Shown here: positions 1 to 64,000 of the stretch, piece by piece
How positions within the stretch are numbered: position 1 is the first letter of the stretch
Layout: the number at the start of each line of letters is the position of its first letter
Assembly (NCBI GenBank): GCA_964291625.2
Contig: OZ220090.1
Location: forward strand, 224,001 to 288,000
Length of the DNA stretch: 64,000 nt
Direction of reading: 5' to 3'
Source of the DNA: Candidatus Latescibacterota bacterium
GTDB taxonomy: Bacteria > Latescibacterota > UBA2968 > UBA8231
Notes under the pieces: generated by a model
What the model was told of the DNA's origin: nothing
What the model saw: only the letters and a program-made list of their open reading frames with translations
Database searches by the model: none
Program-made: the position numbers and the translations under genes

Positions 1-1
1 G

Positions 2-310
2 GCGGCCGAGGCGATCCTGGCGAGGCTGCGCGGCGGCGAGGGCGGCGAGCCCCTCGACCGGGCCCTGGCCCGGGCCCTTCGCGCCTGGGGCGCCGGGCGC
101 GTCCTGGCCGGCCGCGATCCCGGGGAGCCGGGGGACGGGGAGGAGGGCGAGGCGGAGGTCGGCGAGGAGGAGGTGCGGGAGGCGGTGCGCGCCGCCCTCG
201 ACGGGGGCCGCTTCGAGGCCGCCGTCCTCGAGCGCAGCCGGCCCACGAAGACCAAGTTCCGACTGCTGAGCCCCGGGGAGCTGGCCTCCTCCCTGGCCGC
301 CTTCGAGTAG
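2..310 (+). CDS. prcA: 20S proteasome alpha subunit, C-terminal part (5'-truncated by window)
   Basis: Frame 2 is open to TAG at 308-310. FEAAVLERSRPTKTKFRLL resembles the PrcA C-terminal EVAVLDxxRPxRxFRR motif. It lies directly upstream of pafA. Confidence 0.75.
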   Translation, partial: AAEAILARLRGGEGGEPLDRALARALRAWGAGRVLAGRDPGEPGDGEEGEAEVGEEEVREAVRAALDGGRFEAAVLERSRPTKTKFRLLSPGELASSLAAFE

Positions 311-315
311 GTCCC

Positions 316-1743
316 GTGCGCAACCGCCTCTACGGCCTGGAGATCGAGTACGGCTGCATGCCGCCCGACTCCGATCCCTTCCTCAGCCCCGACTACATAT
401 CGGTGAAGACCAAGGACTGCGTCTTCTACCGCGAGGGGCTGGGCATCGTCGACATCCACTACCGCGGGCGCGACGAGCCGCCGGGCAACGGCGGCTTCCT
501 GTTCAACGGCGGCCGCATCTACATCGACATGGGGCACGTGGAGTACGCCACGCCCGAGTGCCGCGGCCTCTTCGACCTGGTCGCCTCGGACCGCGCCGGC
601 GAGGTGATCCTGCAGCGCGCCCTCGACCAGCTCGGACTGGCCGACGAGGCGGGGTTCTTCAAGAACAACATCGACCACTACACGGGCGCCACCTTCGGCT
701 GCCACGAGAACTACCTGGTGCGCCGCGACGTGCCGTTCTCGCAGGTCCTGCTGCCGGCGATCCTGCCGTTCTTCGTGAGCCGGCAGATCTACGCCGGCGC
801 CGGCCGGGTCGGCTGCCACACCGACATCTTCGAGTACGGAACCGGCGAGGAGGGCGACGTCCCCTACCAGATCTCCCAGCGCGCCGACCACATCGTCACC
901 GAGATCTACCAGTGGATCCAGTTCAGCCGCGCCATCATCAACACCCGCGACGAGCCGCTGGCCGACTGGGGGCTCTACCGCAGGCTGCACCTGCTTGTGG
1001 GCGACTCCAACATGTCCGAGTACGCCACGGCGCTGAAGGTGGGCACCACGGCCCTCATGCTGGAGCTCCTCGAGGAGCGCATCGTGCCCGAGGTGAAGAT
1101 GCTCGACCCGGTGCAGGCGATCCGCGACATCTCGCGGGACCTGACCTTCAAGTGGGAGGTGCAGCTCGAGGACGGAAGCTACACCACCGCCCTGGAGGTG
1201 CAGCGCCAGTACCTGCGGCTGGCCGAGACCTACCTGCGCGGCAAGGACCCCGAGGGCGACTGGGTCCTCGACGAGTGGCGCCTCGTCCTCGACGCCCTGG
1301 CCTGCGACCCCATGGCCCTGATGGACCGCCTCGACTGGGTGACCAAGAAGTGGCTCCTGGAGACCTTCATGGCGGCGGAGGGCAAGGACTGGGACGACCC
1401 GTGGATCCAGTCGCTGGACCTGGAGTACCACAACCTGAATCCCTCCCGCGGCCTCTACCACGACCTGCGCCAGCGGGGACTGCTGCGCAAGGTGGTCGAC
1501 GACGAGCGCGTGAACCAGGCCATCGTCCGGCCTCCCGAGGACACGCGGGCCCGTGCCCGGTCGAAGGTGATGCGCGCCCTCACCGGCCAGAAGGCGCGCT
1601 ACGTCATCGACTGGGACTCGATCTACGTGGAGGACGAGAAGTATCTCAATCTCGACGATCCCTTCCTCTCGTACGAGGCGGAGACCGACGCCTTCATCAA
1701 GGAATGCGGCCGGGCGCCGGACGTGAGCGGCGCCGGGGCGTGA
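316..1743 (+). CDS. pafA: Pup/UBact-protein ligase (PafA/Dop family, PafA-like)
   Basis: Motifs GLEIEYG, NGGRIYID, EYATPEC, KNN..GCHENY, SQRA, INTRDEP and RRLHLLVGDSNMSE. DSNMSE favours PafA over Dop. Confidence 0.88.
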   Translation: MRNRLYGLEIEYGCMPPDSDPFLSPDYISVKTKDCVFYREGLGIVDIHYRGRDEPPGNGGFLFNGGRIYIDMGHVEYATPECRGLFDLVASDRAGEVILQRALDQLGLADEAGFFKNNIDHYTGATFGCHENYLVRRDVPFSQVLLPAILPFFVSRQIYAGAGRVGCHTDIFEYGTGEEGDVPYQISQRADHIVTEIYQWIQFSRAIINTRDEPLADWGLYRRLHLLVGDSNMSEYATALKVGTTALMLELLEERIVPEVKMLDPVQAIRDISRDLTFKWEVQLEDGSYTTALEVQRQYLRLAETYLRGKDPEGDWVLDEWRLVLDALACDPMALMDRLDWVTKKWLLETFMAAEGKDWDDPWIQSLDLEYHNLNPSRGLYHDLRQRGLLRKVVDDERVNQAIVRPPEDTRARARSKVMRALTGQKARYVIDWDSIYVEDEKYLNLDDPFLSYEAETDAFIKECGRAPDVSGAGA

Positions 1744-4700
1744 GCGTCCGCGGCCCGGCGGCGGTCTGGCCGGTCCTGCTCGGTCTGCTCGCCGCCCCCG
1801 CCGACGCCTGGCAGGCCGCCGACCCCTCCGCCCGCCCGGCGGGCCCGCCTTCGCCCGAGGCCGCCCGCGGCACCTACAACGCCCTGGTGATATTCGCCAA
1901 GTTCGCCGGCGAGGCCCCCGGGAGCGACCGCAAGCCCTCGTGGGCCGACGACCTCTTCGACGACAGCCGGCCGGGCAGCCTCACCCACTTCTACGACGAG
2001 ATGTCCGGCGGCGAGTTGCGGGTATCCGGGCAGGTCCTGCCGCGGCGCTACGAGTCCCTCGAACCGGCCTCCGCCTACCTGGCCGACAGCTCCGGCACCC
2101 TCGGTGACTTCGGCCGCTTCAACCGGGAGGTCCTGCAGAAGGCCGACGCCGACGTCGACATGGGCGCCTTCGACAACGACGGCCCCGACGGCGTGCCCAA
2201 CTCCGGCGACGACGACGGCTACGTGGACATCCTCTTCATCAACCTGCACACGGCGCCCGAGAACTTCTTCATCACCCGGGCCACGGGCATCGCCAGCCTG
2301 GGGCTGAACACCGAGTTCCTCTCCGACGACGAGGCCGCCGGCGGCGGGGTCATCCGGGTCCGCGACCGGTTCTCCGGGTTCGCCGGCACCACCCAGCGGG
2401 GCCACGTCTTCGGGGTGACGGCCGGGACCATGTGCCACGAGTTCGCCCACCTCCTCGGCCTGCCCGACCTCTTCGACCAGTCCTCGATCTCGGCCACCGG
2501 CGAGCTCGACCCGGCGGAGGAGTCGGCGGGCATCGGCAAGTGGGGCCTCATGGGGCTGGGGATCCTCGGCTGGGGAGAGGGGGACGGCCCCAACGCCTTC
2601 TCCGCCTGGTCCCTGGCGAAGCTGGGCTGGCTCGGGCCGGGCAACGAGCGCCTGGTGGAAGTGACCGAGTCGATGCGGGAGGTGGAGCTGGAGTCGATCG
2701 ACCGCGGCGGCCGCGTGCTCAAGGTGAGCCTGACGCCGGACGAGTACTTCCTCATCGAGAACCGCCAGGCCCACGGATTCTACAACCGCAACATCCCGGG
2801 GGGAGGGCTCCTGGTCTGGCACGTGGACGAGCGCGCCGACAACGACGAGGAGCGGCACAAGCAGGTCGACCTGGTCTGCGCCGACGGGCTCTACGCCGAC
2901 CGCGGCTACCCGGGCGGCGACCCCGACCCGGTCTCGGGGCGCGACAACCTCGACTTCCATTCCCGGGACCCAGCCTACGACGGCGAGCACAACGGCAACG
3001 AGGGCGACGCCACCGACCCCTTCGACGGGGTGAGGTTCCAGCGCCTCGCCTTCGACACCAACCCCGGCCTGCGCGGTCACGCCGGCTCCCGCCGCGGCGT
3101 TCCCCTCGGCTTCGTCCTCGACCGCATAACCCCCCTCGAGAACGGCCGCATGGGCCTGGACGTGCTGTTGCGCCAGCCGGCGGAGGGCCAGGTCACGGGA
3201 TCGGAGAGATGGTCGGGGGAGGTGGCCGTGGAGGGCGACATCGTCGTCGAGGCGGGGGCCTCCCTGACCCTGGCTCCCGGCACGAGAGTGAGCTTCGCCG
3301 CCGCCGACAGCCGCGGCACCGGCTTCGACCCGGGCCGCTGCGAGCTCATCGTCTACGGGGAGCTCGTCGTCGAGGGCGACAGCGCCGCGCCGGTGCGTCT
3401 GACCCACGCGGAGGGCAGCGGCTGGCTGGGGGTGCTGGTCTTCGGCGGCGGCAGCCCGGGGCTGGAGCCCGCGCGGGACGCCGGAGGACTGATTCTGGAA
3501 GGGGCGCGCCTCGGCATCGCGCGGGACCGCCTGCCGCCGGGGACGACCCGGTGGGGAGGGAAGCGGTCCATCCCCTGGGACCTGCTGGTGCCCGCCGGCG
3601 CGGTCCTGGACATCGCCCCCGGATCGGAGACCCGGTTCGCGCCCGGGGACCTGGCCCTTCGCGGCACCCTGCCGGAGCACGTGGAGCTGACCGTCGAGGG
3701 CCGCCTGACGGTGGCCGCCACCGCCGCCGACCCGGCGGTCTTCACCGTCGATTCGATCCTGCCCGAGGAGCTGTGGGCCGGCCTGCGGCTGGCCGCCGGA
3801 GGCGCCGTCGACGCCACCGGCCTTCGCCTCGATCAGGCGATCATCGGGATCGGCGGGGAGATGACGGCGGAGGGGGGGTTCCACCTGGCCGACGCCAGTC
3901 TGGAGCGGCTGGCGCGGGGCGTCGATGTCGGCCTCTTCGGCATGGCGACCATCGACCGCGCCACCTTCCGCTCCATCGCCGACCGGGCCGTCTGGGTTCG
4001 GGGGGCGGGCCACCTGCGGATGCGCAGCAGCGTGGTGGAGGAGAACGGCCGCGAGGGCGTCGTCACCAGCGGCGCCGGCCTCGTGCTGATCGACACGAGA
4101 GTGAGCGGCAACGGAGTCCTCGACAGCGGCGATCCGCGCTCGGGGCTGCTGGCCGAGGGCGGCGTGGGCCGGCGTCTCGAGCTGTGGCGGAGCACGGTGG
4201 AGGGGAACGAGCTCCACGGACTGGAGCTGGACGGCTGGAGAGGGGTGATCGAGCTCCACGGCACCCACATCACCGCCAACCGCCGCGACGGCCTGCGCGT
4301 CGACGGCGCCGAGAGGATGGTCTTCGAGGAGGTGGAGGTCCACCGCAACCGCGGCACCGGCGCCCATCTGGCGTCGACCGCCTCCGAGGTGTGGACCACC
4401 GACTTCGACACCAACCTCGGCGGCGGCCTGCGCGTGGAGGGGGGCACGGTGGCGGTGGAGATGAGCCATTTCACCGCCAACGGGGCCGTCCTCACCGGGA
4501 CCGCCGCCGCCGCGGTCCGCACCAGCGAGTTCGTCAACGCCGCGGTGGGCCTGCACTCCGTCGACTCGGCCCCCGCCATCGTCGGCAACCTCTTCACCGG
4601 CAACGTCACGGCCCTGCGCATCGACGGTCCGGCGGTGCCCGACCCGATCCGGGACAACCACTTCGAAGGCAACAGCCTGGCCTTGGAGAACCGCAGCGAC

Positions 4701-5129
4701 GAGGAGGTCGACGCGCGCGGCAACTACTGGGGCACCAACGATCCGGAGAAGATCGCCGGGCAGCTTTCCGGGGCCGCGCTCTGGACCCCCTTCCTCTCCG
4801 GGGAGCCGCCGGAGACCTCGGTCGCCGAGGGGGCCGGGGAGACGCCCCTGGAGTTCGTCCTGCGCGACCCCTGGCCCAACCCCTTCAACGCGGCCACCGC
4901 CATCGCCTTCGACCTGCCCCGGGCGGCGCCGCTGCGGCTGGCGGTGCACGATGTCCTCGGCCGCCGGGTCCGCACCCTGAGGGACGAGGCCCGGGCCGGG
5001 CCGGGCCGGTTCCGGGTGGTCTGGGACGGCGCCGACGACCGGGGACGGCCGGCGGCCAGCGGCGTCTACCTCGTGCGCCTGACCGCCGGTGCGGACCGGA
5101 CCTCGGGGCGGGTGGTGCTGGTGCGGTAG
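1740..5129 (+). CDS. Secreted M6-family (immune inhibitor A-like) metalloprotease with beta-helix repeats and C-terminal FlgD/Ig-like domain
   Basis: GTG start overlaps the pafA stop (GTGA). Signal peptide, HEFAHLLGLPDL zinc motif, EYFLIENRQ, GLLVWHVDE and a PNPFN...WDG..G..AASGVY tail. Confidence 0.85.
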   Translation: MSVRGPAAVWPVLLGLLAAPADAWQAADPSARPAGPPSPEAARGTYNALVIFAKFAGEAPGSDRKPSWADDLFDDSRPGSLTHFYDEMSGGELRVSGQVLPRRYESLEPASAYLADSSGTLGDFGRFNREVLQKADADVDMGAFDNDGPDGVPNSGDDDGYVDILFINLHTAPENFFITRATGIASLGLNTEFLSDDEAAGGGVIRVRDRFSGFAGTTQRGHVFGVTAGTMCHEFAHLLGLPDLFDQSSISATGELDPAEESAGIGKWGLMGLGILGWGEGDGPNAFSAWSLAKLGWLGPGNERLVEVTESMREVELESIDRGGRVLKVSLTPDEYFLIENRQAHGFYNRNIPGGGLLVWHVDERADNDEERHKQVDLVCADGLYADRGYPGGDPDPVSGRDNLDFHSRDPAYDGEHNGNEGDATDPFDGVRFQRLAFDTNPGLRGHAGSRRGVPLGFVLDRITPLENGRMGLDVLLRQPAEGQVTGSERWSGEVAVEGDIVVEAGASLTLAPGTRVSFAAADSRGTGFDPGRCELIVYGELVVEGDSAAPVRLTHAEGSGWLGVLVFGGGSPGLEPARDAGGLILEGARLGIARDRLPPGTTRWGGKRSIPWDLLVPAGAVLDIAPGSETRFAPGDLALRGTLPEHVELTVEGRLTVAATAADPAVFTVDSILPEELWAGLRLAAGGAVDATGLRLDQAIIGIGGEMTAEGGFHLADASLERLARGVDVGLFGMATIDRATFRSIADRAVWVRGAGHLRMRSSVVEENGREGVVTSGAGLVLIDTRVSGNGVLDSGDPRSGLLAEGGVGRRLELWRSTVEGNELHGLELDGWRGVIELHGTHITANRRDGLRVDGAERMVFEEVEVHRNRGTGAHLASTASEVWTTDFDTNLGGGLRVEGGTVAVEMSHFTANGAVLTGTAAAAVRTSEFVNAAVGLHSVDSAPAIVGNLFTGNVTALRIDGPAVPDPIRDNHFEGNSLALENRSDEEVDARGNYWGTNDPEKIAGQLSGAALWTPFLSGEPPETSVAEGAGETPLEFVLRDPWPNPFNAATAIAFDLPRAAPLRLAVHDVLGRRVRTLRDEARAGPGRFRVVWDGADDRGRPAASGVYLVRLTAGADRTSGRVVLVR

Positions 5130-5136
5130 GGCAGGC

Positions 5137-6561
5137 TCAGGACAGCAGGCGCTCGCGCAGCAGCTCCTGGACCCGCTGCGGGTTCGCCCGGCCCCGGGTG
5201 GCGCGCATGACCTGGCCCACGAGGAAGCCGATCGGCTTCGGGTCGCCGGCCCGCACCTTGTCGGCGGCGTCGGGCTGCGCGGCGATCACGGCGTCGACCT
5301 GCGACTCCAGCTCGCCGGTGTCCGAGACCTGCTGCAGGCCCCGCTCCTCGACGATGCCCCCCGGGGAGCCGCCGCTGCCGGCCATGACGCCGAAGACCTC
5401 CTTGGCGGCGGGGCCGCTCACCGTGCCGGCCGCGGCCAGGGCGATCAGCTCGGCCAGTTGCGGCGGCTTCACCTTCAGCGCCTCGATGTCGCCGCCGCTC
5501 TCGTTGAGGAGGCGGAAGATCTCGCCCGTGACCCAGTTGGCCGCGGTTCTCGGCTCGGCGCCGGCGGCCACGACCTGCTCGAAGTAGTCGGCCACGGCGC
5601 CGTCCTCGGCCAGCTGCGCCGCTTCGCCCGGGGCCAGGCCGAGGGCGGTGAAGGCCGCCGCCCTGGCGTCGGGCAGCTCCGGCAGCCGCCCCCGGACCTC
5701 CTCGATCCAGGCCTCGGCCAGATCGACCTCGAGCAGGTCGGGCTCGGGGAAGTAGCGGTAGTCGTCGGCCTCCTCCTTGGAGCGCTGTTCCCGCGTCACC
5801 TCGGCCGACTCGTCCCAGCCCATGGTCACCTGGCGCACCCGCCCGCCCGCCTCCAGCACCTCCACCTGGCGCCCGACCTCGTAGTCGATGGCGTTCCGCA
5901 CCGAGCGGAAGCTGTTCAGGTTCTTCACCTCCACCTTGGTGCCGAGGGCCTCCGAGCCGGCCGGGCGCACCGAGATGTTGGCCTCGCAGCGAAGGGCCCC
6001 CTTCTCCATGTCGCCGCTGGAGGCGCCGAGGTAGCGGACGATCTGGCGGATCTTCTGCACGTAGGCGCCGGCCTCGGCGGCGGAGCGGATCGAGGCGTCG
6101 GTGACGATCTCCATGAGGGGCACGCCGGCGCGGTTGAGGTCGACGTGGCTGGCGCCGCCCTCGTGGAGGAGCTTGCCCGTGTCCTCCTCGAGGTGGACGC
6201 GGACGATGCCGACCCGGCGGCTGCCGCCGTCGGCGGAGATCTCGACCTGGCCCTCCTCGCACAGGGGGCGCTCGTACTGGGAGATCTGGTAGCCCTTGGG
6301 CAGGTCGGGGTAGGTGTAGTTCTTGCGGGCGAAGACCGAGCGCGGGCGGATGCGGCAGTTCAGGGCCAGGCCGGTCATGACGGTGAGCTCCACGGCGCGG
6401 CCGTTGATCACGGGGAGGGCCCCCGGCTGGGCGGTGCAGACGGGGCAGACGTGGCGGTTGGGGGGCACCTGGAAGTGCTCGGCGGGGCAGGAGCAGAACA
6501 TCTTCGACGCCGTGCCCAGCTCGACGTGGACCTCCATGCCGATGATCGTCTCCCAGCTCAC
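5137..6561 (-). CDS. gatB: Asp-tRNA(Asn)/Glu-tRNA(Gln) amidotransferase subunit B
   Basis: [50 protein letters not shown] and YRYFPEPDL. Confidence 0.97.
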
Positions 6562-8471
6562 GCTCCGTCTCCGCGATAGAGGACGTGGCGCCGCAGGAAG
6601 GCCTCGGTGGCGCGCAGGCAGTGGCGCCGGCTCTCCGGCCGGCGGAAGCCGTGGCCCTCGCCCTCGTAGACGTGGTACTCGTGGGGCACGCCCCGCCGCC
6701 GCAGGGAGTCGACGATGGCGTCGGACTGGCTGCGGGGCACGACCCGGTCCTCGTCGCCCTGGAAGAGGATCACGGGGTCGCGGATCGCCTCGGCGGCGAA
6801 CAGGGGGGAGCGCTCGCGGTAGAGGCCGGCCGCCTCCGGCAGGGGGCCGACGAGGGAGTCGGTGTAGCGGGACTCGAACTTGTGGGTCTCGTCGGCGAGG
6901 GCCAGCAGGTCGGAGATGCCGTAGCGGCAGACGCCGGCGGCGAAGAGCCCGGGGTGCAGGGTGAGGGCGCGCAGCACCGTGTAGCCCCCGGCGCTGCCCC
7001 CGGAGACGGCGAGTCTCCTCGGGTCGGCCAGCCCTTCGTCGGCCAGGTGCCGGGCGCCGGCGGCAACGTCCTCCACGTCGAGGACGCCCCACCGCCCCCG
7101 GAGGGCGGTCATGTAGGCCCGGCCGTACCCGGTGCTGCCCCGGTAGTTGACCAGCAGGACCGCCCAGCCCCGGGTGGCGAAGTACTGGGCCTCGGGATCG
7201 TACCGGAGGTCGGCCTGGCTGGTGGGGCCGCCGTGGACGTCGACGATCAGCGGCGGCGGGCCGTTCGCCCCGAAGCGGCGGCTCGCCGGAGGGTAGTAGA
7301 GGCCGTGGACCACCGTGCCGTCGGGGGCCGTCCAGCGCGGCCGCAGGGGGGTGGAGAGGTCGGCCGCCTCCAGGCGCTCGGCCGATGACCGCGCCTGCAC
7401 GGTGATCTCCCAACCGCCTCTCCGGCGGCGGGCGCTGCAGATGCGCTGCGGCTGCCGCGGAGAGGAGGCCGCCACGGCGATCCGGTCGCCCCGGGGGGCG
7501 GCGGCCAGGTGGGTGACGCTGGACCAGCCGGCCAGGGGCTCGAAGGGGCGCGGCCGGCCGTCGGGCAGGCCGCAGACGAACAGGCTCCGACGGCCGAGGT
7601 GGGAGCGCGTGAACCAGAGCTGGCGGCCGTCGCCCGAGAAGGCGAGGACCCGCACCCCCTGCACCCACGCCGGCAGGGCCACGTCGCCGTCCTCGTCGGG
7701 CGTCAGGCAGGTGGTCGAGCCGGAGTCCAGGTCGTGGAGCCAGAGCTGGCTGAAGCCGGCCTCGTCGCCGGCCCAGGCGAGCCAGCGGCCGTCGGGGGAG
7801 AACTCGGGCTGGCAGACCGCCCGGCCCTCGCCTCCGGCGACCAGCCGGCGCTCCGCCAGGACCGGCGCCGCTCCCGCGGGGAAGCGCAACCGGCCGACGA
7901 CGAGGCGGCTCGAGTCCCAGGGCATGTCGGGCAGGTCGTGCTCGACCCAGGCCAGCTGCCGCCCCCGGGGGTGCCAGGCCGGCTGCATGTAGAAGTCGGC
8001 CCCGTCCACCAGGGACCGGGGCCAGTTGCGCCCCCCGGCGTCGACCACGGCCAGGCGGTCGGTGGTCCCGTCGGTGTGGACGTAGACGATCCAGCGGCCG
8101 TCGGGGGAGGGGGCGGGGGCCGCGGGGTGGCCGAAGGAGGGGGTCAGCCGCCGGACAGGGCCCCCGGCCAGGGGGACCGCGCTCAGGTGGTCGCCGTCCT
8201 CGACGAAGACCACCCGTCCGCGGGCGACGGCGAACTCGCCGCCGCCGTAGAACACCCGGGTCCGCACGGTGTGGCCGCGGGTCAGCTCGACGGGCGCGGC
8301 CTCCCCCTGGCGGCGGCACACGACCACGGACTCGTCCCCGCGCCGCTCGAGCCACGCCAGGGTGCGGCCGTCGCTGTCGAAGGCGGGCGAGCCCAGGCCC
8401 ACGGCGCCGGCGGCGTCGTCCGCCGAGAGCGGGCTGTCCCACAGCCCGAAGGGGTGGAACTCCCGGCTCAC
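6558..8471 (-). CDS. S9 prolyl oligopeptidase family serine peptidase
   Basis: Beta-propeller region plus [21 protein letters not shown] nucleophile, QGDEDRVVP and GEGHGF. Confidence 0.92.
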
Positions 8472-8845
8472 ACCTGCTCCATCAGCTCGATCTTCACGTG
8501 GTCGGGCCCGTCGATGAAGACGATGCGCTGCGTCGTCCCGGGCACCTCGACGGGGCCGAACCAGAGGTGGACGCCCTCCTTCTCGCAGTGGGCCAGGGTG
8601 GCGTCGAAGTCGTCGGTGGTGAAGGCGAAGTGGTCGACGCCCTGGTAGCGCCCCAGCTCCATCTTCGCGAACTCGCGGTCGGTGACCGTGATCTGGGTCT
8701 CGCCGACGTGGACCTCGACCCAGGTGGCGCCGGCGCGCTCGAAGGGCTCGCCCGCGGTGGCGCCGAAGACGCGCTTGTACCAGTCGACGGCCACGGCCAC
8801 GTCCTCGGCCTCGTGATGGATGTGCTGGAAGGTGTAGTTGGGCAC
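8468..8845 (-). CDS. VOC/glyoxalase family protein
   Basis: HIH, DHFAF and [12 protein letters not shown] pattern in a 125-aa protein. Confidence 0.8.
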
Positions 8846-8958
8846 GGTCCGCTCCTTTTGCTGGAGGTGTGGATTCGAGAATCCGGCCGGTCCGCCGGTT
8901 CCGGGGCGACAACTAGAGTCATGGCCCGATCGACGGCAACCGCTATCTTTGCGGAGAG

Positions 8959-9516
8959 ATGAGCCCCTCCGCCAGGTCCCGCCACCTGTCCCCCGACCCG
9001 GAATGGGAGAACTACTTCTCTCCCGAAGCGGAGCGCGCCGAGTCCCTCGAAGCGCTCCTGGGCCGGGTCCCCGCCTTCGCCGGGCTGGAGCCAGGGGAGC
9101 TGGCCACCCTCGTACGGCAGGTCCACGTGCGCACCTTCGCCCACGGCGAGGTGGTGCTGCGCCAGGGGGCCCCCCGGTCCGGCTTCTACGTGATCCGCAG
9201 CGGCTCCGTCCACCTCGTCGGCGAGGACCCGGGGGGCGTGGAGATCACCGACACCCTCGTTCCTCCCGCCATCATCGGCCGCTTCGCCCTCCTCGACGAG
9301 TCCCCGGCGCCCGCCACCTTCATCGCTGCCGAGAGGAGCGAGCTCGTCGGTTTCTTCCGCCCCGACCTGATGGACATCGCCGCCACCAACCCCGGCCTCG
9401 GATGCCGGATCCTGCTGCGGCTGGGGGAGGCGATGACGGCGGCCCTCAACAGGGACTACGCGAGCCTCGAGGCCCTGGGATGGCCCTTCGAGGACGGCGA
9501 GGGATCCCGCCCCTAG
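8959..9516 (+). CDS. Cyclic nucleotide-binding domain protein
   Basis: GEVVLRQG...FYVIRSGSV and GRFALLDESP form a degenerate cNMP fold. No HTH is apparent. Confidence 0.75.
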   Translation: MSPSARSRHLSPDPEWENYFSPEAERAESLEALLGRVPAFAGLEPGELATLVRQVHVRTFAHGEVVLRQGAPRSGFYVIRSGSVHLVGEDPGGVEITDTLVPPAIIGRFALLDESPAPATFIAAERSELVGFFRPDLMDIAATNPGLGCRILLRLGEAMTAALNRDYASLEALGWPFEDGEGSRP

Positions 9517-10340
9517 GATCTGCCCGCAGCGTCCAGGATCCCCTTCAGGTACTTCAGGCTGCCCGCCGCGATCGTCCTCGGGTCGGGCGCGAAGTCGAAG
9601 ACCTCCACCGACACGTAGCGCTGGTAGCCGGTCTCCTGGAGGGCGGCGAGGACGGAGGCGAAGTCGGTCTCGCCGAAGCCGGGGCCGCGCTTGTTGGCGT
9701 CGTTCACGTGCACGTGGTATAGATGCTCGCCCGAGTCGCGCACCTGCTGCGCCACGGGGACCGAGTCGGTGGAACCGGAGCAGACGTCCACCATGGTCCG
9801 GAAGTTGGGATGGCCGATCTCGGTCACCATGCGCCGCGCCTCCTCGGCGGTGGTGATGAAGTTGGTCAGCTCGGGGCTGAGGGGCTCGATGCACAGGTAG
9901 ACGCCCTGCTCCTCGGCCAGGGGCAGACAGTCCTCGAAGACCGCTTTCGTGCGCTCCCAGGTCTCGTCGAAGTCCCATCCCTCCTGCACGTTGCGCTGCT
10001 TCGGCGAGCCGATGATCATCACCTCGCCCCCGATGTCGCCGCAGAACCGGATGAGGGACTTGAAGTAGTCGCGGGTGCGGTTGCGGATGGCGTCGTCGGC
10101 GTGGTTGGTGTACAGCCCCTCGGGGCGGATCAGCAGCCAGTGGAGGCCGACGATCTCGACACCGGCGCTCAGGGCGGCGGCGCGGATCTCGTGGCGGCGT
10201 CGCTCGGGGATGTCGTCCACCGAGTCGGCGAGGGTGAAGGGGGAGATCTCGACGCCGTCGTAGCCCACCTCGGCGGCGTAGTCGAAGACCTCTTCGAGGG
10301 CCCATCCCTCGAAGTACTCGTTGCAGGTGCCGAACTTCAT
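9513..10340 (-). CDS. Sugar phosphate isomerase/epimerase (D-psicose/tagatose 3-epimerase-like TIM barrel)
   Basis: GYDGVEI, IEPL, HVHVNDAN..GPGFG and SVEVF. Confidence 0.88.
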   Translation of the reverse strand: MKFGTCNEYFEGWALEEVFDYAAEVGYDGVEISPFTLADSVDDIPERRRHEIRAAALSAGVEIVGLHWLLIRPEGLYTNHADDAIRNRTRDYFKSLIRFCGDIGGEVMIIGSPKQRNVQEGWDFDETWERTKAVFEDCLPLAEEQGVYLCIEPLSPELTNFITTAEEARRMVTEIGHPNFRTMVDVCSGSTDSVPVAQQVRDSGEHLYHVHVNDANKRGPGFGETDFASVLAALQETGYQRYVSVEVFDFAPDPRTIAAGSLKYLKGILDAAGRS

Positions 10341-10405
10341 TCGATCCTCTCCTCTGATGGTCGGGGCGCTCGGGGCGCGGAAGATAGGCGCCCCCGCCAC
10401 CGGCG

Positions 10406-11224
10406 TCAGCGCCGGCCCAGGTCGTCGCCGAGGTCCGTGTAGTCGAAGCGGCCCTTCTCGGCGCAGACGGCGACCACCAGCAGCTCCAGGTCCTCCCGGG
10501 TGTGGTTGTAGAGGCCGTGGCGGCCCCCGAGCCGGCTGGGGATCGCGTCCCACCGCCCGACCTCCCGGGTCTCGTCGTCCACCGTCATGCGGCCGCCGCC
10601 CTCGACGAGGATGTAGACCTCCTCGACGCCCTCGTGGCGATGGTAGCCGATGGAGGTCTCCGGCGGCATCAGGCAGTGGGCCAGAAAGTGAAAGTTGCTG
10701 CGGAAGTCCTCCGGCCCCCAGAGGGTGCGGACGCCGACCTCGCCCCGGCCGCCGTGGCAGCGGACGTACTCCAGGCCCGCCCGGTCCAGCCGCCCCACGG
10801 GCAGACGGTCGGTCGACTCCAGCTCCGCACCCGCGCGGTCGTCGCCCAGGTCCGTCGACTTGGGCTCGCCCCCGGGCACGACGCAGTGGACGTTGAACCA
10901 GCGCGTCTCGCGGTCGGTGTGGTTGTAGATGGCGTGGTTCTCGCCCGAGCGCAGGGGTACGGCGGCGCCGCCCTCGACCGCGGCGGTGCGGCCGTTGTGG
11001 GTGAACTGCGAGGCGTTGTCGACGGTGATGAAGATCTCCTCGCTGTCGTCGTGGCGGTGCAGTCCGATGCCGCCGCCCGGCAGGAGGACCGCGCTGTGGA
11101 CGAAGGTGAAGGGTGTCTCGAAGTCGTCCCGCTCCCACAGTCTGCCGAAGAGGATGGGGCCGGCGCCGCCGTGGACGTCGCTCAGCTCCTCCATGCTTTC
11201 CCGGTCGGCCCTCGCTACGCGCAT
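10406..11224 (-). CDS. Bicupin domain protein
   Basis: Two IGxHRH..(S/V)EE and H(A/G)(I/L)YN cupin motifs. Confidence 0.85.
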   Translation of the reverse strand: MRVARADRESMEELSDVHGGAGPILFGRLWERDDFETPFTFVHSAVLLPGGGIGLHRHDDSEEIFITVDNASQFTHNGRTAAVEGGAAVPLRSGENHAIYNHTDRETRWFNVHCVVPGGEPKSTDLGDDRAGAELESTDRLPVGRLDRAGLEYVRCHGGRGEVGVRTLWGPEDFRSNFHFLAHCLMPPETSIGYHRHEGVEEVYILVEGGGRMTVDDETREVGRWDAIPSRLGGRHGLYNHTREDLELLVVAVCAEKGRFDYTDLGDDLGRR

Positions 11225-11227
11225 GCC

Positions 11228-11599
11228 TCACCTCTCCCGGTGGAAGAGCTGCAGGTTCAGCTGGTTCGGCCCCTCGAAGAAGCCCAGGGTGATGCCGGTC
11301 CCGCCGCCGACGTCGAAGGGTTCCTTGGTGATGGCCACCCCCTTCTCCTTCAGCTGCCGAGCGCTCTCCTCGACGCTGTCGACCTCGAAGGAGATGTGGT
11401 GGAAGCCGGGGTCGAGCCCCATGGTCTTCCGCGGCATGAGCTCCAGGGTGATCCCGCCGGCATCGAGGAAGACGTAGTCCTCGTCGTCCTCGGTGGGGAA
11501 GCGTTCCACCACGGTGAGTCCGAGCTTCTCCGTGTAGAAGGCCACGGCGCCTTCGATGTCGTCGGTGACGACGGCGATCTTGTGGATCTTGCGTACCAT
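11228..11599 (-). CDS. VOC family protein
   Basis: IAVVTDDIEGAVAFYTEKLGL, HHISFEVD and FFEGPN. Confidence 0.85.
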   Translation of the reverse strand: MVRKIHKIAVVTDDIEGAVAFYTEKLGLTVVERFPTEDDEDYVFLDAGGITLELMPRKTMGLDPGFHHISFEVDSVEESARQLKEKGVAITKEPFDVGGGTGITLGFFEGPNQLNLQLFHRER

Positions 11600-11654
11600 C
11601 GGATTCCCTCCTGGTCTGAACTGCTCTGGAAAGTGCCCCTGCGGCATGGGCCTG

Positions 11655-12642
11655 TCAGTTGCCGGCCGCTTCCTCCTTCAACCCGTGCTTGTGGATCGCC
11701 TGCGCCACGGACTCGCACCAGGCCACGAGGGCGTCCATCTCGTCGACGGCCAGCGGGCGATCGACGCGGCACTTGAGGTCCCGCCCCGCGGGTACGAAGA
11801 GTCCCGTCGCTTCCGCCTTCTTCTGCAGAGAGTCGATCTCCTCTGCCGGCACCGCGGTCTTCTTGTCGATGCCTCCCCGGCCGCGCAGGGCCGTGTAGAA
11901 GGTCTGCTTGAAGACCGATCCCGGTGGGTAAACGTAGCCGACGACGACCCGGTTTTCGTCGATGTTGACTCCGAAGGAGAAGCCCCTGCTTCCCCAGTGG
12001 ATGGACAGCGACTTGCCTCTCGCCCAGTCGAGGAGTCTCGAGAAGATCGCTCTCCCATGCTCATCGCAGGAATCCAGGAACCCGGTCTCCGAGATGACGG
12101 GTAGAGATCCGGACTCCAGGCTGGCCACCTTCGCTTCCTGCGTGCCCACAACGACCTCCTGAGACAACAGGCGCCCGCCCTCCTGGGCTTCGAAGAAGGT
12201 GAACTCGATGCAGATGACGCCGATCCCCTTCGATCCCAGGAACGATGCGGTCTGCCTGATCTCGGGCGAGATGCGCTGGCCGATGATGACGATGCGCTGG
12301 TCCTTGTTGAAGGCCACGGCCTCGCCTTCGTCGAGCTCGAAGCACTCCCGGTGACGCTCGACGAGGCCGAGGGACTCGTCGCGTTCGTACAGCCGGAGGA
12401 TCCCCTCGAGCGCGTCGACGTCGAGCCGCTCGGCAAAGGCGGCGTACTCGAGGGCTTGGGCGACCACGTCCCGGGGTGTGCGGTCCCGTTTCAGCTCGAC
12501 TACGACCACGCGTCCCGTGCGGTCCACCCCGAGGAGGTCGATGAATCCTCCGAGGTCGGTGGTCCACCTCGAAGGGCAGCCGCTGGTACTCGGTGAACTC
12601 CTGGTTCGACTCGGACCCTGATCCAATACGGAAGATTCTCAT
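11655..12642 (-). pseudogene. Endonuclease NucS-like (PD-(D/E)xK) protein, frameshifted by an apparent internal deletion
   Basis: The N-terminus (MRIFRI...PFEVDH) and the catalytic part (GFIDLLGVD...VVELKR...AQALEYA) are in different frames, joined near 12555-12566. Confidence 0.65.
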
Positions 12643-12854
12643 GGCATGCCGGTAGCGTCAGCGGCAGGGGAGGGGGGACCATTATCGTCTGCCGGTCTCC
12701 CAGGGAGCAACCCCGGAGGGGGCCGGCTGCCGGCGGGCGGTCTCCGCGGCCCCTGTGCGCGCCAGGCTACACACGGCTGTCACCGCCGGACATCACTGCA
12801 GGGCGTCGGCACAGAGGGACTGGCATGGGCATGGACCTTGCAGAAGGTCCGGCC

Positions 12855-14444
12855 ATGGTCCCGCGCCTCCCCGCCGGGGCGCTGCTCTGCGGCTGCCTCC
12901 TGGCTCCCTGCCTGGCCTCGGAAGATCCCGAAACGGCGCTGCCGGAGGAGGGAGACCAGGCGGCGGCCCAGGCGCGGGCCGATGCCCTGCCGATCGCGGA
13001 CGGGTCCCTGCGCCTGCGTCTGCAGGCGGACTCGGTCTCGCTCGGCGGCGCCCGGATGTACCAGCGCGCCACCTGCCGCGTCGGCCGGTGGGAGGTGGCC
13101 GCCGTTGGCGAGCGCGACCCCGGGGAGCGGCGCTGGTTCGACCACGCCGTGGGCTATGCCCACCGGCGCCCGGAGACGGGCGGTCTGGAGGTGGCCCTGG
13201 GCAGCTTGCGGCCGGCCTTCGGCCAGGGGCTGCTCTTCGGCCGCGGCCGGTCGATGGGCGTTCCCGGGCCGCGGCCCCGGCGCGACGGCGAGGCCGTGGG
13301 CTACCGCTCCGCCGCCGAGAACCGGGACCTGTGCGGGCTCTTCCTGCGCTGGCGCCGCCGGGCCGTCCGCTTCAGCCTCGTGGCCGGCGGCTTCCGCCGG
13401 GACGCCCGCGTCGACAGCAGCGGCGTCGCTCTCTCCCTGCCGGAGGACGGGGTCCACACCGGGTCCCGCCGCGACCAGCGCGACCGCCTGGCGGGGGCGG
13501 TCCTGGGCGCCCGCGCCACCGCCGGGGATGAGGGGGCGCGGGTGGGGGTCACCGTGCAGCAGCTGGCCTTCAACCGGCCCCTTGACCTGCGGCGGCCCGG
13601 CAAGGTCCCCGAAGCCTTCGCCGGCCGCGGGCAGACGGCGGTCGCCGCCGACGGCGTGGCCGGCGTCGGACGGGGGCGCCTGTTCCTGTCGGCGGCCGTC
13701 GCCGGCGGACGGCCGGCCCTGGTGGCCGGGATCACCGGGGTCCACGCGGCCCGGGGCCGCTTCGACCTGCTGGCCCGCGCCTCGGCGGCGGGATTCTTCA
13801 GCCCCTTCGGCGCCTCCGTCCTCGGCGACAGCCCCGAGCTGCGGGGGATCACCGCGCGCGTCCGGGGCCGCGGATGGCAGCTGTGGCTCGACGAGACCCT
13901 TCGGCCCGGGGCCCGCTGGACGGAGCCGGTGCCCGGCGGCAGCAGCGGACTCGGCCTCAGGTGGCGGCGGCGGCCGCTGCGGCGCCTGGAGGTGACCGTC
14001 GACGCGCAGCGCCGCCGGCGCAGCGACTGGTCCGGGGGGTCGCAGAGCTTCCCGGCCACCGAGCGGGCCCGGCTCCGGGGGCGCTGGACACCGGGGACCC
14101 TGCGGCTCGAGGCGCGCCTCGAAGGCGTGCGCAGCGGCGTCCAGCGGGGGGTGGCCCTGGGCCTGGGGAGCCGCCGCCGGACCCCCGGGGGGGAGTGGTC
14201 GGCGCAGGTCACCCGCTACCGGACCGGCGGCTGGGAGACCCGGATCTACGAGTACGAGCAGGACCTGCCGGGAGCGGTCAGCATCCGCCCCCTGTACGGG
14301 GACGGCTGGCGGGTCTGCGCCCTGGCCGGGCGGCGCCTGGACACCCCTCTCGGCCAGGTGGAGCTCTGGCTGCGGGGCCGCCTCCAGGCGCCGCCGCTGC
14401 GGCGGCAGGCGGGCCTCCAGATCGAGCTGGCCGAGCCGCGTTGA
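12855..14444 (+). CDS. Putative outer-membrane beta-barrel protein resembling the C-terminal part of Bacteroidota helix-hairpin-helix-domain proteins
   Basis: Signal peptide, FGQGLL and RIYEYEQDL...LYGDG motifs, and alternating beta-strand patterns. The start codon is uncertain. Confidence 0.5.
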   Translation: MVPRLPAGALLCGCLLAPCLASEDPETALPEEGDQAAAQARADALPIADGSLRLRLQADSVSLGGARMYQRATCRVGRWEVAAVGERDPGERRWFDHAVGYAHRRPETGGLEVALGSLRPAFGQGLLFGRGRSMGVPGPRPRRDGEAVGYRSAAENRDLCGLFLRWRRRAVRFSLVAGGFRRDARVDSSGVALSLPEDGVHTGSRRDQRDRLAGAVLGARATAGDEGARVGVTVQQLAFNRPLDLRRPGKVPEAFAGRGQTAVAADGVAGVGRGRLFLSAAVAGGRPALVAGITGVHAARGRFDLLARASAAGFFSPFGASVLGDSPELRGITARVRGRGWQLWLDETLRPGARWTEPVPGGSSGLGLRWRRRPLRRLEVTVDAQRRRRSDWSGGSQSFPATERARLRGRWTPGTLRLEARLEGVRSGVQRGVALGLGSRRRTPGGEWSAQVTRYRTGGWETRIYEYEQDLPGAVSIRPLYGDGWRVCALAGRRLDTPLGQVELWLRGRLQAPPLRRQAGLQIELAEPR

Positions 14445-14478
14445 CAACCTCGGGGCCGCCCCTTGAGTTTCGGTGGCC

Positions 14479-16026
14479 ATGCGTCTCTCCAGCGACTACC
14501 TGGTCGTCGGCAGCGGCATCGCCGGCCTCTACTTCTCCATCCTGGCGGCGAGGTCCGGGGCCCGGGTGGCGATGGTCACCAAGCAGGAGGCGGCCGACTC
14601 CAACACCAGGTGGGCCCAGGGCGGCATCGCCGCGGCTCTCGGCCCCGGGGACTCGCCCGGGACCCACGTCCGGGACACCCTGGAGGCCGGCGCCGGGCTG
14701 TGCGACCCCGGGGTGGTGGAGACCGTCGTCCGGGAAGGCCCCGGGCGGGTGGAGGACCTCGTCGCCCTGGGGGTGCGGTTCTCCAGGGACGACGGCCGCC
14801 TCAGCCTCGGCCGGGAGGGAGGCCATTCGGCCCACCGGGTGGTCCACGCCGACGACTGGACCGGCCGCGAGCTGGTGCGGGCCCTGCTGGCGGCGGCCCG
14901 GGCCGAGGAGCGAATCACCACCTTCCCCGGCCATCTCGCCCTCGACCTGATCGTCGACGGCCAGGGCCGCTGCCGCGGCGTCTGGGCGAGCCCCCGGGAC
15001 CGCCCCGGCGGCGAGGTCGTCGCCTTCACGGCGCCGGCCACGGTCCTGGCCACGGGCGGCGCCGGCCGCATCTACGCCTCCACCACCAACCCGGCCGTGG
15101 CCACCGGCGACGGCATCGCCATGGCCTGGCGCGCCGGGGCGACGGTGGCCAACCTGGAGTTCTTCCAGTTCCACCCCACGGCCCTGGCCCACCCGGAGGG
15201 ACGGACCTTCCTGATCTCGGAGGCGTTGCGCGGGTACGGCGCCATCGTCGTCAACCACGAGGGCGAGCCTTTCGTGGAGCGGCAGCTCGCCGGCGGCTCG
15301 CTCGCGACCCGGGATGTGGTCGCCCGCGCCATCGTCGCCGAGATGCGGCGCAGCGGCCGGGACTGCGTCTTCCTCGACGCGACGGCCAGGGACCCGGAGG
15401 AGACGCGCCGCCGTTTCCCCAACATCGGCCGCTACTGCGCCGGCCTGGGCATCGACATCACCCGCCAGCCCATCCCCGTGGCCCCCGCCGCCCACTACCT
15501 GTGCGGCGGCGTGCACACCGACATCGACGGTCGAACCGACCTGTCGGGACTTTACGCAGTTGGTGAAGTCGGGCACACAGGGTTCCACGGCGCCAACAGG
15601 TTGGCCAGCAACTCCCTCCTCGAGGCCGTGGTCCTCGCCGGCCGCGCTTTCGAGTCGGCCGATGGTGAGGCGCCCGTGTCCGCCACGTCGATTGCGGGGT
15701 GTCGCGACCGGTCCGGCAGCAGTGTCCCCCGCGCCCCGGCGGCCGACCGCCTGGGGCGGATCATGCTGGAGGAGGTCGGGATCACCCGCACCGACGCGGG
15801 CCTGCGCCGGGCCTGCGATCTCCTGGACGAACTGGACCGCGAGATCCCGGAGGGCGGCCTCGATCCCGCCTCCGTGGCCCTGCGCAACCGCATCGACGTG
15901 GCCCGGCTGGTGGCGCACTCGGCGCGCCGGCGCCGGGAGAGCCGGGGCGTCCACTACAACGAGGACCACCCCGGGCGGGACGACGAGGCCTGGGGCCGCG
16001 TCAGCCTGCGGCGCCGGCAGCCCTGA
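14479..16026 (+). CDS. nadB: L-aspartate oxidase
   Basis: GSGIAG, WAQGGIAA, REGGHS, QFHPT, LISEALRG, HYLCGG, HGANRLASNSLLE and ESRGVH. Confidence 0.95.
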   Translation: MRLSSDYLVVGSGIAGLYFSILAARSGARVAMVTKQEAADSNTRWAQGGIAAALGPGDSPGTHVRDTLEAGAGLCDPGVVETVVREGPGRVEDLVALGVRFSRDDGRLSLGREGGHSAHRVVHADDWTGRELVRALLAAARAEERITTFPGHLALDLIVDGQGRCRGVWASPRDRPGGEVVAFTAPATVLATGGAGRIYASTTNPAVATGDGIAMAWRAGATVANLEFFQFHPTALAHPEGRTFLISEALRGYGAIVVNHEGEPFVERQLAGGSLATRDVVARAIVAEMRRSGRDCVFLDATARDPEETRRRFPNIGRYCAGLGIDITRQPIPVAPAAHYLCGGVHTDIDGRTDLSGLYAVGEVGHTGFHGANRLASNSLLEAVVLAGRAFESADGEAPVSATSIAGCRDRSGSSVPRAPAADRLGRIMLEEVGITRTDAGLRRACDLLDELDREIPEGGLDPASVALRNRIDVARLVAHSARRRRESRGVHYNEDHPGRDDEAWGRVSLRRRQP

Positions 16027-16111
16027 GCGGACCCCCGCTGATTGTCCCTCCCGGGCCGGCCGTTATATTCCCCTCTCTCCCCGCCCTCCTCCCCGCAGGG
16101 AGTCCGCCTCC

Positions 16112-17923
16112 TTGGGCATCGTCGTCCTCGACTTCGGCGGCCAGTACGCGCACCTCATCGCCAACCGGGTCCGGCGCCACCACGTCTGGGCCGAGATCCG
16201 CCCCCCCGACACCCCCGCCGAAGAGCTGGCCCGGGCCGACGGCCTGATCCTCTCCGGCGGGCCCTCCAGCGTCTACGCCGACGACCGCCCGCCCTTCGAG
16301 GAGACGGTCCTGGCCACCGGCAAGCCGATCCTCGGGCTGTGCTACGGACATCAGTTGCTGTGCCACACCCTCGGGGGCCGCGTCGAGCGGGGCGAGCGCA
16401 TGGAGTACGGCGCCGCCTCGCTGGAGGTGACCGCGGCCACGGGGGTGCTGGCCGGCCTGGGTTCGCGCGAGCCGATCTGGATGAGCCACCGCGACCGGGT
16501 GGAGGAGATCCCCCCGGGGTTCCGGGTCCTCGGCCGCACCGAGGACTGCCCGGTGGCCGCCATGGGCGACGACGGGCGCCGGATCTACGGCCTCCAGTTC
16601 CACCCCGAGGTGACCCACACCGACTCGGGGATGCGCATCCTCGACAACTTCCTCGACCTGTGCGGCTGCGAGCGCGACTGGACGATGGAGGGCTTCATCG
16701 ACCGCTCCATGGAGCAACTGAGGGACCAGACCCGGGGCCGGAAGGTCTTCCTCCTCGTCTCCGGGGGCGTCGACTCCACCGTCTGCTTCCTGCTGCTCAA
16801 CCGCGCCCTCGGCACCGACCGCGCCCTCGGCCTGCACATCGACAACGGCTTCATGCGCAAGGGCGAGACCGCCGCCGTGGAGAGCCTGCTCAAAGAGTCG
16901 GGGTTCTCGAACCTCAAGGTGGTCGACGCCGGCGCCGCCTTCCTCGCCCGCGTCGCCGGGGTCGCCGACCCGGAGGCCAAGCGCCTGGCCATCGGCGAGG
17001 AGTTCATCGAGGTCCGCGACCGGGTGCTGGCCGACCTCGACCTCGACCCGGACCAGTGGCTCCTCGGGCAGGGCACCCTGTACACCGACACGATCGAGTC
17101 GGGGGGCACCGACCACGCCGAGGTCATCAAGACCCACCACAACCGCGTCGGCGTGATCGAGCGCCTCCTGGCCGAGGGCAAGGTGGTGGAGCCCCTGAGC
17201 CAGCTCTACAAGGACGAGGTGCGCGAGCTGGGCGAGAAGCTGGGCGTGCCCCACCACCTCGTCTGGCGCCACCCCTTTCCCGGCCCCGGCCTGGCGGTGC
17301 GGTGCCTGTGCGCGGGTCCCGGCGCCGGCCAGGAGGCCGCGGAGCCCATGGGCAGGCTGGACGGTTCCGGCCTGGACGCCGAGTTGCTGCCCCTGCGCAG
17401 CGTCGGCGTGCAGGGGGACGGGCGCACCTATGCCCATCCCGCCCTGCTCACCGCCGCCGGGGCCGCGATCCTGCCCGGGGAGGAGGGCGGGCCCTCCTGG
17501 GACGACCTGGAGCGCGCCTCCACCGAGCTGACCAACTCCACCGACCGCGTAAACCGCGTCCTCTTCCAGCTGGGACCGGAGCGGCGCCTGTCGCAGAGCC
17601 CGCGGGAGGCCTACCTCACGACGGAGCGCCTGGACCTGCTGCGCGAGGCCGACGCCATCGTCATGGAGGCCCTGGACCGCCACGGCCTCATGCCCCGGCT
17701 GACGCAGATGCCCACGGTCCTGGTCCCCCTCTCCTGGGACGGGATCAGCGAGAGCATCGTCCTGCGGCCGGTGACCACCGAGGACTTCATGACCGCCCGC
17801 TTCGGCCGCCTGCCGGCGGACTTCCTGCGCGAGGTCACCGCGCGGCTGCTGGAGCTTCAGGGGGTGGAGGCGGTCTACTACGACGTGACCCACAAGCCGC
17901 CGGGCACGGTGGAGTGGGAGTGA
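16112..17923 (+). CDS. guaA: GMP synthase (glutamine-hydrolysing)
   Basis: LDFGGQY, GLCYGHQ, QFHPEV, SGGVDS, IKTHHN, RHPFPGPGL and KPPGTVEWE. TTG start inferred. Confidence 0.96.
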   Translation: MGIVVLDFGGQYAHLIANRVRRHHVWAEIRPPDTPAEELARADGLILSGGPSSVYADDRPPFEETVLATGKPILGLCYGHQLLCHTLGGRVERGERMEYGAASLEVTAATGVLAGLGSREPIWMSHRDRVEEIPPGFRVLGRTEDCPVAAMGDDGRRIYGLQFHPEVTHTDSGMRILDNFLDLCGCERDWTMEGFIDRSMEQLRDQTRGRKVFLLVSGGVDSTVCFLLLNRALGTDRALGLHIDNGFMRKGETAAVESLLKESGFSNLKVVDAGAAFLARVAGVADPEAKRLAIGEEFIEVRDRVLADLDLDPDQWLLGQGTLYTDTIESGGTDHAEVIKTHHNRVGVIERLLAEGKVVEPLSQLYKDEVRELGEKLGVPHHLVWRHPFPGPGLAVRCLCAGPGAGQEAAEPMGRLDGSGLDAELLPLRSVGVQGDGRTYAHPALLTAAGAAILPGEEGGPSWDDLERASTELTNSTDRVNRVLFQLGPERRLSQSPREAYLTTERLDLLREADAIVMEALDRHGLMPRLTQMPTVLVPLSWDGISESIVLRPVTTEDFMTARFGRLPADFLREVTARLLELQGVEAVYYDVTHKPPGTVEWE

Positions 17924-17966
17924 TGGCGATCCCCCGGCGCGCCACAAGCCGACCCTGCTGCACTGA

Positions 17967-17992
17967 GGGACGGGCCACCCGGCGCCCGTCCC
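17967..17992. terminator. Hairpin between convergent guaA and tyrS
   Basis: GGGACGGGC / GCCCGTCCC inverted repeat. No U-tract. Confidence 0.45.
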
Positions 17993-17994
17993 GC

Positions 17995-19245
17995 CTACCG
18001 GACCAGGTAGTACCGGCTCTTCCCGCGGCGGATCACCACGCAACGGCCGTGGAGGCGGTCGTCCCGGCCGACGCGGCGGGACTCCTCGGTGCAGCGCTCG
18101 CCGTTGAGGTAGATGGCGCCGGCGCCGATCTCCTGGCGGGCCTGCCGCCGGGAGCTGGAGACCCCGGCGTCGACGAGCAGCTCCACGAGGCCCTGCTCGT
18201 CGCCCTCCATGTCGTGGGAGGGCACGCCGTCGAAGGCCAGCTCCAGGTCCTCCTCCCGCAGGTCCCGCACCCGGCCCTGGAACAGGGCCCGCGAGATGCG
18301 CTCGGCCTGGCTGGCGGCCCCGGGGCCGTGGACGACGGCCGTGGCCTCCCGGGCCAGGGTGCGCTGCGCCTCCCGGGCGCCGGGATCGGCGGCCACCGAC
18401 TCCTCGAGCTGGCGGATCTCGTCGGGGTCGAGGAAGGTGAAGATCCGCAGGTAGCTGCCCACCGTGCGGTCGTCGGTGTTGATCCAGTACTGGTAGAATT
18501 CGTAGGGCGAGGTCCGCTCCGCCGAGAGCCACAGGGCCCCGGCCTCGGTCTTGCCGAACTTGGCGCCGCCGGCGCTGGTCACCAGCGGGCAGGTGAGGCC
18601 GAAGGCCTTGGCGCCGTCGGCCCGGCGGATCAGGTCGGAGCCGGCGGTGATGTTGCCCCACTGGTCGCTGCCGCCGGTCTGCAGCTGGCACCCGAGGCGC
18701 CGGTGCAGCTCCAGGAAGTCGAAGGCCTGCAGCACCATGTAGCTGAACTCGGTGTACGAGATGCCGGTCTTCAGGCGTGAGGCGACCGACTCCTTGGCGA
18801 GCATGTAGGGGACGGGGAAGTGCTTGCCCACGTCGCGCATCAGCTCGATGGCGGTGACCCCGGAGAGCCAGTCGAGGTTGTTCACCAGCCGCGCCGGGTT
18901 GGTCCTCACCTCGAAGTCGAGGAAGGGCTCCACCTGGGTCCGGATCCGCTCGGTGAAGGTCTCCACCACCTCCACCGGGTTCAGGGCCCGCTCGCTCTCC
19001 TTGCCGCCGGGGTCGCCGATCAGGCCGGTGCCGCCGCCCACGAGGCAGATCGGGTGGTGCCCGGCCAGCTGGAAGCGGCGCAGCATCAGCAGCGGCACGA
19101 GGTTGCCGATGGTGAGGCTGTCGGCGGTGGGGTCGAAGCCGTTGTAGAGGGTGATCGGCCCTTGGTCCAGCCGCTCCGTGAGGCCGTCGAGGTCGGTGAC
19201 CTGGTGCAGCAGGCCCCGGTACATGAGATCTTCGAGGACGTTCAT
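17995..19245 (-). CDS. tyrS: Tyrosine--tRNA ligase
   Basis: YNGFDPTADSL, GGGTGLIGDP, QTGGSDQWGNI, KFGKT and C-terminal S4 domain (RRGK). Confidence 0.97.
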   Translation of the reverse strand: MNVLEDLMYRGLLHQVTDLDGLTERLDQGPITLYNGFDPTADSLTIGNLVPLLMLRRFQLAGHHPICLVGGGTGLIGDPGGKESERALNPVEVVETFTERIRTQVEPFLDFEVRTNPARLVNNLDWLSGVTAIELMRDVGKHFPVPYMLAKESVASRLKTGISYTEFSYMVLQAFDFLELHRRLGCQLQTGGSDQWGNITAGSDLIRRADGAKAFGLTCPLVTSAGGAKFGKTEAGALWLSAERTSPYEFYQYWINTDDRTVGSYLRIFTFLDPDEIRQLEESVAADPGAREAQRTLAREATAVVHGPGAASQAERISRALFQGRVRDLREEDLELAFDGVPSHDMEGDEQGLVELLVDAGVSSSRRQARQEIGAGAIYLNGERCTEESRRVGRDDRLHGRCVVIRRGKSRYYLVR

Positions 19246-19261
19246 CTCTTTCGCTTCCCGT

Positions 19262-19302
19262 AAAGAAAAACCCCCGATGACGGGATCTCCGTCACCGGGG
19301 GT
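19262..19302 (-). terminator. Intrinsic terminator in the tyrS leader (attenuator)
   Basis: Minus strand ACCCCCGGTGACGG-AGATC-CCGTCATCGGGGGT followed by TTTTCTTT, ending 16 nt upstream of the tyrS ATG. Confidence 0.85.
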
Positions 19303-19324
19303 GTGAGGTCGAAGGGACCGGCGT

Positions 19325-19405
19325 CTAGCGCTCTGTTCCCCCGGTGCGGATGGTCTCGGCCCGGCGGTATCGGCGGTCGCTGACGATCGTTGCATCCGGT
19401 CTCAT
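19325..19405 (-). CDS. Putative tyrS leader peptide MRPDATIVSDRRYRRAETIRTGGTER
   Basis: The ATG lies 7 nt after the -10 box (leaderless). It has a single Tyr codon and contains a 9-nt arm complementary to the terminator 5' arm. Confidence 0.6.
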   Translation of the reverse strand: MRPDATIVSDRRYRRAETIRTGGTER

Positions 19406-19412
19406 GTCGGCC

Positions 19413-19442
19413 AATGTACAAGTCCCCGGCCGAAAACGTCAA
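19413..19442 (-). promoter_or_regulatory. Sigma70-type promoter of the tyrS leader
   Basis: TTGACG-18nt-TACATT on the minus strand. Confidence 0.65.
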
Positions 19443-19525
19443 TCTCGCACTCGGCCCCGCGCGGGGCGTCAGGAGCTCTCCGGCGCTATCTTCCCGTCCA
19501 TCCACCGAATCCAAGGAGATCCCCC

Positions 19526-20374
19526 GTGACCCTTCCCACCCGCACCCTCGGCCGCACCGGCGAGACGGTCACCGCCCTCGGCCTGGGCGGCGTCTGCTGG
19601 AACCTCGCCGACGAGGACGCCGAGGCCGTGGCCGTCGTCCACCGCGCCATCGATCTCGGCGTCACCTACCTCGACACCGCCTCCAAGTACAAGGAGAGCG
19701 AGCGCCGCCTCGGGCTGGCCCTGAGGGACCGCGACCGCGACGGGCTGTTCCTGGCCACCAAGTGCCTGGAGCGCTCCGGGGAGGCGGTGCGGCAGGAGAT
19801 CGCCGCCAGCTTCGAGCACCTCGGGGTGGAGCAGATCGACCTGATGCAGCTCCACGCCATCGACGAGGCCGGGACCCTCGAGGAGGTGCTGCGCCCCGAC
19901 GGCGCCCTGGGCGTGATCGAGGAGTACCGCCGGCAGGGCAGGATCCGCTTCGTCGGCCTCACCGGCCACACCCATCCGGCCCACTTCGTGCGCATGATCG
20001 GCGAGTACGACTTCGACACCGTCCTCAACCCCCTGGGCGCCGCCAACCGCGTCTGGAACGACTTCTCCTCCACCACCATCCCCGCCGCCCGCGCCCGCGG
20101 CATGGGGATCATGGCCATGAAGGTGATGGCCTACGGCCAGGTGCCGGCCGAGGACCGGGGGCTGTTCCTGCGCTACGCCATGGGTCTCGACCTCGACGTG
20201 GCCGTCGTCGGCATGGACACGGTGGAGCAGGTGGAGGAGAACGTGGCCCTGGCCGAGGCTTTCCCGCCGCTCACCAGTGCCGAGGAGGCACGGCTCTTCG
20301 ACGTCGCCGGACAGGTGGCGGCGGGGGACAAGAGCAAGCTGTTCTGGCTGCCCGAGACACGGGCCGCGGGCTGA
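19526..20374 (+). CDS. Aldo/keto reductase
   Basis: RTLGRTG, DTASKY..SE, ATK, DLMQLH and MAMKV. Confidence 0.92.
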   Translation: MTLPTRTLGRTGETVTALGLGGVCWNLADEDAEAVAVVHRAIDLGVTYLDTASKYKESERRLGLALRDRDRDGLFLATKCLERSGEAVRQEIAASFEHLGVEQIDLMQLHAIDEAGTLEEVLRPDGALGVIEEYRRQGRIRFVGLTGHTHPAHFVRMIGEYDFDTVLNPLGAANRVWNDFSSTTIPAARARGMGIMAMKVMAYGQVPAEDRGLFLRYAMGLDLDVAVVGMDTVEQVEENVALAEAFPPLTSAEEARLFDVAGQVAAGDKSKLFWLPETRAAG

Positions 20375-20386
20375 GGAGGAGGAGAG

Positions 20387-21238
20387 ATGGAGAAGCGCGA
20401 GTACGGCCGGACGGGCGAGAAGCTGTCCATCGTCGGCCTGGGCGGCATCCTGGTGAGCGGGGTCGATGCGGACGAGGCGAGGGGCCTGGTGGCCGAGGCG
20501 GTCGACCGCGGCGTCGACTACTTCGACGTGGCCCCCACCTACGGCAACGCCCAGGAGATGCTGGGCCCGGCCCTGGAGCCCTACCGCAAGGATGTCTTCC
20601 TGGCCTGCAAGACCACCGAGCGCACGGCGGACGGAGCGCGGCGCGAGCTGGAGGAGTCCCTGCGGCTGCTGCGCACCGACCACGTCGACCTCTACCAGCT
20701 GCACGCTGTCAACACCGACGAGGACTTCGATCAGGTCACAGGTCCGGGCGGCGCCCTGGAGCTGTTCCGCGAGGCCAGGGAGCACGGGATGACCCGCTAC
20801 CTCGGTTTCTCCTCCCATTCCTCGGAGACGGCCCTGCGCCTGATCGAGGCCGTGGACTTCGACTCGGTGCTCTTCCCCGTGAACTGGTGCACCTGGCTCG
20901 GGGCGGACTTCGGGCCCGCGGTGGTGGCCGCGGCCGAGGCCCGGGGGACGGCCCGGCTGGCGCTGAAGGCGCTGGCCCGCGGCAAGATGGCCGCCGGCGC
21001 CGAGCGCAGGTGGGCCAAGTGCTGGTACGAGCCGCTGGAGGACCGGGAGCTGGCCGACCTGGCCCTGCGCTTCGCCCTGTCGCAGCCGGTCACCGCGGCG
21101 ATCCCGCCGGGGGAGCCGGCCCTGTTCCGCATGGCCCTGGAGATCGCCGAGAGCTTCAGGCCGGTCACGGAGGAGGAGGTGGACCGGCTGAGGCGTGAGG
21201 CGGCTTCCGGCCGGCCGATCTTCGAGCTGGCCGCGTGA
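20387..21238 (+). CDS. Aldo/keto reductase
   Basis: YGRTG, DVAPTYG, ACKT and DLYQLH. Confidence 0.92.
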   Translation: MEKREYGRTGEKLSIVGLGGILVSGVDADEARGLVAEAVDRGVDYFDVAPTYGNAQEMLGPALEPYRKDVFLACKTTERTADGARRELEESLRLLRTDHVDLYQLHAVNTDEDFDQVTGPGGALELFREAREHGMTRYLGFSSHSSETALRLIEAVDFDSVLFPVNWCTWLGADFGPAVVAAAEARGTARLALKALARGKMAAGAERRWAKCWYEPLEDRELADLALRFALSQPVTAAIPPGEPALFRMALEIAESFRPVTEEEVDRLRREAASGRPIFELAA

Positions 21239-21301
21239 GTTGGCGGCCGCTGGTAGGCATGCGGGTCCGGGGTTACATTCGGCGCCAGGGCGATTAGCTC
21301 A
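21164..21301 (+). repeat. Direct repeat copy 1 (AKR 3' end, tRNA upstream region, tRNA 5' end)
   Basis: GTCACGGAGGAGGAGGTGGACCGGCTGAGGCG...CCGATCTTCGAGCTGGCCGC...GGGGTTACATTCG recurs at 21932-22063. Confidence 0.85.
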
Positions 21302-21364
21302 GCTGGTCAGAGCGCCTGCCTTACAAGCAGGAGGTCCCCCGTTCGAGCCGGGGATCGCCCACCA
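21288..21364 (+). tRNA. tRNA-Val (anticodon TAC)
   Basis: Cloverleaf with GGGCGAT/ATCGCCC acceptor stem, CCTGC-CTTACAA-GCAGG anticodon arm, TTCGA T-loop and encoded CCA. Confidence 0.96.
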
Positions 21365-21427
21365 GACTTCCCGCTGCAAACCCACCACATCCTGCGCCGC
21401 CGCTCCGGCGGCATGGCGCTCCGACGC

Positions 21428-21467
21428 GAGCCCCCGGGGACGGCCTTCCCGGGGGCTTGTTCGTTTC
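21428..21467 (+). terminator. Terminator downstream of tRNA-Val
   Basis: AGCCCCCGGG / CCCGGGGGCT stem followed by TGTTCGTTT. Confidence 0.7.
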
Positions 21468-21527
21468 CGTCGAGGAGGGCCATCCCGGGCGTCCGGTGGC
21501 GTGGAGGGCGCCACCTCTAGCCGGGGG

Positions 21528-21582
21528 TTGCATTGGAAATTAGTCAGGGCTAATTTACAGTTTCACCCATGGCTAATATTCT
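21528..21582 (+). promoter_or_regulatory. Tandem promoters with a palindromic operator
   Basis: TTGCAT-17-TAATTT and TTTACA-17-TATTCT. Palindrome AAATTAG-N6-CTAATTT at 21537-21556. Confidence 0.6.
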
Positions 21583-21632
21583 GCGGCCCCCTGACCGGCC
21601 TCGGAGCGACCTTCAACCTCGGTGACAAGCGG

Positions 21633-21842
21633 ATGGTTGCGATTCCCAAAGATTGGATCGAGCGGGCGGCTCGAGTCTACAAGAGCAACTCGGAAGCCAG
21701 CAAAGCCCTAGGGATCGCGTCGGGCAGCTTCGCCCGCCTGTGCCGCAAGTACGGCATCGAGACTCCCTACGCCCGCCAGGAAAAGGCGCGCCAGGAGGCC
21801 AGGTCCCGGCGGAAGTCCAAGGGGCGGGACCGCGGCCGGTGA
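21633..21842 (+). CDS. Small basic helix-turn-helix (Fis-like) protein, 69 aa
   Basis: SNSEASKALGIASGSFARLCRKYGI resembles an HTH. Basic C-terminal tail and AT-rich promoter upstream. Confidence 0.65.
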   Translation: MVAIPKDWIERAARVYKSNSEASKALGIASGSFARLCRKYGIETPYARQEKARQEARSRRKSKGRDRGR

Positions 21843-21931
21843 CACCTCCGGGAGGGATGCCCTGGGAAGGGATTCACGTCCGGCGCTGCACCTGCGGCAG
21901 TAAGGAGGACCTCCCCCGGGGGAACCACGTC

Positions 21932-22063
21932 GTCACGGAGGAGGAGGTGGACCGGCTGAGGCGGGAGGCAGTTGCCGGCAGACCGATCTTCGAGCTGGCC
22001 GCCTGAGCGCTGGTCGAGGCGCAGACCCGGGGGTTACATTCGCCGAGAAGGCGAGTAGATTCA
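21932..22063 (+). repeat. Direct repeat copy 2 (degenerate)
   Basis: Encodes VTEEEVDRLRREAVAGRPIFELAA, matching the AKR C-terminus, followed by GGGGTTACATTCG and a decayed tRNA 5' end. Confidence 0.85.
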
Positions 22064-22125
22064 TGAAATACGTGCCATTCTGGGCCTGACCACCCGCGTC
22101 CAGAGTCCAAACCTGATCGACGGGT

Positions 22126-22212
22126 AGTTGACGGAGCACGGGCGGTCGGCCCGTGCAGATTCCGTAACCCACTGATTTTTCTGTACTTGTCAAATTGACG
22201 GCCAATTGACTG
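22126..22212. mobile_element. att-site-like remnant (IHF-like site and arm-type repeats)
   Basis: AATCAGTGGGTTA (minus, 22165-22177) fits the IHF consensus WATCARNNNNTTR. Repeats AGTTGACGG, AATTGACGG and AATTGACTG. Confidence 0.45.
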
Positions 22213-22282
22213 GCGCAGCGACACCGCGTCCATCGAAGGACGGCGCACCGACCGGGGACCGGCCGTCCCCGGGCTCCGGGCC

Positions 22283-23092
22283 ATGAAGGAATTCCGCCTC
22301 GGGCGCCGGCGGCTCCTCTACTCCGACGAGGGTTCCGGCCAGACGCTGCTGCTGCTTCACGGCGCGGCGGCGGAGCATGACGAAGAGGAGTGGGACCATC
22401 AGTGGCCGGTCCTGGCCCCGGCCGGGTACCGGGTGGTGTTCCCGCTGCGCGCCGGACGCGGGGGCAGCGATCCCGACGGCCCGGTGACCCTGGCCAAGGA
22501 CGCCCGCGACGCCTGGGCCCTGCTCGACCACCTGGGACTCGAGGCAGCGGTGCTGATCGGGCACAGCGCCGGCGCCGCCGTGGCGCGGCAGATGTACCTC
22601 ACCCGGCCGGAAGGGGTGCGGGCGATTGTCAGCGTCGACAGTGCCGCCTTCGGCAAGTTCGACCTCCAGTCCGGGGCACCCGGCCCCGAGCGCTATGACG
22701 AGGCCACCCGCGCCCTGCACGCCAGGCACCGCCAGGCCCTGGCCGCCATGGGCCGCGAGTGGGACTATCCGAGCGATTTCAACGTCGACCGCCTGACCCG
22801 CCTCATGCGCTGGCGGCGGGCCTGTCCCGGCCGCTGGGGGGCGTCCCGGGGCCGACCCGATCCGGACGACCTCCCGGTCCCGGAGGGCCGCTGGTGCCGG
22901 GTGCCTCTGCTCGTCTTCGCCGCGGGGCGGGGCCGCGTGCGCCCCGGGGATCCCGAGGCCGCGGACCTGGCGCGGCGGCTGCCCGGCGGGAACGCCCACC
23001 TGGAGGTGGTCACCGCCAGCGGACACTACATCCATCAGGAGCAGCCCGAGGTGTTCAACGCGAGGCTGATCGATTTCCTGGCCGGCCTCTGA
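22283..23092 (+). CDS. Alpha/beta fold hydrolase
   Basis: LLLHG, GHSAG and SGHYIHQEQP. Confidence 0.88.
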   Translation: MKEFRLGRRRLLYSDEGSGQTLLLLHGAAAEHDEEEWDHQWPVLAPAGYRVVFPLRAGRGGSDPDGPVTLAKDARDAWALLDHLGLEAAVLIGHSAGAAVARQMYLTRPEGVRAIVSVDSAAFGKFDLQSGAPGPERYDEATRALHARHRQALAAMGREWDYPSDFNVDRLTRLMRWRRACPGRWGASRGRPDPDDLPVPEGRWCRVPLLVFAAGRGRVRPGDPEAADLARRLPGGNAHLEVVTASGHYIHQEQPEVFNARLIDFLAGL

Positions 23093-23228
23093 GACTCTGC
23101 GGGACCCCGGCCTCGGATGACGGCCGAGGAAGCCCTTCACGCTGGCGGTCTGGTCGAGGTAGCCGGCCCGGAGCGGATCCCCCTCGACCTGCCGCCGGCG
23201 GCAAGGTCCCGCGGGGGACGCGCCAGGC

Positions 23229-24293
23229 TCACTCCTCCGCCAGCCCGAGCTCGTCCATCAGTCTGCGCACCGGCGCCCAGATCCCGGGATCGATCCGCAA
23301 GCCCTCGGCCAGGGCCCGCTCCCGCTCCCGGTGGGCTCGCTCTCCCGGCACCAGGACCTCCTCGACCCCCGGCGCCGTCGGCAGCCCCTTGAGCCGCTTC
23401 ACGTACTCCTCCACCCGGTCGAGGAACCCCTCCCGCGACAGGAAGTGCCCGGGGTCGACGGCGAGGACGAAGAGCCCGTTGCGGTCGCTCGACTCCAGGT
23501 CGCCGGCGCTGCAGCCGGCCCCGCTCAGGGCGCCGGCGAGCACGTCCACGAGCAGGCTCAGGGCGAATCCCTTGTGTCCGGCGAGGAGCCCGCCCAGGGG
23601 CAGCAGGGCCGCCCTCGGCGGCACGTCCAGGGCGGCGGCGGGGTCGCTGCAGGGCTGTCCGGCCCCGTCGATGAGCCAGCCCTCCGGCGCCTCCCGCCCC
23701 TCGGCGGCCAGCATCTTCAGCCGGCCCGCGGCGGCGACGCTGGTGGACATGTCGATGACGATCGGCGCCGCGCCCCGCCGCGGGATTCCGGCGGCGAGGG
23801 GGTTGGTGCTGAGGAAGGGCTCGGTCGAGCCCCAGGGGGCCACGTTCGGGTTGCCGCCGGCGTCGTTGACCAGCAGCAGGCAGACGAACCCCTCCCGCGC
23901 CGGCTCGATGACGTAGCTGCCGAGGCGGGCCACGTCGGCGGCGCGGACGACGCTGACGCACCCGACGCCGCTGCCCGCGGCCATCTCGGTGGCGCGGCCC
24001 ACGGCCTCGGCGGCGCTCACCGGCCCCAGGCCGTGGCCGGCGTCGAGGTGCAGGGCCGAGGGGCTGCGGCGCAGGATCCGCGGCCGGACCCCCGGGTGGA
24101 TGCGTCCCTTGCGGATCGCCTCGACGTAGAGGGGCACCCGCATGACGCCGTGGGAGAGGTAGCCGGCCATCGTCGCCTCGAGAAGCACCTCGACGACGGT
24201 TTCGCGCTCTTCCCCGGATACGCCGGCGCGGGCGAAGATCCCGCCCATCAGCCGCGCGAGGGCGTCGCAGGTCAGGTGGACGGGCCCGGTCAC
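23229..24293 (-). CDS. Ldh2 (malate/lactate/ureidoglycolate dehydrogenase) family oxidoreductase
   Basis: SHGVMR, STNPLA, DMSTS, HKGFAL and VPGER. Confidence 0.9.
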   Translation of the reverse strand: MTGPVHLTCDALARLMGGIFARAGVSGEERETVVEVLLEATMAGYLSHGVMRVPLYVEAIRKGRIHPGVRPRILRRSPSALHLDAGHGLGPVSAAEAVGRATEMAAGSGVGCVSVVRAADVARLGSYVIEPAREGFVCLLLVNDAGGNPNVAPWGSTEPFLSTNPLAAGIPRRGAAPIVIDMSTSVAAAGRLKMLAAEGREAPEGWLIDGAGQPCSDPAAALDVPPRAALLPLGGLLAGHKGFALSLLVDVLAGALSGAGCSAGDLESSDRNGLFVLAVDPGHFLSREGFLDRVEEYVKRLKGLPTAPGVEEVLVPGERAHRERERALAEGLRIDPGIWAPVRRLMDELGLAEE

Positions 24294-25597
24294 GAGGTCG
24301 TCTCCCCCTCCATCGCCGACAGTTCCACGCCGACCTGCCGCTGGATGGCGAGGACGTACTCGTCCGTGGTGTGGCCCTCGACCCGGGTCTCGAAGCCGTA
24401 GTCGCCCCAGCCGCCGACGATCCGCGCCGCCACCCGCTTCTCCGGGTCGTTGAAGTGGTAGGGGTGGGTGCGGCGCAGGAAGTCGGGCAGGTCCTCCCCC
24501 TCGGTGCGGTAGAAGCCCGGGTTGGTCACCACCACCTGGGGCTCCTCGGTGGGCCGGGCCGGGCGCGCCGGGACCACGAGGTCGCCCATGAGCACCTCAG
24601 CCATCAGCTCCGGCGCCCAGTGGGTGACGGCGTAGGGCTCGCCCGGCTCGACCCAGGGCTCGATCTGGCGGGCCACGACCTCGAACTCGTGCCAGAGCCG
24701 CAGCTCGTCGAGCTGGTGGGGAGGCAGGGAGCTGACCGCCTCGTAGCGGGACCGGTCGCCGCCGGTGCGCAGGTGGTTGAAGACCATGAACCAGTTCACC
24801 AGGTCGCGCAGCCCCCGGGGGATCTTGGTGTACTCCTCGGCGGCGCGGGGGCTGCAGACGTCGACGAGCACGAGGTGGGGGGTCTCGGCGCTGAGGCGGC
24901 GGACGAAGTCGGGGGCGAAGCCGTTGCGCCAGAACCGGTCGACGTGGTAGGGGACGGTGAGCCGCATCGACCCGTGGGAGGGGACGCGCTCGTAGTGGAT
25001 GTCGAAGCCGTCGAGGTAGCGCTCGAGGGGCTCGACCACGAAGATGCGGCCGTAGCGGTCGTTGCCGAAGACGACCACGGGCCGCCGGGTGCCGGCGCGG
25101 AAGTCTCGCAGGAAGCGCAGCAGGCCGTGGGCCTCGTAGGCGGTGCGCTTCGCCTCGAGGCGGTCCGTCTCGTCCAGCTCGAAGGGTCCGGGCCGCACCG
25201 GCGGCGGGAGTGGAGTGAGGGCATCGAAAGCCCGACGGACCTCCACCGGCTCCTCGGGCCAGTCCCGCTGCCGCCGCGACTCGGCCGCGAAGCGGCGGAA
25301 CTCCAGCTCCCGCTGCAGCTCGCAGCCGGCGTCGAAGCGGCCCCGCCGGGTCTCCTTCCGGAGCCGGTCCAGCTCGCCGGTGAGGACCGCCACGTCGCCG
25401 CCGCCGGCGAGGTGGCGCACCAGGGCCGGCGTCAGGGTGACGCCGTCGTGGTTCTGTGTGGTCACCGAGGCCACCCAGGCGGCCACCTGCGACAGGCGGT
25501 CCCGGGCCTCGGCGGGGCTGCAGCCCTCGTCGAAGGGGGTGAGCTCCTCGGCGCTCATGCGGAGAGTGGTCAGAATCGGGTCGTCAGCGTCGAGCAT
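24290..25597 (-). CDS. Hypothetical protein
   Basis: 435-aa ORF with GC-rich codon pattern, overlapping both neighbours in operon fashion. Confidence 0.75.
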   Translation of the reverse strand: MLDADDPILTTLRMSAEELTPFDEGCSPAEARDRLSQVAAWVASVTTQNHDGVTLTPALVRHLAGGGDVAVLTGELDRLRKETRRGRFDAGCELQRELEFRRFAAESRRQRDWPEEPVEVRRAFDALTPLPPPVRPGPFELDETDRLEAKRTAYEAHGLLRFLRDFRAGTRRPVVVFGNDRYGRIFVVEPLERYLDGFDIHYERVPSHGSMRLTVPYHVDRFWRNGFAPDFVRRLSAETPHLVLVDVCSPRAAEEYTKIPRGLRDLVNWFMVFNHLRTGGDRSRYEAVSSLPPHQLDELRLWHEFEVVARQIEPWVEPGEPYAVTHWAPELMAEVLMGDLVVPARPARPTEEPQVVVTNPGFYRTEGEDLPDFLRRTHPYHFNDPEKRVAARIVGGWGDYGFETRVEGHTTDEYVLAIQRQVGVELSAMEGETTS

Positions 25598-26879
25598 CGT
25601 TCTCTCTCCAGCCGCCGACGAGTTCGTCGATGCCGAACCCGGCGGGCATGTGGCAGTGGAACTGGCGCAGTGGGCGGGACTCGAAGTCGGGCGGGCCGTC
25701 GGCCTCCGGGTTCAGCCCGGCGTGGACGGCGGCATGGCGAGCGTGCACCAGGGCGGCGTCGGCCGCCAGCCGCCGCTCCAGGGGCGCGAAGCGCTGGCCC
25801 AGGGCCTCGGCCTCCGACGCGTTGAACCGGCGGCCCATGGTCTCGAAGTACTCCCCCTTCTGGGGCCCGGCAAGCGCCGCGTGCCGCGCCGCAGTCTCCA
25901 TGGCCTGAACCTCCGGCGTGTGCAGGAGGCGGACCTTGGCGGCGATCCGGGCGAGGAGCACCACCGCGGTCATGCGCTCCTCGGGGCCAGGGTGCAGGCG
26001 GGCAACCTGCTCGCGGAACGCCGTGCCGTCTCCCTCGACGGCGGCGCGCAGGGCGGCCTCGATGTCGTCGAGCTCATGTTGGAGCAGCTCCACGGCGCGC
26101 TCGAAGTGGGCCCGCGCCCCCTCCGACAGGTGGCGGGTGAAGCCCAGGCCCACGTCCCACTCGGGGTAGTGGGCGTAGGGGAAGGTGCGGCCTCCGTGGG
26201 AGCGGAAGCCGAGGTGCAGGGTCCGCCGCAGCCGGCTCGAGTAGAAGCTGCCCCAGTGCATGACCAGGTTCGGGTAGACGACGCCGTCGCCGGCGGCCAG
26301 CTCCACCGGGACGCCGCCCTTCAGCCGGGATGTGGGGTCGAGCAGGAGTTGCCGCCGCTGCTCCTCGTCCGTGGGCCGGTCGTGGCTGCGCGGCAGCACC
26401 CAGAGCACGTCGTCGTCGTAGAGGGCGATGTTCCACTGCACGTACCCGGGCCGGTTGGCCATCAGGTCCCGCTGCAGGCCGCACAGCGGCGCCTGCTCGC
26501 TGGCGCTGGAGTCCCGGTGCCAGTCGGTGGGCCCGTGGTCGACGAGGCCGCTGCAGAGGATCTGCATGCTCGTGATGCAGCACTCCGGCGCCCCCAGGAG
26601 GCGGTCGCTGACGCCGTGGACCGCGGGGCCCAGCAGGAAGTCCACCAGGCCCGCCGTCTCCCCGTCCACCACGTCGTCGACGCTGACCCGCGGCTGGATC
26701 CCGGCGTACCAGTCGCCGCCCAGGGGCCCGCCGTCCCCGCGTCCGGCCTCGGAGCGTGCCTTGCAGCGGTCCACCAGGATCTCGGCCATGAGGCGCAGCT
26801 CCCCGAGCCGGCCGGGCGGGACCGCCTGCCGCACGATGAGATAGCCCTCCTCGAAGAGCTCGCCCTCGTCGATTTCCAC
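25584..26879 (-). CDS. Phytanoyl-CoA dioxygenase (PhyH) family protein with C-terminal extension
   Basis: EEGYLIV, WHRD, AGDGVV...MHWG and RRTLH. Confidence 0.8.
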   Translation of the reverse strand: MEIDEGELFEEGYLIVRQAVPPGRLGELRLMAEILVDRCKARSEAGRGDGGPLGGDWYAGIQPRVSVDDVVDGETAGLVDFLLGPAVHGVSDRLLGAPECCITSMQILCSGLVDHGPTDWHRDSSASEQAPLCGLQRDLMANRPGYVQWNIALYDDDVLWVLPRSHDRPTDEEQRRQLLLDPTSRLKGGVPVELAAGDGVVYPNLVMHWGSFYSSRLRRTLHLGFRSHGGRTFPYAHYPEWDVGLGFTRHLSEGARAHFERAVELLQHELDDIEAALRAAVEGDGTAFREQVARLHPGPEERMTAVVLLARIAAKVRLLHTPEVQAMETAARHAALAGPQKGEYFETMGRRFNASEAEALGQRFAPLERRLAADAALVHARHAAVHAGLNPEADGPPDFESRPLRQFHCHMPAGFGIDELVGGWRENDARR

Positions 26880-26941
26880 CCTTTCCCTTGTCCTTATCTT
26901 GTCGCGGCCCGGTCCCGCCGCCTCGAAGCCCGGAGACGCCC

Positions 26942-27988
26942 ATGCCCCTCGAGCTGATCGCCGACCGCCCCGGACACGCCCTCCTGCGAACCTACGAGGA
27001 GCCGCCCCTGGAGCCCGGCCAGGTGCGCGTGCGCAGCCTCTTCAGCGCCGTCAAGCACGGCACCGAGCTGCGCGGCTTCCGCGCCGACACGCCCGACGCC
27101 ACCGACCGCTGGGACGGCCGCCTGCGCCTGCACCGGCGGGGCGAGCCCGAAGCCTCCAGGTTCCCCCGGGCCCTGGGCAACATGTGCCTCGGCGAGGTCG
27201 TCGAGGCCGGCCCGGCCGTGGACCGCCTGAAGGTAGGCGACCGCGTCTTCGAGCACCTGCCCGTGCGCGAGACCCACACCGTCGAGGCCGGCCGCCTGCG
27301 CATCGCCCCCGGCGGCGTCTCCCCCCAGGCGCTGATGTACTGGGACCCGGCCGACGTCGCCCTCGGCGCCGTCCGCGACGGCCCGGTGCGGCTGGGCGAC
27401 CGCGTGGCCGTCTTCGGCCTCGGGGCGATCGGCCTCATGGCCGCTCAGTGCGCCCGGTTGTGCGGCGCCCGCTGGGTCGCCGCCGTCGACCCCATCGAGC
27501 GGCGGCGGCAGGCGGCCCGGCGCCACGGCGCCGACCTGGTGGTCGACCCGGCGGCCGCCGACGCCGGCGTGGAGATCAAGGAGCGGACGGAGGGCGCCGG
27601 CGCCGAAGTCGTCCTCGAGACCAGCGGCGCCTACGCCGCCTTCGAGGACGCCCTGCGCGCCTGCTGCTATGCCGGCTCGGTGGTCTCGTCCGCCTACTAC
27701 CACGGGGAGCAGAGCCTGAAGCTGGCCGGCGAGTGGCACCGCAACCGCATCCGGGTGGTCTCCAGCCGCGCCAACAGCGAGCCCCTGCCCCAGCCGGGAT
27801 GGACCTTCTCCCGCATCCAGTCCGAGTCCCTGGCCCTGCTGGTGGAGGGGCGTCTGCGGGCCGACGACCTCATCGACCCGGTGGTCGCCATGGAACAGGC
27901 GGCCGCGGCCTACCACGACATCGAGGCCCACCCCGAGCGCTCCATCAAGCTCGGCGTCGACCACACCGCGGGGGATTCCGCCGGGTGA
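26942..27988 (+). CDS. Zinc-binding alcohol dehydrogenase family (MDR) protein
   Basis: SAVKHGTE and GLGAIGL Rossmann motif. Confidence 0.88.
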   Translation: MPLELIADRPGHALLRTYEEPPLEPGQVRVRSLFSAVKHGTELRGFRADTPDATDRWDGRLRLHRRGEPEASRFPRALGNMCLGEVVEAGPAVDRLKVGDRVFEHLPVRETHTVEAGRLRIAPGGVSPQALMYWDPADVALGAVRDGPVRLGDRVAVFGLGAIGLMAAQCARLCGARWVAAVDPIERRRQAARRHGADLVVDPAAADAGVEIKERTEGAGAEVVLETSGAYAAFEDALRACCYAGSVVSSAYYHGEQSLKLAGEWHRNRIRVVSSRANSEPLPQPGWTFSRIQSESLALLVEGRLRADDLIDPVVAMEQAAAAYHDIEAHPERSIKLGVDHTAGDSAG

Positions 27989-28710
27989 GGGTCGCCGCCT
28001 GGCAGGCCCCGCTGCTGTCCTCCGGGTCGATGGAGGCCCTGCCCCTGATCCGGGAGCGGGTCGCCGAGTGCGAGCGGCGGGGGGTGGAGATCCTCTGCTG
28101 TCCGGAGGCGATCCTCGGGGGGCTGGCGGACTTCGCCCCGGAGCCGGGGGCCCTGGCCATCGACGCCGAGGGGGGAGAGCTGGAGCGCGTCCTGCAGCCC
28201 CTGGCCAGCGACCGGGTGAGCACCATCGTCGGCTTCACCGAGGCCGGCCCCCGGGGGCGCCTCTACTGCTCGGCGGCGGTCTTCCGGAGGGGCGCGGTGA
28301 CCGGCGTCTACCGCAAGACCCACCCCGCAATCCGCCGGTCCGTGTACAGCGCCGGCGACCGGACCCCCGTCTTCGATATCAACGGCCTGAGCTTCGGCAT
28401 CGTCGTGTGCTACGACACCAACTTCCGCGAGCCGGCGCGCACCCTCTGCGCCCGGGGGGCCTCCGTCCTCTTCGTCCCCACCAACAACGGCCTTCGCCCC
28501 GAAAAGGCGGACGTGGTGCCCCTGGCGCGCAGGGCCCAGGCGGAGCGGGCCGTGGAGAACAGGGTCCACGTCGTCGCCGCCGACGTGGCCGGCCGATGCG
28601 GGGATCATCTCTCGTGGGGGTCTTCGGGCGTCACCGCGCCCGACGGGACCCTGCTGGCCGCCGCCGAACCCCTGGCCGAGGAGCTGCTCGTGGTCGAGCT
28701 GGACCACTGA
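27985..28710 (+). CDS. Carbon-nitrogen hydrolase (nitrilase superfamily)
   Basis: Catalytic E-K-C motifs CPE, YRKTH and VCYD. GTGA overlap with the upstream gene. Confidence 0.88.
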   Translation: MRVAAWQAPLLSSGSMEALPLIRERVAECERRGVEILCCPEAILGGLADFAPEPGALAIDAEGGELERVLQPLASDRVSTIVGFTEAGPRGRLYCSAAVFRRGAVTGVYRKTHPAIRRSVYSAGDRTPVFDINGLSFGIVVCYDTNFREPARTLCARGASVLFVPTNNGLRPEKADVVPLARRAQAERAVENRVHVVAADVAGRCGDHLSWGSSGVTAPDGTLLAAAEPLAEELLVVELDH

Positions 28711-28776
28711 GGCTGTCCTAGGTCCGAGCTCTACGGTTGCGGGGCAGCGCTGGCCGGCCTGGCGAGAGCCCGGCGG

Positions 28777-29454
28777 TCAGATCCGCTCCAGGGCCCAGCC
28801 CTTCAGCACCCGCGCCATCTCGTCGTACACGTCCTCGTCGGACTCGCGCGACCGCTTCAGCACCTTGAAGCCGTGGTCGGCCGTGTCCAGCAGGTGCAGG
28901 GTGGCCCGCTCCAGGCCCTCGACGACCGGCTCGAGCAGCTCCCGCTCGGCCAGCTTGTCCCGCGTCCCGGAGAGGAAGAGCATGGGCACGGTCACCTCCG
29001 GCAGGTGGGCGGCCCGGTCCACCGAGGGCCGGCCCGGCGGGTGCAGGGGGAAGGCGAAGAACACCAGTCCCCGCACCTCGGGGATCGGCGCCTCGGCGGC
29101 GGCGTGGGAGGCCATGCGGCCGCCGAAGGAGTGGCCGCCGACGAACAGGGGCAGGTCGGGCGCGGCCTCATGGGCGGCGGCCGCCGCGGAGCGCACCGTC
29201 GCGAAGGCGACCGGCTTCGACTCGGTGCCGCCTCCGCCCCGCTCCATGTAGGGGAAGTTGTAGCGGAAGGTGGCCGCGCCGGCGTCGGCGCAGCGGCCGG
29301 CGATGGTGCGCAGGTTGCGGTGCCGGCAATCGGTGCCGGCCCCGTGGCCGAGGACCAGCATCAGGCGCGCCTCCGGCGGACGCATGGTGACGGAGGAGAC
29401 CTCCCCCTTCTCCGGCGTGGCCGTGAACCGGCCCTCGGTCTCCTCGTGAGCCAT
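28777..29454 (-). CDS. Alpha/beta hydrolase (KANL3/Tex30-like)
   Basis: GHGAG, FPYM, GGHSFGGR, FPLHPPG and ADHGF. Confidence 0.88.
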   Translation of the reverse strand: MAHEETEGRFTATPEKGEVSSVTMRPPEARLMLVLGHGAGTDCRHRNLRTIAGRCADAGAATFRYNFPYMERGGGGTESKPVAFATVRSAAAAAHEAAPDLPLFVGGHSFGGRMASHAAAEAPIPEVRGLVFFAFPLHPPGRPSVDRAAHLPEVTVPMLFLSGTRDKLAERELLEPVVEGLERATLHLLDTADHGFKVLKRSRESDEDVYDEMARVLKGWALERI

Positions 29455-29459
29455 GGGGG

Positions 29460-30305
29460 TCACGAGGAGCGCGCCCGGTTGAGCCAGGTCTTCTTCGTGC
29501 GCCTCTCGAACCAGAGGGGCATCTCCTTGCGGCGCCAGCGCAGGAAGGCGCCCTCGTGGAGGTCGCGGTTCCGGCGGGAAGGCTCGGCGGGGATCTCGAT
29601 GGTGGCGTGCAGGATCTTCTCCTCCCGGCGCGACAGGGCGACGATCTCGCCCTGGCTGATGATCAGGGTGACGCCCACGTTGGCCTCGACGATGGGGACG
29701 CCGTTCTCCCGCGCCCGCGCCAGGACCGCCCGGTCCTGCCTCTTGGAGCGGCTGCCGAAGGACGGGATCAGCAGGTAGCGGGCCCCGTCGAGGACGGGGA
29801 TGCGGGCGATGTCGGCGTTCCAGCGGTCGGCGCAGATCATGAAGCCGCAGCGTCCGTGGGGGGTGGGGAAGGCCCGGGACTGCCGGCCCAGGCGGTTGAA
29901 CCACCAGGCCGGGTGGGTGCCCTCGGCCAGCTGCATCTTGTGGTACTTGCCGCAGACCTTGCCCGCCGGATCGATGAAGACGGCGCAGTTGTGGACGTTG
30001 CGGCCCACCTTCTCGGCGCAGCCGAAGGCGAGGCTCATGCCCAGCTCGCGGGCCAGGGCGCGGAAGCGGGAGATCACGGCGCCCTGCATGGTCACCGCCA
30101 CCTCGCGGATGCGCGCCGCCGGCGCCTCTCCGGCGATGATCTCGTTGGTCACGTAGCCCTCGATGACGCCCTCGGGGGCCACGGCCAGCTCGGCCCCGTC
30201 CCGCGCCGCCCGGCGGAAGCTCTCCGCGAGGCGGTCGCAGTTGTCGGCCAGCTCGAACTTCCGCGGCACGAAGGAGATCGCGGCCACACGCAAGGGACGG
30301 AACAT
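29460..30305 (-). CDS. Carbon-nitrogen hydrolase (nitrilase superfamily)
   Basis: APEG, YHKMQ and ICADR motifs. Confidence 0.88.
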   Translation of the reverse strand: MFRPLRVAAISFVPRKFELADNCDRLAESFRRAARDGAELAVAPEGVIEGYVTNEIIAGEAPAARIREVAVTMQGAVISRFRALARELGMSLAFGCAEKVGRNVHNCAVFIDPAGKVCGKYHKMQLAEGTHPAWWFNRLGRQSRAFPTPHGRCGFMICADRWNADIARIPVLDGARYLLIPSFGSRSKRQDRAVLARARENGVPIVEANVGVTLIISQGEIVALSRREEKILHATIEIPAEPSRRNRDLHEGAFLRWRRKEMPLWFERRTKKTWLNRARSS

Positions 30306-30461
30306 CACAGCCTCCTTCCGGCTCTTCGGGCCGCCGCGCCCGAGGCGTTTGGCGGATCCTGGTCCACGCGCCCGGGGCAGGGAGGCCTCGTCTTTACTTC
30401 CTTCCACTGCGAGAAAGAGCCGCCTTCGGCTCCACCCGGCAAGCCCTCGACGGGAGCCGCC

Positions 30462-31913
30462 ATGAACAAGCCGAACATCGTCTTCATCCTCGCCGACGAC
30501 CTCGGCTACGGGGATGTGGGCTGCTACAACCCCGAGTCGAAGATCCCCACGCCGAACCTCGACCGTCTCGCCGCCCGGGGGGTGCGCTTCACCGACGCCC
30601 ACGCCCCCTCCAGCGTGTGTACCCCCAGCCGCTACGCCGTGCTCACGGGGCGCTACTGCTGGCGGTCGCGGCTCAAGGGGGGCGTCCTCTGGCAGTGGGA
30701 GAGCGCCCTCGTCGAGCCCGACCGCCTCACCGTGGCCGAGCTGCTGCGGCGGCAGGGATACAGGACTCACTGCGTCGGCAAGTGGCACCTCGGCTGGAAC
30801 TGGACCCTCGACGACGGCTCCCCGGCGGCGGACCACGTCGAGTTCGGGAGCCGCGGCACCGACCCGGCGCGTCTGGCCCTCGACGAGCGCATCGACTACG
30901 GCCGGCCGATCACGGGCGGTCCCGTGGACTGCGGCTTCGACACCTACTTCGGCGACGACGTGCCCAACTTCCCGCCCTACACCTGGTTCGAGGACGAGCG
31001 CGTCGTCGAGGCGCCGTCCGTGCCCAAACCGGAGGTGATGTTCGGCACCCCGGGGCCGATGGTCCCCGGCTGGTCGCTGGAGCGGGTCATGCCCACCCTC
31101 ACCCGGCGCGCCGAGCGCGTCATCGAGGAGGCCGGGGAGGAGCCCTTCTTCCTCTACATGCCGCTGACGGCGCCCCACACCCCCATCGTCCCGCTGGACG
31201 AGTTCCGAGGCGTGAGCCGGGCCGGCGAGTACGGCGACTACGTCTGCGAGGTCGACTGGTGCGTGGGCCGCGTCATGGAAGCCCTGGAGCGGCGCGGCAT
31301 CGCCGGCGACACGCTGCTGATCTTCACCAGCGACAACGGCCCGGAGAGGCCGGCCTACGACCGCATCCGCCAGTTCGGCCATGCCTCCTCGGCCTGCCTG
31401 CGCGGCATCAAGCGCGATGTCTGGGAGGGCGGCCACCGGGTGCCCTTCCTGGCCCGCTGGCCCGGAGTGGCCCCGGCCGGCGCCGAGTGCTCCCACACCA
31501 TCATGCTCGGCGATCTCATGGCCACCTGCGCCGAGATGACGGGGACCCGCCTGGCCACGGGGGAGGGCGAGGACAGCGTCAGCATGCTGCCCCTGCTGCG
31601 CCGGCCGGACCGGGACCGGGGGGTGCGCGCCTTCACCGTCCACCACAGCATGAACGGCCGCTTCGCCATCCGCCGGGGGGACTGGGTCTTCATCGACGAC
31701 GCCACCGGCGGCGACGTCCGCGAGCCGGAGTGGTACAGGGAGGAGCGGGGGTACGCGCCGCACCAACAGCCGGGGGAGCTCTTCCACCTGGCCAGCGACC
31801 TCGAGGAGCGGACCAACCTCCACGGCGAGCGTCCGGAGGTGGTGGCCGAGCTGTCGGGCCTGCTGGAGCAGGTCAAGGCCGGGGGTGTCGACGCCCGAGC
31901 CGCCGCAGGCTGA
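30462..31913 (+). CDS. Arylsulfatase (Cys-type, family S1)
   Basis: KPNIVFILADDLGYGD, CTPSR, GKWHLG, TSDNG and EGGHRVP. Confidence 0.95.
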   Translation: MNKPNIVFILADDLGYGDVGCYNPESKIPTPNLDRLAARGVRFTDAHAPSSVCTPSRYAVLTGRYCWRSRLKGGVLWQWESALVEPDRLTVAELLRRQGYRTHCVGKWHLGWNWTLDDGSPAADHVEFGSRGTDPARLALDERIDYGRPITGGPVDCGFDTYFGDDVPNFPPYTWFEDERVVEAPSVPKPEVMFGTPGPMVPGWSLERVMPTLTRRAERVIEEAGEEPFFLYMPLTAPHTPIVPLDEFRGVSRAGEYGDYVCEVDWCVGRVMEALERRGIAGDTLLIFTSDNGPERPAYDRIRQFGHASSACLRGIKRDVWEGGHRVPFLARWPGVAPAGAECSHTIMLGDLMATCAEMTGTRLATGEGEDSVSMLPLLRRPDRDRGVRAFTVHHSMNGRFAIRRGDWVFIDDATGGDVREPEWYREERGYAPHQQPGELFHLASDLEERTNLHGERPEVVAELSGLLEQVKAGGVDARAAAG

Positions 31914-31937
31914 GTGGGGGTGAGGCCGCCTGCCGGA

Positions 31938-32921
31938 TCAGCCGCGGCGCCGCAGGATGGAGAACAGCTGCGGCTGGGCCACACTCCACATCCCCTTGCG
32001 CGGGCCCTCGTCCTCGATGCGCAGATCGACCGCCTCCGGATCGTTGCGCAACAGGCCGCACGGGGCCTCGAACTTGCCTGTTCCCGCCACCGGCGAGAGC
32101 TCGGCGAGGTTGGCCAGGGCGATCAGGTCGGAGAGGGCGTGGCCGTAGAGGCGGCTCGGCTGCAGGCGGGTCTCCAGGGCGAAGGCGGCCTCCGGCAGGC
32201 CCGCGGCCAGGACGTCGAGCAGGGCGCCCCCCAACAGCCGTTTGCGTTCGGCCATGGCGGCCAGGTGGCCTTCGTTGCGGCCGGTGTCGCCGCCGGCGTC
32301 GATGAAGGCCCGCAGGGCCCGCCCCGACCAGGCCTCGACCTCGTCGGCCACCACCACGCACAGGACCCCCCCGGGTTTGAGGAACCGCGCCATGCGCAGC
32401 AGGCCGGCGGGCAGGTCCTCGATGAAGTAGAGGATGTGGAGGGCGAGGACGAGGTCGACGCTGCCGTCGGGCGGGGGCGCCTGGTCAAGGGAGTCGATCT
32501 CCTCGAAGCCGGCCAACATCGCCAGGCCCGGCCGCAGGTGGTCCTGGGTCTCCAGGAAGGCGCCGTAGTCGGCGGCATAGCCGGCGTTCGGCTCCTCGAA
32601 GGAGACCGTGGTCCCCGCGGCCACGAGATCGGCGAGGAGGGCGAAGGTCTGGCCGTCGCCGGCGCCGAGGTCGAGGATGTGCCCCCCGGGGGGCACGACT
32701 TGGGGGATCCGTTCGCGAAGGGCCGGGACGAAGAGGTCGCGCTGGTCGGTGCCCAGCATCCGCACGCGCCGCAACGGGTCGGCCTTGAGGAGCCGGGCGA
32801 AGGTGTTGCGGTACTGCCGGTCCTTGTCGAGGCCGTGGAACTCGTTGCGCACCAGCTCCAGGGCCTCGTCGAAGCGCGGCGCCAGGTCCCGCGCCGTCTC
32901 CCGGTCGATATGGATGGGCAT
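31938..32921 (-). CDS. Class I SAM-dependent methyltransferase
   Basis: ILDLGAGDG, DLVLALHILY and LKPGG. Confidence 0.82.
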   Translation of the reverse strand: MPIHIDRETARDLAPRFDEALELVRNEFHGLDKDRQYRNTFARLLKADPLRRVRMLGTDQRDLFVPALRERIPQVVPPGGHILDLGAGDGQTFALLADLVAAGTTVSFEEPNAGYAADYGAFLETQDHLRPGLAMLAGFEEIDSLDQAPPPDGSVDLVLALHILYFIEDLPAGLLRMARFLKPGGVLCVVVADEVEAWSGRALRAFIDAGGDTGRNEGHLAAMAERKRLLGGALLDVLAAGLPEAAFALETRLQPSRLYGHALSDLIALANLAELSPVAGTGKFEAPCGLLRNDPEAVDLRIEDEGPRKGMWSVAQPQLFSILRRRG

Positions 32922-32996
32922 CTCATCTCCTCGGCGAGGGAACCGGCGCCGGACCGCTGATTGACAGCCGCCGGAGTCCCCCCGTTGAATGAAGAG

Positions 32997-33027
32997 GGAA
33001 TGAAACGGAGAATGTCCCTGTCCAATG
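32997..33027 (+). promoter_or_regulatory. Putative ECF-sigma promoter (autoregulatory)
   Basis: GGAATGAA-N14-TGTCCAATG. The same motif and spacing occur at 35236-35266. Confidence 0.7.
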
Positions 33028-33600
33028 AGTGTGGATCCGCCGTCCGACCTGGAGCTGACGAGGAGGGCCCGCGATGGTGACGACCACGCTTTCCGCGAGC
33101 TCGTGGACCGGTACGAATCCCGGGTGGCGGCCACCGTCGTCGGCATGCTGGGACCGGGGCCCGACGCCGAGGACGTGGGCCAGGAGACGTTCATCCGCTT
33201 CCACGCCGCCCTCGGGCGCTTCCGCGGCGAGGCGGCCCTCGGCACCTACCTCACCCGGATCGCCATCAACCTCTCCCTCAACGCCTCGAAGAGCCGGCAG
33301 AAGGCCCGGTGGAGATCGTGGAGCCTGGACAGCGAGCAGGACCCGGCGCCCGAGCCCGTCACCGACGGGGCGGGCCTGCAGGACCAGGCCGATACCCGCG
33401 CCGAGGTGCAGGCGGCCCTGCAGCAGCTCAAGCCCGATCACCGCGCCGTGGTGGTGCTGCGCATGATCCAGGGGTACTCGACCCGCGAGACGGCGCAGGC
33501 CCTGGGCCTGCCCGAGGGCACGGTGCTGTCCCGGCTGTCCCGCGGGATGGCCAACCTGAAGGAGATCCTGCAGCGGAGCATGGATCATGAAGAGAACTGA
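33025..33600 (+). CDS. ECF RNA polymerase sigma factor
   Basis: DAEDVGQETF, YLTRIAIN and ETAQALGLPEGTVLSRLSRG. The true start may be GTG at 33031. Confidence 0.93.
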   Translation: MSVDPPSDLELTRRARDGDDHAFRELVDRYESRVAATVVGMLGPGPDAEDVGQETFIRFHAALGRFRGEAALGTYLTRIAINLSLNASKSRQKARWRSWSLDSEQDPAPEPVTDGAGLQDQADTRAEVQAALQQLKPDHRAVVVLRMIQGYSTRETAQALGLPEGTVLSRLSRGMANLKEILQRSMDHEEN

Positions 33601-34003
33601 ACGCGAAGAGTGGCTGGCCCGGGCCCTGGGCGGCGATCTCGACCCGGCGCAGCAGGCCCGCTTCGAGGAGCTGCTCTCCTCGGACGAGGGCTTCCGCACC
33701 GAGTGGGAGCAGCTGCGCCAGGCGGGCGACCTGGTCTCCGAGGCCCGGGCCGAAGGCTTCGGCCCCCACTTCTCGGCGCGGGTCCTGGCCCGCCTGCGCA
33801 GCGAGAGGGCCGCGCCCGGCCTCGCCGACGGCCTCATGCGTCTCTTCCGGCCCCTGGTGCCGGTAACCCTCGCGGTGGCCCTCTTCCTCGCCGTGCTCAA
33901 CTGGCGGGACCGCGATCTCTCCGCCGAGGGCGCCTCCTTCCTGGAGATCACCTTCGCCGTGCCGCCGGTCTCGGCGGAGACCGCGGAACTCCTGGAGATG
34001 TGA
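33587..34003 (+). CDS. Putative membrane-bound anti-sigma factor
   Basis: Overlaps the ECF gene. N-terminal helical domain plus one TM segment. Confidence 0.7.
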   Translation: MKRTEREEWLARALGGDLDPAQQARFEELLSSDEGFRTEWEQLRQAGDLVSEARAEGFGPHFSARVLARLRSERAAPGLADGLMRLFRPLVPVTLAVALFLAVLNWRDRDLSAEGASFLEITFAVPPVSAETAELLEM

Positions 34004-34410
34004 CCGTGTCCTCCCGCACCCGCATCGCCGCCATCCTCATCGCCACCCTCGTGCTCGGAATGGTGGTGGGGTCCCTCGGTCACAGCGTCTACCAGCGCCA
34101 CCGCTTCCGCGACGCCCTGAGCCTGGCCAGACCCGCCCTCTTCACCGCCGGCATCCGGCGCGCCATCGGCCCGGTGGAGGACGAGCGGCGCGAGCGGATC
34201 GCCGAGGTCCTGCGCCGCATCGACCGGCGCATGCGCGCCAACCGCATCGCCCGGGACCAGGAGCGCCGGGCCCAGCTGGACTCCATCCGGGCGGCCCTGC
34301 ATCCGCTGCTGACGGACGCGGAGCGCCGGCGGCTGCAGCGGCACCTGGAGCGGCACAAGCGCTGGATGAAGCGCGGCCCCGCCCGCCATCACGGCGGCCG
34401 GCTGCACTAG
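34000..34410 (+). CDS. Membrane-anchored helical periplasmic protein (Spy/CpxP/heavy-metal-sensor-like)
   Basis: N-terminal TM segment, then a helical region with LLTDAERRRL. GTGA coupling. Confidence 0.6.
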   Translation: MTVSSRTRIAAILIATLVLGMVVGSLGHSVYQRHRFRDALSLARPALFTAGIRRAIGPVEDERRERIAEVLRRIDRRMRANRIARDQERRAQLDSIRAALHPLLTDAERRRLQRHLERHKRWMKRGPARHHGGRLH

Positions 34411-34484
34411 CAGCTCCGGATGGCTGTTCGGGGCACCCGGTGGGGCGCAGACGCGGCGGCTCCTGCTCGATCAAGCAGGCCTCG

Positions 34485-35201
34485 ATGACCAACCGCCGCT
34501 GGAACAAGGCCCAGGTCAGTGAGCGCGACTGGTGGCGGTCCCGCGCCGCCGACATGGACCTGGGGTTCTACGCCGCCTTCGCCCGGGCCCTGCGCGGCCA
34601 CGTCGAGGGCATTCTCACCCTTGGGCCCGATACCCGGATCCTGGAGATCGGCAGCGGCGCGGCGGGAATCCTCACCCACCTCGGCGAGAGCGGTCATCGC
34701 CACGCCGTCGATCCCCTGGAGGACTTCTACGCCTCGGTGCAGCGCTTCAGGGACTTCCGCGATCCCGCCGTGCACTACCATGCGGGAGCGGGTGAGCGGC
34801 TCGATTTCCCCGCGGACCACTTCGACCTGGTCATCATGGACAACGTCCTCGACCACTGCGCCGACCCCGGGCAGGTCCTGGCCGAGATGCACCGGGTCCT
34901 GAAGCCGGGGGGAACCGCCTACTTCCGCCAGAACACCTACCACCCATGGGGTCGCCTGGTGCGGGGACTGATGGAGTGCTTCCAGATCGACCGCGGGCAT
35001 CCCCACACCTTCTCCAAGGGATACCTGCAGCGGCGCTTCAGAGGGTTGGGACTGCAGGTGCGCCGCTTCGAGCGCGAAGGCTACCGGGCCACCTGGATCC
35101 GGGAGATCCGCTCGTCCCGCGCCCTGGACCGGGTCAAGGCGCTGCTCTTCGCGACCCGGGACCGCACCCTCTACATCCTTCAGAAGACCTCGGGCGCCTG
35201 A
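34485..35201 (+). CDS. Class I SAM-dependent methyltransferase
   Basis: ILEIGSG, FDLVIMDNVLDH and RVLKPGG. Confidence 0.88.
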   Translation: MTNRRWNKAQVSERDWWRSRAADMDLGFYAAFARALRGHVEGILTLGPDTRILEIGSGAAGILTHLGESGHRHAVDPLEDFYASVQRFRDFRDPAVHYHAGAGERLDFPADHFDLVIMDNVLDHCADPGQVLAEMHRVLKPGGTAYFRQNTYHPWGRLVRGLMECFQIDRGHPHTFSKGYLQRRFRGLGLQVRRFEREGYRATWIREIRSSRALDRVKALLFATRDRTLYILQKTSGA

Positions 35202-35235
35202 AAGGAGCAAGACGGGGCGCCGCGCGAACAAGAGT

Positions 35236-35266
35236 GGAATGAAGCGCTCCCCGCCGTTGTCCAATG
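35236..35266 (+). promoter_or_regulatory. Putative ECF-sigma promoter of the Spy-like gene
   Basis: GGAATGAA-N14-TGTCCAATG. Confidence 0.7.
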
Positions 35267-35329
35267 GCGTGAGAGCAGGACAACGGCCCGGAATCATCCG
35301 GCCGCAACCCACTCGATCGGAGGAGCCCC

Positions 35330-35803
35330 ATGAAGGCCATTCCCACCATCGCCGCCGCCGTCCTCGTCCTGGGGACGCTTCCCGCCGCCGCCGAGTCCGA
35401 AGGCGAGGACCGGAAGGCCAAGGCCGAGGAGGCTCGCGCGGCCCTCCTGGACGACCTCGGCCTCGAAGGCGACCAGAGGTCGCAGGTCGAGGAGATCCTG
35501 GAGGCGCACGCCGAGAAGGGCGGGGAGCTGTTCTCGGAGCACCGCGAGTCCCGGGGCGAAGGGCGTGAGCAGTTGCGCCAGTCGCGGCGCGAAGCGCGGG
35601 ACCAGAGGCAGGCGCTGCGGGAGGAGACGGAGGGCAGGCTGAAGGAGGTGTTGAGCGACGAGCAGTTCACCCGGCTGCAGGAACTGCGCAAGGAGAGACG
35701 GAAGGAGCGCGGCGGCGACCACCACCGCGAGGGATTCAGCCGCGGCGGCGAGGAGCGCGGCGGCAAGGGACACCGCGGCGGCAGGGGCAAGTCCCACCAC
35801 TGA
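35330..35803 (+). CDS. Spy/CpxP-like periplasmic protein
   Basis: Signal peptide, LGLEGDQ and VLSDEQ (LTxxQ-like) motifs, charged helices, GGAGG RBS. Confidence 0.7.
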   Translation: MKAIPTIAAAVLVLGTLPAAAESEGEDRKAKAEEARAALLDDLGLEGDQRSQVEEILEAHAEKGGELFSEHRESRGEGREQLRQSRREARDQRQALREETEGRLKEVLSDEQFTRLQELRKERRKERGGDHHREGFSRGGEERGGKGHRGGRGKSHH

Positions 35804-35820
35804 GCGGCGATCGAAATTCC

Positions 35821-35860
35821 ACGAGCGGCGCCGGTCCCGCGGGATCGGTGCCGCTCGTTC
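35821..35860. terminator. Long hairpin between convergent genes
   Basis: ACGAGCGGCGCCGGTCCC / GGGATCGGTGCCGCTCGT. Confidence 0.6.
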
Positions 35861-35902
35861 GTGTACGGCCCTCCGGCACGGGGATGGCGGGGCGGCGCCG
35901 AC

Positions 35903-37840
35903 TCAGGGCGTGTAGTACCACAGGCGCCGCTTCTCCGGCGCCGTGTTGGGCTCGTACGCCCGGACTCGCTCCTCGTTGAAGTAGAGTTCCACCATTTTCA
36001 GCGGCCTCAGGGGAAACTCCCTTTTCCACTGGCGCGCCAGGTACTTGCAGAACAGGGGGCGGTAGTCCTTCTTCGCGCTCCTGCGCAGGGACATCATGTA
36101 CTTGCGCCAGCGCTGGCCGTGGAAGGTCCGCACGATGGGGTCGGGCCGCTCCCACGAGACCGGGGCGAGCTTCTCTCCCAGGACGACGTGCCGGTAGAGG
36201 TCGACCTGGGTCCCGTCGTTCAAGGTGCCGACCACCACGTACCACCCGCTGTTGCGGGAGGGGTACGGGGCGAACATGCTCCATCGCTGGCTGACTCGCA
36301 GGAGGCGGCCGTACCACCGCAGGTCCGGGCCGGGAGCCTGCCCGGGCCGGGAGCCGGTCATCCAGCCCGCCGCCGCCGCCGAGAGCCCGGCCGCCTTCGA
36401 GTCCGCTGCGAAGACCTCCTTGGTGTGGAAGCCGCGGGCGTTCCACAGGACGACGTAGGCGAGGGTTGCGAGGAGCACGGCACTACCCGCCCAGGCCAGG
36501 GGCCGGGCCACCGGTCTCGCCGGCCGCGGGCGCATCCAGGCGGTGAGGCGCCCCATCAGCTCGCGGCGGCTCGCCGTCTGCTCGTAGAGCCAGGTGCCGG
36601 GCCTGCGGAAGACCGCCGCCCCGAGGACCGCCCCCAGGGGCCATCCCCACGGAGAGCGGGAGAGCACGTACGCCAGCGCCTCGAACTTGAAGTGCCGCTT
36701 CCCTTCGTGATCGGTGACCACCCACGAGTCGCGCCGGCGCATGGCGCGCTCGATGGCGGGGTCGTCCTGGGCCCTGGCGACGGCGGTCTCGGGCAGGAGG
36801 AAGAAGGCGCGGATCACGAGGACCATGCGCCGGCAGAACCCGCAGTCGCCGTCGTAGTGCAGGGTCATCCCGAGGCGCCGCGGGTCCCGCCGGAAGCGGG
36901 CGAAGAGGCGGTCCCAGGCCGCCGGCGGCACCAGGGCCAGCCACATGGCGCCGCACACGTAGGAGAACAGGCCCAGCTGCAGGGTCGCCGTGAAGCCCGC
37001 GTGCAGGGCGAGCATGACGGCGCAGGCTGTGAACCGCAGGGGGCCGACGAAGACGGGAATCCAGATGAGGAAGGGAGCCCAGAACTCGAGGAGCAGAGTG
37101 CCCCGGGTGGCGAGCTCGAGCAGCCCCGGGGGCCACTCGCGCATCACGGTGGCCAGGGGCAGGGCCATGTAGTCGAGCTTGAGGGCGTGCCAGACCGCGG
37201 TGCGGTCCTCGGTCCAGATGGGGTCGGTCTTGAGCAGGGCCGTGGCCCAGTAGACGATGGAGACCTGGGCCATGAAGCAGAAGGCGGCCACCGACCAGGT
37301 ACGGTGGCCGCCCTCGTCGGGCCCGTCCTCCCGCGGCTCTCTCATGGCGGCGTCGACCGAGCCGCGCGCCCCGAGAGGGAGGAAGATCGACCAGAACAGG
37401 AGCATCCGGAAGAGCACGTCGCCGGCGTTGAGGACGGCGGGGTTGCGGTTGTGCAGCGACAGCAGCAGCAGCCAACTCAGCACCGTGAACAGCCGGGTGC
37501 GGTGGCCGATGAGCAGGCAGAAGGCGCAGAAGGCGGCCACCGCGAAGAGCGCCAACTGCACCCCCGGGAGGCCGCTGATCATGTGCAGGGAGACGCTCCA
37601 GGGGGTGGCGCTGGTATCCACCCGGTCGAGCAGGTCGACGCGCGGCAGCACGCCGGAGTCGGTGTAGAACACGCCGATGTCCCCCGCTCGCGCCGCCAGG
37701 TCGACGAGGAGGATCACCCCGAGGAGGATGCGGAACAGCGCCAGGGCCCGCAGGTCGAGGCCGAAGCGCTCCGGCCAGCGGCGGAGCCATCCGCGGATCT
37801 TCGTGCTCGTGGGGGCCGGGGCCGAGGTAGACGAATCCAT
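35903..37840 (-). CDS. HTTM-domain membrane protein with inserted DCC1-like thiol-disulfide oxidoreductase domain
   Basis: DLRALALFRI, FYTDSGVLPR, SLHNRNP..NAGD, the DxxCxxC motif YDGDCGFC and QRWSMFAP. Confidence 0.85.
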   Translation of the reverse strand: MDSSTSAPAPTSTKIRGWLRRWPERFGLDLRALALFRILLGVILLVDLAARAGDIGVFYTDSGVLPRVDLLDRVDTSATPWSVSLHMISGLPGVQLALFAVAAFCAFCLLIGHRTRLFTVLSWLLLLSLHNRNPAVLNAGDVLFRMLLFWSIFLPLGARGSVDAAMREPREDGPDEGGHRTWSVAAFCFMAQVSIVYWATALLKTDPIWTEDRTAVWHALKLDYMALPLATVMREWPPGLLELATRGTLLLEFWAPFLIWIPVFVGPLRFTACAVMLALHAGFTATLQLGLFSYVCGAMWLALVPPAAWDRLFARFRRDPRRLGMTLHYDGDCGFCRRMVLVIRAFFLLPETAVARAQDDPAIERAMRRRDSWVVTDHEGKRHFKFEALAYVLSRSPWGWPLGAVLGAAVFRRPGTWLYEQTASRRELMGRLTAWMRPRPARPVARPLAWAGSAVLLATLAYVVLWNARGFHTKEVFAADSKAAGLSAAAAGWMTGSRPGQAPGPDLRWYGRLLRVSQRWSMFAPYPSRNSGWYVVVGTLNDGTQVDLYRHVVLGEKLAPVSWERPDPIVRTFHGQRWRKYMMSLRRSAKKDYRPLFCKYLARQWKREFPLRPLKMVELYFNEERVRAYEPNTAPEKRRLWYYTP

Positions 37841-37952
37841 GCGGGGCGGCGGTCTTCAGGGCGGGGGCGGGGCGCGGGGAAGGGGGAGGCTGCGGGTCAA
37901 TAGGTAGTGCCCGTCTGGACGCGGGACAAGCCGGGGCGCGCGAGGCCCGCCG

Positions 37953-39548
37953 CTACTGGTCGTAGCGTTCCCGGTACATCGCCCGCAGCGCCTCCGCCTC
38001 CTCGGGATCGAGCCCCTTCATCCAGGCGTGCTCCTCCCGGGCGAGGAGGGCCGCCACCCGGGCGCGGTACTTCTCGCCCAGCTCCTCGCTCCGGCCCTCC
38101 GCCGCCTCCACCGCCGCCGGCAGGAACTCCAGGTAGTAGTGCTTGGCCACCTCGTACATGCCGTGCCAGTGGGTGTAGTCGGGGCCCATCATGCTGGCCC
38201 CGTGGCGGGCCCGGCGGCCTTCGTGGTGCCACAGCTCCCAGAACACCCACTGCACCTCGTGCTCGAAGGGCGCCTCCGGCTTCAGCACGCCGTCGGCGGC
38301 GAGGTCGTCCATCATCGCCTTGGCCGGCCGCGCGAACTTCTCGTTGTAGAGGACGATCAGGTCGTCGAACTGCTTGTAGAAGTTGTCCACGTAGGTGTCG
38401 CTGTGGCAGTTGAGGCAGGCGCCCTTCATCTTCTCCCGCCGCTCCTGCCAGGTGACGATCTGCGCCACCCTCCTCGGGACCGTCCGGCCGACGAGCTCCT
38501 CCCCCTCCACGAACTTCTCCTCCGTCTCCACCAGCTCTCCCGGTTCGGGCAGGGCGCGCGTGTCCGGATAGTCCTCGCGGAAGCCGTCCTCGAAGATCAC
38601 CAGGTTCTGCTTGGTGCTGATCACCGGCCTCAGGGTCCAGCTGATGCGCTCCCCCACGTCGTGGCTGTTCGCCTCGTACACCCCCTGGGGCGTCATGTAG
38701 CTGCTGATGTGGCATGTGGCGCACGTGGGGGCCGCCGAGTAGTCGCGGCCGAGGACCCAGTCGCCCTCCTTGTCGAGGGCCATGCGGTCGCGGTTGGCGT
38801 AGAAGGCGATGCCGTGCTTCGACTCGTTGTAGACCTCGATCTGCGGATGGTCGGGGCCCATGTGGCACTTGCCGCAGTTCTCGGGCGCCCGCGACAGGCT
38901 GGCCTGGAAGGCGTGGCGCGAGTGGCAGGCGTGGCACGAGCCCTTCGAGCCGTCGGGATTCAGCCGCCCCATGCCGCTATTGGGCCAGGTGTCGGCGTCG
39001 ATCACCGGCTTGCCCTCGCGGCCGTCGCGCAGGATGGCGCCGGACTCGTCGCGCTCGAAGCGCACGATGCTGCCGTGGCACTGCCAGCAGCCGTTGACGG
39101 CGTCGGCGATGTTGTCCGGGAGGCCGGCGGCGCGCTCGGCCAGGATGTTGTCGAGGCTGGCCAGGATCTCTCCCGCCCGGGCGTGGTGGCTGACGGAGAA
39201 CTGCTCGAACTCGCGCACGTGGCAGGTAGCGCAGTCCTTCGGGGTCACCAGCGCCGAGATCCAGACCCCCTCGTGCTCCCAGGCGTCGACGTCGTCGGGG
39301 CTGGCGGTGTGGCAGTCGAAGCAGCCGACGCCGAACTCGGCGTGGCGCGACGCCTCCCACTCCATCACCAGGGCCGGGCTGTCCTGGCGGTGGCAGGAGA
39401 CGCAGCCCTCGTTGGAGGCGGTCACCACCGGTCCGGGCTCCTCCTCCTGGCGGGCGAGCCTCGACTCGTGGTAAGCCACCAGCAGCAGGGACAGCAGGAA
39501 GAGGAAGGAAAGGGCCGCCACGAGGTAGCGCTTGGCCGTCAGTGTCAT
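37953..39548 (-). CDS. Octaheme cytochrome c, hydroxylamine oxidoreductase (HAO)-like
   Basis: Eight CxxCH motifs (CVSCH, CFDCH, CATCH, CWQCH, CHACH, CGKCH, CATCH, CLNCH), GPDHPQIEVYNESKHG, MMGPDYTHWHG and an N-terminal anchor. Confidence 0.9.
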   Translation of the reverse strand: MTLTAKRYLVAALSFLFLLSLLLVAYHESRLARQEEEPGPVVTASNEGCVSCHRQDSPALVMEWEASRHAEFGVGCFDCHTASPDDVDAWEHEGVWISALVTPKDCATCHVREFEQFSVSHHARAGEILASLDNILAERAAGLPDNIADAVNGCWQCHGSIVRFERDESGAILRDGREGKPVIDADTWPNSGMGRLNPDGSKGSCHACHSRHAFQASLSRAPENCGKCHMGPDHPQIEVYNESKHGIAFYANRDRMALDKEGDWVLGRDYSAAPTCATCHISSYMTPQGVYEANSHDVGERISWTLRPVISTKQNLVIFEDGFREDYPDTRALPEPGELVETEEKFVEGEELVGRTVPRRVAQIVTWQERREKMKGACLNCHSDTYVDNFYKQFDDLIVLYNEKFARPAKAMMDDLAADGVLKPEAPFEHEVQWVFWELWHHEGRRARHGASMMGPDYTHWHGMYEVAKHYYLEFLPAAVEAAEGRSEELGEKYRARVAALLAREEHAWMKGLDPEEAEALRAMYRERYDQ

Positions 39549-39570
39549 GCGAGCAATCCTCCCGGGGGTC

Positions 39571-40653
39571 TCAGGGGACGTGTCCGGTGTCGAGGCTCTC
39601 CCACACGGTCAGGGCGAGAAAGCCGAGAAAGGCGAGGGCTCCCAGAGCAACGGAGGCGGTCTCGGGCAGGCGCAGGCGCCGTTGCAGCCAGCTCTCGATG
39701 AAGGGCCAGAGCAGCACCGCCGCCAGCGCCGCCGCGGTGAGCAGCACGGTGATCCGCAGGGAGGTGAGCTTGAGGAGGCGGAAGCTGAAGTAGAAGTACC
39801 ACTCGGGCTTGATGTGGTCGGGGGTCCGGGACGGGTCGGCGGGCTCGCCGAGGCCCGCCGGCCAGACCAGGGCCAGCAGGGTCAGGACGTACATCAGCAG
39901 CACGCCGATGAGCAGCTCGGTGGTGGCGTGGTCGGGCCAGAAGGGGAAGTGCCGCTCCTCCTCGCGGACCTCCTCCCCTTCGAAGACGTGCTCGGTGACG
40001 CCCTGCATCCGCACCAGGCTGATGTGCAGTCCCAGGAGGACGAAGGCGGCGGTGGGCAGCACGCCGATGTGGAGGATGAAGAGCCGGGTCAGGGTGTTGG
40101 CGCCGATCTCCTCGCCGCCGCGCATCAGGTGCGCCGCCACGGTCCCGACCCCGGGCAGGGCTTCCACGAGGTTGGCGGCCACCGTCACCCCCCAGTAGCT
40201 CAGTTGCTCGTAGACGAGGGAGTAGCCGGTGAACCCGAAGGCGAGGGTGGTGAGCAGCAGGCCGACGCCGACCATCCAGTTGAGCTGGCGCGGGTGGCGG
40301 TACGAGCCGGTGAAGTAGACCCGCAGCATGTGCAGGAAGAGGGCGGCGATCATGAGGTGGGAGGCCCAGTGGTGCAGGGAGCGGATGTACCAGCCGAAGC
40401 GGATCTCGCGGGTGATCGTCTCGACGCTGGCGAAGGCCTGCTCGGGGGAGGGCACGTAGTAGAAGGTCAGGGCGATGCCGGTGAGGACCTGGACGACGAA
40501 GAGGTAGGCCACCGTGCCGCCGAGGCAGAACCACCACTTCTTCAGGTGACGGGGCACCGGCTCGGCGCCGGCGTGGCGTATCAGCTCCCAGTCGAGGGGG
40601 AAGAGGTCGCTCCAGCGCCGCTCGCGGGGGGCGGCCTCGCCGGGCGTCCTCAC
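39571..40653 (-). CDS. Cytochrome b of a Rieske/cytochrome b complex (fused b6 plus subunit IV type)
   Basis: WWFCLGG, IRSLHHW, HMLRV, FTGYSL, LHI..LP..LHI and PEWYF. Confidence 0.93.
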   Translation of the reverse strand: MRTPGEAAPRERRWSDLFPLDWELIRHAGAEPVPRHLKKWWFCLGGTVAYLFVVQVLTGIALTFYYVPSPEQAFASVETITREIRFGWYIRSLHHWASHLMIAALFLHMLRVYFTGSYRHPRQLNWMVGVGLLLTTLAFGFTGYSLVYEQLSYWGVTVAANLVEALPGVGTVAAHLMRGGEEIGANTLTRLFILHIGVLPTAAFVLLGLHISLVRMQGVTEHVFEGEEVREEERHFPFWPDHATTELLIGVLLMYVLTLLALVWPAGLGEPADPSRTPDHIKPEWYFYFSFRLLKLTSLRITVLLTAAALAAVLLWPFIESWLQRRLRLPETASVALGALAFLGFLALTVWESLDTGHVP

Positions 40654-41132
40654 CCGCGCCGTCTCCGGGGGGGCCTGACTTCCAGGTAGACCACCTGGCT
40701 CTCCTCGTCTATGATCAGCGGCGCCGGGTGCAGGCGCTGGCCGGCGTCGGCGGGAGGCCCGGAGAGGGCGACGCCGTCGGCGTCGAAGACGCCGTTGTGA
40801 CAGGGACAGAAGAAGCGCGCCCGCTGCGGCTGCCAGTGGACCTTGCATCCCAGGTGGGGGCAGGTCGAGCTGAAGGCCTGGAGGCCCTCCGGGGTGCGCC
40901 GCACCAGCACCTCGTTGCCCTCCAGGTCGAGGATGGTGCGCACCGTCCCGGGGGGGAAGGCCGCCACCGGCCCGACGAAGATCCGCCGCCGGGAGGCCCG
41001 GCGCGCGGGCAGGAGGAAGCCCAGGAACTGGCTCGCCAGGGTGCCGTACGCCGCCAGCAGGCCGGCGCCCATGAGCACCGACGCGAGCCACGAGCGGCGC
41101 GAGGGGCCGCCCTTGTCGCGCGTCTCCGTCAT
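40650..41132 (-). CDS. Rieske 2Fe-2S protein
   Basis: Tat-like SRRSWL plus TM segment, CPHLGC and CPCHNG boxes, SGPP. Confidence 0.93.
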   Translation of the reverse strand: MTETRDKGGPSRRSWLASVLMGAGLLAAYGTLASQFLGFLLPARRASRRRIFVGPVAAFPPGTVRTILDLEGNEVLVRRTPEGLQAFSSTCPHLGCKVHWQPQRARFFCPCHNGVFDADGVALSGPPADAGQRLHPAPLIIDEESQVVYLEVRPPRRRRG

Positions 41133-41167
41133 GCCATGTCCCTCGTCTCAATTAGGATGCGCAATTC

Positions 41168-42505
41168 TTGAACCGGCCGCACGTCCTCTACCTGCACTCC
41201 CACGACACCGGGCGTTACGTCGCTCCCTGCGGGTACGCCGTGCCAACGCCGCACTTGCAGCGGCTGGCCGGGGAGGGCGTCCTCTTCCGCCAGGCCTTCT
41301 GCGCCAACCCCACGTGCTCGCCGAGCCGGGCGAGCCTGCTCACCGGCCAGTGGGCCCACAGCTGCGGCATGGGCGGGCTCGTCAACCGCGGCTGGAGCCT
41401 GCCCCGGCCCGAGCGCCTGCTGCCGCGGGTCCTCGCCGCGGCGGGGTACCGCACGGTGCGCGCCGGCCTCCAGCACGTGGTCGCCGACCCCGCCGAAGGC
41501 GGGTACGAGCGCATCCTCGACGACGGCCGTCCCGTGGAGGAACGGGCCGCCGCCTTCCTGGGGGAGCGCCACGACCGCCCCTTCTTCCTCGACGTGGGCT
41601 TCACCGCCACCCATCGGCGCGGCCGGGGGTTCGACCCGCCGCCGGCAGGGGAGGAGCCCACCGACCCGCGCTTCGTGCAGCCCCCGGCGCCGCTGCCCGA
41701 CGCCCCGGAGATCCGCCGGGACATGGCGTCGTACATCGACGCGGCGCGCACCCTCGACCGGCAGATGGGGCGGGTCCTGGCGGCCCTGGAGGCCAGCGGC
41801 CTGCGCCGCGAGACGCTGGTGATCTGCACCACCGACCACGGCCTCGCCTTCCCGTGGATGAAGTGCCACCTCACCGACCACGGCCTGGGGGTGATGCTGA
41901 TCCTGCGCGGCCCCGGCGGCTTCGAGGGCGGCCGCGCCATCGACGGCCTGGCGAGCCAGATCGACCTCTTCCCGACGGTCTGCGAGGTGGCCGGCCTGGA
42001 GCGGCCGGACTGGCTCCAGGGCGTCTCCCTGCTGCCGCTGGTCGAGGGCCGGCGGCAGGTCCGGGAGGAGGTCTTCGCCGAGATCAACTACCACGTCTGC
42101 CACGAGCCCCAGCGGGCGGTGCGCACCCGCCGCTGGAAGTACATCCGCCGCCTGCACCCGCGGGCCCGTCCGCTCCTGCCCAACTGCGACGACAGCCCCA
42201 GCAAGGACTATCTCCTGGCCCGCGGCTGGGGCGAGCGCGAGGAGGCGTCCGAGAGGCTCTACGACCTGAACGCCGATCCCCTGGAGCAGCGCAACGTCGC
42301 CGCGGAGCCCGCCCACCGGCAGGCGCTGTCCGAGATGCGGGGACGCCTGCTGCGCTGGCAGCGGGAGACCGGCGATCCTCTCCTCGACCGGCCCTTCCTC
42401 GAGCCGCCGGCTTCGGCCGTCGTCGCCGACCCGGAAGCCCTGTCGCCGCGGACGGCGCCCACCTTCCCGGCGCGGGAGTTCCTGGAGGCGCGGGCCGGCG
42501 GGTGA
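41168..42505 (+). CDS. Sulfatase (sulfamidase-like)
   Basis: HSHDTG, CSPSRASLLTG, TTDHG and LYDLNADPLE. Confidence 0.92.
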   Translation: MNRPHVLYLHSHDTGRYVAPCGYAVPTPHLQRLAGEGVLFRQAFCANPTCSPSRASLLTGQWAHSCGMGGLVNRGWSLPRPERLLPRVLAAAGYRTVRAGLQHVVADPAEGGYERILDDGRPVEERAAAFLGERHDRPFFLDVGFTATHRRGRGFDPPPAGEEPTDPRFVQPPAPLPDAPEIRRDMASYIDAARTLDRQMGRVLAALEASGLRRETLVICTTDHGLAFPWMKCHLTDHGLGVMLILRGPGGFEGGRAIDGLASQIDLFPTVCEVAGLERPDWLQGVSLLPLVEGRRQVREEVFAEINYHVCHEPQRAVRTRRWKYIRRLHPRARPLLPNCDDSPSKDYLLARGWGEREEASERLYDLNADPLEQRNVAAEPAHRQALSEMRGRLLRWQRETGDPLLDRPFLEPPASAVVADPEALSPRTAPTFPAREFLEARAGG

Positions 42506-42690
42506 GCGGGTCGGGCGACAGACCCCCGACGGAGCGCCGGCCGGCTCGAGGCGCGGCGGGACCCTGAAGCCGGCCGTTGGCCCGTGGTCCGGTCCGGCGG
42601 GACTCGCCGACCGGTTCGCAGGGACGGCGGCCCTGGACCTATCCTTCCACAAACCAGCCTGCAATCGGCGGCATATCCAGGAGGAGTTCC

Positions 42691-43845
42691 GTGAAGATCA
42701 CCGATGTCGAAGTGATTCGTTTCCGCACGAGAAAGAGGGGCCGGGGCGCCGGGTCCCGCTGGGGCTACGGCGTCTGGAAGGGAGACGGCGGGGTCGAGAC
42801 CACCAGCTCGATCACCCGGATCTCCACCGACGAGGGAGTCAGGGGCCACATCCCGGGCGGCGACAAGAACAAGGTGGAGGGGTTCTTCAAGGGTCTGCTC
42901 GTCGGGGAGAACCCCCTGAACAGCGAGAAGATCTGGCACTGGATGGACCAGCAGTGCACCCGCAGCCACGGCCTCGGCGAGAACGAGATCGGCCAGATCG
43001 ACTGCGCCCTGTGGGACCTGAAGGGACAGATCGCCGGCGTGCCCGTCTACCAGCTCCTCGGGGGGACGCGCGAGAAGGTCGAGGCGTATGCCAGCACCGC
43101 TCCCAACCTCGGCGGGCCCGAGGACTACGCGGCCCTCGCGCGCAGCTGCGTGGAGCGCGGCTACAACGCCTTCAAGATCCACGCCAACATCTTCTGGAAC
43201 CCCCACACCCGGAAAGCAGCGCCCCAGCTGCCCGGCTTTCCCAAGGAGGACGTGGAGATCTGCCGCGCCGTGCGCGAAGCCGTGGGGGACGACATCACCC
43301 TGATGCTCGATCCCTTCGGGGTCTACACCCTGGAGGAGTCCCTGTGGGTGGCGCGGGAGCTGGAGGACCTCGACTTCTACTGGCTCGAGCACCCCATGGT
43401 GGAGACCCGGGTGGAGGCCTACCGCAAGCTGACGGAGCAGACGGAGATCGCCATCTGCTCGCCCGAGCACGTCGGCGGCGGCCCCTTCGCCCGGGCCGAG
43501 TGGCTGCTGCAGCGCGCCTGCGACATGGTGCGCATCGACGTCAACTACGGCGGCATTACCGGGTGCTGGAAGCTGATCAACCTCTGCCAGCTCTACGGCG
43601 CCCAGTGTGAGCTGCACTTCGTCGGGGCCCCGCACCTGCACCTGGCCTCGGCGGCGCCCCAGGCCACCTGCCGCTACTACGAGCGCGGCCTCCTGCGCGC
43701 CGAGCTCGACTACGAGGAGCTGCCGCCCCACCTGACGGCCCTGGCCGACCCCATGGACGAGGAGGGGTTCGTCCACGTGTCGCAGGAGCCGGGGCTGGGC
43801 ATCGCCTACGACTGGGACTTCATCGACGCGAACCGGGTTGACTGA
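42691..43845 (+). CDS. Mandelate racemase/muconate lactonizing enzyme family protein, copy 1
   Basis: IDCALWDLKG, FKIH, metal ligands in MLD/WLEHP/SPE, and CELH. AGGAGG RBS. Confidence 0.92.
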   Translation: MKITDVEVIRFRTRKRGRGAGSRWGYGVWKGDGGVETTSSITRISTDEGVRGHIPGGDKNKVEGFFKGLLVGENPLNSEKIWHWMDQQCTRSHGLGENEIGQIDCALWDLKGQIAGVPVYQLLGGTREKVEAYASTAPNLGGPEDYAALARSCVERGYNAFKIHANIFWNPHTRKAAPQLPGFPKEDVEICRAVREAVGDDITLMLDPFGVYTLEESLWVARELEDLDFYWLEHPMVETRVEAYRKLTEQTEIAICSPEHVGGGPFARAEWLLQRACDMVRIDVNYGGITGCWKLINLCQLYGAQCELHFVGAPHLHLASAAPQATCRYYERGLLRAELDYEELPPHLTALADPMDEEGFVHVSQEPGLGIAYDWDFIDANRVD

Positions 43846-43882
43846 CGGCGCCTGCCGTCCGCAGCCATTCCAGGAGGATCCC

Positions 43883-44992
43883 GTGAAGATCACCGACGTG
43901 GAAGTGATTCGGTTCCGCACGAGAAGGCAGGGCCGGGGAGAGACCACCAGCTCGATCATCCGGATCTCCACCGACGAAGGAGTCCGAGGTCACGTCCCCG
44001 GCGGCGACGACAAGGGCCGGGTGGAGGGGTTCTTCAAGGGTCTGCTCGTCGGGGAAGACCCCCTGAACAGCGAGAAGATCTGGCACCGGATGGACCAGCG
44101 GTGCACCACCGGCCGCGGCCTCGGGGAGCTTGACATGGGGCAGATCGACTGCGCCCTGTGGGACCTGAAGGGACAGATCGCCGGCATGCCCGTCTACCAG
44201 ATCCTCGGCGGGACCCGCGAGAAGGTCGAGGCCTACGCAAGCACCGCTCCCGACCTCGGCGGGCCCGAGGTCTACGAGGCCCTCGCCCGCAGCTGCGTGG
44301 ACCGCGGCTACCGCGCCTTCAAGATCCACGCCAACATCTTCCGGAACCCCCACACCCGGGAGTCGGTGCGCCAGCAGCCCGGCTTTCCCAAGGAGGACGT
44401 GGAGATCTGCCGCGCCGTGCGCGAGGCCGTGGGCGACGACATCACCCTGATGCTCGATCCCTTCGGGGTCTACACCCTGGAGGAGTCCCTGTGGGTGGCT
44501 CGGGAGCTGGAGGAGCTCGACTTCTACTGGCTCGAGCACCCCATGGTGGAGACCCGGGTGGAGGCCTACCGCAAGCTGACGGAGCAGACCCGGATCGCCA
44601 TCTGCTCGCCCGAGCACGTCGGCGGCGGCCCCTTCGCCCGGGCCGAGTGGCTGTTGCAGCGCGCCTGCGACATGGTGCGCATCGACGTCAACTACGGCGG
44701 CATCACCGGATGCTGGAAGCTGATCAACCTGTGTCAGCTCTACGGCGCCCAGTGCGAGCTGCACTACGTCGGGGCCCCGCACCTGCACCTGGCCGCGGCT
44801 GCGCCCCAGGCGACCTGCCGCTACTACGAGCGCGGTCTGCTGCGCGCCGAGCTCGACTACGAGTGGGTGCCGCCCCACCTGACGGCCCTGGCCGACCCCA
44901 TGGACGACGACGGGTTCGTCCACGTGTCCCAGGAGCCGGGGCTGGGCATCGCCTACGACTGGGGCTACATCGAAGCCAACTTGGTGGACTGA
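43883..44992 (+). CDS. Mandelate racemase/muconate lactonizing enzyme family protein, copy 2
   Basis: Near-identical tandem paralogue of copy 1. Confidence 0.92.
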   Translation: MKITDVEVIRFRTRRQGRGETTSSIIRISTDEGVRGHVPGGDDKGRVEGFFKGLLVGEDPLNSEKIWHRMDQRCTTGRGLGELDMGQIDCALWDLKGQIAGMPVYQILGGTREKVEAYASTAPDLGGPEVYEALARSCVDRGYRAFKIHANIFRNPHTRESVRQQPGFPKEDVEICRAVREAVGDDITLMLDPFGVYTLEESLWVARELEELDFYWLEHPMVETRVEAYRKLTEQTRIAICSPEHVGGGPFARAEWLLQRACDMVRIDVNYGGITGCWKLINLCQLYGAQCELHYVGAPHLHLAAAAPQATCRYYERGLLRAELDYEWVPPHLTALADPMDDDGFVHVSQEPGLGIAYDWGYIEANLVD

Positions 44993-44994
44993 GG

Positions 44995-45216
44995 GCGCTG
45001 CACCACGCCGCCTTCGACCGGCACTTCGTCGGCATCCGGGCCGACTACCGGGTCGAGGTGCGGGCCGACATCCGCGGCGAGTCCGACGGCCCCATGCTGC
45101 GCCACGGGCTGCAGGGCCTGCACGGGCAGCGGATCCAGTTGCCGCGCCCCTCGGAGCAGAGGCCCGACCCGGAGCGTCTGGCGCGACGTTACGAGCGCTT
45201 CCGGGCGGCGGGGTGA
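44995..45216 (+). pseudogene. C-terminal remnant of an HNH (restriction-like) endonuclease
   Basis: ALHHAAFDRHFVGIRADYRVEV...DGPMLRHGLQGLHG..LP...RPD..RL..RYERF with no start codon or N-terminus. Confidence 0.7.
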
Positions 45217-45360
45217 GAGCGTGAGCCGCGAAAGGGTCGAGGCGGGTCCGAACCTCGCGCTGCCGATCTCGTCCCGCAGGGAATAGCGGGGCTCCTCCCG
45301 CCCTGGGCCGAGCGCCGCGTGCGGCTCTGTCGAGCGGCTGCGTTCGGTCTCGCCCCTCCG

Positions 45361-45389
45361 TTGACAGTGCTCCCCCCGCCCTCGATCCT
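45361..45389 (+). promoter_or_regulatory. Putative leaderless promoter of permease copy 1
   Basis: TTGACA-17-GATCCT with the ATG 6 nt later. Conserved at 47164-47192. Confidence 0.5.
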
Positions 45390-45395
45390 GGAATC

Positions 45396-46955
45396 ATGCT
45401 CCTCGCCCTGACCCGGAAAGAGCTGCTCACCAACCTGCTCACGGCGCGGCTGGCGCTGATCCTGGTCTTCGCGGTGCTCCTCTGCGGGCTGGCCGCCCTG
45501 GCCGGCAGCCTCGATTTCTCGCAGCGGGTGAAGGACTACGAGGAGGAGGTGCGGCGGGTCGAGCAGGACCTCGAGGAAGCGACGATCTACGCCGAGGTCC
45601 GGCCTCACGTGGTCGCCCCGCCGGAGCCGCTGTCGATCTTCAGCCGCGGCGTCGACAAGGGCGCCGGCCAGCGCCTGGGCATCCAGGTGCACTGGGTCGC
45701 AGCCGAGCTGACGCGCCTCGGCAGCGCCGACAACCGGCTCATGAAGCGGTTCGTCGAGATCGACTTCGCCACCGTGGTGCGGCTCCTCGTGAGCTTCATG
45801 GCCGTCGTCCTGGGCTTCGACGCCATCTGCGGCGAGCGCGAGCGGGGCACCTTGCGCCTGATGCTGGCCAACCCCGTCTCCCGGGGCGTCGTGGTGGGGG
45901 GGAAGCTCCTCGGGGGCGCCCTCTCCCTGTGCGGCTCCATGGCCGTGGCCTTCCTCTTCGCCCTGCTCATCCTCTCCTTCAACCCGGACATCGCCTTCTC
46001 CGGCCAGGAGTGGGCGCGCCTGGCCATCCTCTTCGGCGTCAGCTGTCTCTTCCTGGTGCAGGTCTTCGCCATGAGCCTGGCCGTCTCCACCTTCGTGCGC
46101 GGCTCGGCCACCTCCCTCATGCTCTGCCTCTTCGGCTGGCTGAGCCTGAACCTGGGCTACGGCAACGTGCTGCCTTCCCTGAGCCGCTACGGCGTTCAGG
46201 AGCACACCTACCAGGACTTCCTCGACCAGAACAGCGAGGTTTGGCAGGAGTACGCGCGCGAGCTGGCGGAGTGGAGGAGCAGGAACCCGCTGCCGCCCGA
46301 GGTCTACCTGCGGGACATCACCGCCGGCGCCCGGAGACGGTACGGCCATCCCAGGGGCAACGCCTGGCGGGTGCGCTACGGCGTCCAGGTGCTGGAGCGA
46401 CAGCTCAGGAACTCGCGCCGGATCAACCAGTTCGAGCAGGCCAACTACGCGCCCCTGGCGCGCGAGGCGACCCTGGTCGACGACTGGTCGATCCTCTCGC
46501 CGTTCACCAACTACCAGGTCCTCACCAAACAGCTGGCCCGCACGACGCTGGCCCACAAGTTCCAGCTGCGCGAGGCGGGCTACCGCTACCGGGCCACCTT
46601 CATCGACTTCCTGCGCGGGCGGGAGGCGTTCGGGAGCCGCCGCTGGTTCACCGACGATCCGCCCGGGCAGGAGCCCCTGCTGCCCGACCCGGAGGCCCTG
46701 ACGCCGGAGGATCTGGCCGCCGACAGCCCCTTCATGAAGGAGCGCATGGCCTGGGTCAAACAGCAGGAGGCGATCGCCGCCCGGCAGGGGCGCCGCCTCG
46801 ACCTGTCCGACCTGCTGGCCTTCGACCCGGGCTGGCGCGAGCCCCTGTCGGCGACCCTGCGGCAGATGACGCCGGGTCTGCTGGTGATGGTGCTGACCAC
46901 GGCGGCGGCGGTGATGCTCGCCGTCCTCCGCTTCCTCCGCTACGACCCGAGTTGA
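45396..46955 (+). CDS. ABC-2 type transporter permease, copy 1
   Basis: RKELL, FDAICGERERGTLRLMLANPVSR..GK, multiple TMs and FLRYD end. Confidence 0.9.
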   Translation: MLLALTRKELLTNLLTARLALILVFAVLLCGLAALAGSLDFSQRVKDYEEEVRRVEQDLEEATIYAEVRPHVVAPPEPLSIFSRGVDKGAGQRLGIQVHWVAAELTRLGSADNRLMKRFVEIDFATVVRLLVSFMAVVLGFDAICGERERGTLRLMLANPVSRGVVVGGKLLGGALSLCGSMAVAFLFALLILSFNPDIAFSGQEWARLAILFGVSCLFLVQVFAMSLAVSTFVRGSATSLMLCLFGWLSLNLGYGNVLPSLSRYGVQEHTYQDFLDQNSEVWQEYARELAEWRSRNPLPPEVYLRDITAGARRRYGHPRGNAWRVRYGVQVLERQLRNSRRINQFEQANYAPLAREATLVDDWSILSPFTNYQVLTKQLARTTLAHKFQLREAGYRYRATFIDFLRGREAFGSRRWFTDDPPGQEPLLPDPEALTPEDLAADSPFMKERMAWVKQQEAIAARQGRRLDLSDLLAFDPGWREPLSATLRQMTPGLLVMVLTTAAAVMLAVLRFLRYDPS

Positions 46956-47163
46956 GGGATCCACGACCACCTGAAGTCGCCGCGCTTCCGGGCGGCGGGG
47001 CAGGTCCGGGGCGGACGACCGCGCCCCGGGATGAAGGGCAGGCTCGCTCCGCCAGGCCACAATCCGGCCGTCAGGAGGACGGTCTGCAGCGCGGTGTTCC
47101 TCGATGGGACAGGGATACCTCGGGCCGCGCGGTGCAACTGTCAGGGCGAGGCCTCCGCCTCTG

Positions 47164-47192
47164 TTGACAATGTTCCCCTTGCCCTCGACCCT
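47164..47192 (+). promoter_or_regulatory. Putative leaderless promoter of permease copy 2
   Basis: TTGACA-17-GACCCT with the ATG 6 nt later. Confidence 0.5.
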
Positions 47193-47198
47193 GGAATC

Positions 47199-48758
47199 AT
47201 GCTCCTGGCCCTGACCCGGAAAGAGCTGCTCGCCAACCTGCTCACGGCGCGGCTGGCGCTGATCCTGGTCTTCGCGGTGCTCCTCTGCGGGCTGGCGGCC
47301 CTGGCGGGCAGCCTCGACTTCTCCCAGCGGGTGAAGGACTACGAGGAGGAGGTGCGGCGGGTCGAGCAGGATCTCGAGGAGGCGACGATCTACGCCGAGG
47401 TCCGGCCCCACGTCGTCGGCCCGCCTGAGCCGCTGTCGATCTTCAGCCGCGGCGTCGACAAGGGCGCCGGCCAGCGCCTGAGCATCCAGGTGAGCTGGAT
47501 CAGCGCCAGCCTGGGCCGCCTCGGCAGCGCCGACAACCGGCTGATGAAGCGGTTCGTCGAGATCGACTTCGCCACCGTCGTGCGCCTGCTCCTGAGCTTC
47601 ATGGCCGTCATCCTCGGCTTCGACGCCATCTGCGGCGACCGCGAGCGGGGCACCCTGCGCCTGATGCTGGCCAATCCCGTCTCCCGGGGCGCCGTCGTGG
47701 GCGGCAAGCTGCTGGGGGGCGCCCTCTCCCTGTGCGGCTCCATGGGCGTGGCCTTCCTCTTCGCCCTGCTCATCCTCTCCTTCAACCCGGACGTGGCCTT
47801 CTCCGGCGCCGAGTGGGTGCGGCTGGCCCTGCTCCTCGGCGTCAGCTGTCTCTTCCTGGTGCAGGTCTTCGCCATGAGCCTGGCCGTCTCCACCTTCGTG
47901 CGCGGCTCGGCCACCTCCCTCATGCTCTGCCTCTTCGGCTGGCTGACCCTGAACCTGGGCTACGGCAACGTGCTGCCGTCCCTGAGCCGCTACGGCGTTC
48001 AGGAGCACACCTTCCAGGACTTCCTCGACCAGAACCGCCAGGTGCGGGCCGAGGTCGACCGGGAGATCCGGGAGTGGCAGGAGAAGAACCCCCCTCCTCC
48101 CGAGATCTACCTGCGCGACATCACCACCGGCGCCCGCAGCCGTTACGGGCATTCGCGCGCTTACGAGTGGCGGCAGCGCCGCAACGCCTATGCCCTGGAG
48201 CAGCACCTGGACGCCTCGCGCCGGATCAACCAGTTCCAGCAGGCCAACTACGCGCCCCTGGCGCGCGAGGCGACCCTGGTCGACGACTGGTCGATTCTCT
48301 CGCCCTTCACCAACTACCAGGTCCTCACCAAGCAGCTGGCCCGCACGACGCTGGCTCACAAGTTCCAGCTGCGCGAGGCCGGCTACCGCTACCGGGCCAC
48401 CTTCATCGACTTCCTGCGCGGGCGGGAGGCGTTCGGGAGCCGCCGCTGGTTCACCGACGATCCGCCCGGGCAGGAGCCCCTGCTGCCCGACCCGGAGGCC
48501 CTGACGCCGGAGGATCTGGCCGCCGACAGCCCCTTCATGAAGGAGCGCATGGCCTGGGTCAAACAGCAGGAGGCGATCGCCGCCCGGCAGGGGCGTGGGC
48601 CGGACCTGTCCGACCTGCCGGCCTTCGACCCGGGCTGGCGCGAGCCCCTGTCGGCGACCCTGCGAAAGATGACGCCGGGTCTGCTGGTGACGGTGCTGAC
48701 CACGGCGGCGGCGGTGATGCTCGCCGTCCTCCGCTTCCTCCGCTACGACCCGAGCTGA
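47199..48758 (+). CDS. ABC-2 type transporter permease, copy 2
   Basis: Same length (1560 nt) and largely identical to copy 1. Confidence 0.9.
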   Translation: MLLALTRKELLANLLTARLALILVFAVLLCGLAALAGSLDFSQRVKDYEEEVRRVEQDLEEATIYAEVRPHVVGPPEPLSIFSRGVDKGAGQRLSIQVSWISASLGRLGSADNRLMKRFVEIDFATVVRLLLSFMAVILGFDAICGDRERGTLRLMLANPVSRGAVVGGKLLGGALSLCGSMGVAFLFALLILSFNPDVAFSGAEWVRLALLLGVSCLFLVQVFAMSLAVSTFVRGSATSLMLCLFGWLTLNLGYGNVLPSLSRYGVQEHTFQDFLDQNRQVRAEVDREIREWQEKNPPPPEIYLRDITTGARSRYGHSRAYEWRQRRNAYALEQHLDASRRINQFQQANYAPLAREATLVDDWSILSPFTNYQVLTKQLARTTLAHKFQLREAGYRYRATFIDFLRGREAFGSRRWFTDDPPGQEPLLPDPEALTPEDLAADSPFMKERMAWVKQQEAIAARQGRGPDLSDLPAFDPGWREPLSATLRKMTPGLLVTVLTTAAAVMLAVLRFLRYDPS

Positions 48759-48765
48759 GGGCCCC

Positions 48766-50163
48766 ATGCTCGAGATCTACCTCCACCAGCTCCACGATCA
48801 CCTGAAGTCGCTGCGCTTCCAGCTCAGCCTGGTCCTGCTCGTCGCCTTCTTCGCCGCCAACGGCCTGGTCTACGGCTGGAAGGCGGAGCGCCTTGTCGAC
48901 GAGGTCGGCCGCGTCGAGGCCGAGAGCGCCCGGCGTTTCGACGGGGTGTCCGACCTGGGCGGGCTGCTGCGCACCTCGTACCGCATCCACATGCGGCCCC
49001 TGGAGACCGGCTTCATGGTCGAGGGAGGGGAGGACTGGAGCTCCGACACGGTCTACCTCGACATCGAGTCCGGAGACGGGATCGCCCGCACCGGCCGGGT
49101 GGTGGCGGTCAACCACTGGATGGACCGCTTCGAGATCGTCGACTGGGCCCTGATCGTGCGCATCGCCGTCTCCTTCCTGGCCATCGCCCTGGCCTACGAC
49201 ACCCTCTCCGGCGAGCGCGAGCGCGGCACCCTGGCGCTGCTGCTGATCCACCCGATCTCCCGGGCCCGGATCGTCGCCGCCAAGCTGGGGGCCCACCTGA
49301 GCGCGCTGCTGGCCGCGGTCCTCGTGGGCGCGGTCCTGAGCCTCGTCATCCTGACGCTGCAGGGCGGGGTGCAACCCGGCCTCCCGCTCCTGGCCCCCCT
49401 GGCCCTGTTCCTGCTGGGCACCCTCTGCTACGCCGCCTTCTTCCTGCTGGTGGCCATGGCCGTCTCGGCCCGGGCCCGCACCTCGGCTTCGGCCCTGGTG
49501 ACGCTCATGGTGATCTGGGCGGCCCTGGTGGTGGTCATCCCCCAGGCCGCCTACCTCGCCGGCGCAAGGGCCGTGGCCGCGCCCGACTGGAACCAGGTGT
49601 GGGACTACTGGGGCGAGGTCCGGGACAACCTGAACCTGGAGGGCCTGAACCCGAGGGGGCGCGAGGAAGGGGCCGCCGACGACTACGCCGTCGAGCGCGA
49701 GGTCGCCCGGCGCCTCGACGAGGCCGAGAAGGAGCAGCGCCAGCTCTACGAGGAAGCCCGCCTGCGCGAGGTCCGCCAGTTCGAGGTCACCCAGGGGCTG
49801 TCCCTGATCTCTCCGGGCTACGCCTTCCAGGGCACGGCCGAGGCCCTCCTCGGCACCGGCCTGGTGCGCTACCGGGCCTTCGTCAAGGCGGCCAAGGAGT
49901 ACGTGCGCACCCTGCGCACCTACGTCCGCGACCTCGACGCCGCCGACGGGGACTCTCCCCACATCCTCTACCTGCCCGACTACGTCTCCGAGAGGCCCCT
50001 CGACCACCGCGACATCCCCCGCTTCGGGGGCGTGCGGGTCTCCCTGGCGTCCGCCGTGGCCGGCAGCTACCTGCCGATCTGCATCCTGCTGCTGGAGACG
50101 GCCGCCGCCTTCCTGATCTGCCTCTGGGCCTTCCGGCGCGCTCCCGTGGTGGACCGGGAGTGA
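48766..50163 (+). CDS. ABC-2 type transporter permease (partner subunit)
   Basis: YDTLSGERERGTLALLLIHPISR..AK and multiple TMs. Confidence 0.88.
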   Translation: MLEIYLHQLHDHLKSLRFQLSLVLLVAFFAANGLVYGWKAERLVDEVGRVEAESARRFDGVSDLGGLLRTSYRIHMRPLETGFMVEGGEDWSSDTVYLDIESGDGIARTGRVVAVNHWMDRFEIVDWALIVRIAVSFLAIALAYDTLSGERERGTLALLLIHPISRARIVAAKLGAHLSALLAAVLVGAVLSLVILTLQGGVQPGLPLLAPLALFLLGTLCYAAFFLLVAMAVSARARTSASALVTLMVIWAALVVVIPQAAYLAGARAVAAPDWNQVWDYWGEVRDNLNLEGLNPRGREEGAADDYAVEREVARRLDEAEKEQRQLYEEARLREVRQFEVTQGLSLISPGYAFQGTAEALLGTGLVRYRAFVKAAKEYVRTLRTYVRDLDAADGDSPHILYLPDYVSERPLDHRDIPRFGGVRVSLASAVAGSYLPICILLLETAAAFLICLWAFRRAPVVDRE

Positions 50164-50232
50164 GATCCGGACCCTCGGCCCCAGGATACCGCTGACCACC
50201 GTGCATCCGACCGCAAGAGAGAGGAGAAGTCC

Positions 50233-51237
50233 ATGCTGACCGTCGGCCCAGGGCCCGACCCCTACTTCGCCTACAAGATCCACCACGTCGACCGGGCCCG
50301 GACCGCCTGGGTCCTCTCCGAGGAGTTCGGTCTCTACGAAGCGCTGCGGGACGGACCGGCGACGCCCGCGCAGGTCGGCCGGCGGATCGGCCTGCAGGAG
50401 AGGCCCGCGGCCGTGCTCCTTGCGGCCAACGCCTGTCTGGGCATTCTGGGCGTAGAGGACGACCGGTACTACATCTTCGACGTGATGCGCGAGATGGTCC
50501 TGGAGGGAGGCCGGGCCCGCACCGTGCCCCGGGCCCCGGACCCGGAGGACTGGTGGTACCGGATCATGAAGCAGGCGCTGCAGACCAACGCGACCGTGCC
50601 CGAGGCTCTGCCGGACTGGCTGACCAACCCCAAGGGCGACGAGGACACCACGGCGTTCGCCCCGGACCGGCACGGCTGGCGCCTCCTGTGGGGCCACTCG
50701 CTGGCCGAGGCCGTCGACTTCCGCCCCTACCGCACGGTGGCGGACCTGGGCGGGGCTACGGGCGGCGTGCTGGTGGGCCTGACCGAGCGCTGCCCGCACC
50801 TGCAGGGCATCGTCCTCGACCTGCCCTTCAGCCGCAAGACCGCCGAGGCGGCGATCCGCCAGAGCCAGGCGCAGGAGCGGGTCCGCTTCCACGGCGCGGA
50901 CTTCTTCCGCGATCCCTTCCCGGCGGGGGTCGACGTGTTCTACATGTCCCACGTGATCCACGACTGGGACGACGAACACTGCATCCGGCTGCTGCGCCGG
51001 TGTCACGAGGCGTTGCCCGCCGGTTCGCCGGTGCTGGTGCAGGAGTACCTCCTCAACGACGACAAGACCGCCGGTCTGATCGCCGTCTTTCAGTGGTTCG
51101 GTCTGATGTACGGGACGATCGGGGACCAGCGCACCGGTCCGGAGATCGAGGCGCTCATGGCCGAGGCCGGCTTCGGCGAGACCGAGTGCCGCCCCCTCGA
51201 CCACGAGCAGGGGATCGTCATCGGCTGGAAGCGATAG
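50233..51237 (+). CDS. O-methyltransferase (Methyltransf_2 with dimerisation domain)
   Basis: DLGGATG, LDLP, GADFF and SHVIHDWDD. Confidence 0.9.
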   Translation: MLTVGPGPDPYFAYKIHHVDRARTAWVLSEEFGLYEALRDGPATPAQVGRRIGLQERPAAVLLAANACLGILGVEDDRYYIFDVMREMVLEGGRARTVPRAPDPEDWWYRIMKQALQTNATVPEALPDWLTNPKGDEDTTAFAPDRHGWRLLWGHSLAEAVDFRPYRTVADLGGATGGVLVGLTERCPHLQGIVLDLPFSRKTAEAAIRQSQAQERVRFHGADFFRDPFPAGVDVFYMSHVIHDWDDEHCIRLLRRCHEALPAGSPVLVQEYLLNDDKTAGLIAVFQWFGLMYGTIGDQRTGPEIEALMAEAGFGETECRPLDHEQGIVIGWKR

Positions 51238-51247
51238 GTCCGGACCG

Positions 51248-52252
51248 GTGATACGGATCGAGGGACTCACCAAGCGGTTCAGGAGGAACGTGGGCGACCC
51301 CGCCCTCTGGCGCAGGATCGTCGGGCGCTACGAGACCGTGCCGGTCGTCGCCATCGACGCCCTCGATCTGCGCGTCGACCAGGGCCAGTTCTTCAGCCTC
51401 CTGGGGCCCAACGGGGCCGGCAAGACCAGCACCGTCCGGGTCCTGTGCACGCTGCTGCTTCCGGACGAGGGCAGCTGCCGGGTCGCCGGCTTCGACGTGG
51501 CCACCCAGCAGCGGGAGGTGCGCCGCAACATCGGCGTGTCGATCCGGGGGGAGCGCAGCGTCTACTGGAAGATCACCGGCCGTCAGAACCTGCGGTACTT
51601 CGCCGGCCTCTACGGGATGCGCGGGCAGGAGGTGTCGCGCCGGATCGGGGAGGTGACGGAGCTGGTGGGCCTGACCGGGCGCATCGACGACTACGTGGAG
51701 CGCTACTCCATGGGCATGAAGCAGCGGCTGGCCATCGCCGTGTCGCTGCTGCACCGGCCGCCGGTGCTGCTCCTCGACGAACCGACGATCGGTCTGGACC
51801 CCAACGGCGCCAGGGCCCTGCGCGGCCTGTTGCGCGGCCTCTGCAAGGAAGAGGGCGTGACCATCTTCTACACGACCCACTACCTCCACGAGGCCGAGGA
51901 ACTGTCGGATCGCCTGGCGATCATCCACGAGGGCCGGAAGGTCCTCGAGGGATCCCCCGACGAGGTGCGCAGCGCCCTGGGCGACAACCGCATCGTCGAG
52001 GTGCAGCTGGCGCCCGGCGCCGAGACCTCGGTGGACTCGCTGCGGAACCACGCCATGGTGGAGAAGGTGATCTCGGAGAGCCGCCAGCCGACGGTGACCA
52101 CCGTGCGCCTGGAGATGCGGGAGGCGGTCGGCTCGGTGGTCGAGCTGGCCGCCATCGAAGGGTTGACCGCCAGCCGGGTCCTGGGCATGAACCTCGTGCG
52201 GCCGACCCTCGAGGACGTCTTCGCATCGGTGACCGGGGAGGCCAGCCGGTGA
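51248..52252 (+). CDS. ABC transporter ATP-binding protein
   Basis: GPNGAGKT, YSMGMKQR, LLLDEPT and TTH. Confidence 0.95.
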   Translation: MIRIEGLTKRFRRNVGDPALWRRIVGRYETVPVVAIDALDLRVDQGQFFSLLGPNGAGKTSTVRVLCTLLLPDEGSCRVAGFDVATQQREVRRNIGVSIRGERSVYWKITGRQNLRYFAGLYGMRGQEVSRRIGEVTELVGLTGRIDDYVERYSMGMKQRLAIAVSLLHRPPVLLLDEPTIGLDPNGARALRGLLRGLCKEEGVTIFYTTHYLHEAEELSDRLAIIHEGRKVLEGSPDEVRSALGDNRIVEVQLAPGAETSVDSLRNHAMVEKVISESRQPTVTTVRLEMREAVGSVVELAAIEGLTASRVLGMNLVRPTLEDVFASVTGEASR

Positions 52253-53112
52253 GCGGGGATCGCCACGCCCTGCCCGGCCGCGTCTCGTGGTATCTCCACG
52301 ACGCGGCCGCCACCGCGCAGCGCATGGTGCTGCGGATGCGGCGCTATCCCAGCTGGCTCCTCAATCTGGGACTCGGTCCAATCCTGATGATCCTGCCCTT
52401 CGTCTTTCTCGGTGAGACGCTCGTGGGCGAGGAGGGATCGCTGTCGGGATCGGCCTTCGGCGACTACGACTACACGGGGTACGTCGGCTACCTGGCCGTG
52501 CCCCTGATCGCCGTGGCCCTGTCGAACACGGTCTTCAGCTGGCTCGGGAATCTGCTGAGAATGGAGCGCCGCGCGGGCACCCTCGAGCGCGTGCTGGTGT
52601 CGGCGCGGTTCCCGTCCGCTCTCTTCCTGGGCACCGCCCTCGGCCACCTGTTCTACATGGGGCTCTTCGTGGCCGCCACCGTCCTGCTGCTGCAGATCTG
52701 GATCCCTCTCGACTTCCACATCGCCTGGGCGTCGGCGGCGGCGGCCATCTTCCTCCACCTGGCGGTCACCTACGGGCTCGCCTTCGCCCTGTCCAGCGCC
52801 CTGCTGCGGATCGCCGACAGCTGGGCGGTTCAGCTGGTGATCTCGAAAGGCGTTCTGGCGCTCCTGTCGGGCGCCACCTTCCCCATCGCGATCTATCCCG
52901 AGTGGCTGCAGACGATCGCCCGCATGGTGCCCTTCACCTGGGCCTTCGATCTCGAGCGCCGGTCCCTGCTGCGGGCGGAGCCCTTCGGCGAGATGGCGCC
53001 GGACCTGGCGGTGCTGGCCGGCATGACCGTGCTCTGCTGGGTCGCCGGCTTCGTCTTCCTGGGCCGGGAGCTGAACGCCGCGCGCCGGACCGGCGTCCTG
53101 GGGAGCTTCTGA
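52249..53112 (+). CDS. ABC-2 transporter permease
   Basis: ERRAGTLE, SGATFPI..YPEWLQ and about six TMs. Confidence 0.9.
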   Translation: MSGDRHALPGRVSWYLHDAAATAQRMVLRMRRYPSWLLNLGLGPILMILPFVFLGETLVGEEGSLSGSAFGDYDYTGYVGYLAVPLIAVALSNTVFSWLGNLLRMERRAGTLERVLVSARFPSALFLGTALGHLFYMGLFVAATVLLLQIWIPLDFHIAWASAAAAIFLHLAVTYGLAFALSSALLRIADSWAVQLVISKGVLALLSGATFPIAIYPEWLQTIARMVPFTWAFDLERRSLLRAEPFGEMAPDLAVLAGMTVLCWVAGFVFLGRELNAARRTGVLGSF

Positions 53113-53113
53113 A

Positions 53114-53992
53114 GTGCCCGCGGCCATCCTCTCTTCCGCAGGCGCGCGACAGGAGCTCCGCGCCCTCTTCCTGGCGACCCTGCACCAGCTCCTGGTCGAG
53201 AGCCGCTACCGCGTCAAGTTCACCATCGATCTCCTCGGCCATCTCCTGGCGACGCTGCCCATCATCCTCACGGCCTGGGCCTTCTCCGACGGCCGCGCTT
53301 CCGAACGGCTGGCGGAGCTCACCGGCCTGCCGGATCAGTTCACCTTCATGATGCTCGGCCTGGTCGCCTTCACGGCCCTGGGCATCGGCAACATGGTCCT
53401 CCTCGAGACCCACGTCGCCGGCGGCCTGGCCACCGAGATGATGACCGGCACCCTGGAGCGGCTGTTCACCATGCCCGTCCATCGCCTCAGCCTGGTCCTG
53501 GGGATCGGCCTCTACTACCTGGTCCTGTTCTGCTGGCAGTCGATCACCCTCTTCGCCGGGGCGGCCCTGCTCGTCGGGTTCGAGCCCGCGCTGACCGCCA
53601 CCGGTCTGCTCCAGGCGGGGCTGGCCCTGGCCCTGCTGCTGGCGCTGAACCTGTTCCTGGGAATCGCGGCGGCCGGCCTCGTCATGGCCTTCAAGGACCA
53701 CACCGTCTCCGTCCTGCTATTTCACCGCCCCATGGCCATGGTGAGCGGCGCCTACTTCCTTGTCGAGCTGATCCCGAATCCCTTCAAGTGGCTGGCCTGG
53801 GCGAACCCCGTCGCCTACGCCATCGACCTCTTCCGCGGCACCCTCACCGGAACGACGCTCCTGGCCCCATCGGTGGAGGCGGGGATGGCCATCGTCGCCG
53901 GCATGGTGGCGGGCGTCGGCCTCGTCTCCGTGCTCCTCTTCCGCCGCATGATCGTCAGGCTCGAACGGACGGGCTCGCTGGCCCTGTTCTGA
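53114..53992 (+). CDS. ABC-2 transporter permease
   Basis: EMMTGTLE, SGAYF and NPVAYAIDLFR. Confidence 0.9.
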   Translation: MPAAILSSAGARQELRALFLATLHQLLVESRYRVKFTIDLLGHLLATLPIILTAWAFSDGRASERLAELTGLPDQFTFMMLGLVAFTALGIGNMVLLETHVAGGLATEMMTGTLERLFTMPVHRLSLVLGIGLYYLVLFCWQSITLFAGAALLVGFEPALTATGLLQAGLALALLLALNLFLGIAAAGLVMAFKDHTVSVLLFHRPMAMVSGAYFLVELIPNPFKWLAWANPVAYAIDLFRGTLTGTTLLAPSVEAGMAIVAGMVAGVGLVSVLLFRRMIVRLERTGSLALF

Positions 53993-54009
53993 GATCGGAC
54001 CGCGACGGA

Positions 54010-54417
54010 GTGACGGCACTCCATCACCTGAGACTCAACGTCTCCGACCTCTCCCGTTCGAGAGCCTTCTACGGGCCCATGCTGCGGTGGCTCGGATTTC
54101 ACGAGCTCGATCCACACTCGGCGGCGGACGGAGGCGTCGATCGTTACAGGTGGGAGAATGAGGGCTTCGTCTTCCTGTTGAGTCAGGCAGAATCAAGATC
54201 AAGGCACGACCGAACTGCCGTGGGCCTGCACCATCTGGCGTTTGCCGTGCCCAGTCGCGGCCATGTGGACGGCTTCTACCGGGAGATACTCCTCGAGCTC
54301 CCCGATGCGGTGATCGAGGATCCCCCGGTGGACTGTCCCGAGTACAGGGCCGGCTACTACGCCACGTACTTTCTCGACCCTGACGGGATCAAGCTGGAAG
54401 TCGCCTATACCCCGTGA
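54010..54417 (+). CDS. VOC family protein
   Basis: LHHLRLNVSDLSRSRAFY, GLHHLAF and YFLDPDGIKLE. Confidence 0.9.
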   Translation: MTALHHLRLNVSDLSRSRAFYGPMLRWLGFHELDPHSAADGGVDRYRWENEGFVFLLSQAESRSRHDRTAVGLHHLAFAVPSRGHVDGFYREILLELPDAVIEDPPVDCPEYRAGYYATYFLDPDGIKLEVAYTP

Positions 54418-54431
54418 AGCGTGAGGTCTCC

Positions 54432-54776
54432 ATGAGCATCAAGCGGTATCCCGGAAAGGCGGTAGGCCGAAGCGAGTCGGTCGAGCATGGTGGCATCGTC
54501 TACACCGCCGTCATTGCGCCCGACTTGTCGTTGGACCTCAAGGGTCAGACCGAGCAGGCTCTGGAGCAGCTGGACAGGAACCTCGCCGAGGCCGGGACCG
54601 ATCGGACCCGCCTGCTCTCCGTGACCGTCTACCTGACCGACATCGCGAAGAAGCCGGTTCTCAATCAGGTGTGGGACGCCTGGATCGGTGGGGAGAACTG
54701 GCCGCAACGAGCCTGCGTGCAGGTCAGGCTCGAAGGCGATACCGAGGTCGAGATCGTCGCCGTGGCGGCGAAGTAG
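54432..54776 (+). CDS. RidA/YjgF family protein (YoaB-like)
   Basis: QTEQAL, VYLTDI, NQVWDAW, PQRACV and VEIVAVA. Confidence 0.9.
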   Translation: MSIKRYPGKAVGRSESVEHGGIVYTAVIAPDLSLDLKGQTEQALEQLDRNLAEAGTDRTRLLSVTVYLTDIAKKPVLNQVWDAWIGGENWPQRACVQVRLEGDTEVEIVAVAAK

Positions 54777-54966
54777 CGGCGGGACCAGAGAGAGGGGAGG
54801 GCTCCGAACCTCCGACGGTTGCTCCGGCCGCCCGGCCGCCGCACCTTCCCCTGCATGTGCCGCTTAGGCGCCGCAGGGTCCAAGCCCCGGGGTGCGCAGC
54901 AGATGCGCCTGGCGAACGGCGTGTGCGCCTTCGTGGCGGAGTCGCCCTGAACACGGGGTCTGCACC

Positions 54967-57900
54967 GTGCGGACTCGAGCAATCGCCCTGACTCTCCTCC
55001 TGTCGACTCAGTCCGCCACGGGGGCCCCCTTGCCCCTGGGCTACTGGCTGCTGGTTCAGCCGGACGGAACCAGCTTTACGGTGCGCAAATGGGCGGACGA
55101 ATTCGGGCGCTACCAGGCAGCCCTGGAAGACCACGGGTATGTAGTCCAGGATTCGAGCACCGGGTACCACTACTACGCCCGCTACCACTACGATGAATCC
55201 CGGCACCGTCTGGTCAGGACCCCGACCTCGCTGCGCGTCGGCCGCGACGATGCTTCCGGCGACAGGAGGCGAGTCGAATCCGCAAACCTGTCGGCATTCG
55301 GGGCAATACGCTGGAGAAGCTGGCATGGGAGTGAGGCCGGCGAGGGGCTGGGAACAGGCCAGGATCCCGCCGAGTCGTGCGCCAACGGTCTCGCCGTGCC
55401 GGATCCGGAAACCAACGGTGGCCTGCTGAAGGACTGCGAAGCGCTCCTGGCCGCAGCCGATACCCTCGCCGGGGCCAGGCCCTTCACCTTGAACTGGGGC
55501 CCGGACATACCGGTCAGCGAGTGGACAGGAGTCACGGTAAGCCATGGACGGGTCACGGGGTTGGACCTGCGGGGCTGGTACCTGATGGGTTCGATTCCGC
55601 CCGAGTTGGCCCGACTGGGGGAGTTGAAGGAGTTGTCCCTCGGCTACAACGCGCTGACCGGTGCGATTCCGCCCGAGTTGGGTGAGTTGCCCCACCTGGA
55701 GAGCCTGTCCCTCAACCGCAACGCCTTGAGCGGTGAGATTCCCCCGGAGCTGGCTCGACTGACACGCCTCAGGACGCTGGACCTCGAACTCAACGCGCTG
55801 ACCGGATCGATTCCGCCCGAGTTGGGTCGGCTCAAAGAGCTGAAGTGGCTTCTCCTCGGATACAATGAGCTGACCGGTGAGATCCCGGAGGAGTTGGGCA
55901 AACTCGTCGGCCTGGAAGGTCTGCTTCTCAACGACAACGATCTGACCAGTCCCATACCTCCCGAGCTCGGCCAGTTGGTCGGCCTGGAAAGACTGGCCCT
56001 CCATGGCAACGCCCTGTCGGGGCGGATACCCCAGGAGTTGGGGGGACTGACTCACCTGAAGCGGTTGCTGCTCAACGACAACTCTCTGACGGGGTCGATC
56101 CCGAGGACGTTGGGCGAATTGACAGGACTGGTGAAGCTGAGTCTGGACTCCAACCAGCTCACCGGTGCGATTCCCCCGGAACTGGGCCGGCTCGTCGAGC
56201 TGGAAGAGCTGTGGCTCGGTGACAATTCGCTCTCCGGCTCGATTCCCCCGGACTTGGGCGCGTTGATGCGGCTCAGGGGATTCAGCCTTCACAACAACAT
56301 GGTTTCGGGATCGGTTCCCTCCTGGCTGGCTCAACTCGAAGATCTCCAAGTGCTCATCCTCGGCCACAACGCGCTGGCCGGCGGGATCCCACCGGAGCTG
56401 GGCGAGCTGGCCCATCTGAAGGGCCTGTGTCTGCAGGGAAATGAGCTGACGGGTGCGATTCCGTCCATGCTGGGCCAGTTGACAGGCTTGGGGGACTTGT
56501 CTCTGGAGGACAACGCTCTGACGGGGCCGATTCCGCCCGAGTTGGGAAGACTGACGCTGCTGCGGTCCTTGGATCTGTCGGGCAACGCGTTGACAGGGCC
56601 GATTCCACGGGAACTGGGCCAGTTGCAGGGGCTCTGGCAGATGGACCTCCGCAACAACGGGCTGACTGGCACGGTACCATCCGATCTGGGCTGGTTGGCA
56701 CACCTCAAGGATGTCTGGCTTGGCGGCAACGCATTGACGGGATGCGTACCGGTGGGATTGGCCAAGTGGATCGACGAGTTGCCGGTCTGTCCGGAAGATC
56801 CGGAACTGTGTGGCAATGGCATCGCTGTGCCGGACCCGGCGGAGAATCCCGGTCTGGTGGCCGATTGCGAGGTGCTTCTGGCGCTACGCGATTGGTTTGC
56901 CGGTTCGAAGGCTCTCAGTTGGAGCGGGTACCTGCCAATCCATGAGTGGGAAGGTGTCAGGCTCGACGACTCTCGCGTCACGGAGTTGAAGCTCGGTGGC
57001 AGGGGAGTGACCGGCCCCATCCCCTCCGAATTGAGCGAGTTGACACAACTCAGGAGCCTGGCCCTGCCGCGCAACAAGCTGACCGATCCAATACCGCCCG
57101 AGTTGGGTGAGTTGATCCACCTGAAGGAGCTGTCCCTCCACGTCAACGCATTGAGCGGTGAGATGCCCCTGGAGCTGGCTGAACTCACCCAACTCGAGGA
57201 GTTGTCCCTCTCTTCCAACGAGTTGGTCGGATCGATACCGTCGGAACTGGGTCGATTGACAGAACTGGGGGTTTTGTACCTCAGCGACAACCAGCTGACA
57301 GGATCCATCCCGGCAGAGCTGGGGGAACTGACTCAGCTGAGGAGGCTGTACCTCCGGGAGAACCAGTTGACGGGTCGGATTCCGGAAGAGTTGGGCGAAT
57401 TGGTCCAGGTCAGCGTACTCGACCTCTCCAGCAACCGGCTGGCCGGGACGATTCCTCCGGAGATGGGCCAGTTGAGGAAGCTCAAGGTCCTGCATCTGCA
57501 GAAGAATCAGCTCGCGGGATCGATCCCGTCGGAGTTGGGCCATTTGACAGAGCTTCGGGAGTTGTACCTCAGCGATAACCAGCTGACAGGGCCCATCCCG
57601 GCAGAGCTGGGGGAACTGGCTCAGTTGAGGTGGTTCCACCTTCAGGACAACCGGTTGACTGGGTCGATCCCTTCGGAGTTTGGCGGGTTGATGGGGCTCG
57701 AGAATCTGCACCTCAGCGGCAACCAGTTGACGGGGCCGATCCCCCCGGAGTTGGGCCAATTGACGGGGCTCTATCGGTTGCAGCTCGAGGAAAACAGCTT
57801 GACGGGCCGGATTCCTCCGGAGTTGGGCGGGTTGACGAGGCTCTGGGAGTTGCACCTGCATGGCAATCTGCTGACCGGTCCAATCCCGGCCGAACTGGCA

Positions 57901-58521
57901 CAACTGAGGGTCAGGGGTCTGTACCTCCACGACAACAGCCTGACCTGCATACCGGAGATCCTGGCAAGTGCCCAGGGCCGGATGGATCTTCGGCTGGACG
58001 ACCTTCCCCTCTGTGCGACGGCAACCGATTCGACCGCGGCGGCCGATTTCGACGGCGACGGCGTGGTCGGTCTCTCGGACTTCTCTCTCTTTGCCGAGGC
58101 CTTCGGCGGCAGCGATCCCCGCTTCGACCTCGATGACAGCGGGGTGGTTGACTTCGCCGATTTCTTCCTGTTTGCAGAGAGCTTCGGAGAGCCGGCACGG
58201 GACAAGCTGCTGGCGCTGGCCAGGGAGATGATCGGGCTCCCCGAGGGTCCCGAGAGGCTCCGGAATGCGCCCAATCCGTTCAACGGCGGGACCGTCCTCT
58301 CGTACTTCCTCTTCGACTCGGGACCGGTGCGGCTGCGGATCTACAATGCCCTGGGCCAGCCGGCGCGCACCTTGGTGGACGGGTTCCAGGCAGCTGACTC
58401 CCACCAGGTCTACTGGGACGGCCGGGATCAGCGGGGCGATGCGGTGGCGGCAGGGGTGTACATCGCCCGCCTCAGTTACCCGGGCGGGGTGCTGACGCGG
58501 CGCCTGCTCCACGTCAAGTAG
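54967..58521 (+). CDS. Secreted plant-type leucine-rich repeat protein with EF-hand/dockerin-like motifs and FlgD-like C-terminal domain
   Basis: About 31 24-aa LxxLxLxxNxLTGxIPxELG repeats in two blocks, DFDGDGVVGLSDF and DLDDSGVVDFADF motifs, and a PNPFN..WDGRD tail. Confidence 0.9.
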   Translation: MRTRAIALTLLLSTQSATGAPLPLGYWLLVQPDGTSFTVRKWADEFGRYQAALEDHGYVVQDSSTGYHYYARYHYDESRHRLVRTPTSLRVGRDDASGDRRRVESANLSAFGAIRWRSWHGSEAGEGLGTGQDPAESCANGLAVPDPETNGGLLKDCEALLAAADTLAGARPFTLNWGPDIPVSEWTGVTVSHGRVTGLDLRGWYLMGSIPPELARLGELKELSLGYNALTGAIPPELGELPHLESLSLNRNALSGEIPPELARLTRLRTLDLELNALTGSIPPELGRLKELKWLLLGYNELTGEIPEELGKLVGLEGLLLNDNDLTSPIPPELGQLVGLERLALHGNALSGRIPQELGGLTHLKRLLLNDNSLTGSIPRTLGELTGLVKLSLDSNQLTGAIPPELGRLVELEELWLGDNSLSGSIPPDLGALMRLRGFSLHNNMVSGSVPSWLAQLEDLQVLILGHNALAGGIPPELGELAHLKGLCLQGNELTGAIPSMLGQLTGLGDLSLEDNALTGPIPPELGRLTLLRSLDLSGNALTGPIPRELGQLQGLWQMDLRNNGLTGTVPSDLGWLAHLKDVWLGGNALTGCVPVGLAKWIDELPVCPEDPELCGNGIAVPDPAENPGLVADCEVLLALRDWFAGSKALSWSGYLPIHEWEGVRLDDSRVTELKLGGRGVTGPIPSELSELTQLRSLALPRNKLTDPIPPELGELIHLKELSLHVNALSGEMPLELAELTQLEELSLSSNELVGSIPSELGRLTELGVLYLSDNQLTGSIPAELGELTQLRRLYLRENQLTGRIPEELGELVQVSVLDLSSNRLAGTIPPEMGQLRKLKVLHLQKNQLAGSIPSELGHLTELRELYLSDNQLTGPIPAELGELAQLRWFHLQDNRLTGSIPSEFGGLMGLENLHLSGNQLTGPIPPELGQLTGLYRLQLEENSLTGRIPPELGGLTRLWELHLHGNLLTGPIPAELAQLRVRGLYLHDNSLTCIPEILASAQGRMDLRLDDLPLCATATDSTAAADFDGDGVVGLSDFSLFAEAFGGSDPRFDLDDSGVVDFADFFLFAESFGEPARDKLLALAREMIGLPEGPERLRNAPNPFNGGTVLSYFLFDSGPVRLRIYNALGQPARTLVDGFQAADSHQVYWDGRDQRGDAVAAGVYIARLSYPGGVLTRRLLHVK

Positions 58522-58539
58522 GGGACGGACTCGCGAAGC

Positions 58540-58625
58540 GAGGCCTTCGAACCCGGAGTCGGTGCCGACGCACGGCGGCGCGAGCGACGTGCCCGACCAC
58601 CACCATCGACTCGCCCGGAGAACCG
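58540..58625 (-). pseudogene. Collapsed remnant homologous to the 59756-60604 lipoprotein gene
   Basis: 58544-58570 matches 59919-59945 at 26/27 nt, and 58584-58616 matches 60048-60080 at 31/33 nt. Confidence 0.7.
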
Positions 58626-58638
58626 GGGATCCCCTGGC

Positions 58639-59745
58639 TCATTCGGCAACCCCGATCCACGCGGACCCGTAGTCGTTCCCGGGGTCTCGATACACGCTGT
58701 GCACGTGATCCACGGGGTCCTCGCCGTTCTGGGGCGAGTACTCGAGCACCAGGGACGGGCCGGTGACACGGAAGTACGCGGCGCCCGGCACACCCTGCGG
58801 TCCCCACCAACCGAAGTATGTGTCGTCGATCTCGGCCGTCACGGTCTCCATCTTCGCGGCATGGTCGTCATCGTTCATGAAGCCCAACCGCGCCGTGATC
58901 ACGCCGAGGAGCAGCTCTCTCTGGGCGTCCGTCAGATCGCTGCCCTTGATGCCTTCCCGTTCGACGACTCTCCCATGCTGCCCGGGCCCGAGCAACAGGT
59001 CGATGGCTCGATCTCCGCGTATGGCCAGTCTTCTCTGGTCCTCCGTGAGGCTGTCCATGAAGCTCTGCGCGGCGGCCGCTTCCTCATGGGTGATGAAGAT
59101 CTCCTCCCCCTTGTGGCTCACGTGTAGTGGCTGGCCGCCGGTGAGCATCGGCGAGAAGGAAACCCTCGGGCCGAAGACGGTGGCGTTGATCGCGAGGTGG
59201 TGACCGCCGAACTGAAACATCCAGGGCTCTGTCGTCGAAGGCGCACCAAGAAAGGCAAAGCAGAAGAACTCGCCGCCGTACTTCATGAGGCCCAACCGGT
59301 CGCCTGGGACCAGCGTCTCTTCGGCAGCCAGTTGATGGACGACATTCCTGACGCCCTCCTCGCTCAGGATCTCGGCGAGGAGCTTCTCCAGATTCGCCCG
59401 CTGCGAGTCAGAGAGTGCACCGAGCTGCAGGCCACCTCGCGGAACCATGCTCTCGGGAAAGTTGGACCAGTTCGAACGCTGGGCGTTGTCGGCAAACGCG
59501 TAGGTTGCTGCTTCTCTCTGGTCGTCGTTCAGCGACCCGAGGAGGTGAGTCGCGGCCCCCACGATAGCCACGGTCTTCTCGTCCGCGGGGGGCACGCGGT
59601 ACGAGCCTTTGAGCGCGATCTCTACGGGCGAGGGATCCACTCCAAAGAACATCCGCGCCCCGGTAGCGGGATTCAGAAGCAGGTAGAGACAGGCTGCCGC
59701 AACCAGGACGACCACCCCGAGAATGCAGATCAAGACGCGCTTCAT
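58639..59745 (-). CDS. DUF3500 domain protein
   Basis: WSNFP, WMFQFGGHHLAIN, YFRVTGPSLVLEY and HVHSVYRDPGNDYG. N-terminal TM segment. Confidence 0.85.
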   Translation of the reverse strand: MKRVLICILGVVVLVAAACLYLLLNPATGARMFFGVDPSPVEIALKGSYRVPPADEKTVAIVGAATHLLGSLNDDQREAATYAFADNAQRSNWSNFPESMVPRGGLQLGALSDSQRANLEKLLAEILSEEGVRNVVHQLAAEETLVPGDRLGLMKYGGEFFCFAFLGAPSTTEPWMFQFGGHHLAINATVFGPRVSFSPMLTGGQPLHVSHKGEEIFITHEEAAAAQSFMDSLTEDQRRLAIRGDRAIDLLLGPGQHGRVVEREGIKGSDLTDAQRELLLGVITARLGFMNDDDHAAKMETVTAEIDDTYFGWWGPQGVPGAAYFRVTGPSLVLEYSPQNGEDPVDHVHSVYRDPGNDYGSAWIGVAE

Positions 59746-59755
59746 GCGATTCAGA

Positions 59756-60604
59756 TCAGCCCTTCCTGCCATCGGGGGATTCGCCGGTACGCCATGTGGC
59801 TGGATTGCCCCCGCGCCTCGGCGGACTCCGGTCGAGGCCGAGGAGTGAAGCCTCCGAGTCCTGGTGCCCTGCGGGCGTGAGGGTGCAGGCGATGCGGGCG
59901 TAGTAGAGGGCGCTCAGCCCTTCGAAGCCGGAGTCGGTGCCGACGACCAGCCACAGCCGGCCCTCGCCGTCGGCGGTGACGTGCACCGGACTGGCGGAGT
60001 TGTCCAGGGTCTTGATCCGGTACTCCTCGCCGGTCACCGCGGGGTGGGCGACGTGCCCCACGACCACCATCGACTCGCCCCCGTTGGACTGGTTCCCCTT
60101 GTCGATGTTCATCCGGAAGTACCCGCTGTCGTCCTCGGGCGCCAGGGGCTCGGCGGTGGAGGCCCCCGCCTTCACGAAGACGCTCTCGCCGGGAGAGCCG
60201 CCGATGCCGACGAGGCCGGCGGCGACGTTGGTGGCCAGGTCCAGGGTGAGGACGGCGGAGTACTCCGCTTCGGGCTCGAGGCCGCCGACCGGCCTCTTGA
60301 AGAACATGAACAGGTCGTCGCTGCGGTTGTGTCCCTGGATGTAGAGGCCGTGGCCCTCGAGCCCGGCCGGCAGCGGGCGGTGACCGGCGTCGAGCTCGTA
60401 GATCGACGGGTCGAAGTCCACGGGATAGTCCGCGAAGCCGGCGGTCCAGCCCTCGGCGCCGTCCTCGAAGGTGAAGCTGAACTCTGTCTCGGCGGCCTCC
60501 TGCTCCTCCTCCTCAGTGGAGGCGCAGGAGGCGGTCAACGCACAGGCCAGGAGCAGGGCCGCATGGATGCGGGTGGGGCGCGGGTTCGATCTCTTGCGAG
60601 TCAC
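59756..60604 (-). CDS. Hypothetical lipoprotein
   Basis: Lipobox-like LTASC, then GHNRSDDLFMF, GGSPGESV, NIDKGNQ and GTDSGFEG motifs. Confidence 0.75.
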   Translation of the reverse strand: MTRKRSNPRPTRIHAALLLACALTASCASTEEEEQEAAETEFSFTFEDGAEGWTAGFADYPVDFDPSIYELDAGHRPLPAGLEGHGLYIQGHNRSDDLFMFFKRPVGGLEPEAEYSAVLTLDLATNVAAGLVGIGGSPGESVFVKAGASTAEPLAPEDDSGYFRMNIDKGNQSNGGESMVVVGHVAHPAVTGEEYRIKTLDNSASPVHVTADGEGRLWLVVGTDSGFEGLSALYYARIACTLTPAGHQDSEASLLGLDRSPPRRGGNPATWRTGESPDGRKG

Positions 60605-60813
60605 GGGCCTTCCTCCATCAGGCTGCCCAAGTGGTGCGCGTAAGATACCCCGCCGTGGCCCATGCGACCGAGGATCGGGGCCGGCAGCGAGCGTTCGTGA
60701 GCTCCGGATCCAGCGGGCGCAGCCCCGCTCTGTCAGCTTGACCCGGTGCCGAAGCCCCTTTCATCTTGACGGACGCCCCATCGCCGCCCCCTCCACCCGC
60801 CAGAAGGTCTTCG

Positions 60814-62700
60814 ATGAGCTCCATCCAGATTCGTGAAGGACTGCAGGGCGCCTATCCCGACGTGTACACCCCCGACGCCCTGGCCGCCCTCGAGGCGTTG
60901 GCTCCCTTCAACAAGGAGCAGAAAGCGGTCATGGCGGTCCGGATGGAGCGGCGGGCGGCGCGGGCCCGGTACCGGGAGCGTATCGCCTTCCTCGACGAGG
61001 ACGACTGCATACCCCGGACCCCCATCCGCGTGGGCGAGGCCCGGCGGGGGGACTTCATCGGCTCCGAGATCCCCGCCGACCTGCGGCGCCAGTGGATCCA
61101 GGGGACCGGCCCCGCCTGCAAGCCGCGGGCCCCGGTGGAGCGCAGCATCCGCAACGTCGCCTACGCCCTGCTCTCGGGTGCCGACGGCTGGATGTTCGAC
61201 GGCGAGGACGCCCTCGGCCAGATCACCACCATGTCCCTCGACAACCAGAGGAACCTGGCCCTGGCCGTCCGCCGCGACCCCGTCTTCCTGAAGGCGGCCG
61301 AGCAGGTGGCGGGGGAGATGAACGAGTGGGCCGCGGGCTTCTTCGGCCGCGCCATCGTCGACGACTGGGAGGGGCAGCTGGGCTTCACCACGAAGATCTT
61401 CCGCGCCCGGGGGCTGCACCTTGACGACCGCCACACCCGGGACTCGCAGGGGGCGGCCCTGTCCGCCTCGATCGTCGACCTCGGTCTGTACGTGGCCAAC
61501 AACCACGAGCAGCTGCGGCAGGCCGGCTCCTCCATCGTCCTCTACCTGCCGAAGATCCAGACCGCCGAGGAGGCGGCCCTGTGGGCGGAGATGCTCGACG
61601 CCCTGGAGGCCCACCTCGGGCTGCCGGAGGGCGCCGTCAAGGTCTACGTCCTCGTGGAGCAGCTCGAGGCGACCTTCCAGCTCATGGAGATCCGCGCCGC
61701 CTTGGGCCGCCACTTCGTCGGCTTCAACACCGGCCGCTGGGACTACATCAACAGCGTCTCCGACGCCATGGCCTGGGACCCGGGGTTCGTCAACCCCGAC
61801 ATCGAAGCGATCACCATGACCTACGGGTACATGCGCAACTACGAGGACCGCGTCCGCCGGGCCGTCAACACCGCCGACCGGGCCGGCGGCTTCGCCCTCT
61901 GGCAGGGGGGCATGGAGCCGAACATCCCGGTGGGGTCGGAGGAGGGCGTGGCCCTCAGCATGGAGAAGGCCGTGGCCGGCGCCGAGCGCGAGCAGCGCGA
62001 GGGGGCCAGCGGCAAGTGGGTGGCCCACTGGAAGATGGTCCACATCGTCCGCCCCGTGTGGGAGAGGGCGGGGGAGGAGAACCAACTCGGGCGGCGTTTC
62101 CCGCCCCTCACCTACACGGAGGAGGACGCCGACGGGCTGACGGTGCTGGAGCCGGCGCCGCGCACGGTCCGGGGCGCCCGCAACCTGATCAGCGTCGCCG
62201 CCCAGTACGGCAACGCCTTCGGCCAGGGGTTGCAGGCGGCGGCGTGCAAGCCGGCCGACTTCTTCGGCGACGACGATGTGCTCTACCTGATGGAGGACAT
62301 GGCCACCGGCGAGATCCGCCTGAGCATCCTCTGGGAGTGGCTCCACAAGGGCGGACACCTCACCGAGGGCGACGGCGAGACCGGCGCGGGGGAGGGGGAC
62401 GTCTTCGCGCTGGAGCTGTTCCGAAGGCTGCTGGAGGAGGAGTACGGGAAGCTGCAGGAGGCGGGGGACCGCGACGTGCACGACGACTCCAAAGAGACGA
62501 CCCTGCCCATCGCCCGGGAGATCGTCGAGAGCTACGTGCTGTGGGAGACCAAGACGCCCTGGTACATCGACCTGCTGAACATCAACCTGAACAACCACGA
62601 CCTGGAGAAGGCGAAGGAACGGATCCGGCTCTACTCCGCCGCCCTGTCCGGGCAAGGCCGAAGGATCACCGAGAACCTTGACTTCGAGCCGGCCCGATAG
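60814..62700 (+). CDS. Malate synthase
   Basis: MFDGED, RARGLH, LYLPKIQ, NTGRWDYINS, GKWVAH and MEDMATGEIR. Confidence 0.93.
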   Translation: MSSIQIREGLQGAYPDVYTPDALAALEALAPFNKEQKAVMAVRMERRAARARYRERIAFLDEDDCIPRTPIRVGEARRGDFIGSEIPADLRRQWIQGTGPACKPRAPVERSIRNVAYALLSGADGWMFDGEDALGQITTMSLDNQRNLALAVRRDPVFLKAAEQVAGEMNEWAAGFFGRAIVDDWEGQLGFTTKIFRARGLHLDDRHTRDSQGAALSASIVDLGLYVANNHEQLRQAGSSIVLYLPKIQTAEEAALWAEMLDALEAHLGLPEGAVKVYVLVEQLEATFQLMEIRAALGRHFVGFNTGRWDYINSVSDAMAWDPGFVNPDIEAITMTYGYMRNYEDRVRRAVNTADRAGGFALWQGGMEPNIPVGSEEGVALSMEKAVAGAEREQREGASGKWVAHWKMVHIVRPVWERAGEENQLGRRFPPLTYTEEDADGLTVLEPAPRTVRGARNLISVAAQYGNAFGQGLQAAACKPADFFGDDDVLYLMEDMATGEIRLSILWEWLHKGGHLTEGDGETGAGEGDVFALELFRRLLEEEYGKLQEAGDRDVHDDSKETTLPIAREIVESYVLWETKTPWYIDLLNINLNNHDLEKAKERIRLYSAALSGQGRRITENLDFEPAR

Positions 62701-62746
62701 AGCCCGGCGAGGCCGCCCGTCGTGCGCCATCGCGGCGACCAGTACG

Positions 62747-63091
62747 TCAAGCGGCGCTCTGGCGCTTGATGCGCGCCTCCGTCTCCGGGCTGAGGCCCAG
62801 GCGGGCCTGCTTCAGGTCGTAGCAGGCCTGCAGGTTGAGCCAGTATTCCGCGGAGTTCCCGAAGTAAAGGGACAGCCGCAGGGCCGTGTCCGCGGTAATC
62901 CGGCGCCGGTTGTTGACGATGTCGGCGATCCGGTTCGGGGAGACGCCGATGGCGTGGGCGAGCTGGTTCTGGGACAGCTCGTACTCGGCGAGGAACTCCT
63001 CCTTCAGGATCTCCCCGGGAGTGACAGGAGAGAATTCGGGGTCGCCCTCGAACAGCCGTTGGGTCTGTCTGTCGCCGAAGGAAGCGATCAC
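62747..63091 (-). CDS. higA: HigA-family antitoxin fused in frame to the first ~16 residues of a HigB toxin
   Basis: PGEILKEEFL...RRITADTALRL..YFG..WLNLQ..YD marks HigA. The N-terminal MIASFGDRQTQRLFEG matches HigB toxin starts. Confidence 0.8.
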   Translation of the reverse strand: MIASFGDRQTQRLFEGDPEFSPVTPGEILKEEFLAEYELSQNQLAHAIGVSPNRIADIVNNRRRITADTALRLSLYFGNSAEYWLNLQACYDLKQARLGLSPETEARIKRQSAA

Positions 63092-63145
63092 ATGGGCAAG
63101 AGAACACCGCGTACCGGGATGCGGTCAAATGGATTCCGCAAGCAA

Positions 63146-63310
63146 GGCAAGGCCAAGGCCTCGGCCCTGGCGGCGCCCAAGGAGCGCTTGTTCCAGGGGT
63201 CGACTCGTATGCTCCTGGCTCGCCTGGTGGAGGATGAGGCAATCAGCGTCGAGGAGCTGGAAGGGCTGCGGCATGAGGTGCGGGCGGGGCGCGACGGAGG
63301 CGGACGGTGA
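63146..63310 (+). pseudogene. C-terminal remnant of a BlaI/MecI/CopY repressor
   Basis: ERLFQGSTRMLLARLVEDEAISVEELEGLR resembles the BlaI dimerisation helices. The winged-helix part is absent. Confidence 0.55.
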
Positions 63311-64000
63311 GCATGCTCTCGACGGTGATGGCCGAGGCGCCGCGAATCGGCCGGGTCGCGGGCTCGGTGTTCGTGCTGGCCATGGCCGCGGGTTCCGCCC
63401 TGGTCGCCAGCGGATCCCTGCGGGCCGAGGCTGAGCCGGCGGCCTGGGGGGGACAGCGGGCGCTGGCCGTCCCCATGTCCGGAATCACCGTCGACGGCCG
63501 CCTCGACGACTGGCCGTCGGGGATCCCCGTCTACCCGATCCGCAGCAACACCAACGCCTACGGCGAGACCGACATCAGCGGCGCCGACCTGGACGCGAGC
63601 CTGGACTTCTCCCCCTCCTTCCGCGCCGGGTACAGCCTCGAGGAGCAGCGGATCTACGTGGCCGTCGAGGTGCGGGACGACAGCGTCCACGCGAGGGAGA
63701 CAGGCTATCAGGACACGGACGCCCTGGAGATCTACCTCGCCGCGCGGCCGGAGGCCGAGCCGGTCTACTATGTGCTCTGCCCGCCCGGGGGCGCCTACGG
63801 CCCCGGCCGGCCGAACCCCTCCGTCCTCGTCCCCGGCCTCGGCGAGATGCCGCTGGACCGTTCCGGCTCCCGGGCCGCGGTCGGCCGGGAGGGCGGGACC
63901 ACCATCTACGAGTGGGCCCTGGAGCCTGTCGGCGATTCCCTCGAGGACCTGGTCGAGCTGCGTGCGGGGATGGTCCTCGGCTTCGACGTGGCGGCCGTCG
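63307..64000 (+). CDS. Membrane-anchored or secreted protein with CBM9/DOMON-like sugar-binding domain (3'-truncated by window)
   Basis: Open frame from GTG 63307 to the window end. Hydrophobic segment, ITVDGRLDDW, IYVAVEVRDD, YEWAL and GFDV. Confidence 0.7.
   Translation, partial: MSMLSTVMAEAPRIGRVAGSVFVLAMAAGSALVASGSLRAEAEPAAWGGQRALAVPMSGITVDGRLDDWPSGIPVYPIRSNTNAYGETDISGADLDASLDFSPSFRAGYSLEEQRIYVAVEVRDDSVHARETGYQDTDALEIYLAARPEAEPVYYVLCPPGGAYGPGRPNPSVLVPGLGEMPLDRSGSRAAVGREGGTTIYEWALEPVGDSLEDLVELRAGMVLGFDVAAV

Follow-up and report, generated by a model that had tools for sequence, protein, structure and literature searches.

Expression of tyrS is usually described as being under T-box control. 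Among leader-peptide systems, pheM-pheST is a classical attenuator of the same logic as the one considered here, the attenuator leaders of E. coli and Salmonella begin translation from a Shine-Dalgarno (SD) sequence, and trpL of S. meliloti carries several sensor codons in a run. Attenuation of Streptomyces trpRS1 has reportedly been treated in a paper in J. Bacteriol. In the trp, his, leu, thr, ilv and pheA attenuators of E. coli and Salmonella, an upstream ORF (uORF) with cognate codons governs the choice between a 2:3 antiterminator and a 3:4 terminator. As far as the available text of Elf and Ehrenberg (2005, PMC1183508) goes, these attenuators possess at least two regulatory codons as well as a 1:2 pause hairpin, and in the textbook model few regulatory steps give low sensitivity.

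Leaderless attenuators have also been described. In S. lividans, trpL2 is a leaderless uORF with a single Trp codon ahead of trpS, and leuL2-leuS, also leaderless, has a terminator ending in a U tail (Droste et al. 2021, PMC8079986, available text). The attenuator uORF of S. meliloti trpL is translated from a leaderless mRNA (available text of PMC7298713), and the mycobacterial polycysteine sORFs are leaderless attenuators with several sensor codons that act on translation initiation (available text of bioRxiv 10.1101/834739). Leader-peptide control has been predicted for trpS and leuS in Streptomyces (PMC1262725) and for hisS in bacilli (PMC2965389), uORFC-8-2 of cysS and uORFC-13-1 of aroF are predicted leaders (PMC8632094), and shikimate genes have Phe/Tyr uORFs (PMC6429828). 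These predicted leaders resemble the present one in the control of a synthetase by a leader peptide or in their Tyr sensor codons; the available main texts of the four papers contain nothing on tyrS, on single-codon leaders or on Latescibacterota. The available text of PMC4833913, PMC12612679 and PMC9413887 likewise contains nothing on tyrS leaders. In the available literature searched, we found no tyrS leader-peptide attenuator and nothing on attenuation in Latescibacterota.

The window analysed here, a 64,000-nucleotide stretch of the genome (G000, 95% complete) of a Candidatus Latescibacterota bacterium, carries a tyrS leader that resembles trpL2-trpS in having a predicted leaderless uORF with one cognate codon before an aminoacyl-tRNA synthetase gene. 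It differs in that the codon is for Tyr, in its full intrinsic terminator and 13-bp antiterminator, in preceding the only tyrS found and in belonging to another phylum; trpL2 has a Trp codon and two hairpins, with no U-tract found (PMC8079986, available text). It shares its logic with the E. coli and Salmonella attenuators, but has one codon, is predicted to be leaderless and shows no conserved 1:2 helix in our search. A T-box (RF00230) would similarly couple tyrS to tRNA(Tyr) charging through a terminator/antiterminator pair, but T-boxes bind uncharged tRNA directly, with no translation, and the RF00230 model is unmatched here.

Leader parts and predicted switch geometry at the tyrS locus

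We identified tyrS at 17995..19245 on the minus strand (ATG at 19245), encoding a tyrosine-tRNA ligase of 416 aa that matches NCBIfam TIGR00234 with 374 bits (cut-off 114). This is the only TyrRS found in the genome; PF00579 has two matches, and the other, located within the trp block, we read as trpS from its sequence. A sigma-70-type promoter lies at 19413..19442 (TTGACG 19442-19437, 18-nt spacer, TACATT 19418-19413), followed by a 26-codon uORF at 19325..19405 with ATG at 19405 and stop TAG at 19327-19325. The ATG stands 7 nt past the -10 box without an SD sequence, and we predict that the uORF is leaderless, with transcription starting at or next to the AUG. The only Tyr codon of the uORF, TAC 19369-19367, sits in the context CGC CGA TAC CGC CGG; this single sensor codon and the conserved rare Arg codon preceding it form CGA-TAC (Arg12-Tyr13, 19367..19372).

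The 5' strand of the antiterminator occupies 19338..19350, within uORF codons 19-23, and its core, CACCGGGGG at 19346-19338, lies 20 nt beyond the Tyr codon and is complementary to CCCCCGGTG at 19301-19293. The latter belongs to the 5' arm of an intrinsic terminator hairpin (19270..19302, 14 bp, core -26.7 kcal/mol); this arm is common to antiterminator and terminator, and a U-tract (19262..19269) lies directly 3' of the hairpin. The distance from the predicted start site to the terminator is ~105 nt. A preliminary description of this DNA had listed the promoter, the ATG, the 26-aa ORF with its sole Tyr codon, the complementary strands and the U-tailed terminator, and all of its coordinates hold; the antiterminator helix is longer than it had recognized, with 13 bp joining 19350-19338 to 19301-19288. 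Across 18900-19900, the promoter scan returned one match versus 0.0 +/- 0.2 in shuffles, and the terminator scan two overlapping calls versus 0.2 +/- 0.5.

Upstream of the promoter are two divergent genes, 19526-20374 (-) and 20387-21238 (+), neither with an NCBIfam match at 1e-20, which we take to be aldo/keto-reductase-like. No terminator was called between the same-strand gene of this pair and the tyrS promoter, so some transcripts may enter the tyrS leader from upstream. We also considered whether TyrRS might be extended at its N-terminus, with the in-frame ATG at 19395 as start and the terminator read as coding sequence, but rejected this because G002, which has a 98% identical TyrRS, does not keep the frame intact. 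Contigs of one RNA run cover 19022-19253 and 19296-20225 with a gap across the terminator. As assembled contigs they cannot reveal transcript ends or abundance, they all come from a single study, and they could contain DNA or be interrupted by the hairpin; we gave them no weight.

Folding of the window leader was computed with 12-18 nt masked ahead of the ribosomal A site, a footprint assumption. All 9 of 9 antiterminator core pairs form with the ribosome up to codon 14-16, and 0-1 form from codon 16-18 to the stop, depending on the footprint. With the ribosome on Tyr13, the two conformers have -41.5 and -40.0 kcal/mol, a difference of 1.5. Once both arms exist the terminator wins at equilibrium, and the switch must therefore be kinetic, that is, co-transcriptional. 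The naked nascent RNA likewise folds the antiterminator first.

In the family, antiterminator pairing was scored by constrained folding. A stall at Tyr gives at least 5 arm pairs in 49 of 62 leaders and fewer than 5 in the other 13, and the genus means are 7.2 pairs for the Tyr stall, 2.1 for a ribosome at the stop and 5.2 for shuffled sequences. Real pairing exceeds shuffled pairing in 15/15 genera, by a small margin in several. The folds, in the window and in these 49 leaders, agree with the earlier proposal that stalling frees the arm and translation to the stop masks it. The G-rich strand visibly changes along with the terminator arm in G000, G001, G008, G013, G014, G016 and G066. Among 18 representatives, own-arm pairing exceeds permuted pairing (p = 0.0015), with the own arm ranked first in only 3/18 rows of this cross-pairing test. 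No conserved 1:2 pause or protector hairpin was detected (mean z -0.39, 9/15 genera below 0); the window leader does have local folds.

Conservation and tyrosine content in the family

The tyrS leader is a real conserved element. The TyrRS N-terminus was matched in 69 of 76 genomes of the family, and the conservation counts cover those 69. A CCC...GGG hairpin with a U-tract lies within 260 nt of tyrS in 64 of them, and 62 have both the uORF and the terminator, which bears out the conservation of uORF and Tyr codon that had been put forward as a check. The uORFs were selected blind to Tyr, by a start after the promoter and a stop 20-45 nt before the arm (one has an ACG start). Both the 20-45 nt range allowed for the stop and the pattern used to call terminators were chosen once first results had been seen, and 28 of the 62 genomes come from one genus, kin not being independent, so these family counts describe rather than test. 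Both promoter hexamers are conserved, usually as TTGAC-17/18-TATATT. Elsewhere in the family, the G015 leader is truncated by a contig end, and G068 has Ns and no stop in the search window.

Five family genomes (G011, G027, G018, G020, G026) show no such terminator before tyrS. In one of them, G018, the leader (L182, G018:C1 37850-38110) has a promoter, a two-Tyr uORF with CGA-TAC, and hairpins that no U-tract follows; 8 nt situated just past the stop are complementary to the CGA-TAC region. Control there is possibly Rho-dependent or translational. Outside the family, none of the 43 genomes examined (of 68 with a match) carries such a terminator, and a looser search found two weak hairpins, neither with a Tyr uORF.

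In the five-genome clade of the window, the uORF has 26 or 27 codons (a 3-nt change) and the stop-to-arm spacer measures 23, 24, 25, 23 and 25 nt. Indels in these uORFs preserve the frame. Frame, stop position, GAC CGC CGA TAC CGC CGG, antiterminator core and terminator stem are constant, and the first uORF codons and the spacer are variable. The last 18 uORF codons vary at 8/54 nt versus 142/1248 nt in tyrS, so that their conservation within this clade does not go beyond that of a coding gene.

All 62 family uORFs contain Tyr; the numbers of uORFs with one, two, three, four, five and six Tyr codons are 7, 14, 24, 10, 5 and 2, respectively. The textbook form with two or more regulatory codons, absent from the window leader, is therefore present in 55 of 62. 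Over the 1281 codons of the 62 leaders, 184 Tyr codons are in frame versus 28 and 36 off-frame, and the in-frame excess holds in 14 of 15 genera taken singly, the exception being g10 (1, 0, 1). Tyr makes up 16.1% of leader residues (genus-weighted) versus 2.7% in the coding sequence of G000; at 5.9-fold it is the most enriched leader residue and the only sensor-like one in all 62. Both TAC and TAT serve as leader Tyr codons.

An in-frame start at +7 from the -10 box occurs in 13 of 62 leaders, namely 10/10 of the window's genus, G010 and both g6 genomes. Wherever a +7 start existed, the script gave it precedence; in G001, G003 and G009 there is another at +1. The bases between box and start are variable in these leaders and contain no SD. 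In the other 48 leaders for which a promoter was called, the start lies at +15 to +61, in many cases behind a purine-rich element. Among 62 consensus promoters of G000, 9 have ATG or GTG at +5 to +8, and several of these open long ORFs, one of them presumably LepA-like.

A quick tree built from 55 TyrRS proteins recovers the family as one clade (support 96) and places the +7 starts in a single clade of weak support (80), to which G016 (+16) belongs as well. A single Tyr arises three times on this tree, in the window's five-genome clade, in G008 and in G031. The leaderless start and the single Tyr are thus probably local, derived states; across the family the element mostly carries 2-6 Tyr codons along with a 5' leader. 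The preliminary description had called a single-codon leaderless design unusual, which is overstated in view of trpL2, S. meliloti trpL and the polycysteine leaders.

Leaderless single-codon leaders thus have precedent, and the mechanism itself is textbook. The leader described here would nonetheless place tyrS among the genes governed by leader-peptide attenuation, in an uncultured phylum where we found no report of the kind. The family offers a natural series, from one to six sensor codons and with led and leaderless forms, on one switch. This series makes it testable how few regulatory codons are needed and whether codon context can replace a run.

Proposed mechanism and competing explanations

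From the leader parts, their conservation, the in-frame Tyr enrichment and the computed folds, we infer a start site, translation of the uORF, stalling, termination and a response to Tyr, and consider the element very probably a transcription attenuator of the classical, ribosome-mediated kind, through which the supply of Tyr-tRNA(Tyr) governs tyrS expression. A ribosome would load on the leaderless 5' end of the transcript. With ample charged tRNA it would pass Tyr13 and, once it has reached about codon 17-18 and until the stop, keep the G-rich strand covered, upon which the 14-bp terminator would fold and transcription would end 16-25 nt short of tyrS. If charged tRNA(Tyr) is scarce, the ribosome would wait at Tyr13, and the G-rich strand would pair with the emerging 5' arm of the terminator, letting polymerase read into tyrS. 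The single regulatory codon falls below the textbook 'two or more' and counts against this reading, as do the 13 leaders with fewer than 5 arm pairs, the low ranks of the own arm in cross-pairing, the equilibrium preference for the terminator and the lack of a conserved pause hairpin. As the window's clade runs on one Tyr codon, its response is probably graded, not sharp.

The same RNA switch might instead take its main input from the Arg cluster (R11, R12, R14, R15) or from general elongation speed, the lone Tyr playing a minor or joint part. In the group of five codons centred on the sensor, four encode Arg, and all are placed where a stall leaves the antiterminator free; Arg is 1.9-fold enriched in the leaders, and a stall on an Arg codon of E. 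coli trpL also blocks attenuation (available text of PMC1183508). We nevertheless regard such an input as unlikely, because Tyr tops the enrichment and is alone among sensor-like residues in occurring in every leader, because the G012 leader has one Arg and four Tyr, because Arg flanks the Trp run of trpE leaders too, and because the controlled gene is tyrS. It is very improbable that the single-Tyr form is a decaying relic of a multi-Tyr ancestor, now providing fixed leaky readthrough only. Its apparently derived place on the TyrRS tree, the five family genomes without a terminator and the ordinary conservation of the last 18 codons (8/54 versus 142/1248 nt) would suit decay, but the frame, stop, sensor context, antiterminator core and terminator stem are constant in five genomes despite variable first codons and spacer, and one Tyr is retained in three separate lineages, always the Tyr that follows CGA.

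UAC is the Tyr specifier of T-boxes, and the Bacillota tyrS loci compared here carry T-boxes, so that the UAC of the leader could be the specifier of a degenerate T-box or another ribosome-independent switch in which the ORF is incidental. RF00230, however, matches 0/16 family tyrS loci versus 4/4 Bacillota controls and has no match in G000. A stem I with specifier loop and an antiterminator with UGGN bulge were not found at the leader, which has only ~105 nt from start to terminator, and the Tyr codons share one reading frame with start and stop. A scan of the leader region against Rfam gave no credible match (best E 1.5), in keeping with the preliminary description, which had seen no T-box motif; we find a ribosome-independent switch scarcely conceivable. 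Arrest by the nascent peptide, TnaC-like or at a drug-sensitive R-Y-R '+X+' motif, in place of a hungry-codon sensor has slightly more to commend it and is still highly improbable: the +X+ motif is known from macrolide arrest (available text of PMC12583479), and R/K-Y-R/K occurs in 15 of 62 leaders, including 9 of 10 in the window's genus, but is absent from the other 47, and neither sequence nor length (13-28 codons) of the peptide is conserved, its Tyr number ranging from 1 to 6.

Under ribosome-mediated attenuation, the CGA codon before Tyr may have a part of its own. CGA directly precedes Tyr in 22 of 62 leaders, in 9 of the 13 genera having a CGN codon there, and in 7/7 single-Tyr leaders (three lineages); since these represent three events and CGA is common in the family, the link between CGA and the single Tyr is only suggestive. 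The A of CGA looks selected, because across tyrS of 14 CGA carriers not one of 68 four-fold columns is invariant and no column exceeds 5 A. Elsewhere in the leaders, 15% of four-fold sites have A, and in G000 genes CGA makes up 2.9% of Arg codons, with 31/1991 before Tyr. G000 has tRNA-Arg with ACG, CCG, CCT and TCT anticodons. An exact-pattern search, in which the ACG control was found in 59/76 genomes, returned tRNA-Arg(UCG) in 0/10 of the incomplete genomes of the window's genus, G000 included, which must therefore read CGA by wobble. The same search found it patchily elsewhere, in 13/75 other family genomes and 27/31 of a sister family, genomes being incomplete. Its presence in four CGA-TAY carriers (G014, G016, G023, G029) weakens slow I:A wobble as a family-wide reason for CGA.

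We consider it possible, though rather doubtful, that CGA-UAY is a kinetic part, in which a P-site peptidyl-tRNA(Arg) on CGA lengthens or sharpens the hungry-Tyr pause and so lets the leader shrink to one codon. Against this stand the tRNA-Arg(UCG) of the four carriers and of the 27/31 sister-family genomes and the rarity of CGA before the sensor in a third family and in most family trpE leaders (counts below), and the CGA sites may be one inherited site. CGA before Tyr recurs in 21/23 cases of the trp leader of that sister family, mostly from one genus, where CGA makes up 14% of Arg codons in trpE, and in 1/12 of a third family. It directly precedes Trp in 5/19 family trpE leaders, including those of the window's five-genome clade (before the Trp run), and does not in 14/19. 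As a general rule CGA before the sensor was rejected, being absent from most trpE, thrS (among the matches listed) and aspS2 leaders. A conserved helix joining the Tyr region to the spacer past the stop, a possible reason for CGA, gave no overall signal (mean z -0.39): the A of CGA is paired at less than 0.1 in the pre-arm fold of the window's clade but does pair just past the stop in some six other leaders.

Other leaders in the genome and in sister families

Leaders whose codons match the gene that follows also occur in G000 ahead of trpE, thrS, a second aspS and cysH, and the window's family appears to apply the leader-peptide device to several synthetases. Among 22 synthetase-family matches surveyed in G000, a clear leader with terminator was seen only at tyrS, thrS and the second aspS. 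The thrS leader is Thr-rich (G000:C1 4539318-4539500, +; L227) and recurs in many relatives among the matches listed. That of the second aspS is Asn/Asp-rich (G000:C1 3778881-3779040, +; L228), with two leader types among relatives, and cysH (PAPS/APS reductase) is preceded by seven consecutive Cys codons (G000:C1 4278884-4279045, +; L229); all have terminators. The trpE leader (G000:C1 1706215-1706098, -; L226) combines a Trp run with a terminator, and a terminator and Trp uORF occur in 19/19 family genomes matched (L230-L248), the other 57 of 76 having no match to the query.

In two sister families, tyrS lies at most 9 kb downstream of trpE in 46 of 50 genomes, the trp operon includes tyrS, and the trpE leaders (L320-L371) are multivalent, with Trp, Phe and Tyr. 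No linkage of tyrS to trpE is seen in 19/19 genomes of the window's family, where tyrS has its own Tyr leader. The simplest history would be that tyrS left the trp operon and then gained its own Tyr leader. The R-Y(n)-R-R leader core resembles the leader of one sister family, and the terminators differ. In one sister family, many trpE leaders lack an ATG within range and may begin at a different start codon. At G000:C2 772418 (-), a promoter is followed after 30 nt by a strong terminator ahead of a presumably GreA-like gene, a candidate short attenuator without a clear uORF.
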